Below, one piece after another: positions 1 to 32,000 of a DNA stretch of 32,000 bases. Position numbers and translations under genes: made by a program. The number at the start of each line of letters is the position of its first letter. The stretch's first letter is position 1. Origin of the DNA: Clostridioides sp. ES-S-0010-02 (GTDB taxonomy: Bacteria > Bacillota > Clostridia > Peptostreptococcales > Peptostreptococcaceae); assembly GCF_020641055.1 (NCBI RefSeq), contig NZ_CP067345.1; one strand, written 5' to 3'. The notes beneath the pieces are model-generated. The model saw only the letters and a list, made by a program, of their open reading frames with translations, made no database searches and had not been told where the DNA came from.

Positions 1-154
1 ACAATGTATTGTAATATACATTCAATAAATCATCTGCTCTTTTACTTGCTTTTTTTTCACTAAGTTCATCTAAATTTTCCTGATTTTGAAAATTTGCTTT
101 AATATTTTTTGCTTCTAAAATACTTCTTATTTTATCTTCTTTACTTTGACTCAT
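1..154 (-). CDS. hypothetical protein, N-terminal fragment (gene continues past the left edge)
   Basis: ATG at 152-154 (complement), 5 nt downstream of an AAGGAGGGG RBS (160-168). The frame is open to position 1 and reads [51 protein letters not shown]. No family recognised. Confidence 0.5.
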
Positions 155-426
155 TTCTTCCCCTCCTTAAACTTTCTATACTTAGTATAAAACTTTTTAA
201 GAAGGGAAAAAAAGAGTCTATTACCCACTTTCTAAAATAATCTTTCTACAAAAAAATAAAACTTAAAACATTTTAGACCATAAATTTACCTTATATCTAA
301 ATATCTAAAAACCTACTGATTTATTAAAATATAAAGATTGTCCATTGTCTTGTTTTAAGCTTTAACATATACTATATTTAATTTTATAAAAATACTTAAT
401 CAATATATTTTTAAACTTAGTTTATA

Positions 427-1443
427 TTACTGGTTTATCTTAAGATTCGGAACTGCATTCAGACTCATATCATGTGTTTTATTGTTTATAAAATTATAAT
501 ATCCTGCGCAACCTATCATAGCAGCATTATCTGTACATAAAATTAAAGGAGGATATTTAACTATAATTCCACTCTCTTTTGCAAGTTCTGTTATTTTAGC
601 TCTAAGACCAGAGTTGGAAGCAACTCCACCAGAAAGAGTTATAACATCATAACCTTTATCTTTTGTCGCTTTTAATGCTTTAGTAGCTAAAACTTCAACT
701 ACTGCTTCTTGAAAAGATGCAGCAACATCTTCAACTACTATTTCTTCGTTTTTCATCCTTTTTCCATTTAAATAATTTAATACAGAAGATTTTAGACCAC
801 TAAAACTAAAGTCATAGCTATCATCTTCTAAATAAGCTCTTGGAAATTCTATAGCATGCTTATTCCCTTTTTTAGCTAAATTATCAATAATAGGTCCTCC
901 TGGATACCCCAAATTCATAGCCCTTGAAATCTTATCAAAGGCTTCTCCAGATGCATCATCTTTAGTCTTTCCTAAAATTTCATATTTACCATAATCTTTA
1001 ACTTCTACTAAGTGAGTATGACCTCCAGATACTATTAATGTTATAAAAGGAGGTTTTAAATCTTTATGCTCTATATAGTTTGCACTTAGATGTCCTTCAA
1101 TATGATTTACTCCTACAAGAGGAATATCCAATGTATATGCAAGTGCTTTAGCATAAGATAATCCTACTAATAAAGCCCCTACTAGTCCTGGGCCATATGT
1201 AACTGCAATGTGGTCTATATCATTAAATCCTATATTTGCCCCATCTAAAGCTTCTTGAACAACTATATCAATATTTTCAACGTGTTTTCTTGAAGCCACC
1301 TCTGGTACTACTCCGCCAAACTTTTTATGTGTTTCTATTTGAGTAGAGATTATGTTTGAAAGTACTTCTCTACCATTTTTTAAAACTGATGCAGCTGTTT
1401 CATCACAGCTACTCTCTATAGCTAATGTTATTATATCACCCAT
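427..1443 (-). CDS. tsaD: tRNA N6-adenosine threonylcarbamoyltransferase TsaD (Kae1/Gcp family)
   Basis: N-terminus [21 protein letters not shown] metal motif, full-length Gcp-like protein. I prefer the ATG at 1443 ([12 protein letters not shown]) because AAGAGGTG lies just upstream and it removes the overlap with rimI. The ORF-track start at 1473 is probably too long. Confidence 0.93.
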
Positions 1444-1448
1444 AAACT

Positions 1449-1925
1449 CTACACCTCTTTTAATTGATTCCACATTATAATTGCATCTTCTTTGTTATCA
1501 TTATAGTATTCTTTTCTGATTCCACCCATTTTAAATCCATATTTTCTATATAGATTTTGTGCTATTTTATTTGATGCTCTAACTTCTAATGTCATAGACG
1601 CAATATTATTATCTTTACATAAATCAACTAATCTTTTTATTAACTTATCTCCTATTTTTTTGCCTCTATAGTCACTATGAACAGCCACATTATTTATATG
1701 ACCTTCATCAAGTATAAGCCAAATTCCAACATATCCAACTACTTTTCCATCTAGTTTTGCTACTATATACTTTGCTACTTCATTAGATAACTCTTTTCTA
1801 AAAGATTCTTTTGACCAATAATCTTCAAAACAATTTTTTTCCACTTCAAAAACTTCATCTATATCTTTAATAGTCATTTCTTCTATTTTTACATCATCTA
1901 TTATTTGTTTTGTATTATCTTTCAT
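1449..1925 (-). CDS. rimI: ribosomal-protein-alanine N-acetyltransferase (GNAT)
   Basis: GNAT acetyl-CoA motif ([15 protein letters not shown]) and its position between tsaB and tsaD, as in the conserved tsaE-tsaB-rimI-tsaD operon. Confidence 0.85.
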
Positions 1926-2631
1926 TATTTATCCTCTTCATTTTTTCGTCATATTGTACTTCGGCCTGAGATTTTCTGATATACATAGGGTTTATTGTAT
2001 AACAAGTATGTACATCTATATTTTTACTATATTTATTTAGTGCTACAGAACATAAGCTTCCTGCTTTAGATACATTATGAGCTGGTGAAGGTATCTTTAT
2101 ATTTTTTACGTTTTCTAGCTCATCCTTATATTTATAAACAGCTTCTCCAACTATTATAAATTCTTCATCACTTGATTTAATTTCCTTTAGTAAAGTTTCA
2201 AATTCTACAACATCGACACTATCTAACTCTATTAACTCTCCATCTTCAAACTTATATTTAGCTGAATACACCTGATTTTTTTGTGCATCTAATATAGAGC
2301 ATATTTTTCTTTCACATAAATTCATATTACCTGCTAAAGATTCTAAAGAATTTACTGCTATTATTGGTAGATTATTTACATGGGCTATAGCTTTTACTGT
2401 AGCCATACCTATTCTAAGACCTGTAAATGAACCAGGGCCTATACATATAGCTAACAAATCCATCTCTTTTATGTTTAAATCACTTATATCCAACATATTT
2501 TCTATCATTGGCATAAGCTTTTGTGAATGAGTTTTTTTGTTATTTACTGTAAACTCACAGATTAAATTATCATCTTCAACAACTGCTACACTTGCTGCCA
2601 TAGAAGATGTATCTATACCTAATATCTTCAT
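1915..2631 (-). CDS. tsaB: tRNA threonylcarbamoyladenosine biosynthesis protein TsaB
   Basis: MKILGIDTSS N-terminus, ASKHA fold lacking catalytic residues. Start overlaps the tsaE stop by 1 nt (TAATG). 11-nt overlap with rimI. Confidence 0.9.
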   Translation of the reverse strand: MKILGIDTSSMAASVAVVEDDNLICEFTVNNKKTHSQKLMPMIENMLDISDLNIKEMDLLAICIGPGSFTGLRIGMATVKAIAHVNNLPIIAVNSLESLAGNMNLCERKICSILDAQKNQVYSAKYKFEDGELIELDSVDVVEFETLLKEIKSSDEEFIIVGEAVYKYKDELENVKNIKIPSPAHNVSKAGSLCSVALNKYSKNIDVHTCYTINPMYIRKSQAEVQYDEKMKRINNER

Positions 2632-3083
2632 TATTTAATCAACTCCTCAACTATACTTTTATAATAATCTCCTTTTGGAGTTAATATCATTTCTCTTCCT
2701 TCATCTTTGTACCTTAATTCTATGTTTAAATATTCTTTTGGAAGTATATCTTCTATTAAATTACCCCATTCAATTATACAGATTCCATTTGAATTTATAT
2801 ATTCATCATATCCAATATCATACATTTCATCACTACTACCAATTCTATAAACATCAAAATGATACAAAGGTATTTTTCCTTCATATTCGTTTATTATAGT
2901 AAAAGTTGGGCTTGTTATATAATCATTTATACCTAATGAGTCTGCTAAGCTTTGTGTCATTGTGGTCTTTCCAGATCCTAAATCCCCCACTAAACAAATT
3001 ACACTACCTCCTTTTAATAATTTACCTAATTTATATCCTATTTCTCTAGTTTTACTTTCATTTTCTAAATATATTTTTGCCAT
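2631..3083 (-). CDS. tsaE: tRNA threonylcarbamoyladenosine biosynthesis ATPase TsaE
   Basis: P-loop GDLGSGKTT followed by SPTFTI and the HFDVYR motif typical of YjeE/TsaE. Confidence 0.9.
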   Translation of the reverse strand: MAKIYLENESKTREIGYKLGKLLKGGSVICLVGDLGSGKTTMTQSLADSLGINDYITSPTFTIINEYEGKIPLYHFDVYRIGSSDEMYDIGYDEYINSNGICIIEWGNLIEDILPKEYLNIELRYKDEGREMILTPKGDYYKSIVEELIK

Positions 3084-3223
3084 TAATTCATCTCCATCTT
3101 GATATAATCGTCGTGTGAATTTATATCACTGCTTAATTAATTATAGTATAAGCCCCAACTATTATAAAGTACTTCTATTTATCTTTTTTGTTTATCTTTC
3201 AATATTAATGATTCTATTAAAAC

Positions 3224-4264
3224 TTATATATAATCATCAATAGCAATCCTTACATATTCTTTTGCCTTACAATTTTGTTTCAGGGCTTCTTTACATATTT
3301 CCTCTGATTGCTCTTTTACATACTTGAGAGATTTATAATTTTCTTTTACTGCTTCAATGCACATTTTTTCTGTTTGATTCTTTATATACATAAGCATCTT
3401 TCCATTTTGTCTTACAATCTCTGTACATATCTCTTCTGTATAGTTATCTATGTAATTTAGTACATCTTTAATATTGTACTTTTTATCCAAGTATCTTATA
3501 GCTCTTATACATGTTTCTTCTGTCTTATTATTAACAAATTGTAGGCTTCTTCCATCTTGTTTAACTGCTTCTAAACATATTCTTTCTGTTTGCTGATTTA
3601 CATATTGTAATGCCATACCATTTTGACTTACAGCTTCAATACACATTTTTTCTGTTTGGTTTTGTACATATTTAAGTGCTTTATAGTTTCGTTTTATTGC
3701 TTCTATACATAATTCTTCACTTTGTTCTCTAACATATGCAAGACACCTGCCATCTTTTTTAATTGCTTCTAAACATATTTTTCTTGTTTGAACCTCTAAA
3801 GCTTTTAATATACTTACAACATCTATATTAGAAGAACATCTTATTGCTTTTATAATAAGTTCTTCTGTTTGACTTCTTACATACTTAAGTGCATTGCAAT
3901 CTTTTTTTATTGCTTCAAGGCATATATACTCAGTTTGTTCTTTTACATATTCAAGTGCTCTATAATTGTACCTTATAGCTTCTAAACATAATTCTTCTGT
4001 TTGCTCTTTTACATACTTCAAAGCTTTATAATTCTGTCTTATAGCTAAAATACACATACCATCTGTTTGATTATTTATATTTTCTAATTCATGATAGTCA
4101 TACTTCACTCTTTCCATATTTTCAATATATTCATTCGTAATATACTTTAAAGAATCTCCTAACATTTTACTATCAATGCCTATATGAATATTTTCCCAAT
4201 CACTATTAAAATAATACCCTTTATCGTCTAAAAATACTTTTTTCATTTTTTTACATACTTTCAT
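3224..4264 (-). CDS. DUF4116-type repeat protein, function unknown
   Basis: A 65-aa unique N-terminus followed by about 12 tandem 22-aa units, consensus QTEElCxEAxKxNxxALKYVxx. AGGAGAG RBS 7 nt upstream of the ATG at 4264. No signal peptide or TM segment seen. Confidence 0.8.
   Translation of the reverse strand: MKVCKKMKKVFLDDKGYYFNSDWENIHIGIDSKMLGDSLKYITNEYIENMERVKYDYHELENINNQTDGMCILAIRQNYKALKYVKEQTEELCLEAIRYNYRALEYVKEQTEYICLEAIKKDCNALKYVRSQTEELIIKAIRCSSNIDVVSILKALEVQTRKICLEAIKKDGRCLAYVREQSEELCIEAIKRNYKALKYVQNQTEKMCIEAVSQNGMALQYVNQQTERICLEAVKQDGRSLQFVNNKTEETCIRAIRYLDKKYNIKDVLNYIDNYTEEICTEIVRQNGKMLMYIKNQTEKMCIEAVKENYKSLKYVKEQSEEICKEALKQNCKAKEYVRIAIDDYI
3245..4069 (-). repeat. intragenic 66-nt (22-codon) periodic repeat array inside the DUF4116 gene
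   Basis: Twelve diverged copies are readable at the protein level. Two of them (units 4 and 9) carry 5-6 aa insertions. The DNA copies are diverged, so this is not a recent expansion. Confidence 0.75.
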
Positions 4265-4292
4265 AAATCTACTCTCCTATCATCATTAAATT

Positions 4293-4344
4293 AGTTATTA
4301 TTAAGAATTACAATTCAAAACATTATTTATTCTTAATAATAACT
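4293..4344. repeat. perfect 16-bp inverted repeat with a 20-nt spacer in the DUF4116 gene 5' region
   Basis: AGTTATTATTAAGAAT (4293-4308) and ATTCTTAATAATAACT (4329-4344) are exact reverse complements. The repeat lies about 29 nt upstream of the ATG at 4264. Confidence 0.8.
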
Positions 4345-4494
4345 TTATTTTTTGTCTATTATGAATTCGCTCTGCATATTGTAGATACCTTTTTAGTATT
4401 TTAATAGTTAATCGTTTTAATTCTTCCTTTATTTTAAAAATTAAATCTGTCTAAATATTTCTTATTTTAAATACATTTTTTGATAAATTAATAA

Positions 4495-4558
4495 AGCCAT
4501 AATGTATTTAATACATCAATCACAACATGAGACTGAAGTTATAAATAAATTATGGCTT
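4495..4558 (-). terminator. possible ribU terminator (long-loop hairpin)
   Basis: AAGCCATAAT (4495-4504) pairs with ATTATGGCTT (4549-4558), 43 nt downstream of the ribU stop. The loop is 44 nt and the downstream tract is A/T-mixed, so this is weak. Confidence 0.3.
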
Positions 4559-4600
4559 TCCAATATATTTAATTTTAAAATTTTATATTTTCTTGTCTGA

Positions 4601-5206
4601 TTATTTTTTTATTACATTTCCCATTTTTTTATAAAGTGGTAATGTTACTAAAGATATTATCACAGCTTTTAGTACATTAAATGGAGCTATCATCCAAATT
4701 ACAAAAGTAAATAGGTCATGAATCTTAGGATTTATAGCTGAACCTAACCCTATTATAGCATCTAGTCCCATAAATTGACCATAAAGTGGTAACATTACAA
4801 AGTAATTTAACACTGAGCCAATTATAGTCATAGCTATTGTTCCTAATACAAATCCAATTAATATGCCTTTTAAATCTTTACTTTTCTTATATGAATAACA
4901 AAGTATCATTACATAAGAACCACCAATTAATATATTTGCAAACTCTCCTACTCCTCCAGTTGTTGTTGCTGTAATCGCTTGTAGTATATTTTTTACTACA
5001 ACTATTCCAAATCCAACTAATGGTCCTAAAGACATCCCTCCAAATATTGCTGGAATATCTGATAAGTCAATTTTTAAGAAATCTGGAAATATACCTGGTA
5101 TTGGTGCTTGAATAAACATTAGTAAATAAGATATTGCTGATAAAATTGACATTACTACTAAAGTTCTTGTTGAAATCATATTACTTCTTTTTGCTGTACT
5201 TTGCAT
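4601..5206 (-). CDS. ribU: ECF-transporter S component, riboflavin transporter RibU
   Basis: 201-aa polytopic membrane protein of the ECF S-component type, directly downstream of an FMN riboswitch. AGGAGGA RBS before the ATG at 5206. Confidence 0.85.
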   Translation of the reverse strand: MQSTAKRSNMISTRTLVVMSILSAISYLLMFIQAPIPGIFPDFLKIDLSDIPAIFGGMSLGPLVGFGIVVVKNILQAITATTTGGVGEFANILIGGSYVMILCYSYKKSKDLKGILIGFVLGTIAMTIIGSVLNYFVMLPLYGQFMGLDAIIGLGSAINPKIHDLFTFVIWMIAPFNVLKAVIISLVTLPLYKKMGNVIKK

Positions 5207-5247
5207 AATTATTATCCTCCTAATAAATATATTTATATTTTTTTAGG

Positions 5248-5285
5248 AAAAACAAAAAACTCGAAGACCTTATCTTCGAGTTTTT
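5248..5285 (-). terminator. FMN riboswitch expression-platform terminator
   Basis: On the minus strand, CTCGAAGA-uaagg-TCTTCGAG is followed by TTTTTTGTTTTT. It sits between the aptamer and the ribU RBS. Confidence 0.8.
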
Positions 5286-5335
5286 ATGGATATAGTTTAA
5301 ACAAACTAAAATAAACTTATTTATATTCCATAAAT

Positions 5336-5452
5336 ATCTTCTCTCATCCAGACTTTACTGTCGGCTTTGGAATTTCACCAAATCAACCACATAAGTAGTT
5401 CGCGGGCTATACCGCCGGTAGGGAATCTCACCCTGCCCCGAAGATCTTCTTT
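5336..5452 (-). promoter_or_regulatory. FMN riboswitch (RFN element) aptamer
   Basis: Minus strand reads AGAAGATCTTCGGGGCAGGGTGAGATTCCCTACCGGCGGTATAGCCCGCGA...GATTTGGTGAAATTCCAAAGCCGACAGTAAAGTCTGGATGAGAGAAG. This matches the conserved RFN core blocks. Confidence 0.92.
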
Positions 5453-5478
5453 GATTTTTTAATTTTCCTTACACTCTT

Positions 5479-5507
5479 ATATTAGTTAATTTTTTAATAA
5501 TTGTCAA
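5479..5507 (-). promoter_or_regulatory. sigma-A type promoter of the FMN riboswitch-ribU unit
   Basis: TTGACA (5502-5507), exact 17-nt spacer, TAATAT (5479-5484). Lies about 25 nt upstream of the aptamer. Confidence 0.6.
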
Positions 5508-5508
5508 G

Positions 5509-6675
5509 TTATTTTTTTTCATACACTACTTTCCCATTTATTATAGTGTAAAGTACATTACTTTGAATCTCTAGTGGAGAATTATCCCAAATTACTATAT
5601 CTGCATCTTTACCAACTTCTATAGAACCTACTCTATCTTCAATTCCTAGAGTCTTAGCTGGATTTATTGTAATGGATTCTATTGCTTTTTCTTCTTTCAT
5701 TCCATGCTTAACTGCTATCCCTGCACATATTGGAAGATATTGAACTGGTATTACTGGATGGTCTGTCATTATACATACATCAAGTCCTGCATTTGAAAGT
5801 ATTCCAGCTGTATTAAACGTTAAATTTCTAAGTTCAAATTTAGACCTTTCTGATAATGATGGCCCTACTATTACAGGAAATCCTTCTTCCAATAGCTCCT
5901 CCACTATAAGATGACCTTCTGTACAATGGTCTAATGTAAGCTTTAAATTAAACTCTTTTGCAATCCTTATGGCTGTGAACATATCATCAGCTCTATGGGC
6001 ATGTGCTTTAAAAGGAATTTCTCCTCTTAAAACGGGTATTAAACTTTCCATTTTTATATCATATTCAGGTTTTTCACAATCTTCATCATCATGACTTTCA
6101 TACAGGTCGACTTCCTCTAAATATTCTTCTGCTTTTTTAAGATTCTCTCTAAGTAATGAAGCTATTGCCATTCTAGTTTGTGGAGATTTATCATCTTGAC
6201 CATAACAGCTTTTTGGATTTTCTCCAAAGGCTATTTTAGATGCTACTGGATTTTTTATTACCATTTTATCAATTCTTTTCCCATAGGTCTTTATAGCTAT
6301 ACATTGACCTCCCATAACATTTGCACTTCCAGGAGTTGTACATACAGAAGTTATACCACCTTCAAAAGCTTCTTTAAATGTTCTGTCCATTGGATTAATC
6401 CCATCTATAGGATTTAATTGTGGTGTTATTGGGTCAGTTTCTTCATTTCCATCTGCTCCTTCAAATCCTATACCATCTTCCCACAATCCTAAATGAGTAT
6501 GGGCATCTATAAACCCTGGAAACACAAATTTACCACTTGCATCTATCACCTCTACATCTAAAGGTGCTATTAAGTCTTTTCCTATCTCTATTATTTTTCC
6601 TTGGTCTATAAGTATATCTCCCTGAATTATTCCATTTGTTATGGTATTTATATTACCATTTTTTATAAAAACCAT
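5509..6675 (-). CDS. metal-dependent amidohydrolase family protein (COG1228-like)
   Basis: PGFIDAHTHLG (HxH metal motif) near the N-terminus and a GKDADIV motif near the C-terminus. Substrate not inferable. Confidence 0.75.
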   Translation of the reverse strand: MVFIKNGNINTITNGIIQGDILIDQGKIIEIGKDLIAPLDVEVIDASGKFVFPGFIDAHTHLGLWEDGIGFEGADGNEETDPITPQLNPIDGINPMDRTFKEAFEGGITSVCTTPGSANVMGGQCIAIKTYGKRIDKMVIKNPVASKIAFGENPKSCYGQDDKSPQTRMAIASLLRENLKKAEEYLEEVDLYESHDDEDCEKPEYDIKMESLIPVLRGEIPFKAHAHRADDMFTAIRIAKEFNLKLTLDHCTEGHLIVEELLEEGFPVIVGPSLSERSKFELRNLTFNTAGILSNAGLDVCIMTDHPVIPVQYLPICAGIAVKHGMKEEKAIESITINPAKTLGIEDRVGSIEVGKDADIVIWDNSPLEIQSNVLYTIINGKVVYEKK

Positions 6676-6822
6676 TCATTTTCCTCCTGATTTTCAATAC
6701 TATACTAACTATTTTAAATATTATCTCTTTACAGTCTCATTTCATAATTTCTTAAATTTTTTATTATGCTACTTACATTTATAATTGTTACACATAAGTA
6801 TCATAACTAAACATAAATTAAC

Positions 6823-8964
6823 CTATTTTTTCATTGATAATGCAACTCTTTTTTTATTTAAATCAATTCCAATTACCTTTACATCTACTATATCACCTAC
6901 TGTAACAATACTCATAGGGTCTTTTACAAAGCTATTACTCATTTCTGATTTATGAACTAGCCCATCATTTTTTATTCCAATATCTACAAATGCTCCAAAA
7001 TCTACAACATTTCTTATTGTACCTTTTAAAGACATCCCTTCTTGTATATCTTCAATTTTTAGGACATCAGTTCTAAGTATAGGCTTTATTCCTTCTTCTC
7101 TTGGGTCTCTTCCTGGTTTTTTAATCTCAGCTATGATATCTCTTAAAGTAACTTGGCCTACTTCCAATTTTTCACTTAATTCTCTCAAACCAATTTCCTT
7201 AACTTTTTCATCTATTTCTTCTATATTTTTATTTTTTACATCATCCAAAGAATATCCTATTATTTCAATCATTTTTTTGCATATATCATAACTTTCAGGA
7301 TGTACACCTGTATTATCTAGAGGATTCTTTCCATCTAAGATTCTCATAAATCCAGCACATTGAGTAAATGCTTGAGGGCCAAGTCTTTTTACTTTTTTCA
7401 GTTGTACTCTTGATGTAAAGTCTCCATTTTCTTCTCTATATGCTATTATATTTTTTGCGATAACCTTACTTATTCCTGCAATATGCTCTAATAGAGAATA
7501 TGATGCAGTATTTAAATCTACTCCAACACTATTTACGGAATCCTCAACAACTCCATTTAATACTTCTTCTAATCTCTTCTTATTTAAGTCATGTTGATAT
7601 TGGCCTACACCTATACTCTTAGGGTCTATTTTCACAAGTTCTGCTAAGGGGTCTTGTAGTCTTCTCGCTATAGATATAGCTCCTCTTATTGATACATTTA
7701 TATCTGGATGTTCTTCATTTGCGAGTTCAGATGCTGAGTAAACTGATGCACCAGCTTCGCTGACTATAACATATTGAATGTCTCTATCTATCTCTTTTAT
7801 CATTTCTGACACAAATGTTTCTGACTCTCTTGATGCTGTCCCATTTCCTATTGAAATTATGTCTATATTATATTTTTCAATTAATTCTTTTAAAGTCTTC
7901 TTGGCCCCTTCTACATTATTTTGAGGGTCTGTTGGATATACTGTTGTATAGTCCAATAATTTACCATTTTTATCTACAACCGCTATTTTGCAACCAGTTC
8001 TAAATGCAGGGTCAAATCCCATAACTACTTTATCTTTAACTGGTGGTTGAAGTAATAAACTTTTAACATTTTTTCCAAATACACTTATAGCCCTTTCTTG
8101 AGCTATTTCTGTCAGATGATTTCTTATTTCTCTTTCTATCGATGGGAAAATTAATCTTTTATATGAATCTTCTATTGAATTTACAATTTCATCTTTATTC
8201 TTAAAGTTTTTATCATTTACATATTCATTTACTATATAATTTAAAACTTTATCATTATTTATTTCTAATTTAACTTTTAAAAAATTCTCTTTTTCTCCTC
8301 TATTTATTGCTAAAACTCTATGTGGAGCCATACTTTTCACTGCTTCACTATAATCGTAATACATATCATAAACTGATTTCTCATCAGTAGAACTTTTACT
8401 AACTATCATTCCTTCTCTTAAAGCAAGCTCTCTTATGTATTTTCTAATCTTCGCATCATCTGAAACTGTTTCTGCAATTATATCTCTTGCACCTTTTAAG
8501 GCATCCTCAACAGAAGTTACTTCTTTTTCTTCATTTATATAACTCTTCGCCTCTAAATCTATATTATCTAGATTACTCTCTAGTATTGATACTGCTAGAT
8601 TTTCTAACCCTTTTTCTTTTGCTATTGTTGCTCTAGTTCTTTTCTTTTGTTTATATGGAGCATATATATCTTCTACTTCTTGTAGTGTTTTTGCTTTTTC
8701 TATATTTTGTGTTATCTCATCTGTTAATTTTCCTTGTTCATCTATTAATCTAACTACATCATCTTTTCTACTTTGAAGGTTTCTTAGATACATCAATTTT
8801 TCATAGAATTCCCTTAATGTGACATCACTCATCTCACCAGTCATTTCTTTTCTGTATCTAGCTATAAATGGTATTGTATTTCCTTCATCAATAAGCTTTA
8901 GCGTATTATTTATTTGTTCATCTTTGAGATTAAATTCATTTTTTAAGATTTGATTTATATCCAA
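6823..8964 (-). CDS. tex: Tex-like transcription accessory protein (YqgF/HhH/S1 domains)
   Basis: N-terminal IPFIARYRKE motif, central YqgF-like and HhH regions, C-terminal S1 domain (GTIRNVVDFGAFVDIG). Apparent TTG start at 8962-8964 with an AGGAGTGA RBS. Confidence 0.9.
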   Translation of the reverse strand: MDINQILKNEFNLKDEQINNTLKLIDEGNTIPFIARYRKEMTGEMSDVTLREFYEKLMYLRNLQSRKDDVVRLIDEQGKLTDEITQNIEKAKTLQEVEDIYAPYKQKKRTRATIAKEKGLENLAVSILESNLDNIDLEAKSYINEEKEVTSVEDALKGARDIIAETVSDDAKIRKYIRELALREGMIVSKSSTDEKSVYDMYYDYSEAVKSMAPHRVLAINRGEKENFLKVKLEINNDKVLNYIVNEYVNDKNFKNKDEIVNSIEDSYKRLIFPSIEREIRNHLTEIAQERAISVFGKNVKSLLLQPPVKDKVVMGFDPAFRTGCKIAVVDKNGKLLDYTTVYPTDPQNNVEGAKKTLKELIEKYNIDIISIGNGTASRESETFVSEMIKEIDRDIQYVIVSEAGASVYSASELANEEHPDINVSIRGAISIARRLQDPLAELVKIDPKSIGVGQYQHDLNKKRLEEVLNGVVEDSVNSVGVDLNTASYSLLEHIAGISKVIAKNIIAYREENGDFTSRVQLKKVKRLGPQAFTQCAGFMRILDGKNPLDNTGVHPESYDICKKMIEIIGYSLDDVKNKNIEEIDEKVKEIGLRELSEKLEVGQVTLRDIIAEIKKPGRDPREEGIKPILRTDVLKIEDIQEGMSLKGTIRNVVDFGAFVDIGIKNDGLVHKSEMSNSFVKDPMSIVTVGDIVDVKVIGIDLNKKRVALSMKK

Positions 8965-9002
8965 TTTTTTTCACTCCTAATGTTAGTTTTTTCATAAGTA
9001 TA

Positions 9003-9068
9003 ACAAACAGAACGAAGGCTGAGGGTTGTAGTCCTCAGCCTAAGTGCTGTAAAGTGCATAGTAAGCAC
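9003..9068 (-). terminator. two tandem hairpins downstream of prfB (likely secA-prfB terminator)
   Basis: Minus strand has AGTGCT...AGCACT (9043-9068), then GGCTGAGG-acuacaac-CCTCAGCC (9017-9040), followed by a T-rich tract TTCGTTCTGTTTGTT. Confidence 0.5.
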
Positions 9069-9110
9069 TAACCTTCTTATATATCTATCCTAATTACTGT
9101 ACATTGTTTA

Positions 9111-10218
9111 TTAAACTGTCTTATTCATTTTTAAGTATTCGTTGATAAACAAGTCTATATTTCCATTCATCACACTATCTACATTTCCAAACTCAGCATT
9201 TGTCCTATGGTCTTTGACTAACTTATATGGTTGGAAAACATAGGACCTAATTTGGCTACCCCACGTTATTTGTGAGTATTTGCCTTGTATATCTTCTATT
9301 TTTTCCTTTTGCTCTAATTCTTTTAACTCTATCAATTTTGCCATCAAAAGTCTCATAGCTCTATCTTTATTTAAATGTTGAGACCTTTCATTTTGACACT
9401 GAACCACTACACCAGTAGGAATATGTGTTATTCTAACAGCTGAATCAGTTGTGTTTACATGTTGTCCTCCAGCACCAGACGCTCTATATGTGTCTATCTT
9501 CAAATCTGATGAATTAATTTCTACTTCTATATTTTCATCTAACTCTGGTGTTACATCTATAGAAGCAAATGAAGTATGTCTCTTTCCTGATGGGTCAAAT
9601 GGAGATATTCTTACCAATCTATGAACCCCTTTTTCACTTTTTAAATATCCATAAGTGTTGGTTCCTTCTACAAGAATTGTAGCTGTCTTTATTCCCGCTT
9701 CAGGGTCTGATATTATATCTAAAAGCTTAACTTTATAACCCTTACCTTCTGCCCATCTTATATACATTCTTAAAAGCATCTGAGCCCAATCTTGAGCATC
9801 TAGACCCCCAGTTCCAGCATTTATAGATAATATAGCATTATTTTTATCATACTCGCCATTTAAAAGAGTTTTTATTTTCATCTCAGATAATTTTTCTTCT
9901 ATTGATTCTATAGACATTTCTATATCCTTTTCAACAGAATCATCCTCTTCTTCTAGGCCTATTTCAATCAATACTTCTACATCTTCTAATAAGTTTTTTA
10001 GACTTTCATATTCATCTATAGTTTCTTTTAAAGCTTTGTTTTCTTGAAGTACTTTTTGCGCTACTTCATTGTCATTCCAAAAATCTTGTTTATTTATCTT
10101 CTCTTCATTAATTTTTATCTTTTCCATCAATGAAGCTACGTCAAAGAGAAACCCTCAATTCTTCTAAATTTGAAGCTATTTGCTCCACACTATGTCTATA
10201 CTCTTGTATCTTTAACAT
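9111..10218 (-). CDS. prfB: peptide chain release factor 2, made by a programmed +1 frameshift
   Basis: Frame 0 runs from the ATG at 10218 and reads MLKIQEYRHSVEQIASNLEELRVSL, ending at an in-frame TGA (10141-10143). The +1 frame continues DVASLMEKIKINE... into the 339-aa ORF, which carries the SPF tripeptide and the GGQ motif (RASGAGGQHVN). Confidence 0.93.
10140..10146 (-). promoter_or_regulatory. prfB +1 frameshift site CTT TGA C
   Basis: Exact CUU UGA C heptamer with an upstream SD-like GAGGG (minus strand TTGAGGGTTTCTCTTTGAC). Confidence 0.9.
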
Positions 10219-10232
10219 TTAATCCTCCAAAA

Positions 10233-12908
10233 CTATCTTCCACAACAGTTTTTATATTTCTTACCACTTCCACAAGGACATAAATCATTTCTTCCAACTT
10301 TTTCATCTTTTTTAATAGTTTTGCTTGTTGGAAGAGTTCCATCTGAGGGAGAAGTTAGATTTTCAACATCTACAACTGCTTTTCTTTCTACTGGAGCCTC
10401 TATTGTTATATTAAATAAATATCTTACAGTATCTTCTTTAATATGTTTATTCATCTCATCAAACATATCAAAACCTTCCATTTTATAAGCAATAACTGGG
10501 TCTTGTTGACCTACAGCACGAAGCCCTATACCTTGACGTAATTGATCCATTGCATCTATATGGTCTATCCAATGATTATCAACAGCTTGAAGTAAGATAA
10601 CTCTCTCAACTTCTCTCATTCTTTCATAACCTATTTGTTCTTCTTTTGCAGTATATATCTTCATAGCTATTTCATAAACTTTTTCTGTTATTTCAACTGG
10701 ATTAAGCTTTTCTATCTCTGGGATTTCTATACTACCTTTTGGTAAGAACAGATTATACATATGTTCCTTAAATCCTTCTTCATCAAATCCTTTATCTTTT
10801 GTATAAAGAGTCACTGATTCTTCTATTATAGAATGAGTCATTGATTGTACTTGCTCTTGTAAATCTTCACCTTCTAATACACGTTTTCTCTCTGCATATA
10901 TTATTTCTCTTTGCTTATTCATAACATCATCATATTGAAGTACATGTTTTCTTATTCCAAAGTTTTTACCTTCGACTTTCTTTTGTGCACCTTCAATAGA
11001 CTTAGATAATATTCTATGTTCTATAGGCATGTCTTCTTCAAGACCTATTTTATTTACGATTCCAGATATTCTATCGCTTCCAAACAATCTCATAAGGTCA
11101 TCATCAAGACCTATATAAAATCTTGAGCTACCTGGGTCACCTTGACGACCAGCACGACCTCTTAACTGGTTATCTATTCTTCGAGATTCATGTCTTTCTG
11201 TACCAATTATAGCAAGTCCACCTGCTTCTACTACTTGTTTTTGTTCGTCTTCTGTTTGTTGCTTAAATTGTTTATATAATCTTTCGTACTCTGCTCTAGC
11301 TTCAAATAAAATTTCATTTCCTGCCACAGGTATTCCTTCTATTGGAGTATCAACTCTATTTACTACATCTTCTTTAAATCCATTTCTTCTCATTTCTCTC
11401 TTAGTTAAGAAATCTGGATTCCCACCTAAAACTATATCAGTACCACGACCAGCCATGTTAGTAGCTATTGTAACAGCTCCAAGTCTACCTGCTTGAGCTA
11501 TTATTTCTGCTTCTTTATCATGGTGTTTAGCATTTAATACTTCATGTCTAATACCTTTTTTCTTTAATATTTGTGATAGTAGTTCTGACTTTTCTATCGA
11601 AACTGTACCTACAAGTATTGGTTGATTAACTTTATGTCTTTCAATTATTTCTTCAGCTACAGCATTAAATTTACCTATCTCACTTTTATATACACAATCT
11701 GGCAAGTCTTCTCTTACCATAAGCTTATTAGTAGGCACTTGGAAGACATCCATTTTATATATTGCTTTAAACTCTTCTTCTTCTGTTTTTGCTGTACCAG
11801 TCATACCTGAAAGTTTTTTATACATTCTAAAGTAATTTTGGAATGTTACAGTAGCTAGTGTTTTAGATTCTCTCTGTATTTTAAGACCTTCTTTTGCTTC
11901 TATTGCTTGATGCAAGCCTTCTGAATATCTTCTACCAAACATAAGTCTACCAGTAAACTCGTCAACTATTACTATTTCTCCATCTTTAGCAACATAATCA
12001 ACATCTTTTTTCATTATTACATGTGCCCTTAAAGCCTGATTTATATGGTGATATAACTCTGTATGAGATATATCTGTTATATTATCAACATTAAAATATA
12101 CTTCTGCTTTTTGTATACCTGATGCTGTTAGAGATACAGCCTTATCTTTTTCTTCTAATTCATAGTCATCAGGTTTTAAAGTTAACACAAATGTATTTGC
12201 ATCTGAATATAGGTGAGTTGATTTATCTCCAGGGCCAGATATAATAAGTGGTGTTCTAGCCTCATCTATAAGTATAGAGTCGACCTCATCCACTATCGCA
12301 TAATTTAATCCTCTTTGAACTCTTTGCTCTTTGTGTATTACCATATTGTCTTTTAAGTAGTCAAATCCATATTCATTATTTGTACCATAAGTTATATCAC
12401 AATCATATTGTTCTTTTCTAACTTTTGGATTTTGACCATGTACAATAACACCTACACTCATTCCTAAAAACTCATAAACTTTTGCCATTTGGTCTCTATC
12501 ACGTTTTGCAAGATAATCATTTACCGTTACAACATGTACACCTTTTCCAGTAAGAGCATTCAAATAAACAGGAGCAGTTGCAACCAAAGTTTTACCTTCA
12601 CCTGTTTTCATCTCAGCTATTCTTCCTTGATGTAATACTATACCTCCAATCATTTGAACTCTGTAGTGTCTAAGACCTAATACTCTTTTAGAAGTCTCTC
12701 TGACTACTGCAAATGCTTCTGGAAGTATATCATCTATACTTTCTCCATTTTCTAATCTTTCTTTAAATGTATTTGTCATATTTTTAAGTTCCGAGTCTGC
12801 CATAGATTCAAATTTAGGTTCTAATGAATCTATTATATCAACAGTCTTATTGAACTTTTTCAATTCTTTTTTATCTGCCATGTTGAATAAACTATCCATA
12901 AAGCTCAT
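10233..12908 (-). CDS. secA: preprotein translocase ATPase SecA
   Basis: Walker A (MKTGEGKT), DEAD-like [19 protein letters not shown], and a C-terminal zinc motif [14 protein letters not shown]. 891 aa. Confidence 0.97.
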
Positions 12909-12982
12909 ATTTTACATCTCTCCTCGTTCTTTATTGTACTATTATTCATTTTACCATAAAAACTATACTTTTAATATTAATT

Positions 12983-13016
12983 TAAAAAGCTATCGATAAA
13001 TAATTTATCGATAGCT
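12983..13016 (-). terminator. hpf intrinsic terminator
   Basis: Perfect 13-bp stem AGCTATCGATAAA-uua-TTTATCGATAGCT, followed by TTTTTAAATT on the minus strand. Confidence 0.8.
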
Positions 13017-13039
13017 AATATGATTAAATCTAAATTGCT

Positions 13040-13591
13040 TTATTCATGTTCTATTATACCATATCCGCCATTATGACGTTTATAAACTACAGCTATTTCA
13101 TCTGAATCTATATTCTTGAACATATAGAAATCATGTCCTACTAATTCCATTTGTAATACAGCTTCTTCTTCGCTCATTGGCTTAACACTAAATTTCTTAC
13201 GTCTTTGAATTACTATATCTTGATTTTCATCTTCATAATCTTCTTGTTCATCTGCTAGATTTATCTCTGCATCTTGGAATCTTATACTCTTATTGTCTTG
13301 ATGCTTATCTTGTAATCTCTTTTTATATTTTTTTAATTGTTTGCTTAATTTATCATATACAACATCTATAGCTGTGTATAAATTCTCCTGCATATCTTCT
13401 GCTCTAATTATAGGACCATTTACAGTAGCTATTGTTACTTCTATTTTTTGTCTTGTTTTTTTAGCACTTACTGTAACCTTTACATCAGTGTCTGGATGAA
13501 TGTAATTATCTAACTTACTTAACTTGCTTTCGATTTTATTTTTTATTGCATCAGTTAATTCGATTTGTTTTCCAGATATAATTATGTTCAT
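13040..13591 (-). CDS. hpf: ribosome hibernation promoting factor, long form (RaiA/YvyD family)
   Basis: MNIIISGKQIELTDAIK N-terminal S30AE domain, acidic linker, and a C-terminal dimerisation domain (KPMSEEEAVLQMELVGHDFYMF). ATG at 13591 with a GAAGGGAGA RBS. The ORF-track TTG at 13609 is probably spurious. Confidence 0.92.
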   Translation of the reverse strand: MNIIISGKQIELTDAIKNKIESKLSKLDNYIHPDTDVKVTVSAKKTRQKIEVTIATVNGPIIRAEDMQENLYTAIDVVYDKLSKQLKKYKKRLQDKHQDNKSIRFQDAEINLADEQEDYEDENQDIVIQRRKKFSVKPMSEEEAVLQMELVGHDFYMFKNIDSDEIAVVYKRHNGGYGIIEHE

Positions 13592-13644
13592 AAGTACATC
13601 TCCCTTCAATTATGCCAGTATAAGAAAATTTATACTTAAATAAT

Positions 13645-13673
13645 ATATTCTACACGAAATCTCATAATCCTTC
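13645..13673 (-). promoter_or_regulatory. candidate sigma-H type promoter upstream of hpf
   Basis: Minus strand reads GAAGGATTA-N11-GTAGAATAT. This fits the Bacillus SigH pattern RNAGGAWWW-N11/12-RNNGAATWW. It lies about 55 nt upstream of the hpf ATG. Confidence 0.35.
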
Positions 13674-13749
13674 TTTTATTATTAACTTTTATGATTTTTT
13701 CTATTCAATTGATAGAATTATTTTTCATTTTTAATCACCTTAATGCTTA

Positions 13750-13971
13750 TGTGGATTAATATTATAACAATACCCTGTGGATAATGTGGATAAAACTGTT
13801 AATAACTCTTGTTCCTGTGTATTTAAAGCTATTTTTATTATCCTTTCTATCCACAAATATCTCCAATAATTGTTTATTAATATGTGAATTCATGTCATAA
13901 AGTGGTAATTTTAGGAAATTATATGTATTATATGTTACTTAACTTTTATAAATTTTTCATAGTTATCCACC
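13750..13971. promoter_or_regulatory. cluster of five DnaA-box-like 9-mers
   Basis: TGTGGATTA (13750-13758). Two abutting perfect TGTGGATAA boxes (13776-13784 and 13785-13793). CTATCCACA (13847-13855). TTATCCACC (13963-13971). Consensus is TTATCCACA. The first three face the last two. Confidence 0.55.
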
Positions 13972-14156
13972 TTCTAAGACCTCCATATTTCATTTTTTCT
14001 TTCACTATTTAGTTTAACTTCAAAATTATCTAAAAATAGTAAAGCATCATAACAATAATTTCTTAATCAATACTCATAATATTCATATACCCAAACTACA
14101 ATTGACTAACACTCTTTATTTAATCTAATAAGTTATATAAATTATATATGTTTATA

Positions 14157-14831
14157 TTATTTCGAAATTATATCCACTAATTGTTTTAGCTTTTGTCTGT
14201 CTATATCTTCAAATGGATTTTTATCTATTCTAACAGCTGTACCAAAATGAAAATTATTTGCCTTAGTTACTCCCTTTATTTCAACTATATTATTAAAATT
14301 AAGACCTCCACCTAAAAGAATTTTTATATTATTAGAGTTAAGCATCATATCTTTTATAATTTTTATATTCTCTCTTATACTTCCCTTTCCCCCTGACGTT
14401 AATATATTTGTAATTCTGTCATAATTCTTTAAAAGATTAACACTTTCTATTGTATTTGATTCATCTATTGCTCTATGAAATGTAACATCAAGATTATCGC
14501 AATATTGCAACAAAAAATTTAAATTTTCTTCATCTATATTATTATTCTTGTCTAACATTCCAAATACAACTCCATTAGCTCCAATCTTTTTGACTGTATT
14601 TATATCTTTTAACATTATATTTATGTCTTCTTTACTATATACAAAGCTTTTAGCATGTGGTCTTATCATTACGTTCACAGGTATCTTTACACTGTTAACA
14701 ACACTTTCTATAAGTCCAAAACTTGGTGTTAGCCCTCCTTCAGTTAAAGCACTAACTAATTCTATTCTATCTGCGCCACAATCTTCTATAATCTTAGCGT
14801 CTTCTACTGTCATTCCTATTATCTCTAGCAT
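14157..14831 (-). CDS. cutC: CutC-family TIM-barrel protein (annotated copper homeostasis protein)
   Basis: N-terminus EDAKIIEDCGADRIELVSALTEGGLTPS and a TFHRAID motif, both typical of CutC. Last gene of the PTS operon. The upstream gene's stop is 2 nt from the cutC start. Confidence 0.85.
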   Translation of the reverse strand: MLEIIGMTVEDAKIIEDCGADRIELVSALTEGGLTPSFGLIESVVNSVKIPVNVMIRPHAKSFVYSKEDINIMLKDINTVKKIGANGVVFGMLDKNNNIDEENLNFLLQYCDNLDVTFHRAIDESNTIESVNLLKNYDRITNILTSGGKGSIRENIKIIKDMMLNSNNIKILLGGGLNFNNIVEIKGVTKANNFHFGTAVRIDKNPFEDIDRQKLKQLVDIISK

Positions 14832-14833
14832 AA

Positions 14834-15886
14834 CTACTCCTTTGCTAATTCATATATTGCATTTGAAAATATCTTTGCATTTAAGATTATATCATCTATA
14901 TCCATATATTCGTCAGGATTATGTGCTATTCCTTTTTGTCCTGGAAACGAAGGTCCAAATGGAACTATATTTGGCATTACTTTTGCATATGTACCTCCAT
15001 TAGTTGTTACTGGAGTACCATCTAATGATGTTACTCTTTCATAAGCTATTTGAAGTTTTTTAACAAGCTCACTATCCTTATCAAAATATACAGGATTAAA
15101 ATTAGAAATTACTTCTATCTCTGTACCATTGGGAAAATTAGATTTTATTTCATCTAAGACATCTTCTAGTTTATAACTAAATTCATATTTTACCTTTATC
15201 TCCAGTATTATGTAACTATTCTCTTTATGTAACTCTTGATTTGTGACAATCACCTTTTCAGACATATTTTCTATAAAGCTTAGAAATGTATCTTCCTTAT
15301 AGTTACAGTTATTTTTGATTATAATTTTCGCCATACCTTTTTCACCATATACAACAGGATATTTACAATCTGGTGTGAACCCCATTATAGGAGGTTTTTC
15401 CTTTTTTAAATAATATGGTATATCTTTAAATCCACTTTCTTCATTTGTGCCAAAAATTATCCTAACTTTTTTATCTAACTTTAAACCTAATTCCTTAATA
15501 ACATATAATCCATATAAAGCACACATTATAGGTCCTTTATTATCTAATACCCCTCTACCATAGATTTTTCCATTATATATTTCTCCTCCATAAGGTTGAT
15601 ATATCCAATTTTCCCCTTCATGTACTACATCTACGTGGCCAATTACACAGATATAATCTTCGCTATCTCCATATTCTGCATAACCAATATAATTGTCTAA
15701 GTTTCTAACTTTAAATCCTAATTTTCTTGAAATTTCTAGTGCTTTATTGAGTGCTTTTCCTACCTTTTCGCCAAAAGGGAAGTCATTTTCTGACTCCCCT
15801 TCAACGCTAGGTATTTTTACAATATCTACAATATCACTTAATAAATGTTCTTTTATCTCGTCTACTTTATTGTTTATAATATTCAT
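14834..15886 (-). CDS. M20A metallo-dipeptidase, PepV/Sapep-like with a shortened lid
   Basis: GHVDVV, GRGVLDNKG, GTNEESG, GFTPDCKYPVVYGEKG and a C-terminal HNPDEYMDIDD motif, collinear with PepV. At 350 aa it is about 120 aa shorter than typical PepV. Confidence 0.8.
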   Translation of the reverse strand: MNIINNKVDEIKEHLLSDIVDIVKIPSVEGESENDFPFGEKVGKALNKALEISRKLGFKVRNLDNYIGYAEYGDSEDYICVIGHVDVVHEGENWIYQPYGGEIYNGKIYGRGVLDNKGPIMCALYGLYVIKELGLKLDKKVRIIFGTNEESGFKDIPYYLKKEKPPIMGFTPDCKYPVVYGEKGMAKIIIKNNCNYKEDTFLSFIENMSEKVIVTNQELHKENSYIILEIKVKYEFSYKLEDVLDEIKSNFPNGTEIEVISNFNPVYFDKDSELVKKLQIAYERVTSLDGTPVTTNGGTYAKVMPNIVPFGPSFPGQKGIAHNPDEYMDIDDIILNAKIFSNAIYELAKE

Positions 15887-15939
15887 AAAAATCTCCTTTT
15901 AAATATTAAAGACTCTACTTTACTGCATAAATACAAACT

Positions 15940-16899
15940 TTATTCACTTACTTCTATTGGAGCCTTTATCCTAGCTTCATATGCTTCCATCCACTCGTTT
16001 GACACAACCTTATGTATAGTTTTACCATCTATTCTATTTGATATATACACTGTAGGTGCTTCTGCTTTAGTAGCTACTGAGAATGTAAAGTCAGCTATGT
16101 TTGTAGCTACTCCCCATTCTCCTTTATTATTCATAGCAACTAATGATAAGTCTCCAGCTTTTCCTCGTCTTTTGATAAGTTGTTCATCTAACTCATTTAC
16201 TGCTATATCACATGCCTCTTGTGGATGTTTTCCTTCTTTCATAAGTCTAACTATCTCATATGATATACACCCTTTCATCAAATCTTCTCCAAGACCAGTA
16301 GCTGTAGCCCCTCCTATGTTACTATCAACGAAAAACCCTGAACCAGATAGTGCAGAATCTCCTATTCTACCTCTTTTCTTCATAAATAGACCACTTGTTG
16401 AGGTTGCTGCACACATCTTTCCATCTCTATCTAAAGATATCATCCCAACAGTATCATGACCAGCATATGGGCTTAATCCTTTATCTAAAGTTTCTTTTTT
16501 TCTCTTCTTATAATGTAGTTTCGCTCTATCTGTTAACATATTTTTTCTTTCAAATCCATTTTTATGGGCATATTCTTCAGCTCCTATTCCAACTAAGAAA
16601 TTATTCACTTTCTCATAACTTAGTTTTCTAGCTATGCTGACAGGGTTAGAATAATCTCTTATACCTGCAACTGCTCCTATATCTAATGTGTTTCCATCCA
16701 TAAATGCAGCATCAAGTTCTACTTCACAATTTTCATTTGGAAGTCCTCCATATCCAACCGATTTATAGAATGGATAATCTTCGACTCTTCTTACAGCAAG
16801 TTCTACAGCATCTCCTGCTTCCATTCCTTTTTCTAAATGTTCTGATGCTTCAGTGATTCCTTCTATAGCCATTCTCCATGTTGCTATCATTCCCCACAT
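15940..16899 (-). CDS. Ntn-hydrolase of the asparaginase-2 family, glycosylasparaginase (aspartylglucosaminidase)-like / isoaspartyl peptidase
   Basis: GYGGLPN, autoprocessing site GHDTVGMISLD (Thr nucleophile), TSTSG...KRGRIGDSALSGSGFF, and GATATGLGEDLM. I prefer the ATG at 16899 (MWGMIATW) with an AAGGAGGG RBS 9 nt upstream. Confidence 0.85.
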   Translation of the reverse strand: MWGMIATWRMAIEGITEASEHLEKGMEAGDAVELAVRRVEDYPFYKSVGYGGLPNENCEVELDAAFMDGNTLDIGAVAGIRDYSNPVSIARKLSYEKVNNFLVGIGAEEYAHKNGFERKNMLTDRAKLHYKKRKKETLDKGLSPYAGHDTVGMISLDRDGKMCAATSTSGLFMKKRGRIGDSALSGSGFFVDSNIGGATATGLGEDLMKGCISYEIVRLMKEGKHPQEACDIAVNELDEQLIKRRGKAGDLSLVAMNNKGEWGVATNIADFTFSVATKAEAPTVYISNRIDGKTIHKVVSNEWMEAYEARIKAPIEVSE

Positions 16900-16992
16900 A
16901 TCAGAAAATCCCTCCTTAATTATAGAAACTCTATCCACATACTTTAATGTAAATAATATTTTACTTAAACCTGTCCCCTAGTAAAGTGTTAA

Positions 16993-17511
16993 TTAATAAC
17001 AAAATTCTTCTTTCATTAAAGTTATGTCTTCTTTATTTGCTATTGAATTTGCTAATTTACATATATTGTTTAGTGAATCATTAAGACCAATTCCACCTTT
17101 TTTAGGTGTCTTAACTATACATATATCATTTTTGTATTCGTTTATTACGTATGTATTTTCTTCTGACATAGCTGCAAAAGCTGGTATATCTGTTTTATTA
17201 TTTATATTTTTAGATAATATTGCTGACATCTTAGAAAAATTTTCATAGTTAAAACTTGGTCCACAAATTACTACATCAGGATTTAACTTTTTAACCATAG
17301 CTATCATTTTATTTGTCACTTCTTCTTCATTGTTTATAAAAAATTCATCCCCACAGAAAAGTGTCGCTATTACTTTAGATTCTTTTAAAAATGGTTCCAT
17401 CATTACACCTGGACCTAATGGACTTGATTTTCCAGCAGGAGGTATATTGCTTTTTTCTTTCCCACCTGCACCTGCTTGTATTTGATCCAATATCATAACT
17501 ATTTTCTTCAT
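16993..17511 (-). CDS. stand-alone protein resembling the N-terminal domain of GrdB (glycine/sarcosine/betaine reductase component B family)
   Basis: The stretch QIQAGAGGKEKSNIPPAGK...LGPGVMMEPFL...ATLFCGDEFF...LNPDVVICGPSFNYENF is collinear with the GrdB N-terminus as I recall it (INQFFAGIGGEEKADI...GPG...CGDSYF...PDLFIAGPAFNAGRYG). Only 172 aa, with no selenocysteine region. Confidence 0.6.
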   Translation of the reverse strand: MKKIVMILDQIQAGAGGKEKSNIPPAGKSSPLGPGVMMEPFLKESKVIATLFCGDEFFINNEEEVTNKMIAMVKKLNPDVVICGPSFNYENFSKMSAILSKNINNKTDIPAFAAMSEENTYVINEYKNDICIVKTPKKGGIGLNDSLNNICKLANSIANKEDITLMKEEFCY

Positions 17512-17521
17512 AATTTTCCTC

Positions 17522-18856
17522 CTATAATACTAAATCATCAAAAGATATATCATCATCTTCCTCTTCAACATTTGTTTTTTCTTCTTTTAAATATTGTTTA
17601 TCTAACATCTTTATAAATGGCATGTACATAAATATTCCTAGTACAAGAAGTATTATTTGTAATAAAGCACCTTGCCATCCTGTTGTTAGAAATCCAGAGA
17701 ATATAATTGGAGTTGTCCATGGTAATTGAACTCCATTTGTAAGTGGTACTAATCCTGCTGACATACAGAAATAGGCTATTATTATGTTTATTGTTGGAAC
17801 TATTGCAAATGGTATCAATAATATTGGGTTAAGCATTATTGGTAGACCAAATATTAATGGCTCATTTATTCCAAATATCCCTGGTAAAATTGATAATTTA
17901 CCCATTGATTTTATACGTTTACTTTTGCATATAAGTAACATAGCTATAATTAAGGATAGTGTACTACCTGCCCCACCAAATGTTGCAAACATATCCTGGA
18001 ATTGACCAGTTATTATGTTTGGTATTTTTGAACCAGCTTGAAAAGCCGCTAAATTTTCAGCTGATAAAATTTTTAATATTGGATTATAGACAGCTCCAAC
18101 AACACTACTACCATTTATTCCAAAGAACCAGAATAAATGTAAGAATATATAAGCTATTGCCATAGCACCTAAACTATTTCCTAATTTTAATAATGGCATT
18201 TGTAAAAACTTAAATATAAATTCATGTATACTTCCATATGGTGTAGCTTCAAAAGCAATCTTAACTAAAAAGAAAACTACCATAACTATTGCACTTGGTA
18301 TTAATGCAGCAAATGATTTTGAAACAGTTGGAGGAACTCCATCTGGCATCTTCAATGTCCACCCTTTTTTGACAACTACTGCAAATAACTTAACAGATGT
18401 TATTGCGGTTATCATTCCTACAAACATTCCCTTAGAACCCATCCAACCTAATGGGATACCAGTTACCATATAGACTGCCTTTGTTCCTTCTGGTGTATAT
18501 GGTATTACAAATGGTGTAACTATAAAAAAGGCGACTATTGCAACTGCTGCTGATGCAATTGGGTCTACATCTATTTGTTTAGCATAAGAGTAACCAATTC
18601 CTAAAACTGCAAGTAAAGTCATTACTTCAAAAGTCGCTATAGTTGGCTGTTGTAATTTTACTGCCCAATCTGGACCAAAAATTTGACCTACAAATTCGTC
18701 CCATCCTTTTATTGGGAAGTTTGCTACTAATAAAAATAATGACCCTATTATCAATAATGGTGATGATACTAAAAAACCATCTCTAATTGCAATTAATAAT
18801 TTATTTTTACCTATTTTTTCAGCCAACGGCATAAGTATTCTTTCCAATTTATTCAT
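17522..18856 (-). CDS. PTS lactose/cellobiose-family EIIC permease
   Basis: 444-aa polytopic membrane protein with a CelB/ChbC-like N-terminus (PLAEKIGKNKLLIAIRDGF). Flanked by the matching EIIB and EIIA genes. Confidence 0.9.
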   Translation of the reverse strand: MNKLERILMPLAEKIGKNKLLIAIRDGFLVSSPLLIIGSLFLLVANFPIKGWDEFVGQIFGPDWAVKLQQPTIATFEVMTLLAVLGIGYSYAKQIDVDPIASAAVAIVAFFIVTPFVIPYTPEGTKAVYMVTGIPLGWMGSKGMFVGMITAITSVKLFAVVVKKGWTLKMPDGVPPTVSKSFAALIPSAIVMVVFFLVKIAFEATPYGSIHEFIFKFLQMPLLKLGNSLGAMAIAYIFLHLFWFFGINGSSVVGAVYNPILKILSAENLAAFQAGSKIPNIITGQFQDMFATFGGAGSTLSLIIAMLLICKSKRIKSMGKLSILPGIFGINEPLIFGLPIMLNPILLIPFAIVPTINIIIAYFCMSAGLVPLTNGVQLPWTTPIIFSGFLTTGWQGALLQIILLVLGIFMYMPFIKMLDKQYLKEEKTNVEEEDDDISFDDLVL

Positions 18857-18894
18857 CTATCCACCCTCATTTCTCAGTATCTTTTTACTATATT

Positions 18895-19221
18895 TTAAGC
18901 TTGTTTAGATTTTATTAATTTTATAGCAAGCTTTAGTACTTTTTCTCCATTCATAGTTCCATAATCAGTTTCATTTATTATATCCACAGGTTTTCCTTGA
19001 GCTTCAAACTTTGGCTTTAACTCCTTTAGCATGTATTTAACTTGAGGTCCTAACAATATACAATCTGGATTCTTCTCTGCAACTATCTTATCAATTTCTG
19101 CTATTGGAAATGCTTCTACTTCTATTGGTAAATTGTGTTCATCTGCTACTTTCTGCATCTTTCCTGCAAGTAAGCTTGTTGACATACCAAAACTACAAAA
19201 TAAATATACTTTTCTCTTCAT
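18895..19221 (-). CDS. PTS lactose/cellobiose-family EIIB
   Basis: 108 aa, with phospho-Cys motif LFCSFGMSTSLL. Confidence 0.9.
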   Translation of the reverse strand: MKRKVYLFCSFGMSTSLLAGKMQKVADEHNLPIEVEAFPIAEIDKIVAEKNPDCILLGPQVKYMLKELKPKFEAQGKPVDIINETDYGTMNGEKVLKLAIKLIKSKQA

Positions 19222-19247
19222 TATCTTAAATCCCCCTTAATTACTTT

Positions 19248-19556
19248 TTATTTTAATTTTTGAATTTCTTTTCTTAGCACTATCATTTCTTTTATAAGGT
19301 TTCTTTCACTCATACAAGTCATTAAATGGTCTTGAGAGTGAATTAGTAAAATAGATATATCTGATTTATTTCCTCCTGCTTCCTTTTGTATAAGTTCTGT
19401 TTGTACTTTATGTGCTTTTAATATTTCTTCATTTGCACTTTCGATTAATTCATCAGCCTTTTCAAAATCGTTTTCCTTTGCACAATCAAGAGCTTCATAA
19501 AGCATAGATTTTGCATTTCCAGCATGAATTATAATCTTTAATACTATTTCTTCCAT
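19248..19556 (-). CDS. PTS lactose/cellobiose-family EIIA
   Basis: 102-aa helical protein with HAGNAKS and the active-site region IHSQDHLM. Confidence 0.9.
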   Translation of the reverse strand: MEEIVLKIIIHAGNAKSMLYEALDCAKENDFEKADELIESANEEILKAHKVQTELIQKEAGGNKSDISILLIHSQDHLMTCMSERNLIKEMIVLRKEIQKLK

Positions 19557-19595
19557 TTCTTCCTCCTAAATTACTTGTCTACTTTTAACTGATTT

Positions 19596-19608
19596 CTATC
19601 TGATAGAT
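19596..19608. promoter_or_regulatory. perfect 6-1-6 palindrome TCTATC-N-GATAGA in the PTS operon leader
   Basis: Read directly at 19596-19608, about 40 nt upstream of the EIIA ATG. Confidence 0.3.
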
Positions 19609-19622
19609 ATATAATATCTTAT

Positions 19623-19673
19623 AAAAACAAAAAAACATGCACAACTTTTTCCACTACATGGAAAATTTTGTGC
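19623..19673 (-). terminator. terminator after the PRD regulator gene; may double as an operator
   Basis: Minus strand GCACAAAATTTTCC-auguagu-GGAAAAAGTTGTGC (12 of 14 bp pair), followed by ATGTTTTTTTGTTTTT. Confidence 0.65.
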
Positions 19674-19695
19674 TTATTCACATTTTGATATAAAT

Positions 19696-21600
19696 TTATA
19701 TAAGAATATTTTTTATATTTTTAATATCACAATTACTTAGCACATCAAGCATATTTTCATCTTCTGTCAATTTAGATATTTCTTTGAATAATTCTCTAAA
19801 TACTTTTCTATCATCCTCTTTTTTATAAGCTAATAAAAGTATAATCTTTATGTATTTTCCATTTCTAATTTTTATTGGTGTTTTCAATCTTGCAAAACAT
19901 AAGACAGATTGTTTTATATACTTCATATCTCCATGAGGAAATAATATTCCTTTCCCAACATTAGTTGGATATGCCTTTTCTCTTTCTATAATAGAATTTA
20001 AATATTCTTTATCTGCATAATGCTTTTCGATTAATAAATTAGTTAAGTATGCTATAGCCTCATAAATATCATTATGTTCTAGCTCTCTTATTAAATAATC
20101 AGACATCATTAATCTATTCATAAGTTTATATGATGTATCTTTTTCTTTTATTTTGTTGGTAAATTCTTTGAGTTTATTTTCATCTTCATCAGTAAATAGT
20201 GGTGTTGTTATAAAAATTGGCTTTTGTACATTTTCATATTCTTGAAATGCAATTATAAAATCTATCATTTTATTGAAGTTATCTCTTCTTAAATCTTCTT
20301 CCCTTAGTGTTTCAACTATTTCTATATTATTAAATCTCTTTTCTATCTTTACTTTTAGTAACATACTTACTCCAAAACTAAATGGGCACACGATACTTGC
20401 TTTTTTAGTTGATTCTCTCTTATTACTTTTTCTTTCTAAAGATGTTTGAAAGTGAAGAGTAAGATAACCTATTTCATCTTCAGTTATTTGTGTTCCTTTT
20501 TGCTCAATTCCTATTGAATTTGAAATTACTGTAAATAAAAAACAAAATTTATTTTTTATATTATCTAAAAGTGGATTTTCCAAATAAACGTTACTTTGCA
20601 TTTGGTGCATTGTAACATTTAAGTGACATATTAATTGGTCATAAAGCAATATATCATTATTAAAGTTTATACCCGATTCTTCTGATACCAGATTTATAAT
20701 TCTTTTTGTATACTCTGATAATTCTTCATTAAGGTATAGTGATTTTTTAGTATCTTTACTATTTATTTGTTTATTCATGCCAAGTATTAGTGATTCTATA
20801 AATAATTTTTCTTCATGGTTTAATACTATAGATAGACTGGATTTCAACTCATTTTCTATATCTAATATAAGAATTTCTAACTTTAATTCTTTTTTAATAT
20901 TTACTATTTCAAAAGAATTCCCCAACCTTATTCGTATGATATTTATAAGTAAAAATAACATCAATTGCCTGAATGAAACATCTGTAAGTCTTATATCCAT
21001 TTTATCTTCTATTATAGACATTATATTTTTGACAACTATTATGTCTACTATATGGAAATATTCTATTTCATCCATGTTTAGTCTGTATTTATCTATATAT
21101 TTAAATAAAAATGCCACTAACATTATTCTTATGTCTTTCTCATTTCCCTCAATACATATACCACTGCCCGTTTTAGTTGAAATTTTCAAATTATAATTAC
21201 TTAATTCTACTGATAATGTATTTATTTCTTCCCTAACAATATTTTTATTTATATACAATTTATTGGACAAATCATTTAAGGTAATCTTCTTATTATTGCA
21301 AAGTAATAGATTCAATATCTCAACTTGTTTATGGAGTTCACTATTTACTCTTTTAACTTCACCTCTTAACTTCTGGTTTACTATTATTTTATCTGTATCA
21401 TCTCCACTAAACTTAATTCCTATTTTAGGCTTTCTTTTAATATAAGCACTACAAAAAGTAGACAACCATTCATCAATGTACTTACAATCATTTCTTATTG
21501 TTCTCTCTGAGCACTCAAAATCGTTAGCAATGTCATTGATATTTATAAATTCTTCTTTCAATAGCAATACTGTCAACAAGTTCTCTTGTCTTTTGTTCAT
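19696..21600 (-). CDS. PRD-domain transcriptional activator of the LicR/MtlR type (HTH-Mga-PRD-PRD-EIIB-like-EIIA-like)
   Basis: N-terminal wHTH (RQENLLTVLLLKEEFININDIANDFECSERTIRNDCKYI), two PRD-like regions, an EIIB(Gat)-like Cys (ASIVCPFSFGVSMLL), and a C-terminal EIIA(Mtl/Fru)-like GILFPHG. No AAA+/sigma-54 module. ATG at 21600 with an AAAGAGGTGA RBS. Confidence 0.85.
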   Translation of the reverse strand: MNKRQENLLTVLLLKEEFININDIANDFECSERTIRNDCKYIDEWLSTFCSAYIKRKPKIGIKFSGDDTDKIIVNQKLRGEVKRVNSELHKQVEILNLLLCNNKKITLNDLSNKLYINKNIVREEINTLSVELSNYNLKISTKTGSGICIEGNEKDIRIMLVAFLFKYIDKYRLNMDEIEYFHIVDIIVVKNIMSIIEDKMDIRLTDVSFRQLMLFLLINIIRIRLGNSFEIVNIKKELKLEILILDIENELKSSLSIVLNHEEKLFIESLILGMNKQINSKDTKKSLYLNEELSEYTKRIINLVSEESGINFNNDILLYDQLICHLNVTMHQMQSNVYLENPLLDNIKNKFCFLFTVISNSIGIEQKGTQITEDEIGYLTLHFQTSLERKSNKRESTKKASIVCPFSFGVSMLLKVKIEKRFNNIEIVETLREEDLRRDNFNKMIDFIIAFQEYENVQKPIFITTPLFTDEDENKLKEFTNKIKEKDTSYKLMNRLMMSDYLIRELEHNDIYEAIAYLTNLLIEKHYADKEYLNSIIEREKAYPTNVGKGILFPHGDMKYIKQSVLCFARLKTPIKIRNGKYIKIILLLAYKKEDDRKVFRELFKEISKLTEDENMLDVLSNCDIKNIKNILI

Positions 21601-21642
21601 ATATATCACCTCTTTATGATTCAATCTAAATTTATTATATAT

Positions 21643-21681
21643 AAAAAAGAGCTACACATAAAAACATTATGCTAGCTCTCT
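21643..21681 (-). terminator. intrinsic terminator of the ncRNA gene
   Basis: Minus strand AGAGCTAGC...GTAGCTCT hairpin, followed by TTTTTTAT. Confidence 0.7.
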
Positions 21682-21687
21682 TTTAAT

Positions 21688-21899
21688 ATGATATTTAGCT
21701 GACCTGGTCTTTGACCCCACACTCGCCTACTGGAGGGTTCGCTTGGGTTCGCCGCACTACTACTCTCTCTCGATTTTATTATCGGTAGGTCTTACTTCTA
21801 AGCCGCACCATGCTCATTAACCCAATTTTTAGTGTTAACTTACGTGGATCCTTTTGCCTGCGACTGGCTTGGACTTTCAACCACAGACCTAAATATCAC
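21688..21899 (-). ncRNA. about 212-nt structured ncRNA, probable raiA-motif RNA
   Basis: A GC-enriched island in an AT-rich, ORF-free spacer. An 11-bp closing stem joins the 5' end GTGATATTTAG (21889-21899) to the 3' end CTAAATATCAT (21688-21698). It has its own consensus promoter and terminator, and lies directly downstream of comFC in the same orientation as hpf. That is the reported genomic context of the raiA motif. Confidence 0.55.
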
Positions 21900-21905
21900 T
21901 TATTC

Positions 21906-21934
21906 ATTTTAATATTTTAAAGTAAAATTGTCAA
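21906..21934 (-). promoter_or_regulatory. near-consensus sigma-A promoter driving the ncRNA
   Basis: TTGACA (21929-21934), exact 17-nt spacer, TAAAAT (21906-21911). The predicted TSS of about 21899 coincides with the first base of the closing stem. Confidence 0.7.
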
Positions 21935-21943
21935 TATATAAGA

Positions 21944-22726
21944 TTATTCCATAACGTAGTTGTCATTTGCTCTTGTAAGCAACGTCATTACAAAAACCTT
22001 ATTAACACCAGATAACTTTAAAATCTTAGATATTTCATTTGTTGTCACGCCAGTTGTAAATATATCATCTATCAAAAGTACATTTTTATTATTTATTAAT
22101 TTAATATTTTTGTTAACAGCAAACACATTTTTTAATTCCTTTTTTCTCTCTTGTTTACTTAACTTATAAAGCATCCTTGTATTTTTTTCCCTGGATATAC
22201 AATCTAACATTGGAACATTGATTATTTTACTCAAACTCAAAGCTATTTTTTGTGCTTGGTTAAATCCTCTTTTATTAAGTCTTTTCTTATGAAGTGGAAC
22301 AAATAATATATAATCAAACTTCACATTTTCTAAATCCAACTTTTCTTTCATTATTTGCGCTATGTATTTAGCCATAAATGTTTTTTGATTGTACTTTAAT
22401 CCTAATATTATTTTTTTAGTTATCTCGTTGTATTCAATACAGGAGATTGACTTGTCAAAATAAAAACTTTTATCAAAACAATAGCTACATCCTTCAATAA
22501 ATTCTTTTTCAAGTGAATGATGTATTATTGGCTTTCCACATTTTATACACCCATTTAGTATAAAATTCATTTCATTAAAACAACTTTTACAGACTGAATA
22601 GGTATTAGTTTTTTTTATTGATTTATCACAAATTATGCAATTTATATTTTCAGGATAAATAAAATCCAGACATTTATTAATTAGATTTCTAAGACTCTTA
22701 ATAAAATTATCATTGCATATTTTCAT
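21944..22726 (-). CDS. comFC: ComF-family protein ComFC (zinc-finger plus phosphoribosyltransferase domain)
   Basis: N-terminal Cys clusters (CIICD...CKSC, CIKCG...CSYC) and a C-terminal PRTase motif VLLIDDIFTTGVT. Confidence 0.88.
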   Translation of the reverse strand: MKICNDNFIKSLRNLINKCLDFIYPENINCIICDKSIKKTNTYSVCKSCFNEMNFILNGCIKCGKPIIHHSLEKEFIEGCSYCFDKSFYFDKSISCIEYNEITKKIILGLKYNQKTFMAKYIAQIMKEKLDLENVKFDYILFVPLHKKRLNKRGFNQAQKIALSLSKIINVPMLDCISREKNTRMLYKLSKQERKKELKNVFAVNKNIKLINNKNVLLIDDIFTTGVTTNEISKILKLSGVNKVFVMTLLTRANDNYVME

Positions 22727-22728
22727 AT

Positions 22729-24948
22729 TTACTCTATCAACAGCCCTTCTTGTTTGAATTTGTTTAACTTATATCCTAAGTTTGAATATCTTTGATTTAC
22801 TCTGTTATTTTTTATCATATATTCCAAATATTTGACATCTCCAACTAACACAACTAATTTTTTTGCTCTTGTCACTGCTGTATATAATAAATTACGACTT
22901 AGTAACATAGGAGGAGCCCAAGTTATTGGTATCACTACGACTGGGAATTCACTTCCTTGACTTTTATGTATGGTTGTACAAAAACTATGGTCAATCTCAT
23001 CTAATTCATCATATAAGTATGATACAATTTTAGTTTGGTCAAATAGTACATAAATAGTTTTCTTATCCTTATCTATATGATATACATAGCCTATATCTCC
23101 ATTATATATACCTTCCCCACTTTCCTTTTGGTCTTCTGTCTCCCACTTTTTTGTATAATTATTTTTTACTTGCATTACCTTGTCACCAACTCTAAACAAC
23201 CTTTTAGAAAAACTTTCTTCTACTTTAAACTTCTCCTTTTTGTTAAGATACTTTTGTAACTCTATATTAAGATTGGTAACTCCTAGCTCTCCTTTTCTCA
23301 TTGAAGATAACACTTGTATATCTTTTAGTTTATCAACATTATAAAATTTAGGTAATCTTTCATTTACCAAACCTATTATTTCATTTAATATCTCTTCATT
23401 TGTTGATTTTCTTATAAAAAAGAAGTCTTTTCCCTTTGTATTTAAATGAAGTGGTTCTCCATTATTTATCTTATGCGCATTCACAATTATCATACTTTGT
23501 TGAGCTTGTCTAAATATTTCATTTAATTTGACTACATTTATAATATTTGAATCTATCATGTCCTTAAGTACATTGCCTGCACCTACAGAAGGTAATTGGT
23601 CGCTATCCCCAACTAATATTACTCTTGTTCCTAATTTTATTGCTCTAAGTAAATTATACATTAAGATAATATCTACCATTGATACTTCATCGACTATTAT
23701 TACATCTGAATTTATTGGGTCTTCTTCATCTTTAAAAAATGTTAAATCATCATCTGTTGAAAATCCCATTTCTAATAATCTATGTATAGTCTTTGCTTCT
23801 TTATTAGAAGTTTCACTCATTCTCTTAGCTGCTCTTCCCGTTGGAGCAGCTAAAGTTACACTTTTCCCATTATTTTCAAATATATCTATAATTGCATTAA
23901 TAGTGGTAGTTTTTCCAGTACCTGGCCCACCAGTTATAATTAATACGCCACTGTTCACAGATTCTTTAACTGCTAAAACTTGCTTCTCTGCTAACTTAAT
24001 ATTCTTATCATCTTCTAAAATTTTAATTTCATTTTCTATATCTATATTCAAATCTTCAAATTCATACTGCGACAATTTTACTATTTGACTACATACTCCA
24101 TTTTCAGACAAATAGTAGGGCATAAGATATATGAGATTTTCATTATTTACTTTTTCTATATGTATTTTTTGATTATATACCAACATCATTACACATTCTT
24201 TTACTATGTCTCCACTTAACTCCAACAATTTTTCCGAATCTTGTATTAGAATATGTTCTGGCAAATATGTATGCCCATTACTTAGTGATTTATTTAAGGT
24301 ATATAATATTCCTTGGCATATTCTATCTTTAGAATTCTTATCTATACCAATTTTATTAGCTATACTATCAGCTACTTTAAACCCTATTCCTCTTATGTCT
24401 TCAGCAAGCTGATATGGATTTTTATTTATAATTTCTATTGCACTACTTTTATATTTTTTATATATTTTTAGACAGTAATTGGGTGTTATTCCAAAAGGAG
24501 ATAGTTCAATTATTATGTTTCTTAGTTCTCTATCTTCTTCATAACTCTTTACTATTTGCTTTACCTTTTTACTACCTATCCCCTCTACTTCTTGTAATTT
24601 TTCTGGGTAGTTTTGTATTATATCTAGTGTGTCAACACCAAACTTATCAATTATTCTCTTAGCCATTTTTTCGCCAATTCCATGTATCATACCAGAAGAT
24701 AAGTAAACATAAATTCCTTCCAAAGATGATGGTGTCACTGGCATAAAACTATTCACTTCAAATTGAGTTCCATAAATTTTGTGGTTTACCCATTTACCTT
24801 CAACCTCTATACTCTCTCCCATTGCTAAAGTAGGCATACATCCTACAACAACAATTTCATCATTTTCATTTACCAGATGAGCTATTGTATAGCCATTATC
24901 TTCATTTTTAAAGACTATTTCACTTATCATTCCTTCTAATTTTTCCAT
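22729..24948 (-). CDS. recD2: SF1B ATP-dependent RecD-like DNA helicase RecD2
   Basis: Walker A GGPGTGKTT, motif II VIIVDEVSMVD, VGDSDQLPSVGAGN, a C-terminal TIHKSQGSE..YTAVTRAK, and HhH repeats near the N-terminus. Confidence 0.92.
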   Translation of the reverse strand: MEKLEGMISEIVFKNEDNGYTIAHLVNENDEIVVVGCMPTLAMGESIEVEGKWVNHKIYGTQFEVNSFMPVTPSSLEGIYVYLSSGMIHGIGEKMAKRIIDKFGVDTLDIIQNYPEKLQEVEGIGSKKVKQIVKSYEEDRELRNIIIELSPFGITPNYCLKIYKKYKSSAIEIINKNPYQLAEDIRGIGFKVADSIANKIGIDKNSKDRICQGILYTLNKSLSNGHTYLPEHILIQDSEKLLELSGDIVKECVMMLVYNQKIHIEKVNNENLIYLMPYYLSENGVCSQIVKLSQYEFEDLNIDIENEIKILEDDKNIKLAEKQVLAVKESVNSGVLIITGGPGTGKTTTINAIIDIFENNGKSVTLAAPTGRAAKRMSETSNKEAKTIHRLLEMGFSTDDDLTFFKDEEDPINSDVIIVDEVSMVDIILMYNLLRAIKLGTRVILVGDSDQLPSVGAGNVLKDMIDSNIINVVKLNEIFRQAQQSMIIVNAHKINNGEPLHLNTKGKDFFFIRKSTNEEILNEIIGLVNERLPKFYNVDKLKDIQVLSSMRKGELGVTNLNIELQKYLNKKEKFKVEESFSKRLFRVGDKVMQVKNNYTKKWETEDQKESGEGIYNGDIGYVYHIDKDKKTIYVLFDQTKIVSYLYDELDEIDHSFCTTIHKSQGSEFPVVVIPITWAPPMLLSRNLLYTAVTRAKKLVVLVGDVKYLEYMIKNNRVNQRYSNLGYKLNKFKQEGLLIE

Positions 24949-25113
24949 TTTTATCTCCTAAAAATACTAATAATTGTTCCGTTCGTATGTTAGTATACTT
25001 AAATATATTAAGTTCTATGATAGGATTCTATCAGAAAATTTTTCTATATTTTTATACTTAACTTAATTTCTAACTATTATACATTTTATCAGAAACAAAA
25101 AAAATCTGCACCC

Positions 25114-25148
25114 TAAAAATATGGTACCTTAAAGTAAAGGTACCATAT
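25114..25148 (-). terminator. terminator of the ykvI-like gene
   Basis: Perfect 12-bp stem ATATGGTACCTT-uacuuu-AAGGTACCATAT, followed by TTTTTAG on the minus strand. Confidence 0.75.
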
Positions 25149-25219
25149 ATAAATAATTATTTTATTTCAACCAGCTTACTTCTAAAACATAGATTAAATT
25201 TCACAAATTTATTTTGATA

Positions 25220-26317
25220 TTAATTTACCTCAGATTTATTTTCCTTGTATCCTTCAGTTTTGGTAATTCTTCGATAAAGCATACATAGTAAAATTAAAAT
25301 TCCCATATAACCTGTATATGGATATAATGTCCCTACAAGCTTATCAAATGGTAATAATCCTCCTATACATGCTAATATGCTTACTACTACTGTTATTATT
25401 TTAAATTTAGGATGGTCATCTTCCACAAATCTATTAGTTACTGACCATAATAATGGTACAGCTGTAGTATATATTCCTAATAAAAGTACTACTGAGAATA
25501 AAATACCTATAATTGGAGATATCTTGTCAGCTAAATAAAGAGCTGGTATTTCTTTTGTGTATATATTTCCTACATCTGAAAGTAATGCTAGATTCATCAT
25601 TATAGCAGCTGCCATAAGGGCTACTCCACCTACTATACCTCCCCATACAGCATCTTTCTTATTTTTTGCTGAAGCTCCCATTCCAGTTAAAAATGTTATT
25701 ACTATTATTACATTATAGCAAGTATAAAGTACACCTGAGAAATATCCATTTGATGTAGCAGTTTTAACGTTTAGACTATCAATTATAGCTCCTGCATTTG
25801 ATAAAGCACCAATATTACTAAATAGACTAATTGCTCCTACTAAAAGTGTAAATATTATTATTATAGGACCTATATTACCTAGTATCTTTGAAAGCCTTGT
25901 CAAACCTAGAGATACAGTTATTAGGGAAACGATTGCCATACCAATTCTACCTACATATGGATTTAGACCATAATACTCTGATAATGTAGCTCCTGCTCCT
26001 GCAATCATTATTACTAATGTACCAAACAAAAACAATGGTCCAAACCACTCAAAAAATGTACCAAGATATTTTCCACAATATACCTGATAAATCTTTATTG
26101 GTTCTTTAAGCTTTAATTCTCTCCCTTTTTCTATAACTTCTGCTCCAAACCATGAGAATAATACCATAGATATTATTCCTCCTATAATTCCAGCATACCC
26201 ATAAAACGTAAAGAATTGTACTATCTCTTGACCAGTTGCAAATCCAGAACCTATTACAGTCGCTACATATGCTCCAGCAAAACTTATAACCATTTTGATG
26301 TTTATTTTATCCGACAT
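25220..26317 (-). CDS. YkvI-family polytopic membrane protein (putative transporter)
   Basis: About 11 predicted TM segments. N-terminus FAGAYVATVIGSGFATGQEIVQFF is typical of the YkvI family. I prefer the ATG at 26317 (GGAGGGAG RBS 8 nt upstream) over the GTG at 26323. Confidence 0.75.
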   Translation of the reverse strand: MSDKINIKMVISFAGAYVATVIGSGFATGQEIVQFFTFYGYAGIIGGIISMVLFSWFGAEVIEKGRELKLKEPIKIYQVYCGKYLGTFFEWFGPLFLFGTLVIMIAGAGATLSEYYGLNPYVGRIGMAIVSLITVSLGLTRLSKILGNIGPIIIIFTLLVGAISLFSNIGALSNAGAIIDSLNVKTATSNGYFSGVLYTCYNVIIVITFLTGMGASAKNKKDAVWGGIVGGVALMAAAIMMNLALLSDVGNIYTKEIPALYLADKISPIIGILFSVVLLLGIYTTAVPLLWSVTNRFVEDDHPKFKIITVVVSILACIGGLLPFDKLVGTLYPYTGYMGILILLCMLYRRITKTEGYKENKSEVN

Positions 26318-26589
26318 ACACACTACTCCCTCCTAAATAAAATAAATTTTTTAATAAGTAAAATTTAATGTAAGTTTATTAAGACTATATTAGTTGTATT
26401 ATTGATGCTTTTCAATATTTTTTGAATTATTTAACATTACTTAACGAAATCTTAACCAGTTTTTAACATATTCCTTCTACTATGTATTAATTTAATGCAA
26501 TATTATATAATGAAATATATTAATCTCACTAAATAATGTTTATTTATTATATGATTTAAAATTAGTATTTATTAAATATATTTAATCAT

Positions 26590-26637
26590 AAAATAAAAAA
26601 CTGCTAAAACGTAATTTTAAAATTACATTCTAGCAGC
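26590..26637 (-). terminator. metK terminator
   Basis: Long imperfect hairpin GCTGCTAGAATGTAATTTT/AAAATTACGTTTTAGCAG, followed by TTTTTTATTTT on the minus strand. Confidence 0.75.
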
Positions 26638-26651
26638 TCCTTATCTAAGCA

Positions 26652-27845
26652 TTATTCACCTAATGCGTCTTTTCTTAATTGTTCTACTTTATCAGTTCTT
26701 TCCCATGGTAAATCTATATCCGTTCTACCAAAGTGACCATAAGCAGCAACCTTTTTGTAAAGAGGCTTTCTTAAATCTAAATCTCTTATTATTGCTCCTG
26801 GTCTTAAATCAAAGTGTTTGTTTACTAGTTCAACAAGCTTCTCTTCTGAAACTTTACCTGTCCCAAAAGTATCTATAAATATAGATAATGGTCTAGCTAT
26901 ACCTATAGCATATGCAAGTTCTATCTCACATTTATCTGCAAGTCCAGCCGCAACAATATTTTTAGCAACATATCTAGCAGCATAAGCAGCAGATCTATCA
27001 ACTTTTGTAGGGTCTTTTCCTGAAAAAGCTCCTCCACCATGTCTAGAATATCCTCCATAAGTGTCTATTATTATTTTTCTTCCTGTAAGACCTGTATCCC
27101 CTTGAGGTCCTCCTATAACGAATCTGCCTGTTGGGTTTATATAAATTTTAGTATCTTCATCAAGTAATTCAGCTGGTATAACTGATTTTATAACATGCTC
27201 AATTAAATCTTGTCTTATCTTATCATTTGATACTGTTTCACAATGCTGAGCTGATATAAGAACTGTATGTACTCTTACAGCTTTATTTCCTTCATATTCA
27301 ACAGTAACTTGAGTTTTTCCATCTGGTCTTAAATAATCAACTAAACCTGTCTTTCTAACTTCTGTAAGTCTTCTTGATAATTTATGAGCTAATGATATTG
27401 GAAGTGGCATTAATTCTGGAGTTTCATTACATGCAAATCCAAACATTATACCTTGGTCTCCAGCTCCTACTTTTTCTATTTCTTGTTCTATTTCTTCTCC
27501 AGTCTTACTTTCTAGACCTTCATCAACTCCCATAGCTATATCTCCAGATTGTTCATCTATAGAAGTTATAACTGCACAAGTGTCACAGTCAAATCCATAT
27601 TTTGCTCTTGTATATCCAATTTCTTTTACTGTTTCTCTTACTAATTTAGGTATATCTACATAAGCAGATGTACTTATTTCTCCAGCTACTAAAACTAAGC
27701 CTGTTGTTACTGTAGTTTCACAAGCTACTCTAGATTGTGGGTCTTTTTCTAACAATGCATCTAATATTGAATCTGATATTTGGTCACATATCTTATCAGG
27801 ATGTCCTTCTGTAACTGATTCTGACGTAAATAAATGTCTTGCCAT
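26652..27845 (-). CDS. metK: S-adenosylmethionine synthase
   Basis: [32 protein letters not shown] and [16 protein letters not shown] motifs. 397 aa. Confidence 0.98.
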
Positions 27846-27920
27846 TTTTGTTCCTCCTTATTCATTCTTAATTTTTATTATAGATTTTACCTTATCTTCA
27901 ATTCTTAGAAATTTTACTCA

Positions 27921-28085
27921 AAATAAAAAACCTCTCCTTATAAGAAGAGGTTAATAATCGTAATCGCATACTAATTAACTGACCTCATCTTTCAAGACTT
28001 TTGTCTTGTAGGAATTAGCACCTTTTCCCATTTGGGTGGTTGCTGGGCTTCACAGGGCCTATCCCTCAGCCGCTCTTGATAAGGT
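27921..28085 (-). promoter_or_regulatory. SAM-I (S-box) riboswitch with terminator, metK leader
   Basis: Minus strand reads CTTATCAAGAGCGGCTGAGGGATAGGCCCTGTGAAGCCCAGCAACC...AAAGGTGCTAATTCCTACAAG...GAAAGATGAGG. Then comes the terminator AACCTCTTCTTATAAGGAGAGGTT plus TTTTTATTTT (27921-27952). Confidence 0.92.
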
Positions 28086-28116
28086 AATCAAGATTTAAGT
28101 TTTATTTTACTTTATT

Positions 28117-28145
28117 AGCTTACTATTTTTTTAAAATTTTGTCAA
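28117..28145 (-). promoter_or_regulatory. candidate promoter of the S-box-metK unit
   Basis: TTGACA (28140-28145), 17-nt spacer, weak -10 TAAGCT (28117-28122). Confidence 0.35.
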
Positions 28146-28273
28146 GATTTTTAGCCATATTTTTGCCATTACTTTTTTTGTGAGACAAATAAAATATTAT
28201 CTCTATCTGAAATTTAAAGTTAGGTCTTTTTAGTGTTTTTTATTCATATATTTTTTTGAAGGGGGTGTTCCTA

Positions 28274-28783
28274 TTGTATTTAGCTAAAGTAAATTACAGC
28301 GATGATGATGTTATACAGATGCTAAGTTCAGTTCTCAAAACCATAATTAATGAAAATACGATTGTTGTTTGCATAGGAACAGACAGGGCTATAGGTGATA
28401 CTTTAGGCCCTTTAGTTGGAACAATACTTAAAAACAGTAAATTTAAATACCCCGTTTACGGTACACTAGATAACCCTATTCACGCCTTAAATATATATGA
28501 GTCTTTAGATACTATAAAAAATACACATATGCAAGGTAACTTCTTGGCTATAGATGCTTGCTTGGGGTCACAGAGTAACATAGGCAATATACAGATTAGA
28601 GAAGGACCTATCCTGCCCGGAAAAGGTGTGGGAAAAAAACTACCTCAAATAGGAAATTATTCTATAGTAGGGATTGTAGATAAAATTGATGAAAATAACA
28701 GACTTTCATTTAATAATATACGTCTTAGCTTTATACTAGACTTAGCTGAAACAATAGCCTTAGCACTATTGGTATCTACTTAA
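28274..28783 (+). CDS. yyaC: putative sporulation protein YyaC (GPR-like protease family)
   Basis: The VVCIGTDRAIGDTLGPLVGT and LAIDACLG motifs are characteristic of YyaC. The start is uncertain: either the TTG at 28274 (6 nt after GAAGGGGGTG) or the ORF-track TTG at 28256. This is the only plus-strand gene in the window. Confidence 0.8.
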   Translation: MYLAKVNYSDDDVIQMLSSVLKTIINENTIVVCIGTDRAIGDTLGPLVGTILKNSKFKYPVYGTLDNPIHALNIYESLDTIKNTHMQGNFLAIDACLGSQSNIGNIQIREGPILPGKGVGKKLPQIGNYSIVGIVDKIDENNRLSFNNIRLSFILDLAETIALALLVST

Positions 28784-28820
28784 ATCTTATATAAGGTAAC
28801 TGATAAAATTTTTTGTATTA

Positions 28821-28880
28821 AAAAGGTAGATACTATAGAGTATTTAATTTAATAAATACTCCAAATTATCTACCTTTTTA
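28821..28880. terminator. bidirectional terminator between the convergent genes yyaC and fabZ
   Basis: Nested hairpin AAAAGGTAGATA..GAGTATTTA-auuuaa-TAAATACTC..TATCTACCTTTT, with A and T tracts on both sides. Confidence 0.75.
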
Positions 28881-28927
28881 TTTTGATATTTATTCTTCTG
28901 TTTTAATGCTTTTCATTTTTAAAAATT

Positions 28928-29356
28928 TTATTTTTCTACTAGAGCAAACATTAACTCACCTTTACAGACAAGTTCTTCACCAACATAAGCTTTAGCATCT
29001 GCTTTTGCTATATTTCTTCTAAGCGTTGTCATTTCAACTTCCATAGTCAATGTATCTCCTGGTCTTACTTCTCTCTTGATTCTAACTTTATCAATACCAG
29101 CAAATACACCTAATTTCCCTTTATTTTCTTCCAAAGACATCATTGCTACTCCACACACTTGTGCTAGAGCTTCTACTATCAGCACTCCTGGCATCAATGG
29201 GTAATTTGGAAAATGACCTTGAAAAAATGGTTCATTAACTGTTACATTTTTTATACCAACAGCTCTTTTTCCAACTTCTAACTCTGTAATCTTGTCCACT
29301 AATAAAAATGGATATCTATGTGGTATTAGTTCTTTTATTTCATCTATATTTAACAT
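28928..29356 (-). CDS. fabZ: 3-hydroxyacyl-ACP dehydratase FabZ
   Basis: [18 protein letters not shown] and [11 protein letters not shown] hot-dog motifs. Confidence 0.95.
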
Positions 29357-29371
29357 TTTAAACTCTCCTAA

Positions 29372-30391
29372 TTATTTTCTTTTGAAAGACCCACCTGTTT
29401 CAAGTAAATCTATTGAGCCCAAAGCAATCCCTGTTCCTTTCGCAACACAAGATAGTGGTTCATCTGCTATTGTAACAGTTATTCCTGTTCTCTGTTCTAT
29501 TATCTTATCTAATCCATATAATAATGAGCCTCCGCCAGTCATTATTATACCAACATCACCTATGTCTGCTGCTAATTCAGGTGGTGTTTTTTCTAAAACA
29601 GCATGAGTTGCAACAACTATTTGTTCAACACATTCTCTAAGGGCTTCTAACATTTCTGCTGAGTTTATAGTTATAGAACTAGGAAGACCTGTAATCAGAT
29701 TTCTTCCTGTTATTTTCATATACTTTTCTTCTTCTCTCTTAAATGCAGAACCAATTTCAAACTTAATTTTTTCTGCGGTTCTTTCTCCAATAAGAAGATT
29801 ATGTTGTTTTTTCATGTACTTAACTATAGCATCATCAAATCGGTCTCCGCCAACTTTTATAGATTCACTTACAACTGCTCCCCCTAGTGATATTACGGCT
29901 ATATCTACAGTTCCTCCACCAATATCTATAATCATATTACCATTAGGTTGTGATATGTCTACACCAGCTCCTATAGCTGCTGCTATTGGCTCTTCTATGA
30001 TATACACTTCTCTAGCCCCAGCTTGTCTAGTAGCATCCTCTACTGCTCTCTTTTCTACTTCTGTAACACCTGTTGGCACACATACCATAATTCTAGGCAT
30101 GAAAAATCTTCCAAATCCCTTTTTATCAACTATCTTATCTATAAAAGATTTTAACATCTTCTCAGTTACATCATAATCTGAAATTACACCATCTCTTAAA
30201 GGTCTTATTGCAACTATATTTCCTGGTGTTCTTCCTATCATTTTTTTAGCCTCTTCTCCTACAGCTAAAACAGAATCTGTTCTGTTGTCTATTGCAACAA
30301 CAGATGGTTCTTCTAAAACGATTCCCTTACCACTAACATAAACAAGTACATTTGCAGTACCTAAATCTATGCCTATATCAGCTCCAGCCAT
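29372..30391 (-). CDS. mreB: actin-like rod-shape protein, MreB/Mbl family
   Basis: IGIDLGTANVLVY, DIGGGTVDIAVISLGG and MTGGGSLL motifs. Lies next to spoIIID, as mbl does in Bacillus. Confidence 0.93.
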   Translation of the reverse strand: MAGADIGIDLGTANVLVYVSGKGIVLEEPSVVAIDNRTDSVLAVGEEAKKMIGRTPGNIVAIRPLRDGVISDYDVTEKMLKSFIDKIVDKKGFGRFFMPRIMVCVPTGVTEVEKRAVEDATRQAGAREVYIIEEPIAAAIGAGVDISQPNGNMIIDIGGGTVDIAVISLGGAVVSESIKVGGDRFDDAIVKYMKKQHNLLIGERTAEKIKFEIGSAFKREEEKYMKITGRNLITGLPSSITINSAEMLEALRECVEQIVVATHAVLEKTPPELAADIGDVGIIMTGGGSLLYGLDKIIEQRTGITVTIADEPLSCVAKGTGIALGSIDLLETGGSFKRK

Positions 30392-30565
30392 TTTTTCAAC
30401 TCCTTCATTTATATATTAGATTATATTATAAGCCTATTTATTAATACTCCTATAATAAAGCATATACAAAAATCTCGCTTTAATCAAGAGAAAATAAATG
30501 TTTTGAGAGTATTATTCTTTTGCTATTTATAATTATATAATATATTTCTTACAATAATTTAATGT

Positions 30566-30592
30566 AATAAAAAAAGTAGGTTTTTAACCTAC
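30566..30592 (-). terminator. spoIIID terminator (overlaps the stop codon)
   Basis: GTAGGTT-aaa-AACCTAC, followed by TTTTTTTATT on the minus strand. Confidence 0.65.
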
Positions 30593-30849
30593 ATTTTTTT
30601 ATGTTCCTTCTCATACTTTAATTTCGTTGCTAATCCCCCTCTAATATGTCTCTCTGATTTATTTTTGTCTAGCACACTTTTAACTTCTTTGGCAAGGGAT
30701 GGATTTATTTCCTTTAATCTTTCTGTAACATCCTTGTGAATTGTACTCTTACTTACTCCAAATGTCTTGGCTGTTTGTCTTACTGTAGTGTTTTTTTCAA
30801 GTATATATTTTGCTACCACTATGGCTCTTTCCTCTATATGAGATCTCAA
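30589..30849 (-). CDS. spoIIID: stage III sporulation transcription regulator SpoIIID
   Basis: The HTH core TVRQTAKTFGVSKSTIHKDVTERL is nearly identical to the Bacillus SpoIIID HTH. TTG start 6 nt after GAGGGGGG. Confidence 0.93.
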   Translation of the reverse strand: MRSHIEERAIVVAKYILEKNTTVRQTAKTFGVSKSTIHKDVTERLKEINPSLAKEVKSVLDKNKSERHIRGGLATKLKYEKEHKKM

Positions 30850-30881
30850 AGATTACCCCCCTCACATAATAGCTTTAATGA

Positions 30882-30910
30882 TATATATGTAAAAACACCA
30901 AAAAATATAA
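30882..30910 (-). promoter_or_regulatory. candidate sigma-E type promoter of spoIIID
   Basis: Minus strand TTATATT (30904-30910), 14-nt spacer, CATATATA (30882-30889). Compare the Bacillus SigE pattern kmATATT-N14-CATACAnT. Confidence 0.45.
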
Positions 30911-30943
30911 CAAGCTTAACCAAATATGATTAAACTTGTTATA
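30899..30943 (-). terminator. spoIIQ terminator
   Basis: TATAACAAGTTTAA-N10-TTAAGCTTGTTATA (13 of 14 bp pair), followed by TTTTTTGG. The T tract overlaps the spoIIID -35 element. Confidence 0.65.
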
Positions 30944-30946
30944 CTT

Positions 30947-31615
30947 TTACTTAATTAGACTCATTGGGTCTATAGATTTTTCTCCATTATATGCTTCTAA
31001 ATGCACATGTATACCCTCTTCACTTTCTATCTGAGAAGTACTTCCTACAGTCCCTAATGATTGTCCTTCTGTTACTTTCTGATTCTTCTTAACACTAACA
31101 TTTTCATCTAGATTTGAATATACTACTACAGTATTATTGTCGCTTTTTATTTTTACTGATTTTCCATATTCTTCATCATCAAATACATCTACTACCATTC
31201 CGTTTAATAGAGATTTTATTTCTTTACCTTTAGTACAACTAACATCTATACCTTTATGAGTTTCCCAAACATCCAATGTTTTAGAATAACTAGGTTCTTT
31301 TTCTGAATATTCTCTTATTATCTTATCACCAATGTAATTTAATTTTGTTGTACTTGACTTATTTTCTTCTTTTGCCTTAGCTTTTTCTAAGTTTTGTTTT
31401 GAATCTGTCGCAGTAGGGATAGCATCTTTCTTATCTTTTTCAATTAAATGTATTTCCTCTTCACTATCTTTATTAGATTTTTCTATCATGCCTTTATTAG
31501 AAGCTAATTTATCTACATTATTATTTGTAAACCAAACTCCACCTACTGCTAATAAACAAACACATACAAATAAAGATAAATAAAAACCATCTTTTTCTAA
31601 CAGTTTTTTCTTCAT
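30947..31615 (-). CDS. spoIIQ: stage II sporulation protein Q (LytM/M23 domain, N-terminal TM anchor)
   Basis: TM segment FYLSLFVCVCLLAVGGVWF. LytM motifs H120-KGI-D124 and H203-V-H205 are intact. 222 aa. Confidence 0.88.
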   Translation of the reverse strand: MKKKLLEKDGFYLSLFVCVCLLAVGGVWFTNNNVDKLASNKGMIEKSNKDSEEEIHLIEKDKKDAIPTATDSKQNLEKAKAKEENKSSTTKLNYIGDKIIREYSEKEPSYSKTLDVWETHKGIDVSCTKGKEIKSLLNGMVVDVFDDEEYGKSVKIKSDNNTVVVYSNLDENVSVKKNQKVTEGQSLGTVGSTSQIESEEGIHVHLEAYNGEKSIDPMSLIK

Positions 31616-31646
31616 TTCGCACCTCCAAATATATTTCTACATTTGG

Positions 31647-31675
31647 ATTATTGACGTGTTTTTGGTATTTTATAC
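31647..31675 (-). promoter_or_regulatory. candidate forespore (sigma-F/G type) promoter of spoIIQ
   Basis: Minus strand GTATA (31671-31675), 15 nt, GTCAATAAT (31647-31655). Only a partial fit to the GYATA / GGnnAnAnT and CAtaaTA patterns. Confidence 0.3.
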
Positions 31676-31680
31676 AATTA

Positions 31681-32000
31681 TTAGTATATATCTTTTATTT
31701 TTGTATCAGTATAGTAATGTGATAATATATCATAGTATTTATAGCCTTCTTCTGCCATACCTTCAGCTCCCCATTGGCTCATACCAACTCCATGACCATA
31801 TCCTTTTACTACAAAATCTATGTATCCTTCTCCAAATTTTATATCAAAGTTTGCAGAATTTAAGTTAAAAACAGTCCTCACATCTTTTCCTGTGACTTCT
31901 TTGTTTCCTAATTTTATTTTTTCTACAGTTCCAGCATCGCTTCTTTCAGTTATTGCAACTTGTTTACTCAAGTTATTTACATCTATCACAATGCTACTAT
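31681..32000 (-). CDS. spoIID: stage II sporulation protein D, C-terminal part (gene continues past the right edge)
   Basis: GYGHGVGMSQWGA motif and a C-terminus YYDILSHYYTDTKI. The frame is open to position 32000. Confidence 0.88.
   Translation of the reverse strand, partial: SSIVIDVNNLSKQVAITERSDAGTVEKIKLGNKEVTGKDVRTVFNLNSANFDIKFGEGYIDFVVKGYGHGVGMSQWGAEGMAEEGYKYYDILSHYYTDTKIKDIY

Follow-up and report, generated by a model that had tools for sequence, protein, structure and literature searches.

The closest described counterpart of the locus considered here is ega, the enterococcal glycosylasparaginase locus of Enterococcus faecalis (Combret et al. 2023/24, Res Microbiol 175:104169). As described in the accounts available to us (PMC11549559; PMC11976118), ega encodes a glycosylasparaginase, the phosphotransferase system (PTS) components EIIB and EIIC, a dipeptidase, and a GrdB-type putative oxidoreductase. 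Growth of E. faecalis on GlcNAc-Asn has been demonstrated experimentally in that work, and it requires an EIIA protein of the Lac/Cel PTS family.

Two other systems share some of these features. AsnA2 of Lacticaseibacillus casei, encoded in the alf-2 cluster (Becerra et al. 2020), is an intracellular, self-processing enzyme that cleaves GlcNAc-Asn (PMC6960285). The asnA2 gene is genetically linked to genes for a PepV-type M20 protein and an aspartate-consuming enzyme, and loss of pepV does not prevent growth on the glycoamino acid (PMC6960285). The E. coli chb operon (chbBCARFG) and Bacillus cereus ChbC represent the relevant transporter family, and the hydrogen bonds to diacetylchitobiose in ChbC come from His250 and Glu334 (PMC8193941).

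Gene content and boundaries of the operon

The 32,000-nucleotide stretch of Clostridioides DNA that was analyzed (hereafter called the window) carries eight ORFs on the minus strand. Profile searches assigned each a predicted domain, giving the 5' to 3' order LicR/MtlR-type regulator, EIIA, EIIB, EIIC, GrdB-like protein, Ntn hydrolase, short M20 peptidase, and CutC (Table 1), exactly as given in a preliminary description of this DNA. The intergenic distances from the regulator to CutC are 139, 26, 38, 10, 93, 53, and 2 nt, and the range of 2-93 nt previously given is correct for all but the regulator-EIIA gap. The regulator starts at an ATG preceded by a AGAGGTGA ribosome-binding site rather than at the TTG (21624) given by the ORF lister. 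Likewise, the GTG start listed for the Ntn hydrolase (16938) is too early because homologous proteins are 316-320 residues long. The same operon is present in C. difficile, and the window itself comes from a cryptic Clostridioides clade. The literature that we searched held no paper treating the operon in C. difficile.

Table 1. Coordinates of the operon features in the window
Feature	Position	Strand	Supporting match
CutC-family TIM-barrel protein	14157..14831	-	PF03932, 163 bits
Short M20A metallopeptidase, PepV/Sapep-like	14834..15886	-	TIGR01887, 355 bits in two stretches; 350 aa
Ntn hydrolase, Asparaginase_2	15940..16899	-	PF01112; 319 aa
GrdB-related protein without selenocysteine	16993..17511	-	NF041545 'GrdB_like_no_Se', 244 bits
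EIIC membrane permease, ChbC-like subfamily	17522..18856	-	TIGR00410/TIGR00359, 460 bits
EIIB, lactose/cellobiose family	18895..19221	-	PF02302, 65.8 bits
EIIA, lactose/cellobiose family	19248..19556	-	PF02255, 129 bits
Hairpin and U-run, terminator-like	19620..19679	-	between regulator and EIIA
LicR/MtlR-type PRD activator	19696..21600	-	HTH_11, Mga, PRD, EIIA_2 (Pfam)

A simple terminator scan found nothing, and it was RNA folding instead that revealed the hairpin and U-run between the regulator and EIIA genes, at about 19633-19679 (-19.2 kcal/mol, z = -4.4, with none of 200 shuffled sequences equally stable). In Clostridioides, Terrisporobacter, and Romboutsia, its stem is preserved through paired substitutions. 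This element is terminator-like, and it may also contain a DNA palindrome that acts as an operator. When the sequence 3' of cutC was read by eye, no comparable hairpin was seen.

Comparison with ega and a proposed pathway

Both ega and the window operon include Lac/Cel EIIB and EIIC components, a GrdB-type gene directly after EIIC, an M20 dipeptidase, and a glycosylasparaginase of the cytoplasm, a likeness that is drawn from gene descriptions in those accounts of ega. As ega is described there, the two loci also differ in several ways. The window operon is a single unit (EIIA-B-C-GrdB-Ntn-M20-CutC) that has its own EIIA, whereas ega comprises two units (egaRP and egaG-B-C-D) and borrows CelA1. 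Its regulator is a LicR/MtlR-type PRD activator, whereas that of ega is the GntR regulator EgaR. A secondary description of ega includes neither a dedicated EIIA nor a PRD activator, and the CutC gene that closes the window operon has no counterpart among the ega genes listed (OG1RF_10933-10939). The L. casei alf-2 cluster resembles the window operon in linking a glycosylasparaginase to a PepV-type M20 protein. However, it relies for import on an MFS permease that is specific for 6'-fucosylated substrates, has a ROK sugar kinase and an alpha-fucosidase instead of a PTS, and lacks both the GrdB-like and the CutC genes.

On comparative evidence, we consider it likely that the operon is the Clostridioides counterpart of the ega system and that it serves as a PTS route devoted to GlcNAc-beta-Asn, perhaps along with very short peptides that contain Asn(GlcNAc). 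That EgaG, EgaB, and EgaC have orthologs here is suggested by gene content and by 60% identity between the Ntn hydrolase and the enzyme of an Enterococcus species other than E. faecalis, which is encoded in a non-PTS, alf-2-like cluster.

These compounds are what finally remains of N-glycoproteins, whether from the host or the diet, once endoglycosidases and proteases have acted. Following the general PTS mechanism, EIIA, EIIB, and EIIC would import this material and phosphorylate the sugar at O6. The short M20 enzyme would trim a neighboring residue if one is present, and leave Asn with its alpha-amino and alpha-carboxyl groups free, as glycosylasparaginases require. The self-cleaving Ntn hydrolase would then cut the N4-amide to yield L-aspartate and 1-amino-GlcNAc(-6-P), and the latter would shed ammonia to form GlcNAc-6-P for NagA/NagB. 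As expected for its family, the activator, with its PRD and EIIA domains, would respond to the phosphorylation state of the PTS by turning the operon on. PTS uptake and breakdown of an Asn-linked GlcNAc remnant had been put forward in the preliminary description, and every comparative test that we ran supports this reading. Its accompanying suggestion that such a PTS route would be novel fails because the accounts of E. faecalis cited above already show one for GlcNAc-Asn (PMC11549559; PMC11976118).

Conservation of the arrangement and the size of the substrate

Among 59 Bacillota species loci, the Ntn hydrolase gene is adjoined by the M20 gene in 56 and accompanied by CutC in 50, EIIB in 50, EIIC in 48, and the GrdB-like gene in 40. 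LicR-like regulators occupy the same position in 26 of the 59 loci, and the exact gene order recurs in 27. The five gene families highlighted in the preliminary description thus co-occur strongly across species. This arrangement is far from chance, and the order is seen again in many genera. Variant clusters also carry genes for aspartate ammonia-lyase-like proteins (18 loci), M42 aminopeptidase pairs (10 loci), and malic enzyme, and these additions fit with aspartate and peptide products.

Domain searches found no GH1, GH4, or YdjC protein among the eight operon genes, and tblastn with GH4 and YdjC queries gave no match across the whole window. The absence of GH1 accordingly applies to the operon genes, and that of GH4 and YdjC to the entire window. 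The earlier statement that the operon encodes no glycoside hydrolase is true of these eight genes, but it is a lineage-specific feature. In the operons of Terrisporobacter, Romboutsia, and Paraclostridium, genes for a ChbF-like GH4 enzyme and a ChbG-like YdjC protein lie between the regulator and EIIA genes, and we count their presence within the operon of close relatives as new.

Because the operons of the nearest relatives include GH4 and YdjC, the main substrate, or the ancestral one, may be a larger compound, chitobiosyl-Asn and chitobiose being examples. In a related alternative, GlcNAc-Asn would serve as an intermediate only, and the physiological substrate would be, for example, GlcNAc2-Asn (chitobiosyl-Asn) or a di- or tripeptide that contains Asn(GlcNAc). 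The near-universal M20 peptidases, the M42 pairs, the presence of MupG in one variant cluster, and the closeness of EIIC to a disaccharide transporter are consistent with this possibility. However, the operon has no glycosidase, and therefore a second GlcNAc could not be trimmed by operon-encoded enzymes. Furthermore, plain GlcNAc-Asn is reported to support growth of E. faecalis via homologous EIIB and EIIC genes (PMC11976118). We therefore regard a larger physiological substrate as a tentative and rather unlikely alternative, although it overlaps with the favored GlcNAc-Asn reading and the two need not strictly exclude each other.

The transporter and its regulator

The regulator contains the Pfam domains HTH_11 (residues 12-69), Mga (101-172), PRD (308-394), and a C-terminal EIIA_2 (509-634), as well as an EIIB-like region with a Cys residue. 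EIIA does not reach the equivalog cut-offs set for the EIIA proteins of lactose, cellobiose, and chitobiose systems. The EIIC protein exceeds the equivalog cut-off of TIGR00359 'cellobiose IIC' (460 versus 434 bits), and matches B. cereus ChbC (PDB 3qnq) with 413 bits and about 50% identity. These matches, like the name that NCBI gives to EIIC, would suit a plain PTS operon for cellobiose or chitobiose that merely precedes amidase, peptidase, and CutC genes unrelated to it.

Several observations make this explanation highly improbable. There is no phospho-beta-glucosidase in the operon or GH4 match elsewhere in the window, and both the short gaps and the order maintained in many genera point to a single unit. 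In addition, the position of ChbC His250 is occupied by Asn (Asn248 in the window) in 58 of 58 cluster EIICs, whereas two neighboring unrelated EIICs have His there, and the equivalent of Glu334 is kept in all EIICs compared. The His-to-Asn replacement, which we count as new, is thus a subfamily-wide change at a ChbC substrate-contact residue. Compared with chb, the window also lacks ChbF and ChbG, and the downstream enzymes of the operon are predicted to cleave amide rather than glycosidic bonds.

The Ntn hydrolase as a predicted glycosylasparaginase

By homology, the Ntn hydrolase is predicted to be a cytoplasmic glycosylasparaginase, and NCBI names it N(4)-(beta-N-acetylglucosaminyl)-L-asparaginase. 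It matches the solved Elizabethkingia glycosylasparaginase with 200 bits (E = 4e-58, 42% identity), compared to about 117 bits for isoaspartyl peptidase/asparaginase structures in the PDB, which bears out the earlier judgment that it resembles aspartylglucosaminidase more than IaaA. The GYGGLPN and GHDTVGM segments are present, and residues W8, T150, T168, R178, D181, T201, and G202 correspond to Elizabethkingia W11, T152, T170, R180, D183, T203, and G204. The enzyme retains its nucleophile Thr, the Arg and Asp that bind aspartate, the oxyanion Thr-Gly pair, and the Trp that stacks on the sugar. Elizabethkingia Phe13 is replaced by Met, a difference that was counted against the GlcNAc-Asn reading, as was the type of regulator, which is unlike the GntR protein of ega.

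Salvage of beta-aspartyl (isoaspartyl) peptides or asparagine by an IaaA-like peptidase and the adjacent dipeptidase is very doubtful: although the sole NCBIfam match is a beta-aspartyl-peptidase model and some distant homologues are annotated as isoaspartyl peptidases, that match reaches 121 bits where the cut-off is 567, the PDB comparison favors glycosylasparaginase by ~80 bits with the sugar-contact Trp kept, plain peptides are unlikely cargo for a sugar PTS, and PTS-free relatives of the Elizabethkingia enzyme sit, where neighbors were sampled, among GH20, GH2, and GH92 N-glycan glycosidases.

Accessory proteins and CutC in PTS-free loci

The M20 protein retains the metal ligands H84, D115, E149/E150, D173, and H322, but its lid domain is much reduced. 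PepV (PDB 1lfw) aligns only at residues 12-194 and 367-467, and therefore ~170 lid residues are replaced by ~60.

The pathway also has two conserved accessory proteins, CutC and the GrdB-like protein. The GrdB-like protein aligns with the N-terminal half of PF07355 only, has invariant Cys53 and Cys83, and adopts a flavodoxin-like fold in an AF2 model (pLDDT 96.7). It has no sequence relative in the PDB, and a Foldseek search with the model gave no significant match. Its gene always directly follows EIIC in the same cluster, and the protein is tied to EIIC and probably dispensable for plain GlcNAc-Asn.

The CutC protein matches PDB 4r9x with 203 bits, and the Cys of its 'RIELC' motif is not conserved. 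It is probably a catabolic enzyme of the operon's pathway rather than a copper protein. Our best guess is that it acts on the sugar product, for example by speeding glycosylamine hydrolysis at neutral pH. The statement in the preliminary description that CutC is at times a neighbor of glycosylasparaginase genes in other phyla is confirmed by 35 of 56 PTS-free loci on taxonomically unassigned metagenome contigs, where CutC lies immediately downstream of a Flavobacterium-type glycosylasparaginase. No PTS, M20, or GrdB-like homologues were detected in these 56 loci. We count as new that this "copper" protein accompanies glycosylasparaginase in very different bacteria. The glycosylasparaginases of the PTS-free clusters, like that of Elizabethkingia (Flavobacterium) meningoseptica, belong to the same family as the window's Ntn hydrolase (the PTS-free relatives being about 32-40% identical to it), and the Elizabethkingia enzyme shares its catalytic residues. 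However, the latter enzyme is a secreted protein (PMC6960285) and extra N-terminal residues are present in the metagenome ORFs, whereas the window's enzyme is predicted to be cytoplasmic.

Organization and flanks of the operon

Domain searches recovered the same eight domains that the preliminary description had listed, and the corresponding genes all run in one direction on the minus strand (window positions 14157-21600). The regulator most likely starts at the ATG at 21600, which is preceded by a good ribosome-binding site. For the Ntn hydrolase, which belongs to the Asparaginase_2 family, the ATG at 16899 was chosen because homologs are 316 to 320 amino acids long, where the homologs considered are the 120 closest matches listed, every one of them at least 58% identical. 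From the regulator through cutC, the intergenic gaps are 139, 26, 38, 10, 93, 53, and 2 nucleotides.

Features of the window and of related loci (L numbers denote related loci in other genomes or metagenome contigs, each with its own local coordinates)
Feature	Coordinates	Strand	Basis
Regulator, HTH_11 + Mga + PRD + C-terminal EIIA_2	21600..19696	-	domain search
EIIA	19556..19248	-	PF02255
EIIB	19221..18895	-	PF02302
EIIC	18856..17522	-	TIGR00410/TIGR00359, 460 bits
GrdB-like protein, 172 aa	17511..16993	-	NF041545 "GrdB-related putative oxidoreductase, no Se", 244 bits
Ntn hydrolase, Asparaginase_2, 319 aa	16899..15940	-	PF01112, 206 bits
M20 peptidase, Sapep/PepV-like, 350 aa	15886..14834	-	domain search
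CutC	14831..14157	-	PF03932, 163 bits
Regulator-EIIA hairpin	19620-19679	-	folding of intergenic region
raiA RNA, full length	21690-21897	-	Rfam RF03072, 184 bits
Hairpin and U-run after raiA RNA	about 21640-21680		
hpf (raiA homolog)	13609..13040		
FMN riboswitch	5332-5449	-	123 bits
SAM riboswitch	27982-28085	-	94 bits
GH4 and YdjC genes (L004-L006, L009, L011)	about 5280-7350 in L004-L006		
RDD-family gene, L062	6758-7312		PF06271
RDD-family gene, L164	4673-5248		PF06271
RDD-family gene, L165	4164-4754		PF06271
RDD-family gene, L166	4628-5215		PF06271
MupG-family gene, L165	10722-11813		
Second PTS, Tepidanaerobacter syntrophicus L081/L082	12967-16484		
alf-2-like cluster, Enterococcus sp. 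LJL98 L163	6672-12656		
Glycosylasparaginase-CutC pair and following genes, L160	7658-11902		

Folding of the intergenic region between the regulator and EIIA revealed a hairpin (-19.2 kcal/mol, z = -4.4) followed by a U-run, which was overlooked by a consensus terminator scan of the region that reported none. Its arms (AAGCAyAA..TTTTCC and GGAAAA..TTrTGC, followed by a T-run) carry paired changes and are kept in three genera. When the window is compared with the equivalent regions of loci L001-L006, the hairpin is better conserved than the adjoining intergenic DNA. This element may not act as a terminator alone; an operator palindrome is one possibility.

The operon is located between recD2-comF-raiA RNA on one side and hpf-secA on the other. 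The comF-like gene and the PTS regulator are separated by a full-length raiA RNA, after which comes a strong hairpin with a U-run. The hpf gene is found 8 kb beyond this RNA, and the Clostridioides PTS operon sits wholly between the two. In Terrisporobacter and Romboutsia, the operon occurs without the raiA RNA and hpf flanks. The window also carries ordinary FMN and SAM riboswitches.

The Ntn hydrolase as a predicted glycosylasparaginase

Glycosylasparaginase (EC 3.5.1.26) is an Ntn hydrolase in which internal autoproteolysis at an H-D-T-I/V-G motif exposes a threonine nucleophile. Among all PDB sequences, the best matches of the window enzyme are the glycosylasparaginase of Elizabethkingia (1p4k/9gaa; 200 bits, E = 4e-58), to which it is 42% identical in a pairwise alignment. 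The same search gave about 117 bits to isoaspartyl peptidase/L-asparaginases and about 77 bits to taspase, and the IaaA equivalog model scored 121 bits against a cut-off of 567. The earlier judgment that this enzyme is nearer to aspartylglucosaminidase than to IaaA is therefore borne out by the PDB scores and by the IaaA model being far under its cut-off.

At the residue level, G147-H148-D149-T150-V-G-M aligns with the HDT152IG autoproteolytic site of the Elizabethkingia enzyme. In addition to T150 of this HDTVG autoprocessing site, T168, R178, D181, T201-G202, and W8 (equivalent to the sugar-stacking Trp11) are kept, and Met10 occupies the position of Phe13. We take Arg180, Asp183, and Gly204 of the Elizabethkingia enzyme to bind aspartate and Trp11 and Phe13 to contact the sugar, which correspond to R178, D181, G202, W8, and Met10 here. 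The NCBI name of the protein is already N(4)-(beta-N-acetylglucosaminyl)-L-asparaginase.

A proposed PTS route for GlcNAc-Asn and its relation to known systems

Homology or synteny establishes the predicted class of the enzyme and the class of the transporter, and shows that the genes belong together as one set. In the mechanism that we propose, the PTS would import and phosphorylate GlcNAc-Asn and perhaps Asn(GlcNAc) dipeptides, and the M20 peptidase would trim any neighboring residue. The Ntn hydrolase would then hydrolyze the N4-amide to yield aspartate and 1-amino-GlcNAc-6-P, and loss of ammonia would give GlcNAc-6-P, which would enter central metabolism. Operon expression would be set by PTS phosphorylation of the PRD/EIIA-domain activator. 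We infer the identity of the substrate in Clostridioides, where it is phosphorylated, in which order the steps follow, and what the M20, CutC, and GrdB-like proteins do; the five-step route as a whole is, in our estimation, quite probable.

The preliminary description had suggested PTS-dependent uptake and breakdown of an Asn-linked sugar. This suggestion is supported, but a PTS route of this kind, of which it was not aware, had already been described. The ega locus of Enterococcus faecalis (Combret et al., 2023/24), as presented in two papers that cite it (PMC11549559, PMC11976118), is a GlcNAc-Asn PTS route, and CelA1 (EIIA) is required there for GlcNAc-Asn uptake (PMC11976118). The route is thus already established according to these sources, and the present operon is probably a Clostridioides version of it. 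Going by the title under which Combret et al. are cited, the homologous E. faecalis locus matters in infection (PMC11976118).

Judged from the ega gene content given for OG1RF_10933-10939 (PMC11549559), both systems have Lac/Cel-family EIIB and EIIC genes next to those for a glycosylasparaginase and an M20 dipeptidase, and both have a GrdB-type "putative oxidoreductase" gene after EIIC. The Clostridioides version differs in three respects from the ega locus as so described. Its regulator is a LicR/MtlR-type PRD activator (LevR type in Clostridium) whereas ega has the GntR-family repressor EgaR, it encodes its own EIIA whereas that of ega is supplied in trans, and it ends with an added CutC. 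The contrast in regulator and EIIA is regulatory and architectural, not functional. The likeness to ega is one of gene content; the sequence proxy is an Enterococcus sp. Ntn enzyme in an alf-2-like context, which is 60% identical to that of the window and shares a 50%-identity cluster with it (representative search and cluster look-up).

A second point of comparison is the alf-2 cluster of Lacticaseibacillus casei. Its AsnA2 is a self-processing intracellular glycosylasparaginase that cleaves GlcNAc-Asn and is genetically linked to pepV, and a pepV mutant still grows (PMC6960285). The alf-2-like cluster of Enterococcus sp. LJL98 has the order M20, Ntn hydrolase, GHL6-type putative glycosidase, ROK kinase, and GntR regulator beside fucose catabolism genes, and it includes neither a PTS nor CutC.

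Once gut microbes and host enzymes have stripped and digested N-glycoproteins, GlcNAc-Asn is left over. If our proposal is true, C. difficile and its cryptic relatives would gain host-derived carbon and nitrogen through a dedicated PTS route of high affinity. A literature search for C. difficile together with this operon or with GlcNAc-Asn found nothing relevant in the library searched.

Substrate alternatives and a distinct EIIC subfamily

The physiological substrate could be larger, such as a glycopeptide or chitobiosyl-Asn. This possibility is compatible with the main explanation, although we consider it rather unlikely for Clostridioides. In Terrisporobacter, Romboutsia, and Paraclostridium, GH4 (ChbF-like) and YdjC (ChbG-like) genes stand between the regulator gene and that of EIIA, and in these genera substrates of larger size, for instance chitobiosyl-Asn, are plausible. 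These insertions also qualify the earlier remark that the operon has no glycoside hydrolase, which is correct for the operon of the window but fails as a general trait. Domain searches found no GH1/GH4 or YdjC among the eight operon genes, and tblastn of the whole window with GH4 and YdjC queries gave zero matches. Since the closest relatives carry both genes in the operon, the absence of a glycosidase is lineage specific, and Clostridioides either lost these genes or never gained them.

An operon for plain cellobiose or chitobiose is very improbable, and we have rejected the cellobiose reading. Known cel and chb operons include a GH1/GH4 phospho-beta-glycosidase, plus YdjC/ChbG for chb, whereas the window operon has neither. 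The transporter also argues against it. EIIC does score 413 bits to Bacillus cereus ChbC, the diacetylchitobiose EIIC (PDB 3qnq) in which His250 and Glu334 hydrogen-bond the substrate (PMC8193941). In the window EIIC, the equivalent of Glu334 is retained and His250 is replaced by Asn248. Asparagine occupies this position in all 58 of the 58 cluster-associated EIICs, including ones that are only 40% identical, whereas two unrelated EIICs from the same loci retain the histidine. The glutamate is retained in all EIICs. This asparagine appears to mark the cluster EIICs as a distinct specificity subfamily, and we therefore argue that the label "cellobiose IIC" is an over-extension. Recognition of the subfamily should correct the "cellobiose transporter" annotation. 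Salvage of isoaspartyl peptides, the substrates of a family to which the Ntn hydrolase scores well below its glycosylasparaginase matches, is just as improbable.

Distribution and variants of the gene cluster

When one genome per GTDB species was scanned, at least 558 stretches were found to encode a relative, and the best 80 loci (all at least 68% identical) were kept. With at least that many candidate stretches in species-representative genomes, the system is widespread in gut Bacillota. Partner genes were counted by tblastn with the window proteins in the 59 loci that have enough flanking DNA. The M20 peptidase was found in 56 loci, EIIB and CutC in 50 each, EIIC in 48, the GrdB-like protein in 40, EIIA in 36, and a LicR-like regulator in 26. 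All five nonregulatory partners occur together in 32 of the 59 loci. The conserved co-occurrence that the preliminary description had proposed to look for is thus clearly present.

The exact order EIIB-EIIC-GrdB-Ntn-M20-CutC is seen in 27 of these loci, from Clostridioides, Terrisporobacter, Romboutsia, Peptacetobacter, Clostridium neonatale, Eubacterium multiforme, Lachnoclostridium, Butyricicoccus, Agathobaculum, Faecalibacillus, Thomasclavelia, Longicatena, and Lachnospiraceae. The same cluster was reached through the GrdB-like protein in Tepidanaerobacter, Schnuerera, and two metagenome contigs. Five window proteins were looked up, and each is identical to a protein of Clostridioides sp. 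ES-S genomes, which form a cryptic, C. difficile-related clade. For the Ntn hydrolase, the GrdB-like protein, and EIIC, the 90% clusters also hold C. difficile proteins, which occur on more than 1000 contigs.

The cluster of Clostridium sensu stricto is rearranged and has grown by a full-length M20 peptidase and a malic enzyme or LDH/MDH. This variant also includes pairs of M42 aminopeptidases (10 loci), an aspartate ammonia-lyase-type Lyase_1 protein (18 loci), and a divergent sigma-54/PRD LevR-like activator (25 loci). Such additions fit peptide trimming and an aspartate product. At the other extreme, six Erysipelotrichaceae-type loci carry only Ntn-M20-CutC amid unrelated genes, and this trio would therefore be the catabolic core.

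Several smaller variations were also observed. Many cluster versions have a small RDD-family membrane protein between the regulator and EIIA/EIIB, which the Clostridioides operon lacks. In one metagenome variant, a MupG-family gene (6-phospho-N-acetylmuramidase type) directly follows cutC, which hints that some cluster versions also process phosphorylated amino-sugar disaccharides. In Tepidanaerobacter syntrophicus, a second Lac/Cel-family PTS (EIIA, EIIC, EIIB) with its own PRD regulator adjoins the glycosylasparaginase cluster. Its sole enzyme gene encodes an MlrC/DUF1485 protein (microcystinase C-like peptidase), so that here, too, a PTS goes with a peptidase rather than a glycosidase.

The GrdB-like and M20 proteins

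True GrdB proteins are about 435 amino acids long, contain a selenocysteine encoded by an in-frame UGA, and have grdA, grdC, grdD, and grdE as gene neighbors. We rejected a glycine reductase role for the window protein, which has no selenocysteine (it matches a "no_Se" model), is only 172 amino acids long, and has PTS and hydrolase neighbors instead of grd genes. Its match covers positions 2-168 of the 347 in the Pfam GRDB profile, which corresponds to the N-terminal half only. The protein has two invariant cysteines (Cys53 and Cys83), and its gene lies behind EIIC in every sampled case of the cluster. A search of PDB sequences gave zero matches. The AF2 model (pLDDT 96.7) is a flavodoxin-like alpha/beta domain for which Foldseek found no significant match; weak ones to flavodoxin-like folds included CheY receiver domains (E = 2e-3, TM about 0.47), and they were not used to assign a function. 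The third-ranked match, likewise not significant, is the N-domain of MlrC, and its likeness to the MlrC-type gene of the second T. syntrophicus PTS may be a coincidence. The E. faecalis counterpart is a pseudogene in strain OG1RF, described with reference to a paper on GrdB (PMC11549559). Since GlcNAc-Asn use was studied in that strain (PMC11549559, PMC11976118), the GrdB-like protein is probably not essential for this substrate.

M20A peptidases of the PepV/Sapep type have a binuclear metal site (His, Asp, Glu, Asp, His), a catalytic Glu, and a lid domain, about 200 residues long, which holds the dipeptide in a clamp. The window M20 protein aligns with PepV residues 12-194 and 367-467 and lacks a counterpart of residues 195-366, such that about 60 residues (191-249) replace about 170 lid residues. 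The metal ligands H84, D115, E149/E150, D173, and H322 are present and align with PepV motifs. With the reduced lid, there could be space for a side chain that carries a sugar.

Association of CutC with glycosylasparaginase

CutC has long been filed as a copper-homeostasis protein, is conserved up to humans, and has cysteine residues proposed as Cu(I) ligands. The window protein has the PF03932 TIM-barrel domain and matches PDB 4r9x with 203 bits. A remark in the preliminary description that CutC sometimes occurs beside glycosylasparaginase in other phyla proved accurate when metagenome contigs were scanned with an alignment in which the Elizabethkingia enzyme came first. Among the best 80 loci by similarity, 56 have at least 1.5 kb downstream, and CutC is present in 40 of these; in 35 of the 56, it is on the same strand and no more than 700 nucleotides downstream of the glycosylasparaginase. 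No homologs of the window's PTS genes were found in these metagenome loci. The enzymes of these PTS-free loci are 62-90% identical to that of Elizabethkingia. Their sampled neighbors include a GH20 hexosaminidase, a GH2 beta-mannosidase-like enzyme, and a GH92 alpha-mannosidase, which are N-glycan core enzymes. The neighbors of CutC are sugar and amide catabolic genes in Bacillota genomes and PTS-free metagenome contigs alike.

An alignment of CutC proteins over the Bacillota and PTS-free groups has invariant Glu, Arg, His, and Asp residues and glycine-rich loops. The cysteine of the "RIELC" motif is valine in the window protein and variable elsewhere. As judged from this alignment, the invariant residues look like an enzyme active site, not a thiolate copper site. 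We rejected a copper role in view of the gene context and the nonconserved cysteine.

We tentatively suggest a catalytic role for CutC in the glycosylasparaginase pathway (N-glycan core catabolism), given that cutC follows the glycosylasparaginase gene both in Bacillota PTS operons and in PTS-free loci and belongs to the lone Ntn-M20-CutC trio of some Erysipelotrichaceae. [quoted passage not shown] A more speculative and indeed unlikely proposal is that CutC acts on 1-amino-GlcNAc (or its 6-phosphate) and releases GlcNAc(-6-P) and ammonia at neutral pH, a condition under which the compound breaks down slowly by itself. A literature search linking CutC with asparaginase or glycosylasparaginase found nothing relevant in the library searched; in a Xanthomonas paper, VirK, CutC, NixI, and an asparaginase are associated by database prediction only.

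We regard the apparent pairing of CutC with glycosylasparaginase across phyla as the most interesting point of this analysis, since the long-unclear function of CutC is now biochemically testable. Both orphan families, CutC and the selenium-free GrdB-like protein, gain a concrete biochemical context. At locus L160, a glycosylasparaginase-CutC pair is followed by PSCyt, PSD1, and DUF1501 genes. Such genes are typical of Planctomycetota and Verrucomicrobiota, and the pairing may extend beyond Bacteroidota and Bacillota.

Follow-up and report, generated by a model that had tools for sequence, protein, structure and literature searches.

Does the spacer between comFC and the downstream PRD/PTS regulator gene encode an RNA of its own, and if so, to which class does it belong and how does it act? 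Both genes lie on the minus strand of the window (the whole 32,000-nt stretch of Clostridioides sp. ES-S-0010-02 DNA that was analyzed). The upstream gene comFC (21944..22726, -), the CDIF630_00250 orthologue, encodes a ComF-like phosphoribosyltransferase with the Pfam domains DZR_2 and Pribosyltran, the product scoring below the NCBIfam ComF cut-off. The HTH-Mga-PRD-EIIA regulator gene (19696..21600, -; from Pfam and gene calls), which lies outside the RNA gene, opens a PTS/glycan-utilisation block. The spacer measures 343 bp with the gene caller's choice of start (ATG 21600) or 319 bp with TTG 21624, and, as an earlier note on this DNA had stated, it is without an ORF (none >36 aa). The same note had pointed to a GC-rich block in otherwise AT-rich DNA, and this was recovered: the core described below has 46.6% GC compared to 29.3% for the whole window and 23-27% for the flanks, and the spacer contains two copies of GUGCGGC and the tracts GAACCC and GGGGUC.

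The identity of the RNA, which had been given as "probably" a raiA motif, was confirmed by Infernal: the Rfam raiA model (RF03072) matched 21897-21690 (-) with 184.1 bits (gathering score 101.3; E 3.2e-47), and the match is untruncated (model positions 1-209 of 209). The competing match to 6S RNA or to a riboswitch that would have spoken for another family did not appear, as a search of Rfam over 21300-22300 at E<=1 returned nothing besides raiA (no RF00013 (6S), no riboswitch family). The fold of the whole region has a z-score of -3.6. We are thus highly confident that 21934-21639 (-) is a self-contained raiA-motif RNA gene, the orthologue of ModT (CDIF630nc_001), in a divergent Clostridioides lineage. 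The locus is not new: Rfam lists the RNA class, and its counterpart in strain 630 is known from published experiments.

The raiA-motif core (21690..21897, -; 208 nt) comprises P1a/b/c, P3a/b, P4-P8, PK1 and PK2 and belongs to the P2-less subtype of RF03072. The published raiA fold has 58 base pairs, and every one of them, those of both pseudoknots included, forms in the window as a standard pair. For the analysis of covariation, 95 relatives were collected, a subset from a genome scan that listed at least 120 loci. In this alignment, the 5' region of which (RNA positions 9-54) was partly fixed by the search pattern, 95.2% of the cells were paired compared to 31-42% when the partners were slid, and 29 pairs covaried (with changes on both sides); none of 500 shuffles scored as high.

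The 11-bp stem said to join the two ends of the RNA does pair (21899-21889 with 21698-21688), and nine of its pairs are the P1a of the family (RNA positions 1-9/200-208, all standard pairs; pairs 6-8 covary strongly). It is followed by a GU bulge (G10 U11), P1b (12-14/197-199, CUG/CAG), a GGU bulge on the 3' strand (G194 G195 U196) and P1c (15-18/190-193); P1b and P1c are paired in 100% of the alignment, and pair 18-190 of P1c covaries (UA 85, AU 8). Such a three-segment P1 (9-bp P1a, GU bulge, P1b, GGU bulge, P1c) is a feature of the family (PMC12968392). The GAA(A) junction bases U19 G20 A21 A22 A23 and A187 occur at the expected positions in invariant columns; they suggest a tetraloop-like turn that U19-A23 would close and an A of the PK2 linker would complete, a trait of the P2-less subtype. 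P3 is kinked, with P3a (24-27/47-50; pair 27-47 covaries, GC 84 and CG 11, and is C-G in the window), an A-rich asymmetric loop (A28 A29 / A43-A46) and P3b (30-32/40-42), the apical loop of which carries the 5' strand of PK1 (GUCGCA, 21859..21864, -). This strand pairs with UGCGGC at 21807-21802, past P5 (34-39/91-96), forming 6 standard pairs that are paired in 100% of the cells, 3 of them covarying. The second GUGCGGC copy, considered as an alternative partner in PK1, was found only in the window and in CD160 among the 95 sequences and was treated as coincidental. PK2 (88-89/185-186), which involves the linker from P4 to P1c, has 2 bp and is paired in 97.9% (UA 87, CG 6).

The remaining helices are P4 (51-54/178-181), P5 (55-64/77-86), P6 (109-113/168-172), P7 (114-117/124-127, with 4 bp as in C. 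acetobutylicum) and P8 (131-135/162-165 and 141-142/156-157, around the UAGUA/GAAC E-loop), with several covarying pairs in each of P5, P6, P7 and P8. P5 forms a 6+4-bp hairpin whose register is shifted by one against the Rfam consensus alignment; the three non-canonical pairs of that alignment are a one-base register artefact, and six clean pairs result from the shift. Between PK1 and P6 lies the conserved single-stranded linker UUAGAAGUAA (RNA 97-106; 21792..21801, -) with the family signature UUAGA(C/A)GUAA, the columns of which are invariant or nearly so in the alignment; it is solvent-exposed in cryo-EM structures and has been proposed as a protein-binding site. The window thus has all the defining helices and both pseudoknots of the raiA motif (Weinberg 2017; Soares 2024; cryo-EM 9ELY and others), together with its GU and GGU bulges, GAA(A) turn, linker and E-loop, and shares the P2-less, P8-containing subtype with the raiA RNA of C. 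acetobutylicum. A second helix between TAGGTCT and AGACCTA had also been proposed (7-13/106-112). The complementarity exists in the sequence, but the helix is not conserved: it is paired in 78.8% of the cells compared to 77.9% expected from column composition, 75 of the 95 relatives lack its central pair, and its bases belong to P1a/P1b and P6 in the architecture seen by cryo-EM and backed by covariation.

The promoter described in the earlier note is present, with TTGACA (21929..21934, -) and, after a 17-nt spacer, TAAAAT (21906..21911, -), which together match the consensus at 11 of 12 positions; the stop codon of comFC lies 10 nt before the -35 box. Sites with at least 11/12 matches are not enriched in the window (2 compared to 3.9 in shuffles), so the consensus score was not used as evidence. 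The promoter is credible because its position is conserved in relatives and the 5' end of the 630 orthologue has been mapped experimentally. Both hexamers are unchanged in CD160; at equal distance, the -35 box is TTGACA or TTGATA in Romboutsia, Tepidibacter, Alkaliphilus and Peptostreptococcaceae relatives, and the -10 box TAAAAT or TATAAT in relatives. In strain 630 the modT promoter has been described as SigA-type (PMC11706538), and the 630 primer that spans it (FFO-926) matches the window at 42 of 43 positions.

The oligonucleotides of strain 630 were placed by blastn-short and a pairwise aligner. The published 5' end of 630 ModT, GUGAUAUUUAGG, matches at 21899-21878 in 22 of 22 positions, as do the 5'-end oligos od1192, od1195 and FFO-1235 (GTGATATTTAGGTCTGTGGTTG); by orthology, transcription would start at the G at 21899 (-), 7 nt past the -10 box, exactly on the first base of the closing stem, where the start had been predicted. 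The 3' primer of the short form, FFO-1088, maps to 21685-21712 (27/28) and delimits an equivalent of ModT(S) of 215 nt (21685..21899, -). The intrinsic terminator said to follow the stem directly was found as well (21643..21684, -): an A-tract, an interrupted stem of ~14 bp and U6, with about -20 kcal/mol by RNAfold. A simple terminator scan gave zero sites, which we judged a false negative in view of the RNAfold hairpin and the 630 long-form end that maps there; the scan missed the terminator because the stem has a one-base bulge. A hairpin and U-tract occur 1-6 nt past P1 in all close relatives, their stem sequences being unrelated, and the differences from CD160 are confined to the loop and the edges.

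The 3' primer of the 630 long form, FFO-1089, maps to 21639-21674 and places the end of a long isoform near 21639 (261 nt). The sequence prerequisites of both ModT isoforms are therefore present, the hairpin and U6 lying directly 3' of P1 and both 630 3' ends mapping here, and the locus probably makes two isoforms of ~215 and ~261 nt, because a transcript that reaches the terminator would have ~261 nt. [quoted passage not shown] Taken as a whole, a sigma-A-type promoter would start the RNA at 21899, its first 215 nt would fold compactly, with P1a (9 bp in the family) extended here to 11 bp, and the hairpin after P1 would yield the ~261-nt form, the ~215-nt form ending just before it. The proposed size of ~212 nt is accordingly close to the short form but too small for the transcript that extends to the terminator. 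The GC content of the short form equals that published for ModT(S) (45.6% in both), and that of the long form is 42.8% compared to 42.6%. Independent transcription, as claimed before, is supported by a promoter and a terminator that are kept in position among relatives and by the 630 ModT ends that map onto the window. The start site, the two isoforms and the phenotypes discussed below are transferred from strain 630, whose flanking DNA is ~88% identical, and are to be read as predictions for this strain.

ModT of strain 630 (CDIF630nc_001; PMC10117727, PMC11706538) shares with the window the gene order (ComF-like gene, RNA, PTS antiterminator), the identical 5' end, the 215-nt short form with its GC content, the promoter hexamers and the terminator hairpin after P1 that gives rise to a long isoform. 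Wherever the 630 sequence could be compared, one base of the core differs; RNA position 189 is G in the window and A in 630 (U.G vs U-A beside P1c). Besides G189 and a longer terminator loop, the allele of this lineage is marked by G85. The probe FFO-67 matches in 29 of 30 positions, and FFO-1024, with its best site at 21226-21245, outside comFC, is probably spuriously placed and was ignored. The terminator loop is 3 nt longer than in 630, giving a predicted long form of 261 nt compared to 258-259 nt. The ~88% identity of the flanking DNA, to 630 as to CD160, corresponds to the level of the cryptic genomospecies and fits a cryptic clade. In comparison to CD160, the core is 99% and the short form 99.1% identical (2 of 215 positions changed in the latter), while the flanking genes are 84-89% identical (comFC 83.9%, regulator 87.1%). 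Two changes in 215 positions across a flank divergence of ~11-16% confirm that the fold as a whole is under very strong purifying selection. The alternative that the spacer is GC-rich by chance, or holds a decayed copy without function, has in its favor solely the promoter score, which is no rarer than chance; given the covariance match, the 99% conservation of the RNA next to flanks diverged by 11-16%, the intact helices and an RNA sequence identical across 7 independent assemblies, we give this reading almost no credence and dropped it. As a natural variant in which the fold is held fixed and the terminator loop has drifted, the copy in the window shows which parts are free to vary; otherwise it adds little, as Rfam annotation would flag the locus and the ends, isoforms, probing and knockout phenotypes are available for the 630 orthologue.

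The setting between comFC and raiA/hpf that had been expected holds on one side only: comFC is upstream, but the next gene downstream is the PRD/PTS regulator, and hpf (13040-13609) lies 8 kb downstream of the RNA, behind the PRD-regulator/PTS block, because a PTS operon was inserted in Clostridioides. The displacement of hpf by this insertion has already been noted for C. difficile (PMC11706538). In the raiA family, the RNA is downstream of comFC in 74% of the members and upstream of raiA/hpf in 66%, a common but not a defining arrangement. Among the loci listed in our scan (at least 120), tblastn found comFC upstream in 34 of 88 and hpf downstream in 20 of 79, counts that miss divergent proteins and are not frequencies. 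The synteny upstream on the comFC side is shared with relatives, and in all close relatives outside Clostridioides hpf is the next downstream gene, so the adjacency of the regulator is the result of a recent insertion.

By orthology with strain 630, the RNA would act in trans, would be very abundant and stable in growing cells, would be needed for timely entry into stationary phase, would support normal sporulation via dccA and c-di-GMP, and would restrain toxin production. Action in trans and phenotypes have been shown in 630 (PMC11706538) and in C. acetobutylicum (PMC10861870). The class is among the most widespread large orphan RNAs of bacteria, and its importance lies in its influence on sporulation and toxin production in a major pathogen.

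How such an RNA acts can be stated only tentatively. The most likely mechanism, which we hold at somewhat less than even confidence, is that of a stable, trans-acting scaffold or sponge for proteins. The rigid core would display the linker UUAGAAGUAA and the P1 arm of fixed length to proteins (candidates are KhpA/KhpB), and the RNA, as its level goes up and down, would titrate a regulator that governs the growth transition. Several published observations speak for a scaffold: the RNA reacts less with DMS in vivo than after deproteinisation, and it sediments in Grad-seq as an RNP (fractions 3-5). It is monomeric, its core is rigid, its conserved linker is exposed and the length of P1a is conserved; the Kd for KhpA-KhpB is ~2 uM. 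Against it stand the KhpB RIP-seq in 630, which did not recover ModT (PMC11706538), and the fact that no specific partner gene co-localises with raiA RNA (PMC10861870). Moreover, the binding of KhpA/KhpB in vitro may be non-specific, because it was low-micromolar and did not look different between the four RNAs tested, and bands smeared when the protein ratio was high.

Other mechanisms have been weighed against the scaffold. A trans-acting ligand sensor, in which the fold binds c-di-GMP or another growth-phase metabolite and shifts its conformation or availability, concerns the mechanism alone and is compatible with the raiA/ModT identity. The fold is complex and deeply conserved, in the manner of riboswitch aptamers, DMS reactivity differs between exponential and transition phase, the Rfam type is still "Cis-reg; riboswitch", and deletion of modT in 630 raises c-di-GMP; however, this rise runs via transcription of dccA (PMC11706538), the cryo-EM structures are unlike known c-di-GMP riboswitches, with no ligand pocket reported, and no ligand has been found since 2017, which makes a sensor rather unlikely. 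A ribozyme or a cofactor of RNA processing, for example in tRNA/rRNA turnover at stationary-phase entry, is likewise unlikely: large conserved bacterial RNAs of known function are mostly catalytic (PMC10861870), the levels of 75 of 90 tRNA loci and of 5S rRNA remain raised in the modT mutant (PMC11706538), and having hpf, prfB and secA as syntenic genes suggests a link with translation, but cleavage activity has not been reported, the RNA is an intact, stable monomer in in-line probing and cryo-EM samples, and it sediments in light fractions, not with ribosomes.

The position of the RNA on the same strand as the regulator gene, whose start codon is 38 nt past the terminator, the succession of a structured RNA and a terminator, reminiscent of an expression platform, and again the Rfam label could be taken to indicate a cis-acting leader or riboswitch of that gene. 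We consider this very unlikely, as hpf and not the regulator is downstream in all close relatives outside Clostridioides, the next gene is found at varying distance and in either orientation across the family (PMC10861870), and the terminator merely follows P1 and competes with no part of the fold; in 630, CDIF630_00250 and CDIF630_00251 were free of polar effects in the modT deletion, whose phenotypes could be complemented from the pyrE locus (PMC11706538). It is equally improbable that the RNA is a canonical sRNA that pairs with mRNAs through a short seed. Its intergenic, independently transcribed and trans-acting nature and the many genes that change in the mutant (PMC11706538) would fit, but conservation covers the whole 208 nt across phyla without a short seed, nearly all bases are engaged in structure, abundance rivals that of rRNA, and RIP-seq shows no association with Hfq or KhpB (PMC11706538).

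Two other RNAs offer functional, not structural, parallels. 6S RNA is likewise abundant, stable, growth-phase-dependent and trans-acting, and both probably work by protein binding over base pairing, but there is no relationship in sequence or structure (and no Rfam 6S match); 6S RNA, a mimic of open promoter DNA, builds up in stationary phase, whereas ModT, with its compact pseudoknotted fold, falls at stationary phase (PMC11706538). OLE RNA of Bacillota is likewise large, structured and highly conserved, works within an RNP and is not known to be catalytic; it differs in size (~600 nt), in being a dimer and in having dedicated partner proteins encoded adjacent to it, whereas raiA RNA is monomeric and lacks a co-localised partner gene.

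A perfect TATAAT box is present at 21639-21634, directly after the U-tract of the terminator. Because the PRD-regulator/PTS operon was inserted 38 nt past the terminator of a very strongly transcribed gene, the modT unit might conceivably have gained a secondary role in cis, with terminator read-through or this box setting the basal expression of the regulator. We regard such a role as decidedly unlikely; if true, it would tie carbohydrate use to the growth-phase- and glucose-dependent signal of ModT.

The spacer between comFC, a ComF-like phosphoribosyltransferase gene (21944-22726, minus strand), and the gene for an HTH-Mga-PRD-EIIA regulator (19696-21600, minus) was placed by a scan of the whole window against all 4227 Rfam families: raiA (RF03072) gave a full-length match at 21897-21690 on the minus strand, scoring 184.1 bits where the gathering score is 101.3 (E 3.2e-47). 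This bears out the raiA-motif identity, which the earlier note had suggested as probable and had proposed to check against this model. It had also named a 6S RNA or a riboswitch as possible better matches; these are excluded, because a permissive Rfam re-scan of 21300-22300 returned raiA alone at E<=1. The sequence details listed in that note are all present in the spacer: the near-consensus promoter (TTGACA, 17 nt, TAAAAT at 21934-21906, minus), the GC-rich block (46.6% GC vs 29.3% for the window), the intrinsic terminator (a long hairpin and U6 tract at 21684-21643, minus) and the lack of a reading frame (no ORF of more than 36 aa was found inside the spacer). The observation is confirmed and its interpretation supported. 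The element belongs to the known, curated raiA family as a genuine member and is orthologous to a gene characterised by experiment, that of ModT in C. difficile 630; in this sense it is already known.

The ends of 630 ModT, taken from the supplementary oligo table of PMC11706538, were mapped onto the window. [quoted passage not shown] The GC contents of the two forms in the window (short 45.6%, long 42.8%) match those published for ModT (45.6% and 42.6%). Since an 11/12 promoter match alone is not rarer than chance in DNA as AT-rich as this, the promoter call is based on conservation and the start site mapped in 630. All close relatives have TTGACA, about 17 nt and TAAAAT or TATAAT, with 7-9 nt between the end of this box and P1; in all of them a hairpin and U-tract follow P1 at a distance of 1-6 nt, the stem sequences being unrelated, a pattern that argues for selection on the promoter and terminator elements rather than on their sequence.

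The fold was tested against the family architecture of Soares 2024 (PMC10861870) and the cryo-EM work (PMC12968392), and 58/58 published raiA pairs are standard in the window. The 11-bp closing stem described earlier corresponds to the 9-bp P1a extended by U-A and G.U, and is followed by the GU bulge, P1b, the GGU bulge and P1c. Also present are P3a/P3b with an A-rich internal loop, PK1 (6 bp), P4, P5, PK2 (2 bp), P6, P7 (4 bp), P8 with its UAGUA/GAAC E-loop strands, the GAA(A) junction (U19 G20 A21 A22 A23 with A187) and the signature linker UUAGAAGUAA (21801-21792, minus). P2 is absent, so the RNA is of the C. acetobutylicum-type subtype. At least 120 raiA loci were collected from a species-representative genome collection by a core pattern search, and 95 distinct RNAs were aligned. 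Paired cells amounted to 95.2% (31-42% when partners were slid by 1-3 columns), 29 pairs changed on both sides, and none of 500 shuffles reached the observed pairing score. Invariance at RNA positions 9-54 is partly by construction, because the search pattern fixed many 5'-strand bases there; the 3' partners and all N positions were free of the pattern and are still paired and covarying.

A second helix had been proposed between UAGGUCU (7-13) and AGACCUA (106-112). The two strands are complementary in the window, but the helix is not conserved: in the supported fold these bases are taken up by P1a/P1b and P6, 75 of the 95 relatives lack the central pair, and pairing is 78.8% where column composition predicts 77.9%. 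The second GUGCGGC copy is incidental, since among the 95 sequences only the window and CD160, the nearest relative, have it.

Fifteen contigs encode an identical ComF-like protein, including GCA_020658455.1, to which the window is 99.8% identical in DNA over 20 kb. Eight of these contigs were compared at the RNA, and the 208-nt core is identical in seven assemblies, the eighth contig ending inside the RNA. Against C. difficile CD160 the core differs at 2 positions, with the surrounding 8 kb 88.5% identical. By part, identity to CD160 is 99.1% for ModT(S) (215 nt), 95.5% for the promoter region (both hexamers intact), 91.3% for the terminator portion of the long form (loop and edges carry the changes), 89.5% for recD2, 87.1% for the PRD regulator and 83.9% for comFC. 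RNA position 85 (partner U56, base of P5) is G in the window and U in CD160; position 189, next to P1c, is G where CD160 and 630 have A. Where strain 630 primers fall in the flanking genes, their match to the window is about 85-90%. This flanking divergence fits the ANI to C. difficile of cryptic Clostridioides genomospecies (89-94%; PMC8241443; 2025 preprint), and because coding DNA is about 88% identical to both CD160 and 630 but 99.8% to GCA_020658455.1, the source is probably such a genomospecies rather than C. difficile sensu stricto. The comFC gene is the fastest-diverging of the neighbourhood; its product scores 93 bits against an NCBIfam ComF cut-off of 233, and the 630 orthologue, annotated as a putative phosphoribosyltransferase only, has an annotated 3'UTR that overlaps ModT.

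The gene order is spoIID, spoIIID, mreB, fabZ, metK, recD2, comF-like, RNA, PRD regulator, PTS IIA/IIB/IIC (the IIA gene being CDIF630_00252, or CD630_01350, in 630), GrdB-like, asparaginase, M20 peptidase, CutC, hpf, secA and prfB, as in C. difficile. The canonical order in Romboutsia, other Peptostreptococcaceae, Tepidibacter and Alkaliphilus is recD2-comFC-RNA-hpf-secA, and an intervening block of about 8 kb (14157-21600) separates the RNA from hpf only in the two Clostridioides genomes examined. Because the other relatives keep the RNA-hpf-secA order, this block is an insertion specific to Clostridioides, lying between the terminator of the RNA and hpf. It carries the PRD regulator, a lactose/cellobiose-type PTS IIA/IIB/IIC, the M20 peptidase, CutC, a GrdB-related non-selenoprotein oxidoreductase (NCBIfam GrdB_like_no_Se) and an Asparaginase_2 gene (isoaspartyl/glycosylasparaginase-type), a content that suggests use of glycosylated asparagine or chitobiose-type substrates.

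[quoted passage not shown] Structurally it is a rigid monomer with a conserved triangular core, P1b/P1c contacts, a length-conserved P1a arm and a solvent-exposed conserved linker of 10 nt, and it is bound in vitro by KhpA-KhpB with a Kd of about 2 uM (PMC12968392). We tentatively favour, at somewhat less than even confidence, a trans-acting RNP scaffold or sponge that would present its linker and P1 arm to protein partners and so titrate a regulator of the growth transition. KhpA/KhpB are no more than candidate partners, because KhpB RIP-seq did not recover ModT and their binding in vitro looks weak and generic. Ligand sensing by the RNA seems unlikely, and catalysis or RNA processing rather improbable; the rest falls to a mechanism not yet proposed, with small shares for cis-leader, base-pairing-sRNA and chance readings. 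For work on the biochemistry of the class, this copy is no more tractable than the 630 or C. acetobutylicum systems.

A cis-regulatory role is contradicted by complementation in trans, by the lack of polar effects in 630 and by the adjacent regulator being a lineage-specific insertion. Rfam release 15 labels RF03072 'Cis-reg; riboswitch', which is out of date given two independent genetic studies showing trans action, and pipelines that copy this type label will misdescribe the gene. The sole lead specific to the window is the very tight spacing between RNA and regulator (21601-21642): only 38 nt separate the long-form 3' end (21639) from the regulator's ATG (21600), and a perfect TATAAT, retained in CD160, lies at 21639-21634 directly after the terminator's U-tract, with a weak -35 region (TTTATG) and the regulator's ribosome-binding site AAGAGGTG. 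Expression of the regulator may come from this weak promoter or from transcripts that read through from the very strong modT promoter. The spacing could couple the inserted PTS operon to modT transcription, a reading that we rate as very improbable.

Elsewhere in the window, an FMN riboswitch (RF00050, 123 bits; 5332-5449, minus) is located upstream of the gene for a 201-aa membrane protein (4601-5206); this protein matches an ECF-transporter permease family only weakly and is probably a riboflavin transporter component. A SAM-I riboswitch (RF00162, 94 bits; 27982-28085, minus) precedes metK (26652-27845), a standard arrangement. The prfB gene (9111-10217, minus) has the RF2 programmed +1 frameshift site at 10140-10146 (...AGGGUUUCU CUU UGA C...), with its ATG at 10217 and the main ORF resuming at about 10130, and for this reason the ORF listing begins prfB at a TTG. 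Between metK and recD2, a 367-aa ORF (25220-26323, minus) had no Pfam or NCBIfam match; its position is conserved in all same-lineage assemblies, where it is called at 365 aa.
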